Source: Balanoglossus misakiensis | Lineage: Eukaryota; Animalia; Hemichordata | Length of the DNA: 64,000 nt | NCBI GenBank assembly: GCA_040954595.2 | Contig: CM082594.2 | Span: forward strand, 11,536,276-11,600,275 | Direction of reading: 5' to 3' | The notes under the pieces: model-generated | Told to the model about the DNA's origin: nothing | What the model saw: only the letters and a program-made list of their open reading frames with translations | Databases searched by the model: none | Shown: one piece after another, positions 1 to 64,000 of the stretch | How the letters are laid out: each line of letters begins with the position of its first letter | How positions within the stretch are numbered: position 1 is the stretch's first letter | Position numbers and translations under genes: made by a program

Positions 1-3000
1 TAGTTCATTTGCTCTAATGAACCCTTTGGCGTTTGGAGACCCGAAGCTCTCGATTTCTACGACCTGCCCTTCTTCGTTTCATTTTCTGCTTTGATGTCAA
101 CACAAAATCTCAATCATTAACAGAGGTTAAGTGGCCCGCACAGATCTCGAATCTAACCAAGGAGTTTTTCTTTGAAGTCCAGCTTTTGAAAAGGGCTACT
201 TTTTGTAGACTTAATTATGCTTTCTCAAGTGCTGTCTCCTCATCCTTCTGTTCTTCACCCGCCATTTTGAAACTTTTTTACCGTCTGTTACCCACTTTCT
301 CGCAAAAACTGACCATCGCCTCTGTTTTCTTCCTACTGGGATGAAACTGTGTTTTCTTGATTAAATGTTCACATGTATTCATGATGATGCATTTCCACTT
401 AAGATTGAAGTACTTAATTTTGACTATTATTCACTACAAGTCGCCTGATAGCGCCCACGCGCGCTCCAGGAGTTTCAAGTTAACTAGATATTGTCACGCA
501 TCTTGTTCTGCAGCTGAACTCTTTCGGTTAAGAGGCCCCTGTGAATAAGTAAAAGCCTGATAAATATCTTGGTCTTTTTTTCCGTCTGGCATCATCATGT
601 TAAGATTATTTTGTCCCTTTAATCAAACAAAGACAAGCACGGGCAAGTTGCTGATTGTGGGGATGCATTTGTTTTCTCGACAGACTTTGTAACTATGTCT
701 CCCAAAAGAAAGCAATAAAATACAGCCTGCTCTCGCGTTAACGTCAATGCCAACATAATCAGTCGCGACAGAATTCCTCCAGAATTCAGGGTTGTACGTG
801 GCCCACCTCTGTCCATCAATACAAAGTAACACCCTCCCTCTGCTTCTACGACTGTCCGTAACAGAAACTCGGATTGTCAATTTTCGTAACATTTTAACAC
901 GTTTCCTTTCCTCCTCTTTTTAACCCCTGAAGGTGTATGGGTCTGGCACCCCCTGGCAGCGCCTACCCGCTGGGTTCACCCTACCCGGGGGCCTTTTGTG
1001 GAGCCTGCTACTACAAACCAACAACGACAATATCAACAACGATGGCACACAGCGGCGTACCCCACCCTTACCCGTTGGTGTAATGATATTCGTTGATGTG
1101 ACTGTGTGTGTTTCTGTGGAACAAAGAAGATATGCCGTTGTTCTACGGAAACAATTGACGCATTGTTTAACTCCGCGTTGACAATGAGGGCCACCAGGCA
1201 ACCCAACCACGAACAATGTACAACGAAAAAAAAGAAGATATTGATCCGTGACATATATTTATCCGTTCTGTAAATTTCCCTTCAGACTTTGTATAAAATC
1301 AACTATTTTTTCAGTGTTTTGAGTGAGTTTCCGTTTCTTTTCAATATTGATTATCTGTTTTGTTTACAAGTGGAAATGGACGACACCACTTATCCATGAC
1401 GATGTCATCAGAGTTTTTTATTCATGGCAGAAAGAAAGACAACAATTTGGAAAGACAACTCGTTTTTTTTCATCAAAGTGGTTTAAAGAAATGTAAAAAC
1501 TATTTATTGTTATTTATAGTAATTAAATTATGACCGTTCTTGAAATTAGAGTGTGATGGTGGGTTTGATTTTTTTGTCGGTGAAACGTTTAACACACGTA
1601 TCAATAACAGGGGTGGTGAGAGACGTATTTTTAGAATGAGTGTCGACTTGGTGTCCGCATTATGCACGCATGGCTAGGCCTATTCACCACCACGCTTAAC
1701 ACACAGTCGGTTTACAAAGGGCGGCCTTGCTGGGACGGGCAGAAATACAGCGAGATGGGTAAAAGCCGCTGGCGAGAACGGTATCCAATCGCCCGGCCGT
1801 GTGCTTAAGTGTCATACATGCAAAAACAGACGAAAAAAAATCTTAATTTGTCGTCATCTCGGAAATGCCAAAATAAGAAGATGGAGAGGCGCGCTGCGGG
1901 CCCCGCCAACGAGTCGCGGAATATTTAATGGAGGACTGGATCGCTTGCTGTGTGCAAACGACGAGCACGGGAAATAGACAGGTGGTTACCGGGCCGACTC
2001 TTGAAATAAAAAGCCTCGCCACTGTTTAACCTCCTAAACGTTCTACATTAACATGTAGGTTTTCTAAACGACCGACGACGGGTATGTGCAGCGACGTAAT
2101 TTCCGGTGTAAAATTATCCATGTTATTTCTGTACTGAAGTTTTTTTTTCTCTGGACACTGTCATCAATTGCTTAAAGATACGTAAATTGTAATTTCACAA
2201 GCTGACATGTTTACGCGATTCACTTTCGACAATGTTCACAATTTTCCAAATTTCCTTGCCTCCAGAACCAGCTCTAAACACATGGATTATATCCGAGGTC
2301 AGGGTGTACAAGTTCAGGACACCGACGGTTTTCCTGATGTCACGTGTAAGACGTGATTTCTTGGAAGGTCACCGGTGAGACAATTAGATCAAACAACTCG
2401 TAGACCAAGCGAATCAATCCAAATGATGAACTACGACTAATGAAACAGTCACGTACCTTGAAACAATTCTTCTTTCGATGAGAGAGTTGTACAGCAAGAA
2501 ATAAATATGGACGGATATATTGAGGCCCCTGACACAGTCGTTAGAAAGGTGACTTCCTGTTTAGGTAGAAGACGAGAGGACAGGTTACGAGAGTGCATTA
2601 AAACAAAAATGAATTGTTTCAGGAAATGTCTTGCCAATATTTGGCAAGAAAAAACTCATCAAGTTTCAATGAGAAATTCACCGATCGACAACGCTGGCAA
2701 CGCGTGCTTGTAAAGGGTGGGGGAGTAGTGGAATTTGCAGTACGCGCGGTTGCCATGGCCATGTGCTCCAAGAAAACAAAAAGAATTCCGTTTCAACTAC
2801 TTAATAAACTACCAGGCGAGTGAACAGCTTCTGTACTTTCCTCCATGAGTGCCATCGCTGTAAAGCACCGTAACTCAGTGACTAAAAACTCCAATTACAA
2901 AAATTATTATTTCCAAAGTTTCAATTACCATGAGAGGTTATAATCAACTGCAAATGGATGAACCAATTTATTGTTATGACTCTCGAACATTTAACAAACA

Positions 3001-4841
3001 AGATTAAACCACTGTTGTTCAATTTATCCACACACTGTGTACATAATCGTTTGCCTCGTCCATGTCAATACATTCAGATGACATTCTAATATTAGCATAC
3101 TATTTTCCACCGTGAATTTGTCAACGGTAAACTCTCAATGGAAAAAGTCAATATCATTACACACACATAAAATTCTACTACTTATCGGCTTAAATCACCC
3201 CCAACACCTGCCCCGGGCCTCGCTTCGTAATCATTTTTCCGCTGTCGGATCTATCAATTTTGTAATTTTATAGAAATTTGAAGTTTTACTGTTCCGAGAC
3301 CGGCGTCAGGGCGACTCCGTGGCTTGTTGTATACTCGTTTGTATGGACGATTCCATGTTCTGTGACTTGCTTCTGTTCCGAGTGGTTGAAATTGACATAT
3401 ACAAACACGTGAGATGATGGAGAAGACAGAACCATTAGCAATAGACAATTTGCCTGAGAGGAAGTGCCCTATGCTCATAGTAATATTCATTTTGTTTGTG
3501 TACTCGGCGCAGGCAGGCCATAAATACTGTAGAAATTGTCATGAAATTGTGTGATTGAATAAAGTTCCTGAATTCGATATGTGGGCTTTTGTTCTCATTC
3601 CGGAAGTGTACAGACGGAGGGAAATTGCCTGACACTCGTATTTCTCTTTGTCGAGGAAATTCACACGTGTTTGCCGATTGAGAAGATGCGAATGACTGTC
3701 ATATGTACCGGTGTGCCGCTGAGCACACAGCCGAACGACAAAATCACGCTTGTCCAAAGTGAGCGCAAATTTGTCGATTTTTTTGGCCCTCCAAAATTTT
3801 GCGCCTACAATGAAATTACATATTCGTGAAATAACGTGAAATTTTAAGGCAACTTTCTGGTGATCGAGCCGGTTGCCCCAACCGTGGCTAATGTAAGCTA
3901 GCGGATATGGGTTGTTCCCGCCATACAATGCAAACATCTGCAGCGGATACGGACCAGGTTATTACGAACCATAAATTATTCAAAGGAAGAAATCTCGACA
4001 GAATAGATGCAATATGAAATGAAAGCCAAGATATCGACTTTACATGTTGTCAGCCAAAGCAGTGTTTTTGTTCCTCGACACAACACAGCAACTGGTTACA
4101 AAAACACAATCGTATGCTTTCACAATTATCAATTTCTCGGACACGTGATCAGAGCTTCCGGTTTCGATTTCTGTAGTCGCCATTGGCACCCGGCGATGCG
4201 TCTCCTCTTTGTCTCTGCAGCTCATCTCCATAGAAATAAAACAAATATATAGATGTACGGTTTGTTTCGATTTCATCTTTCCCCCCTCTGCTCGTACCTT
4301 GAGTCGATATCACTGGTTATTACGCGTTTTAAATATTCCAATTTAACACGGTAACCGTCAACTTCCAGGTCTTGATTCCAGAGATGCAAAGTTGTTCATA
4401 CCATATACACCACAATCACAAACCTTTCGGGACAACTCCCAACCTTGACCGAATCAAAAACCATGGCATTGAACCCTTTGAAACAACATTATGTTTGATG
4501 CGGCCTACTTTATCTCCCTCTGCGATCTGACGACAATCAATCAGCAAAACTGGTAACAAAAGTTGTGGTTCGAAGGTCGTGTGTACGAACCACAACAAAA
4601 GAGGAGTAGGCAGCCACAGGTCGTAAACTTGGCGTTCACACTCGCGCGGAAATTGCACTTGTAAGTGAATTTACTTTCTGAATTATCAATGCAAGCAGTT
4701 AATATTTAACAACAAAGCACCGATGATGTTAATAATTGAATTGATCGTCCGAAGGGACAATCTTTTAAACCAAAGGTTCTTTTAACAAACTTTCTCTCAT
4801 TTTTGCATGGCGTATCATTTAAAAGATCGCCGTCAATTTTC

Positions 4842-4863
4842 GGGGGGGGGGGGTGGAGGGGGG
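4842..4863 (+). repeat. G-rich tract (G12 plus GGAGGGGGG)
   Basis: Directly visible. Confidence 0.8.
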
Positions 4864-5247
4864 AGATATGATTCAGACTTTTACATACCCGATTCTATAG
4901 CTTCTGAGCTTCTGTGGTCGTATCGAATGCCGGGAGCTAGAAACATAATCAGAACAATTTATTGTATTGTTAGTCTATGCATATAGAACTAATACTGACA
5001 AAAACGGGGAAAATAAAGCATAAATAGGATCACAACTGTCAACTATAGAAGTGACAGGCTTGACCTGGCTATTAAATCATGTTTTTATTATCACATCACT
5101 TTTCAACACTTTTCAACATTTTTGAATCACCATTTTCCCGGAAATGAATATGAAAGGAGGTCATGCGTCATCATGATCAACAAAAATGTGATCAGTCTTG
5201 TAAAACATGCGAGGAAGGAAATTCAATTTCAATGAGTCGGCGCTCAC

Positions 5248-5348
5248 CTGTCTTGGTGCAATGTAAATACGGATATGCCCTTTGACCTCTCGGCTGTCTT
5301 CTGCCACTACATCAGCCAATAAAGTATTTATTTTCTGAGACAGGACAC
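5248..5348 (-). other. Candidate internal exon (~100 nt), function unknown
   Basis: Acceptor tctcttttttacttactcgacag and donor CAG|GTGAGC; one open frame VLSQKINTLLADVVAEDSREVKGHIRIYIAPRQ, no family recognised. Confidence 0.3.
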
Positions 5349-8300
5349 TGTCGAGTAAGTAAAAAAGAGATTCGCTTACATTATTTTGGAAATCGTAACA
5401 GTGAGTTTCTATCTCAAAATCAAACAAAACGACAAAGTTTGATGTGTGATAAGTTGAATTACTTGATAAAAGATAGTATTCTGTCGCATTTGAAATCAAG
5501 AACAATTGCAAGAGTAAAACAAATAGCCCGCAAGAGAAAATACGCCTGGCACACGTACAAGAATCACGTGATCTGTTCGTCAGTTCACGAACAGAAAGGA
5601 AATTACATATGAACTTCAAATAAAAGCAAAAGTGATTTTTCCTTTTCACGTGTCGAACAAATCATAAAATTAAGTCGCTAACGTTGTTGGATGGGTTGGA
5701 GCCAATTTGCGTACGCTTGAGCGCGCCTCCCAGGGGACTGACACGCGCAGATGACGCTTGTTTTCGGTGCGCCGCGTGTTGTTTTGACATTGACGAGGGC
5801 CTTCGCAGCGGGCGACGGAACGAAATCTCGTGTCGGGACTGAAACTCGAATATCTCTATCAGCGGGAGACCTCAATCCTCGGTCGGTCCCGGTTTTTGCC
5901 ACTTTCCCTCTCCCGTGAACACAATGAAGACGCAAAAGGGTAAAAAAAATCGATGCCTGCCCAGGGCGGAGATGATTAAACAGAAGAGAGACAGCGACTG
6001 TTGAGAGAACTGAATTAAGCACACATTTTCTCTTCTGTCAAAATTCCCATAGCAACAAACTCGATTAACTGTTTTAGTGATTTACATGAAGATGAATTTC
6101 ATTTTCATTATTAATTTAGAAAGTAAATGAAAATACAAATATTTATGAAAGTTTAAGCAAGTTTTCCAAATAATACTGTATTAAAACATACGTTTATATT
6201 ACACACTCAACGGTGAGTTAAAGTATTCGAAAACAGCTGGGGAAAATCTATTTGTATTCAGCTTCGAGTGTGCTGAAGGTTTTGCTTAAATATACAACTA
6301 TTCTAGTCCTTTTCATCTCAATACTGTTAGCTTTTGTGAGCGACGGTTCAAGTCAACTCAACAGCGGTGCTTGATCAACCGAACTCAAGAACATTTCTTT
6401 CATCGCAGACTAAATTTTTTTCGCTACAAGTGTTTGATGGCCGAGTGGCATCGCAACCAAAATGCGGAACATTAATCAAAATCAATTGATGATTGTGTTT
6501 GGGGGTATATATAAGAATTATATTAATTAATGTCACTAATACATTGCACTAATTAATTGGAGTAAAATAGAAGCGATCCCGAAATCATCAGCGATTTATT
6601 GAAGATAAACGAATTCCAATATTTTGCCTTGAAAATCACTGTTTCAAACGCCGCCTCAATTGACACAACACCAAAAACATTTCTGTCGTCTATCACTTCT
6701 CCGCCCAAAACACGCCAACGACAAGGGAAAGGCGCCAAGTCTCGGAATAAAAATGAAATTCTCATTTTCGCCGTAAATTTTTAGTGAAATTGAATCAAAA
6801 TTACAACGCCAATAGTAGCATTAATCGGCAGATATAAGTAGTTGATTTACACGGCAGTGGACGATTTATTTTTACACCAGTTAACAACGGCAGAAGTTAA
6901 AATCGATACAGACTCATAATTGTAAAAGTCTTTTGGATTCCCTAATAAGTCGCTAATGGTATCCACTAGTCGAGTCAAGGCATGGCGGCACCTGGCCAGT
7001 TCACACGTACGACACGATAAAACACTAAGAGGCCAGAAACCGACCTCCTAGCCATATTCTCAATTTTCGGATTTTCTTTTCCAAATTGGGACCCGTCAGC
7101 TGTGGTCGAACCACGATATGCATTTTCTGCTAATTGGACTGGAGTGTCACTACTTAATACCGTTGTCGGTTCCAATCTTGATTTTCCGTTCGTGTCTCTC
7201 GTAAGATCCTGAATGGCAGCCATGATTGTTGAGGCACGTTATAAGTGCCTTTAGTTTATTGATTGTACATAAATTGTGTTCAACTCCTCGTTTTTCACGA
7301 TTCTTTGTTACCGCCCAGTATTTCAGATTTCCAATTTCTACGTGATGTGTGACATTGTCCTATCCCTCAGAATTCTTAACTTCAAGTTTCTTTTATATTT
7401 TGACTTTAATTGTCTGTAATTACACAATTGGTTTACATATATCCTTTGGCGTTGTCTTTCGTTCGAGCGCTCCTTCTTTCATAGACACGTGTTTAATTCT
7501 TTTCGCAAAATGTCTGACCACTCGTCCTCTTTCTGTTGACGACATCACTAGACGTGCCTTTCTTTACTTTTCCGCGCACAGTCAAACCGATCCATTTAAC
7601 GGGTAACAGGTACGGCTACCGTGTCTACACTTTCGGATGCTATGGTAGTTGCACGCCTTTCATTTTGTAGGATGGGATGGGGGTCACGGTTCACAGACAC
7701 GACTTTCTGTTGCAAACGCTTTTGTATAGATTTGATGAATAAATGCGACTTTTCTCACCACCCAGGAACTTACAAAAGAAAGTGGTATTGATTTGTTGGG
7801 TTCAATACTCCGCCACCCTTTGTCTTCTTCACATATACTGTGATATTCGATCTAATTTGTTTTATCAGACTGATGGAAGTTGAAGTCAAACGTTTCGCTT
7901 GAACCATTTCCGCTTTTTGTATTCGAACAGATCAAAACTGCGCTGGGTAATTTGCATTTGGTCACTCAAGTGAGATGGACACTGCCCTCTAGTGATGGCA
8001 ATGATCATACGTCGGAACATCATGACCAGCGACATGAACATGTACATGTGAATCACGGTTTGGTATATCAACGAGGGACTTATTTTCATATATGCTGCTA
8101 TTTTCAATATCATGCGAAAATGGTTTCCTTATCTAGCAATGTATGAGTTGTTCATAAGGAGCCGAACAAACTGTAGTTTCCGGAACTAGAGATACGGAAA
8201 GAAAATTCCCACCTGTAATTTCATGTGAATTTTGCCATTTGGTTAAACCCCTTAGTTGTACGAGTTGGGGTAATTCGTGTCATACTTTGGCCCCTGGCAA

Positions 8301-9375
8301 GCTCTTGTGATTTCTCTGATAATTACCCGTCCTTCGCCTCATAGACGCGGAGCCCAGTCTCTTCTACATTTTGTGTGTTATTCTAAGTTTTATAATAGTT
8401 TACAACTGTTCTTTTCAGAAAATTCCACATGACGGGAACAGAGATGAATTAGTTCGGTATTTTATGATCTGCAAGTCTGCGCGATATTCTTGTTTTTTTA
8501 ACGACAAAACATGCTTCCGGAAATATATCGATTCTACGAAGGAGCGACTTTCAATCGTGATATGAATCTACTGCACATGCGCCGAGACGGCAAAGTGTCC
8601 CTGTTGGAGTGTTACCAGATGAACAATGTTATCCTCTTTGAAATGGAGATGAGGAGAACGATATGTCGCTATAGATATAAAACTAGTTTATCGTAGTCTT
8701 AATTAACTCGTATTGAAAAGTTCTCAGTGTACCGCGGGTTGCAGTTTGGCGGCGACTAGAGCCCTGTGTTTCCAGAGGGTTTCCGATTAATGGAAATTGC
8801 CACCTTCTAATAAGCGGCGCGTCGCAACGAATCTGCTATCTAATGATCATCGACGGAGAAATATTCAAAGACGAGATACTGATCTATACCGTATAATGAT
8901 GTCAATGATGCGACAGTCAATGTGACGTCACCAAGCGTCGATAAGGATACATCCGGGTGACGTTTTAACAAGATGGATACTAAAGTTAACTGTAATGTCC
9001 GCAGGCGGGTTTCTTAAAGTGTGTGATGACGGAGTGCGCGCGCCAGTACGCGCATGTGTATAGCCGTCACCGTGCACCTGTCATGCCGTCGTCCGACTGT
9101 GCACACGCGCAATGGGCGCTGCATTGATTGTCGCGTCTCTGAACTAGGCACGGGCGCGGGGTTGAGATCCCTTTGGCACACACTCAACATAGCGAGAACT
9201 TGAAAGGACACCCATCTAATATCTACACGTAGACATACCTTGTGCTAGCATGTGTGTTTGTCTAGAGTGAGCTAGTACATTTCAAAACATCAGAACGTGT
9301 TGTTACACCATAGGCCTATGGAAAAAAACCCTCGATGATCTCGCGGCATAACGCATACACGAAAAATGACCTCAC

Positions 9376-9530
9376 CTTTAGTCCCGCCTAACTGATATGT
9401 TCAACTTCACATAAACTTTGTAGTTTGGCTATTGATACACTCTTCAAGTACTTGTACGACACTCGGTAACAGCTCGACGACGAGGTTGACCTGTCTGCCA
9501 TTTTGACGACCGGAACTGAACGTAACCCTG
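9376..9530 (-). other. Candidate first exon / promoter of a minus-strand transcript heading toward the window start
   Basis: AAAATGGCAG motif at ~9501, CCGGAA ETS-like site, strong donor AAG|GTGAGG at 9376/9375; the frame from this ATG has a TAG before the donor. Confidence 0.3.
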
Positions 9531-9803
9531 TGACGTAAGAAGCTATGAATTCTGGGATAATCACGACTGGTTTCGTCACCAAATGTTTATTGTTTATTTA
9601 CACATTTTCTGAGAAAGTAGTCATGTACTAATATACATAATTCAGCTGATTGATTATTCGTGTAAAGAAATGTAATATAGTTTTGTAATGTTAAAAAAGA
9701 ATGGACAGAAAATATAAATGGAAAAATGGCAATGTGAAATAAAATTACTAATTAGTAGGAGCTTCAAAGTGAGAACTGTGCCAATGGTTCAATGGTCTGA
9801 ACA

Positions 9804-10820
9804 TTAGTTTTCGAGCTCAAACTTAGGTTCAACGCAACGCGTGTCAGTCAACATTTTAGAAAGTACTGACCACAAAAATCGGTGTCTGTGATAATAGACA
9901 TGGTGCAGTTTGAACAAAAAGCGAAGCATGCACTTTTCTTCCAGCGTTTGAAAATGATAGTGCTCAAAACGATAAAATCTTCCATCCCCCGTCAATTTTA
10001 CTCCAAGTTTCTGCAAGCACATACCGACAACCACATCCTCCCAGTTTAAAAAGGTAAAAGATGGCGCCAACTCTTGAACTTTGGTGGCGATGTCACGTGA
10101 CAGCACGTACCCGGTCCCGACCAGAAAAGGTGGGTATTTGTCGTTTAGATAGTCACTTTTCGAAGTGTACCATTTGCTCAAGTCATCTCGAATTGCCGAC
10201 GAGTCGCTGAAAATTTGTCCCATTGCTAGGTTTTTACTGGGCCGCATGCGTAGATCTTTCACTAGGGCGTGATAATTAATAAACACGTCGTCATCCGTCT
10301 TGAGAACATATGCAGCGTTATCGCAAAACTCCGTCACCCACTGAAAACCTAGCAAAGTTTTCAGAGTCAGATTCAAGTAACTTTCCTGAAAATCAAACAT
10401 AATTATATCTCCATAACGACCGCTCTCTTCTCTAATACTGCGCGTCATCTGCGCGTCGTCGCTTTTCGCCAGCAAGAACAACGTCACCACGCCCTCTCCG
10501 TCAACTTCTGTCACTGATGCCCACGTTTGCCTGATGGCGCCTCTCGCCCAGAAATTCTTATTCGTACTAGTTATCAAACTGACCAGCGACACGTTTTTGT
10601 CCTTGCAAGCTGTCCGTTCGTTTATCAGATAGTCATATTCCACAAGGCTGACATTCTTACCAGAGAGGAAATTTCTGTTACTGTAGAGAGGGAACCGGGC
10701 TCGCATCTGATCAACCAGGACAGGATTGGCCAAGACCACCCCATTGGAATAAAGTAAATACATCACAATATTGAGGAAGCCGACAACTGAGGTCACGAGG
10801 ACACACTTCTCTATTTCCAT
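9804..10820 (-). CDS. GT31 beta-1,3-galactosyltransferase-like protein, paralogue 1 (338 aa, single coding exon)
   Basis: N-terminal signal-anchor TM; motifs R.AIRQTW, FLL, ESYLNLTLKT, KTDDDVF (DxD), SKWY, YPPF..GTGYVLS, WEDV.VG.C; acceptor tttgctatcag just upstream (exon starts ~10901). Confidence 0.93.
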   Translation of the reverse strand: MEIEKCVLVTSVVGFLNIVMYLLYSNGVVLANPVLVDQMRARFPLYSNRNFLSGKNVSLVEYDYLINERTACKDKNVSLVSLITSTNKNFWARGAIRQTWASVTEVDGEGVVTLFLLAKSDDAQMTRSIREESGRYGDIIMFDFQESYLNLTLKTLLGFQWVTEFCDNAAYVLKTDDDVFINYHALVKDLRMRPSKNLAMGQIFSDSSAIRDDLSKWYTSKSDYLNDKYPPFLVGTGYVLSRDIATKVQELAPSFTFLNWEDVVVGMCLQKLGVKLTGDGRFYRFEHYHFQTLEEKCMLRFLFKLHHVYYHRHRFLWSVLSKMLTDTRCVEPKFELEN

Positions 10821-12108
10821 TGTACTTTGGGTTTGATGGCTGGAAAATCGCCTGGAAGAAATCGGAAACAGAATTTATTGGTTCACTTAAGTGGGCACAC
10901 CCTGATAGCAAACAAATTAATAACATGAAAAAAATGAATAATAAGAAAATAGAACTTATATAACAGTCATGAATAACAATAGGTCGTTCCACCAGGTCTG
11001 CTCTCACTCAGTGAACCACCAGATATGTTGTTTAAGAATGAAAACATTGCACTCGACAAGATTAACCCGAAACGTGTTTGTTTCTTTCAGTAGTCATCAG
11101 ACGTCATAGGAATCACGTGATGGACGTGCGTGTATTGCAGAGGTCATGACACAATCTATCCCACAATTCTCTTCACTGGCATAAACGAATAACAAATTCG
11201 TAGTAAAGATCGTCTGGTAATTAGACAAGTTACTTACCCGAATTGAAAAAAATGACCAGAATTCCAGGCCACGAGAGACGATAGTTTGTGTTACTTGGCG
11301 AACTACACCGTGTGCGACATGATCGGGTCAGACAGGAATGAACCAGTCAGTGAAATGAACAACATCGTTAATCATCTGTAAGAACAGTTAGAAATTTTAT
11401 AATCTTTAACCTATCTCCTTCGTGAATGAATAACTACTATGTGATATCTCTATTTATTCAGTGACCTTTCCGTGGGCTTAAGTAAAGAAGCGAATGTATT
11501 TTTGTCTGTTGCAACACTATAAGTTTGCGTCGTGTATCTCCAATGAAATTGACTTGATCTAGTGACGTCTCGCGTCTCGTGGTCTGGCATATCTAGAATT
11601 CTTGTTTGTACTTAAATGCAGTTCCAGCAGTTAACCTTCCATTGTCCGGTAACTTAATGCTGCACTACCAGAAAAGAGGTTACAAGCCGTACATAGTATC
11701 TGTAGCAATGACGATGACACATACAAAGCAGTACATGATGAGTGCGGTGTACTTTATTGTGGGCTATAGGTTGGGCTACAGCTACGACTACTCTGCAGGG
11801 AAGAATCTCCCCCTTGGCCTCCCAGACTGCAGACAGACTGTGTGAATGTCAGAACAGTTTGACACATGGTGTCTGGACATAGTTGTCAAATGCTTCGAAG
11901 ACTGTCTGTCCTAGTTTACATATAAAACAGGTGGGTCAGACAAAACCATGAACTTTACCCGACAGGATCATTGTCCTTCGTCAACAACAACAACTGCTGA
12001 CGTAAACAACAGGGCTAGGCTTGACCTGTCACATAGTGAAGCATAGCATCAACATTGCATTTCAAAGCCAAATTTTATAAGTATTAAACGCAATTCCTCT
12101 CTGCCCAG

Positions 12109-13140
12109 TCATGTTTGTGGTATGATCACGCCCTCACAAGGGTATCGTCTTGGAAAACGCCTTCGCAATAAAATGACTTTCCACAATTCTCGCTGTCTCT
12201 GGTAATTAACATTGTGTGATGTAAAAGTATAATCTAGCAAACACTTGTCCTTTTCAAAATAAAAATTATAGCGATTAAAATGGTCAAATCTGTTGTCATT
12301 TATAAGCCTCACTCCCAGTTTTTGCAAACATATGCCTACAAAGACGTCCTCCCAGTTTAAATACATTAAAGACGTTGCAACTTTTCCTATTTTCTCCACT
12401 AAGTCACGTGATAGCACGTATCCGGTTCCCACCAAATATGGCGGATATGTCGAGTTTCGATAGTCGTTCTCCGAGGTGTACCATTTGACGAAATGATCTC
12501 GTGTCACCGTGATGTTGTTCAACATTTGCCCAAGAGCGAGATTTTCTGTCGGTCGTTTCTTCAGATCTCGTATCAGAGCTCTGTAGTTGACGAAGACGTC
12601 ATCGTCCGTCTTCAGAACGTACGAGACATTCCGACAATTCTCCGAAACCCACCGAATACCAAGCAGGGTCTTCAAAGTCAAGTTCAAGTAATTTTCTGTA
12701 AAATCGCCAATAATCAAATCGCGGTGTGTTTTGCTCTCAGCCTCAAGACTCTCTTTCAACTCTCTGTTCGTTGCCCCGGCAACAAGAAACACTGTGACGA
12801 TACCCTTCCCCTCGACCTCCCAGTCCGATGCCCAAGTTTCACGGATAGCGCGCCGCTGTGGGGAATTGGCGTTGCTACTGGTTACCAAGACAACTAGAAA
12901 GATGTCTCGCGTGTCACACGACTTCTTGTCTCCAAGGTGATGGTAGATTTGAATTGTTTCGATATTTACGGGTTTGTTGGACAGATAATTGACATTGGAG
13001 AAGTAATGTTGATGTGCTCGTCCGACCGTTCCGTGAACTTGAACCCGTCCGCTGTATGTGACCAAAATAACCACAAACGCCACGTTGAAAGTCACCACGA
13101 CTAAAAGGGTGAATACTATTTTAAGTATATCTGTAGCCAT
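12109..13140 (-). CDS. GT31 beta-1,3-galactosyltransferase-like protein, paralogue 2 (343 aa)
   Basis: TM anchor; RRAIRETW, ENYLNLTLKT, KTDDDVF, KWY, YPPYLVGTGYVLS, WEDVFVG; acceptor cattttcgttttcag (exon starts ~13199). Confidence 0.93.
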   Translation of the reverse strand: MATDILKIVFTLLVVVTFNVAFVVILVTYSGRVQVHGTVGRAHQHYFSNVNYLSNKPVNIETIQIYHHLGDKKSCDTRDIFLVVLVTSSNANSPQRRAIRETWASDWEVEGKGIVTVFLVAGATNRELKESLEAESKTHRDLIIGDFTENYLNLTLKTLLGIRWVSENCRNVSYVLKTDDDVFVNYRALIRDLKKRPTENLALGQMLNNITVTRDHFVKWYTSENDYRNSTYPPYLVGTGYVLSRDLVEKIGKVATSLMYLNWEDVFVGICLQKLGVRLINDNRFDHFNRYNFYFEKDKCLLDYTFTSHNVNYQRQRELWKVILLRRRFPRRYPCEGVIIPQT

Positions 13141-15668
13141 GTTCTTAAATCAGATGAATGACGTCATCGGCGGGAATACAAAACCCAATGAAGTTTACCC
13201 TGAAAACGAAAATGAGGAATTCCAGTCAATAGTCGAAAAAACACGATTGACGTTGAGGAAAGTTACAAAACGAAAAGGAAGTGAAAGTACGACATAGAGG
13301 GCGACAAAGGCCCAGATAAAAATATACATTTACAGGTGTCTCTTTTAGTCAATTTCCAGTCCATATCAACAAACTGGGGACTCAAAGATACCATCGCGAA
13401 TACACATGCGCAAAGAAGACAATAAAATGCAGACGCTTTGTCTCTCAGCTCGTATTTTGTGAGGACTACATCTTTACAGTACCAGTTTGCTTAGCCTTGA
13501 GAAATGTTAAAGGTCGTGTTATTAAATATTGTATCCCATAAAAACCAATAAATATAGATTAATAACGGAATGAAGAGCTTGCGCGAAATGTATTCAGGTA
13601 CTCGGTAAATATTCAATTCTTCATTCTTGAAGATCCCCATAAATCACAATGAGATATCCAATTTTATCTGACGTTCTGTTTGGTCCGTTCGGTTGAGAGT
13701 AAATAAATTCTTTTAATTCCGCACCGTGGCTTTTGAAACGATGGCAAAGTCCACCCGGGTACAAGGCGTGAACTAAATTTGACAACAGGGTGATTCGGAC
13801 AAAATGAACGTTCCGGTCACAAAGACGGCTTATCACGTGAAATGACACATGTCGTTTTGAAGGAACTGCCCACATGTCGCATTGTATTGGTGAATTGGAG
13901 GCGTCATTCATCAGATATTGCCGAATTTCAATCATACTAAAACTTTAAACATCAACTAAGAATGGCATTCATCATTGGGTAAGATTTGGCGACCATGAAA
14001 TGATTAAAATTAACCACACGAAATCAGCACAAAACAGTCTACTACCAGCTGCAGGTGTCGATGTGCGAAAACGACCAATCATAACAACTGTATCAGGCAG
14101 CCGTCCTTGTGAACTTACCTTTATCACCATTCGCCCATCGGGATTGAACAATGCTGCCCTCGACAATCCAACAATCTCGGCTCGGTGCAGTGGACGACAT
14201 GAGCTCGGAATCTTGGTCTGGTGTCCCACGACGTTGCCGCCGCGAAGGTGCAAGTCGCGAAAAATGAAGTCATAGACATATAGACTTCTCCTGGTTGACA
14301 ACATAGTTAATATTCAATCTTCAATACTGTTATTATATTTATAAATCTTTCGATTCTCTGTCAGGTATGACAGGTTCTTATCGCTCACTTGACAGACGTC
14401 AAATCCTACAAAGGGTGCTCTCCAAGTGCTACGTGTACCGGCCCTCAGTGGCGTGTAAATACAACAAAATTGTCTTTCACCGATTTCTTGTAGTTCATGC
14501 TTTCCTATAATCAGAAATGGACGGAGGGGAAGTCAGTCTTCTCACATAGACACACAACGGAGAAACTGGTTTACCGGCTATTGGCCCATGCTTACATCTC
14601 TTCCAATCGGCCTAACCAGACATAGTAGTCTTGTCCCCTTGACCATGCCGGCCATTCCTCCACTTCGCCACAGGGAAAGGGTCGGTATTGGCTATAGTAA
14701 ACGTGGCTCTCATTGGACAATAATTACGAGCATGGTGATTGGGTGAAACAATTTTTGACGGTGCTACCTTCGAATTTGGAGTTCGTTTGGCAAACAAAAT
14801 ATGCTTTGGTGAAATAAAGCGTGGTTGATTTAAGATTTTATTAAGCCCAAATGTATGGACGATAAAGGCGATTTGATTCGAAAAAACACTATAAGCTGTG
14901 ACTGATAAAAACATAATTTAAAAGGACAGGAATTCCTCCCAAGTCTGCTTAGTTTCTCAATACATGAACTTGTTAAAGTTCGGTTGGTGAAGACAGATCA
15001 AAGTGAAACCGGATTGCTGGACTCACTGGTGGTAAACTTATCACTATAGTACTGTAAATATCGAATTCCTCAAAAAACGAAACAGACGACGACTTTGCAT
15101 ATATTTAAGATATTTGGCAACAGTCGTCTTGTTTTTGACGTCATCGACCGCCGGCGGAAACCTGGAAGTGACGTTGTATCCGTACGGTAACAGGCTCGTT
15201 CCAGACGCATTTTCTGTTTTCATTACAATATCCTGAATTCTGTTCTTATTATACTTTTTGGGGTTGCGCTGAACGCACGGCGTTGACAAGTTGTCTTTAG
15301 GGTTAATGTATTGCATTGAAATAAAGAAAGACAGATAAAATATTGCAAATATTTAAAAGAAAATACACTGGTGTTGCATTTTTGATCTGAAATTACTTCT
15401 GGTAATCATTGCATAATTGTCTTCTTACACTGTAACGCAGAAACCAGCTGGTTACAATATCAGGCGTTAGAAACGATTTCAACAACGATTTGAAATTAAC
15501 ATGAGACAAATACCAAATGGTGATCAAGTTTGAAGAAATAGTTGCCCGTTAAAATCCAAGTGATATATAACTTCGATTAATTATCATCGTCGTCGTCACC
15601 ATAAACCCCTATCCGACAATTAAAAGTGCAAAAGCACACAAAGATATAATTTTAAAGTTCACGTGAAC

Positions 15669-16748
15669 TCATGAGATTACCAGCCTCACTTCCTCTTCTT
15701 TCTGTCTTCTTTCGGCTTCTTCTTTCTGTTGGCAAAGAGCGATTTGCTTCATGTAAACTTTCCACATGTAGCGAAGCCGAAGAGGGTTCTTGTGGTGTGA
15801 CGTGAACAGAGGGTGGTACGAACACGGCTCCTTAAGTCGCGTGTGTTGCGTGAATGTGTCGAAACGCCAGTCGTGGCGGATAGCAATCCCGAGCTTGTCT
15901 AAGGCGATGCCGACAAACACATCCTCCCAGCTGATGAATTTTAAAACCGCTGATATGGAGTGGACCGCTCTGGCCACGTCGTTCGAGAGAACATAACCGG
16001 TCCCTACCAAATATGGCGGGTACTTGTCCTGTTTGTACATCTCCATTGGAGTGTACCATTTATCGGTATGATTCCTAGAGGGCGTAATATTGTGATACGA
16101 GTAGCCGTAGGTGAAACGAGTCCGCGGCATGCTGGACAAATTTTTAGCGAGGGAGTAATAGTTGACGAAGACATCGTCGTCTGTTTTCAAAATGTACGTG
16201 GCATTCGGACAGAAGTCGATTGCCCACCTGAAACCCATCAGTGTCTTCAAAGTCAGATTCAAATAATGCTCCTCAAAATCGAACTGAACGATGTCCTTGT
16301 ATCGGACGCTTTCGTCTTGTATGAGTCTCATCATCCGGGTATCCTCAGTTTTTGCGAGAAGAAACACTGTGACTATCCTTTTACTTCCGGTCTGCTTGAC
16401 GCTTGCCCAAGTATCCCGGATGGCTTTGCGCTCTTTCACGTGTTTCGGAGCGGTCGTCACCAAGCCGAGCAAAAACACGTCATCTCCGGTACATCGTTCC
16501 GACTCGTCAATAATATAAGTATATACATCTAAATTAATTTTTGACCCAGTCAGATTATTCGTGTTGTTATAAGTCGGCTTTCTCTCATCATCTGTACTGT
16601 CGAAAAACCACCTGTTTTGGCGCCCGAAATAAAATCCCGAAGCTGCATTTGAAGAACTCTTCGCGGACCGGAAGTAATAACTAACATAAAAGACAATGTT
16701 GGCTATATAGATAATAGCGACTATAAGAATGATTCTTTCCAATTTCAT
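15669..16748 (-). CDS. GT31 beta-1,3-galactosyltransferase-like protein, paralogue 3 (359 aa, charged C-terminal tail)
   Basis: TM anchor; RKAIRDTW, EHYLNLTLKT, KTDDDVF, DKWY, YPPYLVGTGY, WEDVFVG; acceptor ttcttttttcag (exon starts ~16773). Confidence 0.93.
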   Translation of the reverse strand: MKLERIILIVAIIYIANIVFYVSYYFRSAKSSSNAASGFYFGRQNRWFFDSTDDERKPTYNNTNNLTGSKINLDVYTYIIDESERCTGDDVFLLGLVTTAPKHVKERKAIRDTWASVKQTGSKRIVTVFLLAKTEDTRMMRLIQDESVRYKDIVQFDFEEHYLNLTLKTLMGFRWAIDFCPNATYILKTDDDVFVNYYSLAKNLSSMPRTRFTYGYSYHNITPSRNHTDKWYTPMEMYKQDKYPPYLVGTGYVLSNDVARAVHSISAVLKFISWEDVFVGIALDKLGIAIRHDWRFDTFTQHTRLKEPCSYHPLFTSHHKNPLRLRYMWKVYMKQIALCQQKEEAERRQKEEEVRLVIS

Positions 16749-19700
16749 AGTCTCTTCACGAAATCCAGGTTACCTGAAAAAAGAACAAAAATTTAGCTGT
16801 AAACATCTATCAAGTGGAAAATAGCTGGCACTGTTTCTTGTTCTGCGCCTGTTCGGGGGGCATCATTGTAAAACGACAATATGGCTCCAATGTTATGGCT
16901 CACTGGCAATAAATTTTATGATTCTACAGTGATCATTTCATTTTTACATCATATGTAGATTTTATCTTTCCGTGTATGGCAGGTGTTCGAATTATTCATG
17001 AAAATATGTTCTGCATCCCTGACTATCTCGAGTGGCGAAACTTCAGAAGAGAAGTCGAAACGATTTTTTAAAAACGACCGTGCAAATGGTAATAACGTTT
17101 TAATATCGCTGTAATTTTCCTTACATCAGGCGATTTCCCATCTCAAGAAGTGTGATAATAAATCAAACCGCTTTAACGTAAAACGAAAATCGATAGTAAA
17201 ATCTCGTGCAATACTCATGCAGTCTCGTTACCATACGTGACGTCATCACGCCAGGAAAAACGTCCTTCTGGCTTCATTTGAATGATCCGGAGTTGAACAA
17301 ATGTTGTTGGTCAAAACAAAAATATCACACCATGTTAGCGGAGTTCTCAAATCTGTCTACCACAAATGAGACTCTATTTTTATCTTGGTATCCGTGTTTT
17401 TCACGAGTGTCCAGGAAATTTGAAATCTGTCAGATGTACATCCGGGTCTGGTGTTGGTAATTTTACAGGTACGTGCGGGGCATTTCGAACGTTTGACAGG
17501 AAATTACCACATTGCTATAAAGTGCATAGTTTTACAAAGCAAAAAACTAAAGACCATAAACGCGTGGATGTACGCGGTTGAAGTGTTTTCTTCTGGAATT
17601 AGACGTCTGCAGTGGTTCGTTAGAAACTGTACTTAAACAAGTTGTACAATGATCAACTCCACGGGTGCCATGATATTTAAATTAAGGTTTTCTAACCCTT
17701 TGACGAATAAAATACCTGGATACCTAAGATTTACGACGTTGCAGTTGTCCACATATTGCTGGTTGCTATGGTAATGCTGTATTGAGTACATTTCTACCGT
17801 CACGTCCTGGCGTTACGATTTATTGTTCTCATTCTTTGATCACAAATTGTCGTTTAGGATCACTAAACCTTCCGTGTATGTGTGTTTCAACAAAATTGTA
17901 TGTGTCTGAGAGTTGCAAGTCAAAAGGCAGCAGACATGGTGGATTGGGATAATGGCGGTCATTACAATCAATGGCTTTGTGTCAAAATAAAACAAACCCG
18001 GTTTCACGTAGACTTAGGGGATGTAGAAATTGTTCGATATAAGCTGGCAACAGAAACAGCAAACATATAAGTCTCATGCAGAACACGCGGACAAATTGCA
18101 GCCACAAACGATAGCATACCGAGGGATTTTCTACTGTAAGCATCTTGACATTCTCGTTTACCGCCAATAACAGAAGTTTTATTTGCTTGCAGATACCGCC
18201 ATAACATACCAAAGTAATTACGCAAGTTGGAACATGAGCAACCCATCTGTATCAAATATCAAAATGCCATGCTTAAATTGAATTATATGGTTTCGTCAAA
18301 TGGGGTGACCAGACATCAAAGTTGCAATTGGACGAGAAGGAAAATATTTTGAGCAGAAACAGAGATTTAGGCTCCGATTGATTTTATGTATGTCTAGAAA
18401 AGTATGGAGAGAAATCGCCGTCGTGTTATTCATGAATATATGCAGCAACTTCCTCGTTCGTGCAAGAATGTTATTAAAATACATAGAATTGATGACGTCA
18501 TATCCGTGTAAATCACGCTTTCAATATTGTACAGGTATAGCGTAAAACACTTCTCTTTAACTCTTACTTCATGTATTTAAAATGATGAATGGTTGCACAG
18601 TGCTCAATTTTGGACAGACGTCTTTTATTTTTATCACAGTTCGAAATCAAAATAAGGATATCGCATGAACGTTCAAACAAGTGTGGAATAATGGTTTGAG
18701 TGAGGTGGTGGTGACTGGACCACCGTGGTCATTACTCGAGTAATTACAGTCATTAACTCGTAAGTTATTAAAATTTCCCTTCGTGGGCTCATTTCAAGCA
18801 TTACGAAATATATTCTCTGATTCTCTGCTCTGCCTGTGTGTACATGTATATCTCCTTTGGGCTTTTCTATCAGCATCGAGTGGCGTGTCAGAGAATTAAT
18901 ATGTTCCCCATCTTGTGATTAATGGAACTATAAAACAGGTATAATTTATGGCTCTTATTTCAGCTTCATGTGGGAAAAATTGGGAAAAGCTTGAGTTCAA
19001 TGGAAAAATACAACACTTCACTTTTGAGAATGTTCAGGACCCATACATCAGAGCGCTACCAAGTGACTCATAAAATTGTGACCCGACCCCATCCAGTACT
19101 GGTCGTTTGTATATATGCCGCGTGGCCAAGTTGCCTGACCTTTAACCACCACTTCTAATCACTTTCTAACTTTCTAATAATAACACTCTTTCAATAATCT
19201 TTAAATGTTAATACTAGTAGATGGGGACAAGTGGCGTCATTTTGTTGTTCAGAGGCCCGTCCTTCCACCAACTGTGCACTGACTGAAAGGAAACGATATG
19301 CGTTGCTCACTTGGTCGCGGTATGTATGCTGACATCATTCATGACACTTGTCAAACAAAGACATCCGGGGTTAAGGCCAAAACGGATGAGTAGATGAGAG
19401 CCTACCAGGTCACTGGGGCGCTCTACTGTCTAAGGTCGCGCCCAAGGACAAATAATTCAAATGATACCCAATGGTACAAGAGGATGCTTACATTGGCTTT
19501 CTTACCGTGTAAGCCAACGTGAAACTGCCTCCAATATTGACTTTTGTTTCCGACGACCGTCTTGCAAAAGATCACGTGACGATTGCCCCTTCTTTTAGAG
19601 AACCAATTTTACTCCAACTACCGTTACATTGGCATCAAAAACCACCACTATCTTTGGACAATATTTGACTAGTATCTCGGGGTCAATAAGTTATATAATT

Positions 19701-22474
19701 TATATATTTAATTACACTTTGTTAGTACATTCTTACCAAACCCCACGTTAGAGACAAGTCGCGGTGAGATCTCATTTCGTACTCAACAGTACTGCCGATG
19801 CCGCCTTGATCACTTCTTAATTTGTGCTGATACAACAAAATAAATGACGACATAATGCGAACAAGATTCCGCCGACTGCACGACTAAACCGAACGTGCCC
19901 AATTCTTTGAGTCCGTGCTCTTTGCTGCCATAATGGCTGAGGTCTGCACTTCTAATATCATACAATATAAATGCTATTGCACAGATACGATTCCAATTGG
20001 GCACTATATTAGTTGCGGCAGCTGACGTGCCTGGTGATCGCCGTACTTATCAGACTATATTCAATGCATTTACATCAATTTCTGTTTACCGATGGCAGAT
20101 TTATTTGGCTAATGGTTAAAAATTGATGTAAGTAAATGTGTTTGACATTCTCGCGTCAGTCTTAGCACACTGTGATATTTGCCTGGCCCACAAGAGATTC
20201 TTGTATTAATTGAAATCTTAAGATGGTTTAGTCGAATGACCCATATCTTCAAGTTAAAGGGCAACATAATTTCCCGTGTCACGTCACGACGACATACCGA
20301 GTTATTCACTTAAACGCAGAACGAGAATATGCGCTTGAGCACACATGTGTTTATGGCCTAATGCAGTTAAATAAAAAACCTTGTTTAGTGGGATAATAAC
20401 ATTGAGCTGAGGCAAGGCAGTGTGACTTTCGTCGGAAAGTTGTTGTGGAACGTTTCTTCAACGGGAGATCTGTAATTAGGGCCCGGACCAGGACACGGTC
20501 AGGGCGCCGTCGTAATTGCGGGGTTCAGTCACGAATGACACGAAGAAGCTTCAAGCGTGTGGTCATCGCAGGTCAAATGTTCAAGGCTAGAAGCATGTAA
20601 CATTGCCCAGTGGGGACAGGATATGCAAGCTTGTGGTGCATAGGAACCAACGCATCATTGAGCTCAATCACATGAGGAGGGGAGGGGGCCCACAGCGCAA
20701 CCATTTGGGCAACTAATACTGTACCTAATGTTTCTGCGTTGTTTTTAACGTTATCTTGAGATACTTAGAGCGAATGATTTAAAGTGAAATAAGGTCAGGC
20801 TAACATGGAGATATCAGAACTTCGAATCCGGCGTACAGTTTGGTCGCCATTGTGAGAGAATGAGTAAAGACACATGAACAGTGCTGTTTGCACCCACCAC
20901 TAAACTAGGCCACGGAGGTCTCTCCTTCACAGATCAACCTGCGTTGCCTATACCCGTACAAATTATGGACCATCTGTGTCAATGACAATCTGAAGGATAG
21001 AAAGACTTACCCTTTATCGACGTACTGTGTTAAATATGGAAGTGATCAAAGCAGGATGTGGACGAATTTCATGGTGTGACGTCACACTGGTAGTAGGACC
21101 TTAGACCTTACTGTATACAATGGTTTAGTGTGCACCCGACCGAAAACTTAGAGCAGCTGACGTGTTGAAGTCCCCGACTTAACAGCGTCTGAAAAATGTG
21201 CCGCGTGGAAACGTGAGGCTTTCCAGTTTATGAGGTGTGCGTACAGACGACTGGCAGTGCTGTAGGAGACGATAGTTATCCGGCATATATCATTCAAAAA
21301 CGTCGGAAGCGATTTGGCGGTCTTTGCCTGAAGATTATTTCTGACCGCGGAGGACACCACGTCACGTCACGAGGTTGGCAGAGGGCTCACTATATAGCCA
21401 GCCTGTCAAACATTAACAACGTCAGCAGTTAAGACTCGCTAAGCTTACGTTCGTGTTTGTGGCGTTGGTAACGCATGGCAAATGCTTGCCGGGAATATAT
21501 TAAATATTTTAAGAATTTAGATGGACGTAAAGAGTTTTTGACGACTTTTTGATTTTTGCACAAATGTAGCATTTTCGTCCCAGTGGACACAGTCCTGAGG
21601 ATTTATAGAAAAAACTGATGTGGCTCCATCCATGTCCGCAGGCTCACCACAGTCAGTCATCCGTGTTAATTAAAGTTACTTTCCTGACTTTTTTTTATCC
21701 AAAATGTCATGGAATCGATCAAATCGTTGGCGATATCTCCGATCTCCACAACATGTGTGACGACATCTGCAATTTCCCATGCTCCCGCTCCCACATGCAC
21801 AAACAAGAAATGGAGTGAAGAAGGCAACTTATTACAAATCGCAGCAATAGTGCGATGCCGCCGACAGGCACCGAAATGTAATGTCAACACTCACCAACGC
21901 ACGGCGCTGAACTTAATCATCTGCACGTTTCACTCCTATTAGACTGAATAAATCTCGTACCAAATTGATTTTAATTTGAATTCCTAGCAACAAAATTTTT
22001 ATGGGAGAATATAATACCCGACGATGGCATAACAAAGCATTTCGTTAAAATTGTTTTCGTGCTCAACTTTCTCCAGCACCAGTATCAATTTCGCCCTCCA
22101 GTGTTTATTAACCTAGAAACCTGTTCTTTCATTGTTCAGTGGCGCATGCTTTCTTGTTGTTGGAAATACAGTTCTGCATGATGAATGGGGACTTGATAAG
22201 CACTGACTGAACTCTGTGCCCCTTTAATACACAGAGTATCCCCGGGGTAAGATTTATAAAACTAGTCTTTACATACACAAACTACATGTACTATATTTGC
22301 TGTCGTCTGCTGGGAACAGTCGAGGCGAAGACTGAAAACAAGTGCGTATACCATCGTCGCAAACCGCAGACCTCTTTACGGCAAACTGACACTTGCGTTA
22401 CCACGAATATTTATAGTCATGTATTTGCTTATTTGTATACGCAAATTTTATAATTAACGAAATCTTCAACTTAC

Positions 22475-22656
22475 CTTCAATGTTATAATATTTCGTTCCA
22501 GCCGACATAGATCTGTGATCCAAGTGTATTTTGTGCTGACTAAGTCCCTTGCATAATTCCTTTTACCTTTGCTTTCTGTAGGGCTGCATTATAAAGACTT
22601 CATTTGTCCATTTCAAAACACTCCTCCATTTCAATAATAAACCGACCGATGAACAC
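22475..22656 (-). other. Candidate non-coding 5' UTR exon, probably of GT31 paralogue 3
   Basis: Acceptor gtgtttccttgtag and donor AAG|GTAAGT; all three frames closed; AAAATGGCCG motif upstream at ~23760. Confidence 0.35.
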
Positions 22657-24154
22657 CTACAAGGAAACACCAGTGGAATTCATGACACGTATAAAACACT
22701 TTCCTGTACACGACTCTCTGAAATGAATGCTATGAATCAATATATATGTATTGTCGCCTTTGACTTCAGTTCAGATGTGGGCAAAGAGATCGATTATCAC
22801 AATATAAGGACTAGTGGAACCTGATTAAAATCAGCCACGACTCTGCTCGCCGCTGATACTAAGAGTATGGAGAGAGACAACGACAGATTCCTGAAAACGA
22901 AATTCACCGCTGGTGGCGCTAAATGTGCAGGGCATGTTGCTTTTGATGTGAATGCATTTCTCTCAATGATGACGTCAGTATGGCAATCGATGCTTTTTAT
23001 GGACAATGTTGGCAAGCCGAACATACTACTTCATGGTAAGACACTGTACATTGAGGGGAAACCCACTGTATGGATGCAAATACGTTTTTCATTTTATTTC
23101 ACATGATCTTTCTTTCAGATAAAACTGCCAATACTGGCAATTACTCGCCCTTTAATGCAAAACTGTATTTTTTTAAAGGAAGTAAAAACACTTAATTAAA
23201 ACGTCTCCTACAATCCCTCAGAACAGCTGCTGCCCTGAACACTGAGGTACTCAGTGTCTGTGTAAAACGGACCAAACAGACTTCTCTTTCGTGGAAGAAA
23301 AACCACAACTACTTCGGAAAACTACGGTAAAATGCCATAGACATCTGGTCTAGACAATTATCTCTTGAAATAAATACAGACTGCAAATAAATAACACAAC
23401 GTATCAAACTACTGTAAAATGTCATATAAAATTTTCATCCGTTCTTTACTGTCCATTAATATACATGGACATGGGCGGGGGAAGCTCAGCTTTTTTGTCG
23501 TCAAATCCTGGTTACATATATTAAAAATCCGATAGTTAAATACCAAAAATCTTTTTAGAGTTATAAACAGGAAGTTTACATGTGAAAACATGATCGGAAG
23601 TTATGACGAAAGAAACAGAACTGTCACAATGCGTCACCCTTCTCACTTCTACTTTCAGAATCAAAGTTTCGAACACTAACGGGACGAGCAGAATGTTTTC
23701 GAATCTCGAAGAGATGTAGTCCTGGTCCGACGGTGGAATTCTTGTAATTTGCTCGGCCATTTTGTTTAGGTCTCTGTTGTTTTCTTCTTCTGAATTGACA
23801 GAGACGGTCATTGAGGACGCAGTTATTAGGTTGAAGCAGAAATGGATAGCTAACCTACACACAGTGGCGCAGGTCTCTAGATCTGGCCTGCAACAACAAA
23901 ACCTGGCTGACAAATTTTCAATATGCAAATAAATATCTCACCGTTCCTGTGACGAGGAAAGTTGTCTGTAATCATTACTGTTGTTATTTCCCTGCTCAGT
24001 GTAGAGAACCTCTGCCTGGGATACACGTGTACGACTTGATTCCATTATGAAAACCGGTGATGAGCGTGATCAAGCGATTGACAATCAAATGTTTCAAGTG
24101 GTTCTGTATTTCTTAGAGTTGAACGACAGCACGTGTGCTACTTGTAAGTAAATG

Positions 24155-25132
24155 TCATGGCTGGGTCACCAGTTCCATGTAAGGACTGCACCTGGGGTCC
24201 TGGTCTTCTTGAATATACTTATTCCACATCAACGTTATATTTTTGGGATCCATGTTGTGTACAGCGAAAACCCTGTGCAGCGGACACGTCACGTTCTTCT
24301 TGTATTCGACTGAGTACGTATCGAACCGCCGGTCCATCGCTGGGGTCACCCTGATCTTCTTCAAGCACATCCCAACAAATACGTCCTCCCACGGCAGAAA
24401 CGTCACTTCCGCACCGCGCAAGTGTACTCTGTAGGCCACATCACGTGACATGACGTAGGCGGTACCAGCTAAATATGGAGGATAGACTCTGGATGGGTAG
24501 ACTTTTCTTGAGGTGTACCACTTCGATTTTCTCCAGCGGATGGGTATAGCCTTGGGAAACTTGTGTCCGATTGCAAAGTTTGTCCTGGGCTTTCCTATGA
24601 GAAAAGTGGCTAAAGAAAAATAGTTGACGAAAACGTCGTCGTCCGCCTTCAAAACATAGTCCACTCTTGGGCAGTACTTTGTCACCAACTGCAAACTTTG
24701 TACAGTCTTATAGGTTAGGTTTAAGTAACTGTCCTTGAAGTTCAAACACACCATGTCCTTGAAGATATCATTTTCTCTTTGTGCACTTTCTCTTAGCGCC
24801 AAATCATCGGTCTCGGCAAGAACAAAAATGTGGTGAATCTTTTTCCCGAACACCTGTTTAACACCTCCCCAGCTGTTGCGTATTGCCACCCGTTGTAAAA
24901 AATTCTTATGTTGCGTCATCACCATGGTGACGAGGAAGACGTCACTGTCGCAGAATTTGGTAGTTTCATTGTAACTGACATTGAGGGGCAAATGGTACAG
25001 CTCCTTATAAGTGTATTGGCTGTTGTTACTAATTATCTCCTCAATCGCCGGAATGATGAAACGCAGAAAGGCTGCGCAGATGCTAAACAGGAGCAGATAT
25101 GCAAATGAGGTTGTTCTTCTAACCAGTCTCAT
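24155..25132 (-). CDS. GT31 beta-1,3-galactosyltransferase-like protein, paralogue 4 (325 aa from ATG MRLVRR)
   Basis: TM anchor; RVAIRNSW, DSYLNLTYKT, KADDDVF, SKWY, YPPYLAGTAY, WEDVFVG; ORF-track start 25144 is GTG, first in-frame ATG at 25132; acceptor ctttttcttctag (exon starts ~25173). Confidence 0.92.
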   Translation of the reverse strand: MRLVRRTTSFAYLLLFSICAAFLRFIIPAIEEIISNNSQYTYKELYHLPLNVSYNETTKFCDSDVFLVTMVMTQHKNFLQRVAIRNSWGGVKQVFGKKIHHIFVLAETDDLALRESAQRENDIFKDMVCLNFKDSYLNLTYKTVQSLQLVTKYCPRVDYVLKADDDVFVNYFSLATFLIGKPRTNFAIGHKFPKAIPIRWRKSKWYTSRKVYPSRVYPPYLAGTAYVMSRDVAYRVHLRGAEVTFLPWEDVFVGMCLKKIRVTPAMDRRFDTYSVEYKKNVTCPLHRVFAVHNMDPKNITLMWNKYIQEDQDPRCSPYMELVTQP

Positions 25133-28100
25133 TTTGTCGTTCACATCATTTCGACCATTACATGACCTATGACCTAGAAGAAAAAGACAGAATATGGTCT
25201 TGGATTGTACATGACATGTCCCTTTATTGGCTTGTGAGTGAACAATGAATTCGAGACTTAACTTTTATTTCCCATGCGTAAAAAGCAATAAATTACCAAC
25301 ACGCTGTCGTAATTATTTCCTTGATTACCTCTGTGGAGGGGGGCAATTAATGAACAAAAGTTTTACTTTAAGGCTTGGGCGCTTGTTGCTGGGACAACGA
25401 TGAGAGGAAGCCACCAATTGAAGGTTCACGGAATATATCAAGTGTCCGCTGAAAAGCGTTGCTATGAGGTCGATATTGTTGCCATGGCTGCCAATGCACC
25501 CGATATAGTGCTATAAGAGGTTTTACATGTAGTTGTCTTGGTAACCAAGGAGGAGGCGCCGCTGGACGCGTATCTTTAAGTACGTCACGTGATTGATTGA
25601 ATGTGCAATTGGCGTGAAGATATAACGAGCAACCGTGATGGAGGCGATTGTCGTTCCAAGACGTTTTTCACGAGAACTCGAGTGCGGATACTTCAAAACA
25701 AGCAAGCGAATCTGAGTTTGTCAACATGAAACATAATTTTCGTGAAGTCTCCCGCGCCAATTAGATTACGCTCGCCCCAATGACAGCTTTCAGATTGAAA
25801 TCAGGTTCCTGGAAAATGTCAGTTTATGACGAAAGACGGTGACATAAATATCTAAAGTCTCCACTGACAGACCACTAAACACTGCACTCAGATTGTATCT
25901 ACTGCCCTGAAACTGGTTCGAGTTTATATCTCTTCTAACTGTTTAGGGTACAATACTGTTGAATCTCTCGATTACAGGCAGAATTCGATTGTAATGCCCG
26001 GATAGGGAGATTTTTTTCAAAGTAATTACCAGTATGACAGACGGTGTGCCATGTGGTACTTTTTGTACTGAAAGATCGCCTTTCCTAATAATACATCTAA
26101 TTCAGAAAATACAGGGTACATTGTACATGTATATCATTAGTCTTACACGCTATCAGCCTTTTTGTCCACCACATTTTCACAAAGAGACGAGGTTACAGGT
26201 AAGAATTTCGGCCTAAAAGCCACTTTTCAACCATTTCACTAATTGATACCAATAAAAAAGTTAACCATTTTTATCACCAAATGACGGTCATTCCAAATAA
26301 TGACAATAATACTCAGTTAGAAATTACAGGGTATATGCTTTGTGTGTAGTCACTGAGCACCTGCTGTCTGGTTGAAATTATTTTTAGACAATTTGGAAGC
26401 ATGATCACACCTACTAGGCAGAGCATTTCAAACACGCTTTGAGCGGTCAGGACGCATGTAAATGACTTGTTGACAAGTAGAAAACTAGGCATTAAATATA
26501 AGACACAAGGACCACAAGAAAGCAGTGACAAGCTAGCAGATGCAGTGTACCTTTGTGACCCATTCAGAAATGTCATGCCACGAAAATCCGGAGTTCAAGG
26601 ACACTGTCGTCATATTGTCAGTGTTATCCTTATCAGTGATGACGTCATATAACAGAGCAAATACGGCCACGCCTGATGTCAGGCTAGCTATTTGATAACC
26701 ACATCCATCTTTTAATAATGCGTGGAAAAATAGACTATGGCTTCATCGCCGGCCGTCTGTGCCATCGTATGGGGACCATAATTAGAATAGGAATAGAAAA
26801 CGATACCTTCATTTTAATCAGACGAGCAGGTTTGACAAAACCTCCACATCAGTATAGTCAGCTCCATGTGTTGAAGCACTCGATGTCACTTTTCGTGAAT
26901 TGTACTCCCGCCGCTGTTTTCGCCCGGGAGAAATACAGCTATCCGTAAAAGCTGCAATTGGCATCCGCTTCTAGTACACATCATCAGTGCTCGGGTTCTC
27001 TCGTCTGGCCATGCGCATTATCTGTTTGGTAAGTACAGGAAATGAGGTTATGATTATCAGACCGCCTTGAGGGCCGCTCTACATATACGTGCACTTCAAA
27101 AGAACATGCCAAGCTTTGAAACAAATCAGAACATGTGGTTTACTCGTTAAGGCCACTGGAGAATTTTTCGGCTGTAGTGGACTTTTTCATTTCATTACGG
27201 AAGGAGGGAAGCTATGAGGGACCATTCAGTCAGTATGGGCGGGGCGGTGACGTACTGGCCTCCTCACCCGTTGCAGGAAACAAATTCTCTGAGATTCACA
27301 AAACAGATTTGAGATATTTACTAGAAAACCCGTTTGTTTTATTTGTTGGCTTAGCCCAATATCGCTTTCCGCGTTGTCAGTCCAATAACGCGTGAGTCCG
27401 TTAAGACCAGGCTGCAGTCACCACTTACTGATGCGGACTTGGCAAAAGCGCCCACGGTATTTGAAAACAATTCGCACTCTGGTATTGCCTACCCAACCCC
27501 CGGTCATCATAACTGAACGCTCCCTAACTGGTGTGTCAACAATCGTGTTTTGTCCTAACAATACCTTGAATTAGGTAAAACTTTCACAGTGAGGACAACA
27601 AGAAGTTCGCGACAGTGCTACAAAATGTCGCATACTTCTACAGGATATTAACTGAGGAAGTTGTGAATGAAAAAATACATCGGGGGTTTGTACCCCCTTG
27701 GTGATGGTTGGTCGGTTTGTTCAAATGTATTTGCGTTAGTAAAAAAGCTGTTGAAACCCAGGCGCACGACATTGTGTTGACGTCGAATCTGTCTTTGATT
27801 ATACAATACTCAAAACAGATTTCATCTATGAATTTACAATGGACTTCAAATCCCATTTTCATAAATAATCTGTTCCGTGAGAGATGTTTCCTAAAACTCG
27901 TTGCACGCCCTCAATAGAATTGATAAGGGTTCAATTATCCCAAGGATGGCTTTATCTGTTAGCGATATGTAATGTAACGTCTTCTTCCCAAAGCAGCGTG
28001 AAACATCAGACTCTTTTTTGTCATTGGCTGGCAGACTCCAGATAAAGCAGTGTGTGCTAGAAATTCTTGTCAGAAATATACTCGATTCGGTTAGCACTAT

Positions 28101-31100
28101 TCTGGGGAGAGCGTCGGGCAGTAGAGGACTAAAATGTTGATTGGTTGATTCCAGGTTTTGATTTCTAAATACAGGCGTTTAAAAATAATTTACTAGCTAG
28201 AATCCGAGAGGTATAAATTTACACTGACACATTAAGATTGAAGGCACAGCTGGCGTTCCCTTCACAGTCGCCTAGTTCAGCTTCTCTGGTGTCATTCAAT
28301 GTAAGTTACTTTCATTCGTTATATTATAGTATGTGTGATCAGACAGTTGAATGCTTAATCGGAGACAAAGTACACGAAAATGTCATTGGAGACTACAAAA
28401 ATGGGAAGTGTTGCCTTAAAAAATGAGTTCTTCTCAGAGTGTTTACCAACTTGCAGACAAGCACGCTTTGGTTTTCATGATCAGCTCAGGGCGGGGGGCA
28501 AGCGACCAATAGTTTGAACCCGAACAGCTGTACCGCAGCCAGGGAGGCGAACCTGTCTGCAGTATAGAACTGAGCACGACCTCTGTATGCATGGCGGGGT
28601 GATGACATTACTCCGTTAGTGAGAATCACAGCCGCCCACGTCTGGAACGCTTCCTGAAAGCTCTCAACGAGTGTGCAGTAGGTTGCTTGCATCCTTCGAA
28701 ATTTCCAGGATCGTGATCAGATCACACTCCCTGCGGTTACAAGGGGGCGTTCAGCTTTTACAATCAGGGAGGGCTTGGGCCATAAAGAAATCCAGGGCCG
28801 GGGCTCAGGTTAAAAAAGTTAGATTCGTCAGACTTGCTTTGAATTTGTGACTATTTCTCGACAAATTTATCCCCAAAGGCAAGCGGTTAGTGCTACCGGA
28901 CAAAAAAAACCTACAGGAGATTATTGTCACACAGTATGCCAAAGTGTGTTTCGAGGCTGACGACGGTCAAGCCAAATTGTGCACAAATACAAGTCAATAC
29001 CACGAGGTGAGAACGATGCATTTACAATTACTGGGAACAATACATTTGTATAAAAAGCAGGGTTGCCAGTCGCTAAAATACATCTGCGTATCCAGGAATA
29101 ATCAGTTGCCTAGCAACAGGGGCCTCGGGCCAGAAATAAAAGTCTGCGACACTTTTGCTGGTCAATACATAGGTGGAGGGTCGTACCGACCAGATGTTTA
29201 ACACACACGTTAAAACAAATACAATTCTTCTGGTCGACCACAAAGTCGTGGAATTCGACACAGTACATAAAGGATTAGGTTCCTTAGCATTCTTGTTGCT
29301 ATGGTGTGTGGTAGACGAGCTTCTGAAATAGCCGCAGTTCACAGGAAACCGGAATATGGCATCGTACATACGGGAAGGTTGACTCAATTAACTCGGCTCA
29401 GATATCATTACTCATGAATGGTTTTTGTGGGTTCATGGTGCAAGCATGTTTTATTTTTAAATCTCAGCGAGACAAATAAACCTGCAAAAGGCCTCTCTGG
29501 CTTGTGCACAAACCAGTGCTTTCTATGAAACTGAATGTAATGCGCTGATATCATGCGATATAGATTAAATCAAACTAATGTAGTTGCGCTATTTTTATGA
29601 AAGTAAATATAACCACACATTCTTACGTGTCTACATTTGTGAATTATGGATCTCTAGTTATTTATTTAACCAAGGTGGTTGATTTTGAATGTTCCTTGGA
29701 ATGGAAGTACACCAAATCAAACGGCAGGGGAATGACAGACGCGCTGCAAACTGGGGGCTGTGAGAGAATCTGGACCTGTGATATTCGTGAGAACGTACTC
29801 AGTGCAATATGATTGCTAGAAATCACTGTACTTTAGGTGGTTTGGGTCATCTTCATGAACTACTTCCACGTTCACATCGTAGAAAAATAACCCATGAATT
29901 AGCGATTTCCCGACATGATTCATACCGAAAGTAAAATTATGACGTCAACATAGTTTTAAAACTGTCCAGCTCAGTAGCCTTGGTGTTCCTGGCGTAAGAA
30001 CTTATCCAAACAGTTGCAACACTGAGTCTACTGGTATTACTCTCCAAATGCTCAACTGCGAGTTGATGTTTACCATCACGCAGTCAGAACATCAAGCGCG
30101 TGATTAAATGAAAGGTTTGAGACTAGCTTCAGCAACGAAGTACAGCATGATTGTCTAATTAACCTATGCGCTTCATGTCTGCCATCATAAAGTCAGCTGT
30201 GCTGTGGCGACCCACAAAAGAGCCACAACGCACGAGGCAAATATTCTTCAAAAGAACAGTGGATATGAGAGCCATCTCTCATTATATATGGACGACGCGC
30301 GTGACCTTAATAGAGACCCACTTTGGGCTTTATATCAGACAACGACGCAACGCTCGCGCATTCATCATGCTTATATATCCTGGCGCACAATTCACTTTAT
30401 TGGCACGTGATCAGAGAATGGGTCGACAGCCAACACTTCGACGACAATCCCGAAATCCGACCAAGGCAAGATATGTACCACAGTAATGAACATAGAGAAA
30501 GCGATCGACTCACCTGATTGTGTGTACTAAAGACTACGATATATATAGTGAACGTACACCACCAAACCGTGACATTGACAATAGTAAGCTATACCACGCA
30601 AGCGCAAGGAAATCCTCTATTAGTGCATTAGAAAGCGGAACGTTGTTGACTACCATCTATAAATGCGTGTGCGAAAGGCGCATGTGCATTAGGAAAGCCC
30701 ATATAAGGCAGTGCTGCGCGCGCTCTCGTGTCTATGGGCAGATGGCATCGAATAGTATCTGATTTGATTACATATTCTTTTCTCAATTGAATTGTCATCG
30801 GTCTCCGAAAATCAATTAGTTGAGTCTGTGATATTATCGCAATAACTCAAACTCTTCTGTGTGCTTTGAGGGCCGGTAAACTAACACATGAATGAGAATA
30901 ATCAATTTTATCATTCTCATCGTCATGCTTTCGTTGTGGGGCCTTAATTGGGGAGCTTATTTCCATCTAATTTTAGCCCCTTCTGGCACAGCATGTAGAG
31001 CATTGATCGGGTGGAACGGAAGGAAGTACTCGACAAATATAGTGTACCTTCGACAGCATGGTTGCCATGACAATGGCCTTTTCTGGATATTTTGAAATGT

Positions 31101-33992
31101 TCCACCGGGAGGGTGACCTCTTCCGTGATCGACTGAGCCCCAATTCCTTCGGCCCACCCTTTACTGAAAGCCCCCATCAGTCTTAGCTGCTCGGGGCCCG
31201 TTCGGGGGACTGGAGTTTCAAATGACCCAACGCATCTACTTCCGGTTTAATATTTCGCTCGACCATATGACATGTGACGGACTTCAGCAGAGATGACGAG
31301 TATCGACCAACATCTTTTCGTCGTTGATGCTCAAGTCTCTCTTCACAGACGGCGTGATTGCTTCAGTTGAAAAGTTCAGCGTCCCTAACCAGCGCCTCAG
31401 CTTTATATATGTGTTCGTGTACGTACATTAACATGATGCAACAATCCTCAATCTTGTACAGGATAATAGGTAAAGTAAAACCCTCAGACAAGCGTGATAT
31501 GTTACCACCAGTTTTCACCCCTAATGGTTAGGAATAGGATATGTTGTTTGTGAGCTGGAAGGGGCATAGGTTGCATCTCTTGTGTTGGTATATCACTTAA
31601 CGTGCCATGCAACAAAGTTTTTGTGACTTTAGACGGACTAACATATTCATGTATTTCCTTGAGGATCATCTCAGTACGTGTTGTAGATTCTTAGTGTGTC
31701 TCTGATGTTTATGTATTGAAGGAGGGAGTATTTGTTTTGACATTTTGAGCTAACTCTACCATGTTTTACATCGATAATAGATGAAGACATGGCCATTGGT
31801 TGATTTTATCATTATATCACAAGAATTTGTGTCAATTTTGTGCATGATCTGCAACTTTAACTACGCCAATGCCTGCATTTGTTTGTTTGTTAACTTGCTT
31901 GCTTGTTTGTTGCTCCTTCCCTCATTTTTTTTCGTGTTTTTTCACTCATTAAAATCGATCGATGCTTGTAAATTTGATTTTCTCTTGTAGTTGTCTCCAG
32001 TTGAAACAATCTTCAGTGGAATATTACTGTACTGTTAGTTTGAATAAAATGTTCTTTTCGACCTTTTCCAAACTGTTACAATACTGCAAAATCTTTGTCC
32101 AATAAAAGAAAGGGTCATTTCATCTAAACGTGTATCAGCATTGGTTAATCAATACACTGTTCTATACAAGGAATATCATAATCCAAGTCGAGGAAAGTAA
32201 ACAATAGCTTTCGGCTAACGTCGAAAGAGGCCTGTTTCTCTTTCTGAAAAAAAGCATGACCAACAGTCGCCGATGAAAAGAGTTGCACCACTAAAACAAA
32301 TTAAAATTTCATCAAAATATGCAAACCCTTGACCGGGACCCAAGAGGGCAGTCAGTGTCCCCGTTTCAAGATTAAACTCGTTGATGCCGGTGTCGATGAG
32401 GTAAGAAATGTAATCACGAGCCTCATCCCCTGCAGACATAAAAGGGCTTGGCCATTGTGTCGTGGGCGGTGGGGCGGTATATATGACTCTAATCCAATTT
32501 TGTGGCTCCGTGGACTTTACATGACACAGTAAAAATATAACCGACAAAGTACATATGCCACATCATGTAGATGTGCGGTCAAATGATCACAGCACCCCAT
32601 GTGTGGTTAAAGTTTCCCAGCGTCGTTGTCGCTATTTCAACTGATTACTGAAGCTGAGCTAACTGCATCAAAGTTGAACACATTTTTTGCTAGGCAGCCA
32701 TTTGCGTTTAGCATGTAGCTTTTGCACACGGTGTCCACATGACTCGAGCCCCAGCTTTGATTGCATCTTGACGCGGAGGCTGAGAAATATTTTGCCATGC
32801 ATGCAACGAAACCAAACCCGGTCAACACCCACGCCGAAGAAACTGACAGACGAGTCCCTCGATTTTTCTTACCAATATTAAAGCAACCGTCTTTAGCGCC
32901 TACAACAGGAAATTCATAGTTTTTTTCTAAGTACCCGAGGAATCCTAATGAACGACTCGTCTCCACACACAGTATGAGATGTCACCTAGTACCTATAGTT
33001 GGCGTCGACAATTTCCTTGGCCAACTTTGACCCAAACCGTGACAGATCACTCAACTCGAAGTGGTCCCCTACGTCGTCTCTTAGAACAAGCGTGATCAAC
33101 ACACGCTGACCAAGAAGGTAAGGATCTGTCAGCCACTTCGGACTGTTCCTGAATATAATGTAAACTGTTCACCGACAATCTATCTGGATGCCTTTTTTCT
33201 GGAAATTCTACACACACGACACGTTCACCAGAGAGGAACCCGGCATGAGACATTCAGCGAGATTCTCTGATTTGTGTTGTGTTTTGGGAATACTATGATA
33301 AGATGCCATGAGCTGCAGCGATGAATTCCTTGTTATTTTTTATCCATGAGAAGAGCGTTTCAAGCCACTGAATCTGTCGTATTAATAACTGAGGACAAGC
33401 ATGTGTTAAAGTTTTCTGGCAATGTACAAAGACATTCAAAAACACGGCTGCTCCCAGGATATCAAATGGCCCCGCCCTCGGCACTGGACACTTTCGAATG
33501 GGTGTCCATGACAAGATGAAAGGGCGCTATCCTGTGACTGAAAGTCTAACCAATGAATGCATTTATTAAAAATCAAAAGAACGCAGAAGTGGCCCCGCAG
33601 CAACAATCTCAAACGAAAAACGATTTGATAGATTGCCGTGATTTAAACTCATATCAAGCAATACCAGTACATGTATTATTTAATTAACGTGACGAGCCTC
33701 GCGACTGTGAAGTGAATAACGGTGGACATGGGTGGTAATGCATCTGAACGTAGAGATTTTGCCACTAAGGGGAGGGGTCTCTTGATTATAGAAGTGCGTT
33801 ATTGCAAAAGCCTTGTGCTAGGATCAGGATGTGCTAAATTAGCTGCTTTCTGTAATAGAGGTGGGAAGTCCGACTCAAAAGAAACAAACTAACAAACGAG
33901 AAATAAACGTGAACTGTAATCATGCCAATAATATCTATTCAATGTTGTCCACAGGTTCTGACGTTCAGGAGACATATCCCGGCGATCATACA

Positions 33993-35204
33993 ATGATAGC
34001 TATAAAAAGAATCGTTGCCTCTGCATTTGGATTTCTGTTCATACTTAATGCAGTCACATTCGGTGGATTGAATTACTGGAACTGGTCAAAGACTCAAGTC
34101 CTCGTTAATCCGGTCTCTGAGCAATACACGTATGAAAGCGCCACCAACTCCACAACTATCCGAACGATGGAACAACCTAACCGAACAAGAAGCACAAGTT
34201 CTTTTGTAGTGGGTCGATATGACAACAGTACAATACGAACACCCGTTTCAGTAAAAACCCCAGAGAATGTCTCTATCGCTACCGAACATATCAATGTCAC
34301 TTCTTCTAGCAATACTTCGACGCAACCGCCGCAAACTGCAAACTATCTTTCACGTAAAAGCGTACTTTTAGACAACTTTTCATACGTTTTGAGTCCTGCT
34401 AGCGTCTGCAAGGGCGACGTGTTCCTCGTCACCTTAGTAACAACAACGCACAGCCATTTTCACCAAAGAAGCGTCATTCGTGATACGTGGAAATCAGTGA
34501 ATACTGTTGACGGCATGGCGGTTGAAACATATTTTTTACTCGGAAAAGGCGAACGTGAAGAGGAATGGCGCACACTTGTTGAATATCGCAAGTTTCAAGA
34601 CATGGTTTCCTTTGATTTTGAGGACCATTATTTGAACTTGACACTGAAGACGCTGATGGGACTGAAATGGGCGAGGGAATACTGCCCTCAAGCGGCGTAT
34701 ATATTGAAAACAGACGATGACGTTTTTGTCAATCACCTTTCACTCGTTCGCAATTTGATGCAGAGTCCAACGACTGGTTTCGCTTCCGGCTACGTCTTCC
34801 GTAATGCTACGGTTAATAGAAATAAAAAACAAAAATGGTACACACCAGAAGAGGCATACGCCTCTCCAAACTACCCAGACTACATGACGGGAACAGGGTA
34901 CGTTATTTCAAAGGACGTCGCGGATGGCGTCCTGGAAGTGGCTCCCAGCATGCCTTTCCTTCCCTGGGAGGACGTGTACACGGGTATTTGCATGCAGAAG
35001 TTGGGTGTAGAAATAACACATAATCATCGATTTGACCATTTCAACTTTTACAATCAAAAGAAAACAAAAGAAAACGCATGCCCCGTCCATAACATATTCA
35101 CCATTCACAGTCTTAGTGTTAAAATGCTCAAGAAAACTTGGGGACGTTATTTGGCCGAGAAGAAACAAACCGCCTGCAGAGCTCAATATCCCAGTGGAGA
35201 ATAA
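33993..35204 (+). CDS. GT31 beta-1,3-galactosyltransferase-like protein, paralogue 5 (403 aa from MIAIKR; long Ser/Thr/Asn stem)
   Basis: TM anchor after ATG 33993; RSVIRDTW, DHYLNLTLKT, KTDDDVF, QKWY, YPDYMTGTGY, WEDVYTG; acceptor ttgtccacag ending 33954. Confidence 0.92.
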   Translation: MIAIKRIVASAFGFLFILNAVTFGGLNYWNWSKTQVLVNPVSEQYTYESATNSTTIRTMEQPNRTRSTSSFVVGRYDNSTIRTPVSVKTPENVSIATEHINVTSSSNTSTQPPQTANYLSRKSVLLDNFSYVLSPASVCKGDVFLVTLVTTTHSHFHQRSVIRDTWKSVNTVDGMAVETYFLLGKGEREEEWRTLVEYRKFQDMVSFDFEDHYLNLTLKTLMGLKWAREYCPQAAYILKTDDDVFVNHLSLVRNLMQSPTTGFASGYVFRNATVNRNKKQKWYTPEEAYASPNYPDYMTGTGYVISKDVADGVLEVAPSMPFLPWEDVYTGICMQKLGVEITHNHRFDHFNFYNQKKTKENACPVHNIFTIHSLSVKMLKKTWGRYLAEKKQTACRAQYPSGE

Positions 35205-36241
35205 AACAAAAGAGGTTGAAAAAACAAAAACGTAGTCTGTTGGTCAGTCACAGACTGTGTCCACTGCTTCAGATGGCTGGGACGTGTTATATTTTATCAA
35301 CACGTGTTTCTGTTATCTTAAAGCCATACTTTTTTTTCCTCTTGGGTGATAACAATATCATTATTTGCTTTACATCGGAGACACAGGGACTCTTACAACC
35401 ATGATACTTGCTACAGCTTTTTGACAACAAATATATATCACATACCGCAAAACTTATGTCACTTGAAAGTGCAATTAAAGACTATTTTATCATCAACGAT
35501 GCTCTGCCTGGTCAGCTTCCATTTGCTATACACATGATACATGGCTGGGAAAGTTTTCTGTCTGCGAATGACAGGTGTGTTTGTCAGTGACAGGTATTTG
35601 GATAATTATATGAGATTGAAACGACCAGGTCATAAGGTCATAGGAGGAAACATTTCAAAACAACACGGGGGCAATATGGAAGCCTTTTTGTCCAAGAGTG
35701 CCATTGTGCCGCAGTCAACTCTAACCTGGCTACCGGTCACGTGGTTGGACCCACGTCTCACCCAGCTGTCCGGCGGTAGACGGCTGGCCCCGGCGGCACA
35801 AACGGACGTCTTCCTATTGGAAGTCTTCCAGTGAGTATACGTCAACTACGGTCTGATGGCGTGCAAGTGAAGGTAGGACAAAACCTGGTACACACGTGAC
35901 GTTTCTGACTGCTTCACACAGTAAGACAAAATGCACATGCCCTTCCAGGAGATACTAAGTGACCCACACTCGCATACATGTACATGTATCCCAATGGTTG
36001 AATATCACCCAAATCACCACCTAGCAACCTTGGTGCTCGGTGGAAACGCCACAATGTGCAAACAAACAAGATTCCGTATTTGGGTCGGGGACAGGGTCGG
36101 GCAGATACTAATATTTCAAGGAGGGAATAGTACGATTCAGGTCACTGTCTGTGTGATTGCAGTTACCATAAAAAGACCGTGCCTTGTGTTTACGATTTGC
36201 AGGTCCTACCGCCCGCCCGAGTTGATCATGAACATCACACA

Positions 36242-37381
36242 ATGTCTACCCTACGAAGAAAAGTCATCTATGTATTTGGATTTCTCTCTCTACTTAACCT
36301 AGTCACATGTGTTGGACTGTATTACCAGAAATGGTCAAAGACTCAAGTAGTTCATCAACGGAATGGTTCCGAAAATGTTACTGCTCTACCTGTGGATCTG
36401 CCCGCCGGAAACGGATGTAATTTGATTAAAATTGTGAACAAAACCGTTCAGATCGTCTCAAACAAACGGTATACGAGCAACCCGTCTGGTAGCAACAAGT
36501 CGGCGCGACTGGGGAAATTTTCGACTTACAATCCGATTAAAACTGCGAACATAGAGCAGTTTTCGTATGTTCTGAATCCTGTTAATGCGTGTGAGGGAAA
36601 TGTGTTTCTTGTCACCATGGTAATGACTAAGCACAGTCATTTAGAACAGAGATGCATGATTCGCAACACCTGGAAATTAGTCAGTTCTGTTGACGACATC
36701 AAAGTAGTGACATTATTTTTACTGGGAAAGGGGGAACGTTCAGAGGAGTTTAACACACTTGTAGAATATCGCAAGTTCCGCGACATGGTTTCATTCGATT
36801 TTGCGGAACACTATTTAAACTTGACCTTAAAAACACTCATGGGACTGAAATGGGCAAGGGAGCACTGCCCTCACGCGGCGTATATATTGAAAACAGACGA
36901 TGATGTATTCGTGAACCACCTCTCTCTCGTCCGAAAACTGATGCAGCGTCCGAGGACTGGCTTCGCAACTGGCTATCTCCTGCGCAACGCTGACGTAGAC
37001 AGAAACAGGAAATCGAAATGGTACACACCGGAAGCTGTCTATAGCCTCTCCAAATACCCAGATTACCTTACTGGCACAGGGTACGTCATTTCAAAAGACG
37101 TCGCTGATGGTATTTTAAGGGTGTCTATGAAAGTACCTTATCTCAACTGGGAAGATGTCTATGTGGGTATTTGCATGGGGAAGTTAGGCGTGACATTAAT
37201 ACACGATCCCCGATTCGACCATTACGACTCTGTCAACAAAGAAGAAGCCGAGAAAAACAAATGCAGCCTCCATTACATATTCACCATTCACAGCCTCGAT
37301 GTCAAGTTGCTCAATAAAACATGGCGACATTATTTGGCGGAGAAGAAACTCGCCGGCTGCCATACCGTTTATCCAAAGTGA
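36242..37381 (+). CDS. GT31 beta-1,3-galactosyltransferase-like protein, paralogue 6 (379 aa from MSTLRR)
   Basis: TM anchor; RCMIRNTW, EHYLNLTLKT, KTDDDVF, SKWY, YPDYLTGTGY, WEDVYVG; acceptor gatttgcag ending 36202, candidate donor GTGAGT at 35831. Confidence 0.92.
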   Translation: MSTLRRKVIYVFGFLSLLNLVTCVGLYYQKWSKTQVVHQRNGSENVTALPVDLPAGNGCNLIKIVNKTVQIVSNKRYTSNPSGSNKSARLGKFSTYNPIKTANIEQFSYVLNPVNACEGNVFLVTMVMTKHSHLEQRCMIRNTWKLVSSVDDIKVVTLFLLGKGERSEEFNTLVEYRKFRDMVSFDFAEHYLNLTLKTLMGLKWAREHCPHAAYILKTDDDVFVNHLSLVRKLMQRPRTGFATGYLLRNADVDRNRKSKWYTPEAVYSLSKYPDYLTGTGYVISKDVADGILRVSMKVPYLNWEDVYVGICMGKLGVTLIHDPRFDHYDSVNKEEAEKNKCSLHYIFTIHSLDVKLLNKTWRHYLAEKKLAGCHTVYPK

Positions 37382-38286
37382 GGCAAGTGCCGTAAAACGG
37401 CAACATCATTGCCATATATGGAATTGCCGCATTGCCTGTTTCTCTCATACAGACCGCATCCAGGACAAGGCGGACGGAGTTTTCATGTGTCGACATTATA
37501 ACGCGCCTGAGCAAATAACATGACGACAGTATTTCAAGGGACAAACCACTCACCTTGACATTATCAACAATATGATTTTTTTTATAAAATACTTGATATT
37601 TTTTGTACACTGTGTGTACGTGTTCTTACTGACTTCATCGTGCTGCGTATGTTACCAACGTTTCATCACCTTCCTTAAGAAGGTATGTTCTGATTTCACT
37701 TCAGTTGCGGACAAACTTCAGTTGTCGTTTTAGACATGTGGGAAACGCAAAATAAAAACTTTACTATTACTATAAAATTACACGTGTTTCACTTGAGCTG
37801 TTGACATTATCCCATAGGGTGTAGGACAGATATTGCAAACTTATTTTTAATTTATTTGTTTACATGTACATTCTTTGAATATATTTTATTTACAAATCTC
37901 ATAAATTAATCACAACATTAAAATAAATTAAGAAAGGTCTCACACATGACCACTAACAGTAAAACCATTACAAACTCTGTCAATTCTCGCACCAACCTCT
38001 TAGTCGTTATTAGTCATACACATTCCAAAGGTTATAAAAGAATGTTTGCTCTCTTACATTTACAGTGTAAATGAGAAATCATTTGAAATCACCTGAATTG
38101 TGTCTAGAATATGTAAATGACTCATGATATTCAATGACTTTATAATAAAATGCCAAAGTTGACTTGGTTATTTGAACTATAGGCCTATAAGGCCTAGCAT
38201 TCTTATCTCAGCGAATTATGGACACCGCTTTGGTTAATCTCTAGCTTCTGCTGATCTTCAGATTTAAACTTTGAGGTGTTACATCT

Positions 38287-39570
38287 TTAACCCTTGAAGT
38301 TCAGATATACAGCTCTACAAATAGCTATTTTCTCCTCGCCCAAATATCGTTTCCACCTTCTACCCATTAAATGTACGTTCAAGCTGTGAATTGTGAAGAT
38401 GTAATGAACGGGACATCGAACTTTATGAGTCTTCAGTCTGTTGACAATATTGAAGTGGTCGAATCGACGATCGTGGATTAATCTTATTCCCAACTTCTTC
38501 ATGCAGATACCCACGTAAACGTCTTCCCAGTTGAGGTAAGGCACTCTCGGGGCGATCTTGAGAATACCGTCAGCGACGTCGTTTGAAATGACGTACCCTG
38601 TCCCCTGCAAGTAGTCCGGGTAGAAAGATCTGTTGTACACGTCTGTAGGCGTGTACCATTTGCTGTTGATATTCCTGGTCACAGAAGAATTCGCCAGGAA
38701 ATGGCCCATAGCCAGACCAGTCAACGGCATCTTGGTCAACTCACGAACGAGTGAAAGGTGATTGACAAAAACGTCATCGTCTGTTTTCAATATATACGCC
38801 GCTTGAGGGCAGTACTCTCTCACCCACTTCAGTCCCATCAGCGTCTTCAGTGTCAAGTTCAAATAATGTTCTTCAAAGTCAAACGATACCATGTCGTGAA
38901 ACCTGCGATATTCAACAAGAGTATTCCATTCTTCTGAAGTGTTGCCCTTTCCGAGTAAAAACAACGTCACGACTTTCTTGCCAGCAATAGACGTGACAGA
39001 TTTCCACGTATCACGTATGGTACGTCTTTCGTCATAATGGCTGTGCTTAGTTGTTACTATGGTGACCAGGAACACGTTATCCTTGCAGACATCATCAGGA
39101 CTCAAAACATATGAAAACTGGCTCGGACTCGTATTTTTAATCGGATTGTAGTTAAGAAAAATTGGCTTTTTTGTCTCGTTGGCATTTTTGTTTTCGTTGA
39201 TCTTCACAAAATATTTTGCGTCTGCGCGTTCTTCTCGTTTCACTAATACGGCAGTGGTGGAGTTCGTCTCATACCTATCCTGGAGTGTTGCGTCCAGGAA
39301 TACTTTTCCTTTACTTGTATTATTTTGGTCAACAATGACGTCACGTATAAATGCATTCCCATTGAAAAAATTCACCAGTGAAGGTGCAGTTATATTAAAA
39401 TTACTTCCATGCGTTGAGTTGGCAATTGTCAAGTTATCTCGGCTACTGAAATTAACGGCAACCACGTGGGACTTTGAGAGGTTCCAGTAATTTAGCCCGA
39501 TAAACGCAACTATGTTTAGCAAATATAAGAATCCAAATATATACGCAACTGTCCTTCGTATGTTGGCCAT
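38287..39570 (-). CDS. GT31 beta-1,3-galactosyltransferase-like protein, paralogue 7 (427 aa from MANIRR; sequon-rich stem)
   Basis: TM anchor; RRTIRDTW, EHYLNLTLKT, KTDDDVF, SKWY, YPDYLQGTGY, WEDVYVG; T-rich acceptor ending cag (exon starts 39603). Confidence 0.92.
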   Translation of the reverse strand: MANIRRTVAYIFGFLYLLNIVAFIGLNYWNLSKSHVVAVNFSSRDNLTIANSTHGSNFNITAPSLVNFFNGNAFIRDVIVDQNNTSKGKVFLDATLQDRYETNSTTAVLVKREERADAKYFVKINENKNANETKKPIFLNYNPIKNTSPSQFSYVLSPDDVCKDNVFLVTIVTTKHSHYDERRTIRDTWKSVTSIAGKKVVTLFLLGKGNTSEEWNTLVEYRRFHDMVSFDFEEHYLNLTLKTLMGLKWVREYCPQAAYILKTDDDVFVNHLSLVRELTKMPLTGLAMGHFLANSSVTRNINSKWYTPTDVYNRSFYPDYLQGTGYVISNDVADGILKIAPRVPYLNWEDVYVGICMKKLGIRLIHDRRFDHFNIVNRLKTHKVRCPVHYIFTIHSLNVHLMGRRWKRYLGEEKIAICRAVYLNFKG

Positions 39571-42500
39571 CACATGACTCCGCGATCTCTTGGTGTTTAA
39601 ACCCTGAAAAAAAAATACAAACAGAAACATAAATATGCAGTAGATGCATAAGTGGCATTTGCATGGTCGGTTTAGTGTCCTGAGCTAGTTCGCTGAGTTG
39701 GGAGTACGAACTATCTGGTGTGATTTCTTTTTAGCCAGCTTATCTCTTGATAGTCTTAACATCTGATCTAACATTTTAATTAGTTCACGAGTTTTGGCCA
39801 CATTGCTAATCATATCACCCAGTGCTAGAGACATATTCTGAAAACTGTGCAATTCGCATTTCTAAGTTTGTTGCTACGCAGATAGGAGTCAGACTGATAT
39901 CATACTGATTAAAGTTTCAGAATTAGACAATTGTTACCTAACCCGTTAGGGAGTGACAGATACTGAGTGTGGTTAGACCTCTTTGGCCTCCATTTTTGTT
40001 ATATTTGACAGTGGTGATAAACTGCAGATCTTACTCTGAAAGTTATAAATCACAATCGAAAGTAGTAGGGTGGGTTTGTTGAATCTGGTCTGAATGAGGA
40101 AGTTACGTGGTACATGTATAACGATTCTCAGTCCAATGTGTTCTCCTAAAAACGGCTACACAACATGCACAATGGGACAAAACTCATTTCGGTGTGTATA
40201 AAGGTTAAAATGACACTCCCACTTTGTAAGATACTTTTTAGGTTGCTATGGCCGACAATTGCCCTTAGAAACAAGTCCGCATATAGAAGTCAAAAACCAA
40301 CACATACATAAAGAGGGTGGCTGTAACCTGTCTGATGTAAACCCTGGCTTTTAAGTGAAATGCCAAGCGTGTCATCACGTTCTGCGGAGATCAATAAAAA
40401 TCGGAAGCTGACACACAAACAACAGAAATGCTCGATGGAAAACAATAAACCGTTGTGGCGTATTGTTAGACCTGTTAAAAAGCCGGGTGTGTTGATCAGC
40501 ACTCCAGCATTTCTGTTAAACTCGAATAAACATACAAAATGTGATGCATTCAACTGACTTCTTTTGTTTCCGATAAAATGTGTTCAGTCTTGTACAAATG
40601 GAAATATTCAGACTTTTCTGTTGAAGGCCAAGCAGGATATAACTCACCAGTTTAAACGTCTGATACATGCACAAAGTAAAATACAGGTACAATTGTGGTC
40701 CGTCTCCGAGACCCGCTACTCACCGTAACGGCTTAATTTTGACTATCACCGTTATGTATTAGCTGGAAATATCACATTCTCAAAGCATCATTGTTCCTTT
40801 TTTTCAATATAATAATAGAAAGTCACCCGCTGGCCTTTATTCAAAACACATGAAAAATTTATCGTCACGAGTAAGACTTCGGAAGATTCCTTGAGGCGCA
40901 TTTTTGCCTAGCCATGCATATTTTATGAGAGCGTCGTGTAACCATTGGAAACCAAGCTATATCCGGCTGGATAAGACTTCTTCAGTGGAGAAATGAAATA
41001 ACATTTTAACAGTTTTAGAGGCATTAACTTTTGAAGGCGTTAATTAGAAAACGTTTCGTTAAATTTGATCTCCCAATCCCTCCCGTATGTCCACTTTTTG
41101 TGTTCTAACATTTCAGAGGTAATTATGATCTCGTCCAGACTACTTCATACAATCATTCTTTGTGACCTGCAAGTATAGATGTTGATTTATGAAAATATGA
41201 CCGCCACATTTTCATGTTGCGCCTGGATTTTGTTTGATATCGTTCGGGTCTTGATGAACAGAACGTGTGATTTATTGAATTGGGCCAATATTTGCTCTTT
41301 GCCTCTACAGAATAAACGCGCAAAAATGGGTCACGTATCAACAATCTTCATGATACAATTTCATGAGCATCTGTTGTCGGACCCGTAGGTGTTATAGAAT
41401 CTCAATAGATACACGTATATTACACGACACGTATATTAGCAGCTAATGTTTGCAATAGGGCGAATACTTGTGGTCATTGACCAAAGCATCTAACAGATGG
41501 CCTGCAGGTGGTGGCGACTTGTAAATCTTGCAGGCGTAGGAATCTAAGCAAACCGGACATGTAGCATACCTATTCGGAATCGTGTATCATAAACTATTTT
41601 CTATCACAGGTCACTGTGGATCATAAATGAGATTGCCATCAACAGAAGACATTTCACAAGCGAAGCGATTGCAAATTCGGACACTTTCAAAAAGACAAGA
41701 AGCTGTAAAAGAAAGAGAGCTGTTTCCAAAATAAACTTACCTTCTGTATATCAGCCTAATCTGTACATGTGTAATCTGCGATGGTTGCGATTTGACGCTT
41801 GTCTTGCTTCCGTGTTTGTGGTATCGTCGACGACAACGACACTCTCAGTAAATTTCAGCGAATCTTGCTCGGCCCAGGATTCGGGCAACGTCAACGTGAC
41901 TTCTCCTTCAATGAGACCACATTCAACTTTCTACAGACAATCAACTGAACGACCCCAAAACAGACAGTGCAAAAGCCAAGCTCTACACACTGAGAACTCC
42001 GTTCAGTTTGTATGGCACAAGGTACATCGCCGTTTCACCTTTGCAAATCATTAACAAAACCACTGGTGAACTCCTTTTAGGCGTGTACGTGCCTGACTAT
42101 TGGCAACTAACTGGCCGGAGTTGACGTCATTGAAGACCATAAATTTACTGGTACTTGCTGTCATTCGTTCGCTAATGTACTGAACCGTGCACCCAGGAAC
42201 ATTTGCATGGCTCGGTGGAATCTGCTTTATACTGAAGTCAGCACATATTTATTTTGATGTGATAAAATTATCATATGTTTTATATCTCAATACTTTTACA
42301 CGCTTTGCTGGCGCTTTGCAATAATTATAACGCTCGCTCATGCGTTTGAACAAAACGAGAAAATGTGTGAGATGTAATGAGGAATGAAGGGTAATGCTGA
42401 AGGACACAATATCGTCGCCAGGCCTACTCATTCCCTAATCAGTGGCTGCAACACTAGACGTGTGATCTCCTTCAAATGCAACACCAACCCTTCACACCTT

Positions 42501-43335
42501 CAACTGTTCCCAACTGTGTTCCGGAACCTGAACATTCGTGTTGAAGATACACAAAATCTCTCTCCGAGCATTTCCATATTTTGCAAACATTACGTACAAA
42601 TAATAAATATGCTTATTTGATGTCAATGTCTACTAGTATACCCCTATGGCATTCCATATTTGTACACATCTACACACAAACTAAAACCTAAAAGAACCAA
42701 ACCAACAATTTCAATTGAAGCCGTTATATATGTTGTGTTGACACTGTCACATGTGGGAGTAGCGCCACCACGTGATCTACTAGAGCATTGTGCGGCTGTC
42801 AGTCCGAAGCTTATCGTACACAAAACTGGACATGTACCAGAGTGTGAACTCGGGGCAACAATGAAGTGGTCATCTTCGTGTGTCAAGATTCTGCGGCAGA
42901 GTGAACCACCACAAAATATGTCCGCCCATAAGGGAAACGTTGACCATTCATTTGGCAACAATTGGGAAGTTGATCTAGTCAATCATAGATTTCCAGTGTG
43001 TGACTACGCGAAAAAAAGAGCGCCCCTACATGGTTATTCGAATTACTTAGACACACCCTTTTGGTCATGTTTGGACACATGTAAATAAAGGGTGACAGTA
43101 TTCCTTTGACACCTGTTGGTCAGTCTAAAAAATAAACGGACTGCTAATTTAATATTTTATCATCTAATCTGCGATAGTACCTGTCATGTTTACTTGAAGT
43201 TGAGATATTATCATTGTCAAGGCCAAGGCAAACTCATGTGCTTTAGCGGACCAAACAAATGATAATGCCACATAAGCTAATTTATGTGTTTCTCGTCCCT
43301 GTGTTTATTTTTAAAACACGATCATTTCAAATGTT

Positions 43336-43439
43336 ATCACCGCCAACACCACCATCAACGACAAGACGACGACAGCACCACCACCACAACCACCACCACC
43401 AACAGTAACAACAACAACAACAGCAACAACAACAACGCC

Positions 43440-43472
<33 letters not shown>

Positions 43473-43499
43473 ATCATAATAATCCTAATAATAAATAAC
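43336..43499. repeat. Compound trinucleotide microsatellite (CAC/GAC/AAC/CAT/AAT)n
   Basis: Directly visible, ~140 bp downstream of the stop codon of paralogue 8. Confidence 0.85.
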
Positions 43500-43640
43500 T
43501 AGTGAAAGTTCGAATAATTGCACTGTGTTCAGTTTAAATGATAAAAGCTTCATAAACGACTTCAAAGCATGTCTCATCTACAATTCCTGTGGCCGCCTGT
43601 AAAACTGACTCGCGAGTCCTATACTATTGATCTTCAACCA

Positions 43641-44696
43641 TCATGCTTCCCTACACGTCCTGTAGGCGTCTTCTCTTTTGTATTGGCCCCAAAGATGACG
43701 CATTTTCCTCGGCGTTATTCCGTGTATTGTGAAAATGCTGTGTAAAGGACATCGCAGTTTTCGCTGGTACAAAACGCCAAACGTGTCAAATTTATCGTTA
43801 GGATGTGGAATTATGCCGATTTTCTGCATTGCGATGCCGACGAAAACATCTTCCCAGCTGAGGTAGCGAATCAGCAGAGACACGTCATAAACGCTTATGG
43901 CAACGTCAGCCGACATGATATAGCCAGTTCCGCAGAGATACGGAGGGTATGTCGGTTCTGAGTAAATGTCGAGAGGAGTGTACCACTTCTTGTTCGCTCG
44001 CCGTACTGGTTTGGCGCCATCAAAGCGATAGCCAATAGAATATCGCTCTCGAGGTTGTCTTGCCAGATATTTCACTAACCCTCGGTAGTTGACGAACATA
44101 TCGCTGTCTGTTTTCATGACATATTCTGCATTTGTGCAGTGCGACTTAACCCACTTCAGTCCCATTATTGTTTTCAAAGTCATATTCAAATAATTGTCCA
44201 CAAAATCTTCTTGGACAATATCTCGATGGACGCCATTTTCGGCCACGACCGCGTTTTGAAGATGGTGGTTGTCATCTATACCGAGCAAAAACAACGTCAC
44301 TATTTTCTTGCCATCCACTTCTTTCACACTAGCCCAGGTGTCGCGAATTGTTTCCCGTGCTTTCTGCGACCTGGTGTGAGCTGTCACCAGAACGAGCAGA
44401 AACACTGACTTTTTCGTGCACGCATCTTGAACATTTTGGATGTAACCGTAGTTATGTGGATTTATCAGGTGGCCGGTGAGATAGTTTGTTACGTTGCCCT
44501 CCTCAGCGGTGGGTTCTTCGTTAAGAGTGATGTTTGCGCCACCAGCTGTTGGTTCGTCGTCTTTAAAACTTCGAGGAATATCAGCCACGGAAGTAGCTTT
44601 CTTAGAAGACAAGGCAGAGTTGTTCTTGTTGTGGAGTAAAAACCAGAGAAGAACATTGGCCAGGGATAAACACGCCAAACAGGTATATCCACGCAT
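43641..44696 (-). CDS. GT31 beta-1,3-galactosyltransferase-like protein, paralogue 8 (351 aa)
   Basis: TM anchor; RETIRDTW, DNYLNMTLKT, KTDSDMF, KKWY, YPPYLCGTGY, WEDVFVG; acceptor ctttccactctag (exon starts 44729). Confidence 0.93.
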   Translation of the reverse strand: MRGYTCLACLSLANVLLWFLLHNKNNSALSSKKATSVADIPRSFKDDEPTAGGANITLNEEPTAEEGNVTNYLTGHLINPHNYGYIQNVQDACTKKSVFLLVLVTAHTRSQKARETIRDTWASVKEVDGKKIVTLFLLGIDDNHHLQNAVVAENGVHRDIVQEDFVDNYLNMTLKTIMGLKWVKSHCTNAEYVMKTDSDMFVNYRGLVKYLARQPRERYSIGYRFDGAKPVRRANKKWYTPLDIYSEPTYPPYLCGTGYIMSADVAISVYDVSLLIRYLSWEDVFVGIAMQKIGIIPHPNDKFDTFGVLYQRKLRCPLHSIFTIHGITPRKMRHLWGQYKREDAYRTCREA

Positions 44697-46037
44697 TTCG
44701 AACGCTGTATGTCTCAGTAATAATTATCACTAGAGTGGAAAGATAAAAACCGACATCAATTAGTAGTGTAGCAATCCATTATAAATTCACTCTCTCATTC
44801 GCCACAATTAACTTATGTGATATACTGTCTTGTCGAGATCTCATGCTTTCCGTTGCAACACATTCTCAGGATGAGCCAGGTACATGTGTATGTAACTTTG
44901 AACGGACAATTTTGAGTCTCAGAACGTATACGGAAACGACAGTCCACGACATGCATGACGTAGACCCTTTTATCTCAGGAAGCCGAATTGTCTATCTACT
45001 CTACAAAATGTGTTAAAATACAAAGTGAAATTGATATCAAGTAGCGAGTGTTACGCACTACCGATACAGCGATTTTCTGAAACGGATTCGTGATGAGTGG
45101 CTCATTAGCAGGGGAGAAAATTATGCATTTTGATTTTTTGAAGTGTGCACTATGATTGCTAATGATATGATTGTACAATCAAGTCTCTGTATGGATCTAG
45201 AAACACCCGCCCCTTTGCAGAGGTCATCCGCCACTATTTTTGACATTCAAGCCTTTCGCGCTGCACACACGCGGAAGCCAATATCACCGTGGTAACGCAG
45301 CATAGAGCAGTTTTCCCTTTCAACGTGGCAAAACAAATTATTTTCACTCATCACCGATGGTCCTAGAAATTAGTCCCACCTTAATTAGATTTCAGCTCGT
45401 GTGAGTTCACTATTAGTAGCCGTTTCAAATTTCACAATCATGCTCCATTTATCTACAGATTTGACGTCATGATAATAATTATTCCATATATTTCAGTATA
45501 CACATAATAACACATTGTTATATCCGGATTTAGCCAGTTTTGATGGTCAATGATGACGTATGTATTTTAAGTGGCTTCTTTTAGCCGACATCCTTGCTTT
45601 GGTCAGTTCTGTGCAATATGAGGGGTGATAGTAACTCACTTTTGTTTGTGATTTGTACAACAAGAATCTCTCATCATTGATAACAAAACTAAAGCCATTT
45701 CATAAATGCCATCTTGCTTTGAGTATTTGGCAATCGCTGGGTCGTCCAAGTTCTTCGTATCATGTTATATATATACATACAACATACTGCGCGTGTATCC
45801 TTTTTGATATACCTCCCACTAATTGGAAAACTATCACCCAATTTTCATGGTGTCGGTTGGGTTGGGTATTGGGTGTGGAGAAAAGGAAATCAAACCATAC
45901 CACCTTCACACATTTGTAATAAACAGAGTAAAGAAACATTTGGCATGTTTTGAAACAACTCCGGAGAGAACTTAGAACAGTTTTTGGGCGACATTCCAGT
46001 CCCCGGGGCGGTTCAAAGGTCCCATAGAGAACAGAAC

Positions 46038-46059
46038 GCAAAATCGATTTCGATTTTGC
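46038..46059. repeat. Perfect 10-bp-arm hairpin
   Basis: gcaaaatcga-tt-tcgattttgc. Confidence 0.6.
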
Positions 46060-47689
46060 TAAACTGTTATCGTTTCCGTAATTAATTTCCGTTTATGTCT
46101 ACAGATAATCTATATGTAAAGTTAAGGTAGTAGGAGAAACGAAAGGCGGTATAATCTCTACAACGCTGTTTCGTGAGTCATTAGACTCACTCATCAGGAG
46201 ACTAAACTGGCTAATCTATATGTATGGAGAGAGGTGTGTTATTGTCGTGGCTTGTGGTTTTCTTGGTCTAGAAATCGTGACTACGTTGATATTCAACTGC
46301 AGTGCCGGTAAAAACACAATATAACGTACAATCTTAAATTAATCTGCTTTACAATCAACGAATGGATAGACTTACCTCTCAGAGAGACATCGACGTCGAC
46401 ATTCTCGGTGTTTAAATTTACTCAACGTCGACAGCCCCGTGGGAATGACTGGCACGACCGCTGACTCAACGAACGGCGGCCAGTGTCACTGCACTTCGTC
46501 TTGACCGATCGAAATCCACTCTGCATAGACACTGCATGTGCATATAGAAGAAAAGCATATGCAAATGAAAGTGTTTTGTCAGAAACTGAATACCTTTCTC
46601 AATATTAATCACAACCTCAATCGATTCCTTCCAATTCAAAGCTGAGATGCAATTGAAAAGGTACTCCAAGTGACTATGGCTAGCTGGGAAAGACATCATC
46701 ATCACCGGTATCGTCCCGTCGGGCTCTCACTAAGAATTAACCAAAAATGATAGATGCGGATTTCGTAGTCCTATAAAAATCACATAGTTTAAAAAGCATA
46801 TGTCTTACGTACCTTAGTGAGAAACGAAGTGCGAGTCGCCGAGGCGTCTTCTGATGGGCAGTGGAGACGACAAAAATGATTCCAGAGCGTTGAGGGCGGT
46901 GTTTTACAAGAAAAGCTACGTATATTTGTCAGAAACACGCGAAAAAAAGTGTTCAGATAACTTGTATTGTACTGTTCGCTGGTAAGAATAACAGAATCAA
47001 CGCAGCCCGTCACAGTTTTAGGCCTACCTAGCCTATATATGGATCTCGACCACTCATCATGATGTTGCTCGCTGTGAGAAGCCTTTGCAGTCTCTCCACG
47101 ACATCCGCCAACTCATTTAGGCTGCGTCCACAAATTGCGGGTCGTGGGTCCGGGACTTTGGTTTTTCTTGGGGTGTGAGGGGTTGGGTCTGAAGATGTAT
47201 CGGTTCTTTTCACACAAGGACATAACGTGTACTGCTCGTGAAACATTTTTGCCTACAGCTTTGCTTACAGAATGAAATTGTTATCTTCAGGATCACATAC
47301 ACGACTACTAGCATTATTATAATACTGTAATGTTTAAATCACAATTCCTCTGAACCCCTAGTTCGTATTCCTGAACGCACCCTCGATGCAAGGTTACCCG
47401 GGAAACGACTGTCAGCCTATATTAACAGTCTCTGTTGCCAAGGCAACGGAACGAACGCCCTATAGGCCTAGTAAGAATCACCATATTCTACTACTCCGGG
47501 TTGTCATAGGAACCTTTAAGTGATCATATTACAGCTGCTTTGCAGTCATATTTATACATGCCCCGATAAAGCTAGCACAAATCCTCAGCATTTTCTCACT
47601 TCTGAACAACGTACACAAATAATCTATAGGGTTTTGGTCACTCTCTGCTAGCCCTAATTGCGTATTAATAAGACGCTGGTGAAGCCATA

Positions 47690-47770
47690 GTCGAGTCGTG
47701 TGTAAACTCGGTAGTCCAGGAAAAAAACACAGACACCGTCTTTACTACGCAGTTTACACGCGACGTCGAC
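47690..47770. repeat. CpG-rich inverted repeat (26/27-bp arms, 28-nt loop)
   Basis: gtcgagtcgtgtgtaaactcggtagt pairs with actacgcagtttacacgcgacgtcgac. Confidence 0.7.
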
Positions 47771-48628
47771 GCGTCGCGACTGTGTGGGTGAAGCTTGAGT
47801 TCTCGCTTGACAGTTAGCCTTCAACGTACAATGGAGTTCTTTACTGCAAAAAGATCAAATTTAGTTCCAGTACATGTACTTTTATATTATCACGGAGCCC
47901 TCAATGGTCAGTGAAAGGTGCAAGTAGTCATATCACGTGGTACAGTCATAATAACCTAACCTAACCTGCCGTACATGAATCGACAAAGGCATGTCTACCA
48001 AACGTGTTTGGACCATGGTTAGAGAGACTGTACCGACTTACGCTTTCACTCAACACACTATATCGTAACCCCGATTGTAACTCTGGACAAATTTGCCTGA
48101 AATTCGCATAAATCAATCATCGACTTGGGGCAATTAGTCTCACTCTTTTCAAGTTGTCTATAAAGCCAGCTGGCCAGTTGGACTATACAGGTACAGGTAA
48201 GCTGACGCTCCCACCATAAGCACCGCTTTTGTCGTAGGCAATTTTGAATATTTTTGAAAGCAAAACTCTATTATCGCCGTTTATCGACATTTCCTCATTT
48301 GACGCGTACGTACAGTACATACAAAGGTTGTTATTAACGCCATCTTGGAAATCGCAGTGGCTTGTGGGTCAAACTCAAGTACATGTCACTTGCAGTGCAC
48401 ATACGTCAGTTCAGGTGCATACTATAATCGTCAAAAAGGATAACAATCACTTTCTTTTTCACAGGGGCCACAGCAGGAAGAAAAGCCATGGTATTACACT
48501 TACATATGAACCAATAACAGTACCATATTAATTCCATACAACCATCAGCTTCACACAAGACGGAAATTTGTATTCATCTGTCAGTTACTTGATTAGATGG
48601 ACCTTCATGAAAATTCTCAGGAGAAACA

Positions 48629-49690
48629 ATGGCACTCTCGATAAAACAGCGAAAGCTTGTGCGGAGATTAATTCTGCTGTTTTGCTTGGTCAATATAGTC
48701 TGGGTCATACACACTACCATTCTGAAGTCCACACGAATGGAAAAGGTTGGAAAACGTCTCTCTAATGCATGGACAGATATGAAGAATTTCATGCGGCCAC
48801 CAGATCCGAAGTTGTATAACGTTTCGTGGCAGTTATCATGGAAGTTTGACTTTGTTATCAATCAGCCAAACGTATGTCAGAATTTGACGAATGCCACAAG
48901 CAGGGAACTTCTGCTTGTGACTATTGTACCTTCGGCCGTTACGAAAGAGTCGGCACGTAATGCAATCCGAGAAACCTGGGGAAGCATCAAAGAAGTGAAT
49001 GGCCACAAGATCCTGACACTGTTTTTGGTGTCAGCTAACAGAACTGATAAAGAGCATTTAAACAGACTGGAGGAAGAGAACAATAAGTTTGGCGATTTGA
49101 TTGTCAGCAATTTCACAGACGAGTACAAGAACCTCACTTTGAAAACAGTAATGGCCTTTAAGTGGGTGACTAAATTTTGCCAAAATGCAAAGTACTTGTT
49201 GAAAACCGATGATGACACCTTCGTACATTACAGACATTTGACAGATTTTCTGGAATTAATGCCAGAGTCAGGTGTAGCCGTTGGCCATTTGATGCGTGAG
49301 CAGAGACCGGTATGGAGAGCAAGAAGCAAGTGGTATATGCCGTGGGAACTTTTCCCACACAATGTCTATCCACCGTTTCTTTCTGGAACAGGCTACGTCA
49401 TGTCACATGACGTTGTGCAGAAAATATACAATGTCTCTTCTGCCACTCCCTTTCTGCACTTGGAAGATGTCTATGTGGGAGTTTGTTTGGAGAAGATTAA
49501 AATCAATGCAAAAGACAACGAGAATTTTCACAGATATAAACGTGACATTTTAAAGAATCCATGTCTTCTTAGGGACACTATCACAGCTCACAGAGTCAAA
49601 GGCAATGACCTGAAGAAAATCTGGAAGATGTCAACAAGTTTTAACTTTGATAAATGTCCAGCCAAAGTTGTAAAAAGAAAGAGTGTGTAG
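48629..49690 (+). CDS. GT31 beta-1,3-galactosyltransferase-like protein, paralogue 9 (353 aa)
   Basis: TM anchor; RNAIRETWG, DEYKNLTLKT, KTDDDTF, SKWYMP, YPPFLSGTGY, LHLEDVYVG; acceptor tttctttttcacag ending 48464, candidate donor GTAAGC at 48197. Confidence 0.94.
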   Translation: MALSIKQRKLVRRLILLFCLVNIVWVIHTTILKSTRMEKVGKRLSNAWTDMKNFMRPPDPKLYNVSWQLSWKFDFVINQPNVCQNLTNATSRELLLVTIVPSAVTKESARNAIRETWGSIKEVNGHKILTLFLVSANRTDKEHLNRLEEENNKFGDLIVSNFTDEYKNLTLKTVMAFKWVTKFCQNAKYLLKTDDDTFVHYRHLTDFLELMPESGVAVGHLMREQRPVWRARSKWYMPWELFPHNVYPPFLSGTGYVMSHDVVQKIYNVSSATPFLHLEDVYVGVCLEKIKINAKDNENFHRYKRDILKNPCLLRDTITAHRVKGNDLKKIWKMSTSFNFDKCPAKVVKRKSV

Positions 49691-49692
49691 GC

Positions 49693-49784
49693 TTAACCCT
49701 TTCACCCCAGTTCCCTCGTTAGAGGTCTAACCTTACAATAGAAAACAATGGGTTTGGACTGAACAATAGTGGTGAAAGAGTTAT
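49693..49784. mobile_element. Short MITE-like element with TTAA-CCC termini (piggyBac-type ends)
   Basis: Left TTAACCCTTTCACC, right GGTGAAAGAGTTAT (12/14 match to the reverse complement); 92 bp, non-coding, 2 bp after the stop of paralogue 9. Confidence 0.6.
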
Positions 49785-50389
49785 TGATATGAGTTTGGAG
49801 CCTCAACATTGCCTTAGCATACTTTCATCTCCATGGGAACATTTACAGTTATGGTAATAATCTAAGACCTTTAACCCAAACCAAATTTATCCAGAGACAT
49901 GTTTTCTCAGGGTACATATCCTTATCAGTGTTATACATTTGCCCTTTTATTGTTTTGATGCTCTTTAGCATTTGTAAATGCCTGGACTGGGATATTTTCC
50001 CCCGCTATCTAGTGAATAAAACAACAGAAAACAGGATTTGTTTAGTTTTGCTTCTTTCTGTCCTATTGCATTTACTTGGAATCCTGTCCAATGAATCATT
50101 GTGAAATTTCATTGCCTATAACTTAATATAGGATGAAAATGATATAAAGTGTATGAATAATCTTCTTGAGATGACATTTAATTTCCATTAGTGTAGAAGA
50201 AACAAAAGGTGAAACAGTCCTGTTGTTCACGGCATTAGATTCAGTCACAGTCCCTCAAGAAAAACAGTAATGCAATCTGTTTTGTTGTCCCCGTTTGTTT
50301 GGTTTTTGGTGTAATTTCAAAGCAAACTCCTTTGACCTGGTTACTATTTACATGTACAAACATTTCAGCTATTTGTGGAACCAAATGAT

Positions 50390-50520
50390 GACGTAGGTAA
50401 TCCCGAGCAGCAACGTTGGGGGCGCTGTGAGCACCGGTTTCACAGTTTTTGCATATCAAGATGGCCGACACGGTGCAGTGGTAATCGCAATCAACGGGTC
50501 GGTGAAGTAATTCATGCCAG
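50390..50520 (+). promoter_or_regulatory. Candidate promoter / first exon of the B3GALT1-like gene
   Basis: CpG-rich patch with CAAGATGGCCG (YY1-type motif) ~0.75 kb upstream of the acceptor at 51224. Confidence 0.35.
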
Positions 50521-51363
50521 CATTGTTGTTTTTACAGGTTGGTGATTTATTACAATCACGCTGTTAAGGTTATTTCAGTTGTTGTAATGTTCCACGATCG
50601 AGATGAGGACCGATACTCGGTCGCATTATGTTCTATTTCTCCGTAATCTTGTACGTAAGGTCATGCGTGTACATTGCTGGAAATGTACATTGTAGTGGAA
50701 GGGCGATGCTGATCGTGTTTGCAAGTACCTTCAGCGTTCGGCAGAAATCGATCAGGTGTAATTAATTAACAGATCAGCTCTATGGAACTTTATGTCAGAG
50801 TGCCTATGTCTGTCAGGATTTCGATGTCTTTGCCAACAGACCTCTCCCGTGATAATAATGTTTTTGCGGAGATCATATTACATTGTCATTCGACTCATTG
50901 TATTATCATTGTGCTTAGCCATCCGGCCTTGTAGAAACATGTTGTATTATAGGTTAGGTCATCACCAAATCGATAATACATACAATATTCATACTATGTT
51001 GAGCAGTTAAGGCGAATTAGTTACCACTTGGCATGGTTTGTCGAGATACTAGTATTTTAAACAGGTACATAACTATCGTGCAAATACATGTACAATGGTG
51101 AGGATTTTGAAGGATAGGGAAAAGATTTGAAGTGTTTTATCGTGGAAAAAATGTGAGATATGGCAACTCCCAACCATGTATACATTTTCCATTCACTCTT
51201 CTCTTTTTTCTTTTCAAATTTTAGGTAGCCATGATATTTACAATGGAAGCCCATGATCGTGGATGACAAATACTGTGTGTTGCTCATCTAAGAAGTACAC
51301 CCACAAGATAATTGCTGTTTTCAGTTGAATCTCGTGTGATACAAATCTTCAGAAAGCTTTGAC

Positions 51364-52683
51364 ATGGCTCCAACGAAAAGATTTGTCATAAACTTCATGT
51401 TACTGTCTACTTTAGCACTGCTGAATATCTTGGTATATGTTTATTTCACTCACCCTGCGCTGTTAAATGTGAGGACGTTGGGCACGCAACGACCGAGAAT
51501 TGAAGTTTCGAGGTTGCATCAGGGTGAAATCGGGACTAAAGCAGATGTTCCGGGGCAAGCAAACAATACAAGTAAGATTCAGCCGTTGGACAACAAGGAA
51601 ACAGATCAGCATGGACAGCCAGCCAATCAGGGTGGACAGATACTAAAACCAGATGCACAGTTAGGGAACCAAAATGGGCAACCAGTGAATCAAAATGGAC
51701 AGCCAGCTCAGGGTGGACAACAACCAAACCAAAATGAGCAACTACCAAATCTGATACCTGTCAATACTAATGAGCAGGCCAACCAGGGCCTCAATCCTAA
51801 CCCAGCAGATCCAGAACAAGAGGAAACGAAGCCCAAGAAAATTGTTATGCCGCATGATTATCGGTTAGTCATCAACCAACCCGAGAAGTGCTTGAATCCA
51901 GACGGCTCGAAGGCCGATGTGTTTCTCCTGGTTCTTGTGAACTCAGTCCACAAAAACTTTGAACAGAGACAGGCGATACGAGACACATGGGGTAGCCTTA
52001 CTATGATGCTTGGACATAGAATCATTACTTTATTCATGCTGGCCAATGTGCATGACGACAACCTTCAAAACCTTGTTCAACAAGAAAGTGCAAAACATGG
52101 TGACATCCTAATGGAGAGTTTTGACGACACGTACAAAAACCTGACCCTGAAGTCAATCATGGGGTTTAAGTGGGCCACCAATTACTGTTCCCATGCCCGC
52201 TTTGGGATGAAAACTGATGATGATATGTATATCAGCTATGAAAATATTGTGAAATTTTTAATCAATGCACCAGATCGAAAACTAGCCGTAGGCTATCTTA
52301 TCAACGGCGCCCCGATCAGAGACCCAAAAAGCAAATGGTTTATGCCACGAGAGACTTATCCAGGAAACAGATACCCACCGTTTCTTTCGGGTACTGGATA
52401 TGTAATGTCCTTGGATGTCATACGCGACACATATGAGATATCCATATACACACCGTTCCTGTATCTTGAGGACGTGTATGTTGGAACTTGCTGGGAACAG
52501 ATCGGAGTCATTCCGGTCAAACATCCGGAATTCCACAACTGGAAGAAGATGTACCAGTTGTGTCGGTATCGGAGTATCATGACTGCTCACATGGTGACTC
52601 CCAATGAAATGTATCGAATATGGCGAGACATGGCCTCCAAGAAACATATTATGTGTCCAAAATCTCCTCGACATCAGCGTTAA
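51364..52683 (+). CDS. B3GALT1: Beta-1,3-galactosyltransferase 1-like (probable conserved B3GALT1/2 orthologue), paralogue 10 (439 aa)
   Basis: All GT31 motifs; C-terminus FHNWKKMYQLCRYRSIMTAHMVTPNEMYRIWRDMASKKHIMC closely matches my recollection of vertebrate B3GALT1 (FNHWKMAYSLCRYRRVITVHQISPEEMHRIWNDMSSKKHLRC); Gln/Asn/Gly/Pro-rich stem; acceptor ending 51224. Confidence 0.9.
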   Translation: MAPTKRFVINFMLLSTLALLNILVYVYFTHPALLNVRTLGTQRPRIEVSRLHQGEIGTKADVPGQANNTSKIQPLDNKETDQHGQPANQGGQILKPDAQLGNQNGQPVNQNGQPAQGGQQPNQNEQLPNLIPVNTNEQANQGLNPNPADPEQEETKPKKIVMPHDYRLVINQPEKCLNPDGSKADVFLLVLVNSVHKNFEQRQAIRDTWGSLTMMLGHRIITLFMLANVHDDNLQNLVQQESAKHGDILMESFDDTYKNLTLKSIMGFKWATNYCSHARFGMKTDDDMYISYENIVKFLINAPDRKLAVGYLINGAPIRDPKSKWFMPRETYPGNRYPPFLSGTGYVMSLDVIRDTYEISIYTPFLYLEDVYVGTCWEQIGVIPVKHPEFHNWKKMYQLCRYRSIMTAHMVTPNEMYRIWRDMASKKHIMCPKSPRHQR

Positions 52684-53340
52684 TATTATTTAATGCATAA
52701 CAGCTTTCATGTAACTCAGCATACCTGCAAGGTATTATACATGCTCATTGGCTAATCTGTTACATGGGGTGGTCACCTGATGGTCACATGACTGGCATAA
52801 GACCCAACTGCCATTGCTTATTATCATATTCAAAATCTTGCACCAAGATCTTAACACAATAATAAACATTTTTCATTATTATAGAATTCAAGTTTACTGT
52901 CAGAAATCCTGAGAGAGAAATACTGCATTTCTCCTGTTTAGAGCCCAGACTTGGTCAGAGGTCCACCCCACTTAAAATTAACTACATGTATACAAAACAA
53001 ATTAATTTGATTTCAATTGAAATCATATTATATTGAAATGTACCCTTTACATTTTATTTTCATAGGATTTACTGTGATTTTTAAAATATTACTTAAAGAG
53101 TACTAAAGCTTACCTACAGTTGGTCATTTGTTTTGGTCAAAGTCATATACAGGTGACTCACATTTCACTTTTGAACCAAACTTCCTTTTGAAAAAACTTG
53201 TGTAATAATTATTTAAGTAGCAGTATTCTAAAACCTGATAAGCTGCTAACGTTCTGATACCAGAATGAGCTCTGACTCCTGGTAAACTTCAGCTGAGCCT
53301 TTATCAGATTTTTTGTACGCGAGGTTCCTATCACAGTGGT

Positions 53341-53360
53341 GGGGGGGGGGGGGGGGGGGG
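53341..53360 (+). repeat. Poly-G tract (20 G)
   Basis: Directly visible homopolymer. Confidence 0.9.
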
Positions 53361-53648
53361 AGGTCGAAAACTGTGTCACAGCGACATTGTGAAGTCATGA
53401 GTCCTTCTAATGTTTGTCTGTCATTGAGGCCAGTATTGCAGGCAAGTGCCATAGGTATACATGTTCACTAATGTATACATGTAATGTAGTTGATTTCCCG
53501 ACAGCTGAATTTTGGCAGCTCTTTTTATGAAATGGCAGCACTACCATTTTCAACCTACAAGTTTTTGTTTCATTTGATGCCACATGAATACTTTTTCATA
53601 CATTATACAATGAGTATTGCCTAAATTTAAAAAAAAGTTGTAACTCAC

Positions 53649-55393
53649 GTCAGCTCCACCCTTGAACCTTGACCCCAGGCGACCTGTGACATCATACAGG
53701 GGTTACCCCAGTGGGCGAAAAGGATCAGTTGTTACATCCGGTCCGTACATATACAGTATTCCACAGCATCTGTAGTGGAGAGATTTTTTCTGATTTACAC
53801 AAAGAGCTTTCAGATGGTCATGTAAAAATTGAAGAAAAAACATATTTTGAAAAATAGAGAATTCTAGTGTTTAGAAAGGTGATTGGCTTGGAAATTATGT
53901 AAATAATGAGAAGCTGGAAGATTTAGAATAAAACCAATCTACTCCTAAGAGATCTACCCAGACATCTCTTAAATATCCAGACTTTTCCATCAAAGTTTAT
54001 TCCATTTATAATCCATATGAGTGATATTTGTATATTCTGCTCAGTTTAAACTTTATAATTATTTTTGCATCAATATTGAAGCATATTTTCATTTCTGATT
54101 TGTTCAGACATTTTCTAATCTGTAATATTTCTGCTACTTGTCAAATTATTTTTCTGTTTACATATAGACACTTATGAAATTACACCCATTTTGTGATTTG
54201 AATACTGTCCCGAAGTATACAAGAAGTGTCATTGTACTCTCTCAAGCGGTAAAGCCCATGCTTACCTTGATGTGTTGACAGGCAACAGACAAATTGAAGT
54301 AGGTTCCAAGCTTGACAAGACTTTGTCAGTTTTGCCCAGCTGTGTTTCATCTCCTGAGAAAATAAAAGGAGAAAGGGCTACTGTATATGCATGTCAATGC
54401 AAAAGGCTAAGCAAAATACAGTACTTGATGTACAAGACACTTACCTCGAAATTTGAATCCTTGACTTTACAGTTTTATCACTTTAAGAAGACAAACTTCT
54501 TGAACTTCTTCAGCTTTCATCATTTTATTTGGAGGAGTTTTCCTCAACAGTCTCTGGAATAACTAACAACAAAAATAAAGCTTTCAGCAGAAATTTTTTG
54601 TCAATGTCTTGTTTACTGTGTACTTGAAACATGGATGCATGGTTTTTGCTTTCAAATGGAAAAGACAAATCTCAGATTCACTGGAACTGGAATGGATTTA
54701 AAGCTACAAGTAACACAGTCTCTCTTAGTTCCTTCACCATAGTGGTAGCATGTGCATTTCATATTCCGAGTTTCCAGAAATTGGATTGAAATCGAACAAG
54801 AAACCACAGTTGACATCCCATAGCAAAAATTACTGAGAAATAGTCCCAAGTTGGAGTTACTGGAGCTTTAAATCATTCATGCACTACAGTAGGATGGCAA
54901 AAAAACACAATAATGATGCAACAATCACCCTGTACCTAGTTTTTTGTGACCATGAAATTGAACAAGCTATCCTCCAAGTTGCTACAATGTTAACTTTCCT
55001 TAAAACATAATGGCTGAAAATTATATCATTTTTTACAGCCCATGGCCTATAAATAAATAAATAATGCTCACCTTTGCGCTCTGTAAACTTCTGACGTCCT
55101 TATAATACACATGTACTCCATAAGTGACAAAGCGTGTTGTTTACATCGGTGACTGTCGGCCCCAGCTGTCTGTTGCATGAAAAGAGTTGTCCATACCCGT
55201 CCCACCTGGCCCAGGTGTTCCCTGAGTGGGACAGCTATGGGGGTTTGGGGCAACTACTTCTTGTGGAAGGAGGAAGTCGTGATGCGCTCGATTGTAAAGC
55301 ACATAATATTCTTCCGGGCAACAGGTGTGTTTGTGTTGATAGACGCACGTGTTCGTACGAGTCGTAGTCGGTGCTGGCAGATATTCCATTTTT
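53649..55393 (-). pseudogene. Spliced minus-strand unit (4 candidate exons), either a decayed gene or a lncRNA with an 82-aa first ORF
   Basis: Exons 55072-55393, 54445-54553, 54266-54353, 53649-53769, each bounded by pyrimidine-rich cag and gtgag/gtaag; phases join into one frame from ATG 55389 with only three TAA stops in ~212 codons. Confidence 0.45.
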
Positions 55394-55519
55394 CTGAAAA
55401 ATATTTTAAAGACAGCTCCATTTCAGTTCAAAAATATCACTGCCTGAGCGTAAAGGTGCTAACAAGACCAATATTTGGAGAGAAAATATGACAGGAAAGA
55501 AAAAAAGACTAACCCGTAT

Positions 55520-55670
55520 TTTGTGTTTGTTGCCGACCCGAATGTCCACGCGTCTCGTTTGACTAAACGTCGTCTGCTAGTCACGTGACAATGGCGGTCG
55601 TCAAATTCGAAAGCAACGGGGAAACATCATGTTGGGGGCGCATTTCAACATGGCGTAGACCGCCAAGCCA
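55520..55670. promoter_or_regulatory. CpG-rich candidate promoter
   Basis: GTCACGTGAC E-box at 55580, two ATGGCG (YY1-like) motifs and local CpG density directly upstream of the 53.6-55.4 kb spliced unit. Confidence 0.35.
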
Positions 55671-56327
55671 AGTGATTACAGATGTCCATGGGTTTATTGA
55701 TAAATTATGGATTTACGGGTGGATTTACTAGATGCATGTACGGCATTGGCTGCATGGAATGCCAAAGATAGTCGTAAATGAGTGCGACCTCCCCTTTCAT
55801 AAACGTAATTGTCCATGTTTCTATGTGACCTTCCTACTTCTCCGAACAGGGCCATATCTGCTGTATCAGTTAGATATCAGAACTCATTCGTGTAAGATGA
55901 TAACATATCATGTTTGGTAAAATTATCATAATACAACCGCTTTCAAGAACGGAACGTGGGTATGTGATGTTGCAACGGACCACCCGTGAAATGATATCAA
56001 GTGTCCGTTTTGTACTGAGGGAGCTTCCAGTGTACAATGGTATGGAATGCCACACTCTCAGTCCTGGTGTTTTGACTGTATGTCTGTCTGTTTAATAAAG
56101 TTGCTCAGCTATGTCTTTTAAGGTGGTCAACAATAGCAGTATTTTATTACTCTGGAAGCATATGGCGAGATAACCCCTTGGGTTTGTCAAATGTTCAAAT
56201 AGTACAAAAAGAACATTGATTCTTGTTTGATACCAAAGTGGATCTGTTTCCAACTATGCGGTGGGTTTACAGCTTAGTATCTGATGCAAAGTCAAAGTTT
56301 GATTGAATTAAATGTAACTACTCTGGA

Positions 56328-57374
56328 TTACCGATGGATCTTTTGTAGATATTCCCAAATGATGTACATTTCGTGAATCCTCGTCGGATGTTTGACTGTA
56401 AGTTCGCTGAATTTAGAATACGAGCGGGGAAAATATTCGTTATAAAAATGTCTGTCAAGAATTGGATTAATCCCCAGTTTCTTGAGGCAAAGACCGACGT
56501 ACACGTCTTCTAATGGCAGATGATTGACAGAAAATGAGACGTTGTACACTTTCCTCGCGACATCCAATGACATGATGTAACCAGGTCCGTCTGGATATGC
56601 TGGGTAGATACTCTCCGAGTAGAGATTTTTCGGTACGTACCACTTACTGCTGGGTCGCCGGTCTACCGTGCCTCTAATTCGCACGAACCCTGTCACAAAG
56701 TTATCCCTTCGTACCCCTAAAATATTTCTGACGACGTTCTTCAGATTGATATAACTGTTGTCGTCTGCCTTCATCACGAAACTAGTTTTGGGACAAAACT
56801 CGATCGCCCATTTGAATACCATGAGAGTCTTCATCGTTAGATTTCTGTAGTGGTCCTTAAAATCCCCTACTATGACGTCACCGTACGCGTCAGTTTCCAA
56901 TGCGACGGATTTTTCAAGTTCAGTGTCGTAACTTCTGGCCAGTAGGAATAGCGTGATGATCTTGTAACCGTACATGCTGGAGTCCTTGGCCCACGTCTCC
57001 CGGATCGCTTTCCTTAGCAACGCGTTCGCCGGAGCTGATGTGACCACGACAACGAGAAGGACCTCCTCATCCGGGTCGCTGCATTTCTGCGAACTGTTCG
57101 TGAGGAACCTGTGCGGAAATGGCTGCTCACCAACCGTTGCTATGGCCGGTGGGTTGACCGACATCACACCAGGAGCATTGCCCCCGAGATCTCGCAAAAC
57201 GTCCGGTGTGGTTAGCACATCGCTGTGGTTGTAAACACTGGCACGATTCTCAGACTGCTTTCGCTGCACTCTCACTTCGACGCTTAACAATCTCAAGAGC
57301 ATTAAAAACAGCAAAGAACAAAGACAATACGAGACGAAATGTTTGAACACTTTGGTTGCGCGAACTGGCAACAT
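56328..57374 (-). CDS. Divergent GT31 glycosyltransferase, paralogue 11 (348 aa from MLPVRA; DxD changed to DDN)
   Basis: TM anchor; RKAIRETW, DHYRNLTMKT, KADDNSY, SKWYVP, YPAYPDGPGY, LEDVYVGLCL; ORF-track start 57398 is TTG, ATG at 57374; acceptor cattttgcag (exon starts 57399). Confidence 0.88.
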   Translation of the reverse strand: MLPVRATKVFKHFVSYCLCSLLFLMLLRLLSVEVRVQRKQSENRASVYNHSDVLTTPDVLRDLGGNAPGVMSVNPPAIATVGEQPFPHRFLTNSSQKCSDPDEEVLLVVVVTSAPANALLRKAIRETWAKDSSMYGYKIITLFLLARSYDTELEKSVALETDAYGDVIVGDFKDHYRNLTMKTLMVFKWAIEFCPKTSFVMKADDNSYINLKNVVRNILGVRRDNFVTGFVRIRGTVDRRPSSKWYVPKNLYSESIYPAYPDGPGYIMSLDVARKVYNVSFSVNHLPLEDVYVGLCLKKLGINPILDRHFYNEYFPRSYSKFSELTVKHPTRIHEMYIIWEYLQKIHR

Positions 57375-59236
57375 GGCTCGTATCGACCACTGAACCAAAC
57401 TGCAAAATGTTCCTCCTATATGTTTTCAGGCACTGCCAGAAATATGTGACGATAAATACCTCAGCACCGACGTGTTAAATAGCAACGAATGCGGCTAATT
57501 TGCAGAAGGGATTTCACATTGTTGCTAACATGACAACTCCTTTGTCATTGTTGAATACTTACGGGCAACACATGTGTGGACGAGTAATCAATCAGTTGCC
57601 AGATACATGATCCTTCAACAAGACAATATTGAAGACTGATTTCATCAAAGCTGTCGCCCCTTCAGAGTGTTCCGCCGCCATTAGAGATACTCTTGAATGA
57701 GTGACAGACGCTGGTAACAGTTAACGGGGATTTCTGCCAGTTAAGTCACTTATCTGACTGTCTGTTTGTCTAGCAATGTATCGCTTTGAGCATCGGCATC
57801 TGTGTTAGTAAATCTGTCTGTCCACGTAGCACCCAAATTCCAAATTATCAGAAGCAAATCATAAGGGTCCTGTATTTGATAGTCGATGCTGTAGCAGAGT
57901 ATGTCATTGTCAGATTGAACAGTGGAAATATTAAATAACATGCAATACCGCGACGGACCCTCGCTTCTAACAGCGACTGGTCAAATATCTATGCAAATTT
58001 GGTTTGTGGATTATAACGGTTGCCGAGTGGTTGCTATGGGGCTGATCTGTAGCGCGGATTGTGTCGGAACACATGTGTCGACCAAACTATAGAAGGGAGA
58101 GGATTGAATCTCTTACTAAAGTGATACGTCTTTGTCACGAATAGAAAATTGTTCGCCGGTCGATTTGTTGCAAGTTGTTGAACCGCCTCGCTTGTCAAAC
58201 GTTGCTGGACTAATGTGTGTCATGATAATTTGTAGACAGGAACCGATACAGTGACAGTACATTCTGGTAGACGAGTTTCAACAGATTTTGGCATAATCAT
58301 TCCATTGATGATGACGGGAATATATTGATTTTGATGTGTGTTATTTATTTGTTAATATACAATGTTTACATGTTTAATATACACACCGATAATAAAGAAT
58401 TCTAATAAAGATATTTTACTGGTGTATTTCGAAGAAGACATAAAAATGATTTTTTTTCCGAGATATAGATTTTAATGTGTTAATTTGTATTTGAATGCCT
58501 TAAAGAAGGTATGCTCTATAATCCTGTCTATTGACTATTTCTTTATTTATGTACAAAAATACAAAGCGATAAACGCTTGCTAAACATTCCACTTTAAATT
58601 GTGCTAAACAACGTTTCTCTAAAAGAGAAGATTTTGGCGTAAAATTTTACAATTTATGTATAATCAAACAATAACTGATAAAATATTAAAACAAGATGCT
58701 ATCTTATCCCTGTGGTGACATATAATACTATCCTCGTCCAGTTCTTAATTCTCACTGGGCATTCTCTCAAAGATAGCACACATACATATACAGTGTACTA
58801 TCAATGAATGATGAACTGTGAATAATTTCTATTTCAGCGCAAGACTGCCGCCGAAGTGAATTTTGCATTACAATGTATAGCTACGTCTAGGAATAGGCTG
58901 CAAATGTGTGTATTTATACACAATTGAATTTTGGTTCTCAAAAGCGAACCTTTAAATTTCGAGATCTTAGACTCCCAAAGACGTCATTGACGCTTGGTAT
59001 TTACATTACCAATTGAATTAAAAAGTAGAGATGTTGATAGCTGACTGCGGCAGCGATTGCAGCTTTTCAGAATAAACATTTAAATATTTATGCACCGATT
59101 TTGTGAGTATCAAACGCTCGGCAGTTGGCAGCGGTTTTCATGATTTTGTTCACGTTGGCGTTGCATGACTTTGATCATAGTGGATGTGTGTACTCTATAT
59201 TCTTGCCTTGGTCTTGTAGTCATGGCGACCTGGTAT

Positions 59237-60376
59237 TCAATCAAAATGTTGTACGTAGTTGGTTGAGTACTGCGTGTATGTGGTATTACCATCTCTGAAG
59301 GAGTAGGATGTGGTGTGCGCAGATGATTGTCCTTTCCCGGGGGAGCCTTGAACATATCCCGTGGACTTGCCTCCACCTCTCAGTGTGCGACTGCCGTCAT
59401 AGGGACTTCCAATGGTTCTGTATGCAAAACTCTCACCCACCGTGCCCGGCGCATACGTGCGATTAAGAGTGCCACCCCCGTGAGCGTAGTCGACAGCGCC
59501 ACCTCTGTAGCCACCACCGCTGACGGTATTATACGTGTAACCGTCATCCATCGCCCCGACTTTGTGATTTCGACCGAGGCTACCGCCTTTGTAGTTGCGA
59601 TTAAGACTTCCACCTGCGTAACCGTAACCGGCAGTACCAGCGCCATAACCGTCTACAATGGTGGTGGTGCCCACCTGATTGCGACCAATGGTTCCACCAC
59701 CACCGTAACCATCCCCGATGGTACCTCCTCCATAACTACCATCGACACCACCACCACCACCATAACTGTCAACCACAGTGCTGCTTCCATAACTGCGACC
59801 GACGGTACCACCACCATAGCCTTCTCCAACATTACCACCTCCTTGAACGCGACCGATAGTACCACTGGTACCGCCATAGCCATCCCCAACAGTACCACCT
59901 CCATAACTACGGCCAATAGTACCACCACCACCACCACCACCACCACCACCACCACCACCACCACCCCCACCTCCACCACCACCACCATAGCCATACCCAT
60001 CCCCAACAGTTCCACCTGCATAGCCGCGACCAACCATGCCTCCTCCGTAATTATCACTGACAGTACCGCCTCCATATGTGTAGCTGCGACTGACAGAACT
60101 ACTACCTCCGCTGCCCCCAAAACCTCCTCCTCCTCCTCCTGCCCCTCCCACCCCTCCTCCTGCTCCCCAGCCTCCCCCAGCGCCTCCAGAACCTCCCCTA
60201 CTTCCAAAACTGCCCTTGCCACTACTTCCGCCAACAAATCCAACAGCGCCACCACCACCACCACCGGCCACCCCGCCAATGAAACCGTCATCACCAGCGT
60301 CGGACGCGTATAATTTGCCAGTGTAGGTTGGATTCTTGAACGTGGAAGTTGCATGCTTGTATATAGGGTTCTCCTC
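59237..60376 (-). CDS. ITGB: Integrin beta terminal exon: [21 protein letters not shown] plus 358-aa Gly/Tyr-rich extension
   Basis: Acceptor aattctag at 60378-60377, phase 0 with the upstream donor at 60502; 35 codons lead in frame into the 344-aa ORF 59237..60271; stop TGA at 59239-59237. Confidence 0.85.
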   Translation of the reverse strand, partial: EENPIYKHATSTFKNPTYTGKLYASDAGDDGFIGGVAGGGGGGAVGFVGGSSGKGSFGSRGGSGGAGGGWGAGGGVGGAGGGGGGFGGSGGSSSVSRSYTYGGGTVSDNYGGGMVGRGYAGGTVGDGYGYGGGGGGGGGGGGGGGGGGGGGGTIGRSYGGGTVGDGYGGTSGTIGRVQGGGNVGEGYGGGTVGRSYGSSTVVDSYGGGGGVDGSYGGGTIGDGYGGGGTIGRNQVGTTTIVDGYGAGTAGYGYAGGSLNRNYKGGSLGRNHKVGAMDDGYTYNTVSGGGYRGGAVDYAHGGGTLNRTYAPGTVGESFAYRTIGSPYDGSRTLRGGGKSTGYVQGSPGKGQSSAHTTSYSFRDGNTTYTQYSTNYVQHFD

Positions 60377-63300
60377 CTAGAATTTACAACAAAAAATCAA
60401 GAAATCCATGTTTATGTGATCATGCATATCATTGCTAATATTGACATGCAATTTCAGCAAATAACCCATAAGCAAACTCAAGGCCAATCAAAAGTTACTC
60501 ACAGCGTCCCACTTGGCTTCCATCTTCTCCTGTTCGAACTTTGCAAATTCTCTCCTGTCGTGGATTGTGGTCAGTATCTTCCAGATGAGCAACAAGGCTA
60601 ACCCGATGAATAGAATTCCCAAGATCACGCCAAGAATTATGAACAAGGCATTGACAGCTACTGGGCATACTGAACACAAGGAAAAAAGAGATACATTCAA
60701 CCAACCTACAAAATCTACTTAATGATATCATACATTCTGTGATCTTCTGAATAAAATTGCAAACGGACCGTAATTTAATTTCCATATACCTTTGTCTTCG
60801 TCAACATAAAGGACGTGAGTTCCATTCTCCAGTTGACCATGGATAAACTCAAATATGCATTCGTCATCGTCATGGTAACGACACACTTCCACACCATCTG
60901 TAAGAGTGAACGCTTCATTAGATTGTTGATGCATACACGGTAGATGAGTATAGGTTTGTCTGTGGTGCAAAGGACAACGCTGGCCTCAGTATATGCATAC
61001 GGATAAGGTGTGTTACAAAACATTGCATTTATTTACCTCTTTCAATTTCTGGGACCATGGTAACAGGGTAAGGACACTCCTCACACTCGTCCTCCGTCAG
61101 ATTGCCTGATTGATAGGCTTGACACTGAACACAGGCTTTGCTATTAAGACATCTGTTCACTTCACACACACCAACGTAAGCCTGGAATACAAGTCACATG
61201 GTGAAATTCATGGTGAACGCAACCAACAAAACATTCCAATGACATTGAACAGTTTTGGTTAGCATTTGCCAGTAATAGTATGTTCACTTCGTGAGAGAGT
61301 TATATAACGAATGTTGAGTTATTATGCAAATCGTGACTACATACTCACCTGTCCTATAGGACAGTCTTCGCATGTGGGTCCCGAGTACAGCGTTAGGGTA
61401 GAATTACATACACACTTGCCACAGTTGCAGAAACCAACGCCATTACACTCTTCCTGCACGAGAAAGCAAACAGAAACCCTCGTGTGTAAACCCTGAGCTC
61501 TTCCAGAATTAAAAGACCTCAAAGAAGACGCAGGACCACTTATAAACGTACATCACTTCAAAATACCAATGGGAGTTAAGGCCTACCCCGTTTGCGGCGA
61601 TACAAGCTGCATTGGATGCAGGACATTCACAGGCCGAACCGATCCACTGATCGCGGCACACGCAGACACTCCTGTGAAGTACTTCATCGCAGACACATTC
61701 TCCGTGGCTGAGACCTTCAGAAAAAAAAGACAGTACAATGGAACTGTTTTTCATCAGACAGGACATTTCTGAACATGGTTTTGGGTGTTCATCTTGAATT
61801 AAGTGACTAATTGATTTGAGAAATTACCTCCACAGACAAGTCCACCAGACCGATCACATGACTGAGTGTCGCATTCACAGAATGGACCACTTCTCTGCAA
61901 ATAATAAAAGCACAAATATATCCTCTTATATACATGCAGTTATTTAAAAATAGAGAACACTGTAATCATATACACACGTAATATCTTGTTTCAGTTGGCG
62001 AGAACTTTGTTCACACTTACCCCAGGATTACAGACACATCCACCACAAAGACAAAATCCCTGTCCTGAACATACCAAGGCGCCAGTTGCGTTAGTCCTGC
62101 ATGAAGGAAATACAGGCTCCATGTGAATGAAATTAACTGACTAATTACACCTTTCACATCAATCGATCTATCACTATGGTAGTTCAGAATATTTCTGTAA
62201 TCAAATCAAGGATGCACCAAAAGGGAACGACTCGTGCAACGGCTTCACTGTTAACGCACTCACATTTTACATTGTGTCACATCGTCTGGCCCATCATCCA
62301 CGCTGCTGCATTCACATTTGTCCCCATATCTATTTGGCATACAGTCGCACGCGCTGCAGACCAAGCTTCCGTTGCCAAGAGAACACTGCTTGGCATTGGG
62401 TATCTAGACGGGAACAGAACATTGACCACACAGTCAACAGCTGTTGCAGTTTTGTTTAAATGTTCACTTCTATTGTCATTACTGATTTGTGTCTTAGTAT
62501 GAAGATTTGTATGAAGGGGAACATTTTATTTATAATTCGCAGTGCATAAAATAGACTACTTACACGAACAGCTTCACAATCGCAGCTACAGTCCACCTCA
62601 ATCTGTACCATCAGCGACTCATCAAATCCAATCGGTTTTATTTCAAAGCTGTGAACCAACAAAATAATTACTTGGAGCCCTTCATATTTTTCTGAAATTC
62701 AATTTCATAAACCACCACAGGAAAAGTGTGGGAATGGAGTTATTCGTACCTTTCAAGTGGTCCTGATGGGCATTTGGTTGCGCGTATCCCAATCTGAAAT
62801 TGGACTGTATCTCCGACGCTCAATCCAGAACATTCATTAGATCCGTAGTTGGTGAAATTGCCTAAACACATCGAGTTATAAGATATTTCGATCCCATCAG
62901 GGGCGTCATCCACCATGGTCACCTTTGATGTGATTTTCTGTCGATCAATCAATCAATCTGGTCAGTCAGCCGCTCAATCAATCAAGCAAGCAACCAATGA
63001 CCACGCTGGACCCTGAATGATTGTGTTTGGTGATTTACTCACCTGATAGTTTTCTTTGACAAGTTCTACAATGTTGGATGAATCCGTGGCTAATACACCG
63101 GCTAAGGATCCCTCGATGTGATTGGTCAATTCCTAGGAATTCAAGCGTAAAATATCGCCATTGATAAATTATACACTGTTCTCAATAATTCAAACACGTC
63201 ATCTCACTCTAAACAGAAGCATACCGTCGTTGGTGTTGGGATATCAAACGGGTAACACCACGATGATGGAAAGTCCCACCAAGAGGTTTATATTGGTGGA

Positions 63301-63861
63301 AGTTTTCACAACGTTGCATAAATAAGTTCTAAAGACAGCCCTACCGAGTAGATATCCACTTTATTCTGAGTGACAGCAAAGACTGGAATGATGTTGTGTT
63401 CCTTCATCCTTTTATTGAGTTGACTGATTGATGGGTAGTCCTTCATGGTAATAAACAGAAAGAATAGTGTGTTGGTAATTATTATCTTGGTTCAAAACAG
63501 AATTAACTTCTGTGAAAAACCTCATGACTAAAAGCTCAATTACAAACCGATTATCGTCGTGTTCTATGTTGATCACTTACCAATGAATCGGATTTCATAT
63601 ATTCACCAGTTTCTTCGTCCAAATAACATTCACCGTCGTTAGGTTTCACGATGCCTGCAAGCTATCGAATATGGAAAACAATTTAATCAAATTATAGAGC
63701 TATCTGACCACCTTTACTCGCCTGGGTCAAGGGGGTTCAAATCAATAATATTGTGCAGCAGAAAACGACATAGTTACCTTTCCATCACCGGCGTAGTGAA
63801 AAGAGGCATCGGTCGTGTAAATGATCAAATGTCTGGCTCGTTCTCTCCATCCAATCTGGTC
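59237..63861 (-). CDS. ITGB: Integrin beta subunit, 3' part (15 exons in window; 5' exons lie beyond 64000) with a greatly extended cytoplasmic tail
   Basis: Phase-consistent GT-AG exons: 63778-63861 ([26 protein letters not shown]), 63581-63661 ([14 protein letters not shown]), 63345-63440 ([17 protein letters not shown]), 63043-63132 ([14 protein letters not shown]), 62750-62937, 62564-62648, 62264-62403, 62021-62096, 61828-61894, 61587-61714, 61349-61453 (Cys-rich I-EGF repeats), 61037-61181, 60790-60897 (beta-tail domain), 60503-60669 (TM + [14 protein letters not shown]), 59237-60376 (NPIY, NPTY + extension). Confidence 0.95.
60503..60669 (-). CDS. ITGB: Integrin beta transmembrane / membrane-proximal cytoplasmic exon
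   Basis: [55 protein letters not shown] bounded by cag and gtgagt. Confidence 0.95.
62944..62998. repeat. Degenerate (TCAA)n tetranucleotide repeat in an integrin intron
   Basis: atcaatcaatcaatc...tcaatcaatcaagcaagcaacc directly abutting the acceptor of exon 62750-62937. Confidence 0.7.
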
Positions 63862-64000
63862 CTATCGACAGGTAGAAAAGTGAAGGTTGTTATAAGAGTG
63901 GATCATTTATGTGAAGAATGCCACCATTGGTCCCTTTACACTCGGTCGGCAAAATAAAAAAAAAGACCAATAATGTAAAATTGTTGAACTTACTCTACAC

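What the first reader, a model, noticed from the sequence alone, without database searches (positions are those of the whole stretch)
59237..60376. Integrin beta with a ~360-aa Gly/Tyr-rich cytoplasmic extension beyond the NPxY motifs
Seen: the spliced frame runs [38 protein letters not shown] and continues without a stop for 358 more residues ([20 protein letters not shown]...[15 protein letters not shown]), very rich in Gly, Tyr, Ser and Thr, with a ~23-Gly run. Known: beta1-type tails are ~50 aa and end right here (human beta1A NPKYEGK-stop, fly betaPS NPMYAGK-stop); the well-known long-tailed exception, vertebrate beta4, uses FnIII/Calx-beta domains instead. Inference: this receptor keeps its talin/kindlin sites but adds a low-complexity, tyrosine-studded module resembling keratin-head/loricrin glycine loops or prion-like domains. 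It could drive receptor clustering or condensates, act as a multi-phosphotyrosine scaffold, or link to intermediate filaments convergently with beta4.
Basis: partly seen in the sequence, partly recalled or inferred. Interest (0 to 1): 0.9.

Follow-up and report, generated by a model that had tools for sequence, protein, structure and literature searches.

The report
Integrin with a self-repeating glycine tail
An integrin beta gene closest to acorn-worm ones keeps its two usual NPxY docking motifs but stays in frame for 358 more codons of glycine/tyrosine-rich nine-residue repeats, a likely translated tail that would let the receptors stick to one another and pre-cluster inside the cell.

Summary
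Observation confirmed. A 15-exon GT-AG model (63861-59237, minus strand) gives one open frame: a beta1/betaPS-class integrin, 69-77% identical to acorn-worm proteins with all 46 cysteines shared. Its last exon runs 358 codons past NPTYTGK. All 51 protein and 32 DNA relatives with a readable two-motif tail stop 2-18 residues after the second motif. No homolog of the extension was found.

The 27-base periodicity sits only at codon positions 1-2 (0.53/0.53/0.37, p 1e-4), so selection acted on the protein in this frame. The repeat matches prokaryote-like xxNTIGxxF arrays, and an alignment-guided, low-confidence model is a beta-solenoid.

No RNA run or genome was available, so translation as one chain is inferred (about 0.85-0.9). 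Most likely mechanism (0.4): a built-in self-association module that pre-clusters talin/kindlin sites. New variant of a known kind; interest 0.66.

The parts
60790..63861 (-). Exons 1-13 of the part of the integrin beta gene inside the window: C-terminal half of the betaA domain, hybrid, Cys-rich I-EGF repeats, beta-tail domain. The 5' part of the gene lies beyond the window end.
   Evidence: GT-AG model, one open frame; tblastn with P0003/P0004; 46 of 46 Cys shared with both
60503..60669 (-). Exon 14: transmembrane helix, HDRRE motif, membrane-proximal tail to AKWDA
   Evidence: Pfam PF08725 E 1.6e-10; 86-87% identical to Ptychodera, Saccoglossus and a JGI protein
60314..60376 (-). First 21 codons of the last exon: NPIY (60370-60359), ATST, NPTY (60334-60323), then TGK. 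Begins with Glu where relatives have Gly.
   Evidence: PF08725 E 2.8e-5; best acceptor in 57430-60495, score 12.9 against 7.2 for the next; only exon of this kind in the window; Gly at this place in 46 of 48 stored proteins where the pattern could be read
60083..60313 (-). Extension aa 1-77: Gly/Ser stretch (G 51%, S 16%) punctuated by F, W, V; glycine-loop-like linker
   Evidence: composition by segment; disordered in the single-sequence model
59384..60082 (-). Extension aa 78-310: about 17 nine-residue repeats, consensus G-G-G-T-[VIL]-G-[R/D/E]-x-Y, Arg and acidic units mostly alternating
   Evidence: unit table; lag-27 DNA identity only at codon positions 1-2; TRF periods 27 and 60; alternation 14 of 16
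59921..59986 (-). In-frame (GGT)n microsatellite, 22 Gly, interrupting the repeat array
59240..59383 (-). Extension aa 311-358: Ser/Thr/Tyr-rich end with a predicted two-strand hairpin at about 59323-59252
   Evidence: AlphaFold2 strands 352-362 and 365-375 of P0001, the only stretch with block pLDDT 67-84; coordinates
58344..59236 (-). Likely 3' UTR after the TGA at 59239-59237, with AATAAA at 58547 and 58349
   Evidence: GC 36% and 9-15 stops per frame in 230 codons; signals; not confirmed by RNA

Best explanation
This is a beta1/betaPS-class integrin beta gene of the acorn-worm clade whose last exon stays open for 358 codons beyond the two NPxY motifs, likely translated into a repeat tail that would self-associate and pre-cluster the receptors. 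Shown: gene structure, intact cysteines and tail motifs, the nine-residue repeat, its codon-phase signature, and its absence from the relatives read. Inferred: (1) the stop was lost at or near the usual place (the codon after TGK is TTA, one base from a stop) and the repeat grew by 27- and 54-60-base duplications under selection on the protein; (2) talin and kindlin still bind NPIY and NPTY, held clear of the repeats by the 77-residue Gly/Ser linker; (3) the repeats, with Tyr at every ninth residue, a T-[VI]-G strand and alternating Arg/Asp, stack on those of neighbouring tails as labile cross-beta or solenoid-like rungs; (4) this raises the avidity of the weak talin bond and gives a stable, adaptor-independent adhesion cluster, tunable by Ser/Thr/Tyr phosphorylation. 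The long branch suggests a specialised duplicate or a fast-evolving lineage.
For: One frame over 15 GT-AG exons; strongest acceptor and only NPxY exon in the window, and no donor among the eight best (score 4.1 or more) in the first 270 nt of the exon. GG dinucleotides by codon phase 143/15/25. Amino-acid-blind lag-27 identity 0.535/0.529/0.366 at codon positions 1/2/3 against background 0.375/0.316/0.355, z 4.3/6.0/0.3, permutation p 1e-4; 6 of 6 DNA-selected repeat pairs in frame, dN/dS about 0.39. 12 G/S-Y-G/S triplets, the motif of the self-associating FUS domain, which has 27 (PMC8675291, passages). A profile from four prokaryote-like nonapeptide arrays tiles 17 units, score 114 against 17.5 +/- 8.3 in shuffles, 0 of 1000; the model guided by them is a beta-solenoid (VIA Z up to 11.9, rmsd 3.7, 176 aligned). 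Clustering of beta tails is enough to recruit talin, kindlin and paxillin (PMC6450878, passages); talin's affinity for tails is low (PMC10293852, passages); phase separation of adaptors drives integrin clustering (PMC8791637, abstract).
Against: No transcript, read or peptide evidence could be had. No second species with the extension was found, so conservation across species is untested and the three closest relatives lack it. The single-sequence model is disordered (mean pLDDT 38); the solenoid model has pLDDT 41.6, leans on six probably unrelated repeat proteins that I supplied, has no Foldseek match at E <= 0.001, and Z under about 13 for repeats may be only a common arrangement. The charge alternation was counted on units picked for having R/D/E and can follow from duplication of a two-unit block alone. 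Purifying selection on the repeat shows it was protein-coding, not that it was always part of this integrin. Several moderately good donors (5-7.2) lie deeper in the exon.
Confidence: 0.4

Rival explanations
1. The tail is translated and is a partner-binding arm: the Gly/Ser head-like stretch co-assembles with intermediate-filament head domains or a plakin, and the terminal hairpin adds onto a partner sheet, giving a beta4-like filament anchor by convergence.
For: Segment aa 1-77 is G 51% S 16% with spaced aromatics, like keratin heads (resemblance recalled); filament head domains self-associate by labile cross-beta contacts (PMC11009871, abstract); the hairpin is the only confidently modelled part; beta4 reaches filaments through a long tail (PMC1145181, passages).
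Against: No sequence relation to keratins, plakin ligands or beta4 domains; no partner identified; both NPxY motifs for the actin route are intact.
Confidence: 0.2
2. A recent stop loss or fusion attached a pre-existing protein-coding repeat (from another, lost gene) or a tolerated repeat expansion to a relaxed duplicate; it is translated but has no selected role on the integrin.
For: Found in no relative; branch 0.42 against 0.08-0.16 for the three relatives; TTA right after TGK; GC3 of the extension 0.39 against 0.51 in neighbouring genes; an unstable (GGT)n run inside.
Against: Third positions have decayed to background while positions 1-2 are kept and no frameshift occurs in 1074 nt; no other copy of the repeat in the window; 46 of 46 Cys and all tail motifs are kept.
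Confidence: 0.13
3. The repeats fold within one chain into a stable beta-solenoid that serves as a rigid spacer or a regular Tyr/Thr binding surface, without self-association.
For: Register-for-register match to xxNTIGxxF arrays; guided model matches only beta-helices and beta-rolls.
Against: Three glycines per repeat, irregular 9-11 spacing and a 22-Gly interruption; pLDDT 36-50 along the model; unguided model disordered.
Confidence: 0.1
4. The long form is not the main product: an intron inside the exon, another last exon, early polyadenylation or an assembly join gives a normal short tail in the animal.
For: No RNA check was possible; donors scoring 5-7.2 exist at 60152-59437; repeats and microsatellites are prone to assembly error.
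Against: No other NPxY-coding exon in the window, no strong donor near the usual stop; the junction is in frame and non-repetitive; the codon-phase signal is in the integrin's frame; no N in the window.
Confidence: 0.1
5. The tail is a multi-phosphotyrosine docking scaffold for SH2/PTB adaptors.
For: 30 Tyr in 358 aa; three extra NxxY strings.
Against: Only 2 of 30 Tyr are YxxPhi, none YxN; 11 are followed by GG or AG (SH2 consensus recalled).
Confidence: 0.07

Closest known systems
Acorn-worm beta1/betaPS-like integrins (Saccoglossus P0002, Ptychodera P0004, unnamed JGI P0003)
   Same: 69-77% identity, 46 of 46 Cys (P0003, P0004), one clade at 100/100 support, same TM-HDRRE-NPIY-ATST-NPTY tail
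   Different: They end 5-7 residues after NPTY; the window's protein has 361 more residues, Glu for Gly before ENPIY, His for Gln after NPIYK, and a branch about three to five times longer
Vertebrate integrin beta4
   Same: A beta subunit with a very long cytoplasmic tail (about 1000 residues; PMC1145181, passages)
   Different: beta4 uses FnIII and Calx-beta domains and does not recruit talin (PMC1145181, PMC6450878, passages); here the NPxY pair is kept and the extension is a low-complexity repeat in a single exon with no Pfam domain
FUS/hnRNPA2-type low-complexity domains and intermediate-filament head domains
   Same: G/S-Y-G/S triplets (12 here, 27 in FUS), aromatic stickers in Gly/Ser spacers, predicted disorder as monomer
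   Different: No sequence homology found; here tethered to a membrane receptor, with a strict nine-residue period and charged positions; self-association untested
Prokaryote-like nonapeptide (xxNTIGxxF) repeat proteins P0123, P0125, P0127, P0128, and beta-solenoids generally
   Same: Nine-residue period with T-[IV]-G-x-x-aromatic in register; E 7e-8 to 7e-4
   Different: GGG replaces xxN; 20-26% identity; most likely convergent; their own fold is not solved (no PDB match for P0127)
Muscle beta1D splice variant
   Same: Non-Gly residue five places before the first NPxY tyrosine (Q778 against G778 in beta1A; PMC10293852 section 8; equivalence by counting back from Y783)
   Different: G778Q only slightly stabilised the talin bond; the decisive Pro786 is absent here (Ala); beta1D has no extension (recalled)

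Membership tests
Integrin beta subunit, beta1/betaPS class | Cys-rich I-EGF stalk and beta-tail domain with conserved cysteines | tested here: met
   46 of 46 Cys aligned with P0003 and P0004
Integrin beta subunit, beta1/betaPS class | Single TM helix, HDRRE motif, two NPxY motifs (features as in PMC1538996, passages) | tested here: met
   PF08725 above cut-off on both exons; sequence
Integrin beta subunit, beta1/betaPS class | betaA domain with complete MIDAS, signal peptide and PSI domain | not testable with these tools
   Only the C-terminal half of betaA is in the window; no genome held
Integrin beta subunit, beta1/betaPS class | Pairs with an alpha subunit and binds talin/kindlin | not testable with these tools
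   Inferred from intact motifs only
Canonical short-tailed beta subunits (typical, not defining, trait) | Protein ends a few residues after the second NPxY | tested here: not met
   361 residues follow here; 3-7 in 51 of 51 readable proteins, 2-18 in 32 of 32 readable loci
beta4-type integrin | FnIII and Calx-beta domains in the tail | tested here: not met
   Pfam finds only Integrin_b_cyt in P0001; no such PDB sequence match
FUS-type low-complexity self-associating domain | G/S-Y-G/S triplets in a disordered Gly/Ser-rich chain | tested here: met
   12 triplets; pLDDT under 50 for 347 of 379 residues
FUS-type low-complexity self-associating domain | Forms droplets, hydrogels or labile cross-beta polymers | not testable with these tools
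   Needs protein; the complex predictor was not available
Keratin head / loricrin glycine loops | Sequence homology to keratin or loricrin | tested here: inconclusive
   No hit, but low-complexity searches are insensitive; only the composition of aa 1-77 resembles them (recalled)
Beta-solenoid repeat proteins | Short regular repeat with fixed inward hydrophobic positions | tested here: met
   Position 5 V/I/L/M (used to pick units) and position 9 Y in 13 of 17; period 9; shuffle test 0 of 1000
Beta-solenoid repeat proteins | Stable parallel beta-helix fold | tested here: inconclusive
   Guided model pLDDT 41.6, VIA Z 11.9, no Foldseek match; unguided model disordered
Phosphotyrosine docking scaffold | Many Tyr in SH2-type contexts (YxxPhi, YxN; consensus recalled) | tested here: not met
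   2 of 30 and 0 of 30

The most novel reading that the evidence does not exclude
An integrin that carries its own polymerising module: the nine-residue, charge-alternating repeats of neighbouring tails zip into beta-solenoid or functional-amyloid rungs, so the receptor builds an adhesion plaque by itself, a second and independent route to a long-tailed integrin besides beta4.
Probability: 0.2. Interest if true: 0.9.

Novelty: new variant of a known kind. Interest (0 to 1): 0.66.

Why it matters
Beta tails of this class are short and almost invariant, and clustering is thought to be supplied by adaptors (talin, kindlin, paxillin, FAK, Cas). A natural beta subunit with intact talin and kindlin sites plus its own repeat module is a ready-made test of whether receptor-encoded self-association can replace adaptor-driven clustering: the tail can be grafted on a chimeric receptor with and without the repeats. 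It also documents how a new cytoplasmic domain can arise by stop loss and repeat growth, and may mark a specialised adhesion in acorn worms.

Tried and rejected
No genome is held for the window. No RNA holder was listed for 59000-62500, which is no evidence either way. Cluster-member look-ups could not be made, so the other Saccoglossus and Ptychodera isoforms were not seen. Homolog searches for the extension gave none: residues 240-379 among 665-2000-aa proteins (1731 candidates), residues 95-379 among 208-664-aa proteins (7987 candidates), ESM Atlas whole and part, tblastn in 40 metagenome loci and in the rest of the window. The full HMMER scan gave 7 hits, none an integrin; P0122, the top one, is a repetitive ORF matching 31 residues and was set aside. 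Foldseek on the guided model: none at E <= 0.001. The first pS/pN count (0.64/0.38) used units picked by amino acid and is circular; I rely on the blind tests. Horizontal transfer from the prokaryote-like repeat proteins was considered and not claimed: identity 20-26%, repeat scores are inflated. Four look-ups of earlier scan findings returned nothing. The first tree (42 rows) was the quick one; the careful tree used 15 rows and neither holds echinoderm or pterobranch rows.

Full report
1. Observation. The stretch 60376-59237 (minus strand) translates to 379 residues and a stop. Using tblastn with two relatives I built a 15-exon model from 63861 to 59237; all 14 introns (101-212 nt) are GT-AG and the join is one open frame of 899 residues. 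The gene's 5' part lies beyond the window. After NPTYTGK come 358 residues (G 143, S 33, Y 30, T 29, V 23); the glycine run is 22. Stop-free runs of this length arose in 0 of 5000 base shuffles and 0, 2 and 3 of 5000 Markov simulations of order 1-3; for the last 125 codons in 16 of 5000. Two other frames are also stop-poor (2 and 3 stops), so openness is not the main argument.

2. What the gene is. Pfam finds Integrin_b_cyt on both tail exons and nothing else in the last exon. The TM exon found 454 proteins among 509 candidates; the best 120 were listed and examined. The top three are Saccoglossus P0002 (87%), an unnamed JGI protein P0003 and Ptychodera P0004 (86%). Over the shared region identity is 69-77% to these and 47-52% to the lancelet, lamprey, mollusc and unnamed arthropod-like proteins compared. 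All 46 cysteines match P0003 and P0004. In a careful 15-row tree the four form a clade (100/100); the window's branch is 0.42 against 0.08-0.16. No echinoderm or pterobranch row was available, so 'acorn-worm clade' is relative to the rows sampled, and fast paralog cannot be told from distant species.

3. The extension is absent from relatives. Of the 120 proteins, 51 had a readable two-motif tail and all ended 3-7 residues after the second motif; the other 69 had no readable two-motif tail, many being unspliced fragments. A metagenome scan (44 of 64 parts of the collection scanned) gave 40 loci; 32 had the last exon and ended 2-18 residues after it, 19 of them after exactly three. Here the codon after the third residue is TTA, one base from a stop: a hint of stop loss, weakened by the closest relatives ending after 5-7 residues. 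Searches for the extension itself found no homolog; these are insensitive for low-complexity sequence and do not prove absence.

4. Is it really coding? The acceptor at 60376 scores 12.9 on a matrix from the gene's own sites, the next best in the interval down to the neighbouring gene 7.2; no other NPxY exon exists in the window; the eight best internal donors lie at 60152 or further in; AATAAA signals follow at 58547 and 58349. GG dinucleotides fall 143/15/25 by codon phase. A test blind to amino acids shows DNA self-identity at lag 27 of 0.535, 0.529 and 0.366 at codon positions 1, 2, 3 against backgrounds of 0.375, 0.316, 0.355 (172 sites each; permutation p 1e-4). Six repeat pairs chosen on DNA identity are all in frame, with 29 synonymous and 32 non-synonymous differences, dN/dS about 0.39 (the pairs are not independent). 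A non-coding minisatellite would decay evenly. So the repeat has been protein-coding in the integrin's frame for long. No RNA run was listed and no genome held, so translation as one chain remains inferred, about 0.85-0.9.

5. Anatomy. (a) aa 1-77: Gly/Ser linker with spaced F, W, V. (b) aa 78-310: about 17 nonapeptides G-G-G-T-[VIL]-G-[R/D/E]-x-Y, spacing mostly 9-11, interrupted by (GGT)22. Charge at position 7 reads -+-+-+-+--+-++-+-, 14 switches of 16, p 0.004; this may only reflect duplication of a two-unit block (TRF period 60). (c) aa 311-358: S/T/Y-rich end with a predicted hairpin, the only confident part of the single-sequence model (mean pLDDT 38). HMMER over 1.84 billion representatives gave 7 hits, six of them nine-residue repeat proteins with no Pfam family; four carry xxNTIGxxF arrays that align in register, and a profile from 102 such units tiles 17 units in the extension, 0 of 1000 shuffles reaching the score. 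A model guided by that alignment has periodic strands but pLDDT 41.6; it matches beta-helices and beta-rolls (VIA Z 11.9, rmsd 3.7, 176 aligned) and nothing in Foldseek at E <= 0.001. This shows compatibility with a solenoid, not a fold. In the canonical part, Glu stands where 46 of 48 readable relatives have Gly; counting back from Y783 this is position 778, where Gln instead of Gly slightly stabilised the talin bond in beta1 (PMC10293852, section 8).

6. Mechanism. Most likely (0.4) the tail self-associates through its repeats and pre-clusters the receptor. Twelve G/S-Y-G/S triplets recall the FUS domain, whose tyrosines drive self-association (PMC8675291, passages); clustered beta tails recruit talin, kindlin and paxillin (PMC6450878, passages); adaptor phase separation drives integrin clustering (PMC8791637, abstract). 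Every step from repeat to cluster is inferred. The extension also removes the free C-terminus next to the distal motif; in beta3 the last 3-8 residues matter for paxillin binding (PMC11374337, passages), so partner choice may differ. Rivals: filament or partner-binding arm 0.2; tolerated fusion without role 0.13; stable monomeric solenoid 0.1; not the main product 0.1; phosphotyrosine scaffold 0.07.

7. Known systems and print. It is a member of the integrin beta family on every feature testable in the window, and not of the beta4 type (no FnIII or Calx-beta; beta4 described in PMC1145181, passages). Passages on oyster (PMC7390872) and zebrafish (PMC1538996) variants mention lost or truncated tails, not extended ones. 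Ten literature searches, judged from titles and abstract starts of the listed papers, showed no report of a Gly/Tyr-repeat integrin tail or of hemichordate integrin tails; the library lacks most subscription journals, and I read no supplements, where alignments of invertebrate tails could show such a case. Resemblances to keratin heads, loricrin and SH2 consensus motifs are recalled.

8. Verdict. Real feature, new variant of a known kind. The architecture is surprising and directly testable, but rests on one genomic sequence without RNA or a second species. Interest 0.66; boldest reading (self-polymerising integrin) probability 0.2, interest 0.9.

Noticed in passing
window 9804-57425, both strands: Eleven single-exon ORFs of 346-465 aa, all Galactosyl_T (PF01762, B3GALT-like): a large tandem cluster directly downstream of the integrin gene.
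   Followed up: partly
window 60373-60376: A NAGNAG alternative acceptor (score 4.1) would drop one Glu before ENPIY.
   Followed up: no
window 43335-43449: A (GGT/GTT)n microsatellite, the only blastn match of the extension elsewhere in the window.
   Followed up: partly
P0123, P0125, P0127, P0128: Prokaryote- or phage-like proteins with long xxNTIGxxF nonapeptide arrays, no Pfam family and (P0127) no PDB sequence match; probably an undescribed beta-solenoid family.
   Followed up: partly
L019:4214, L022:4523, L033:1962: Metagenome integrin beta tails with modest extensions of 10, 13 and 18 residues after the second motif: short read-on occurs, long does not.
   Followed up: no
window 51340-52683: One galactosyltransferase has a Gln/Asn/Gly/Pro-rich repetitive stem region.
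   Followed up: no
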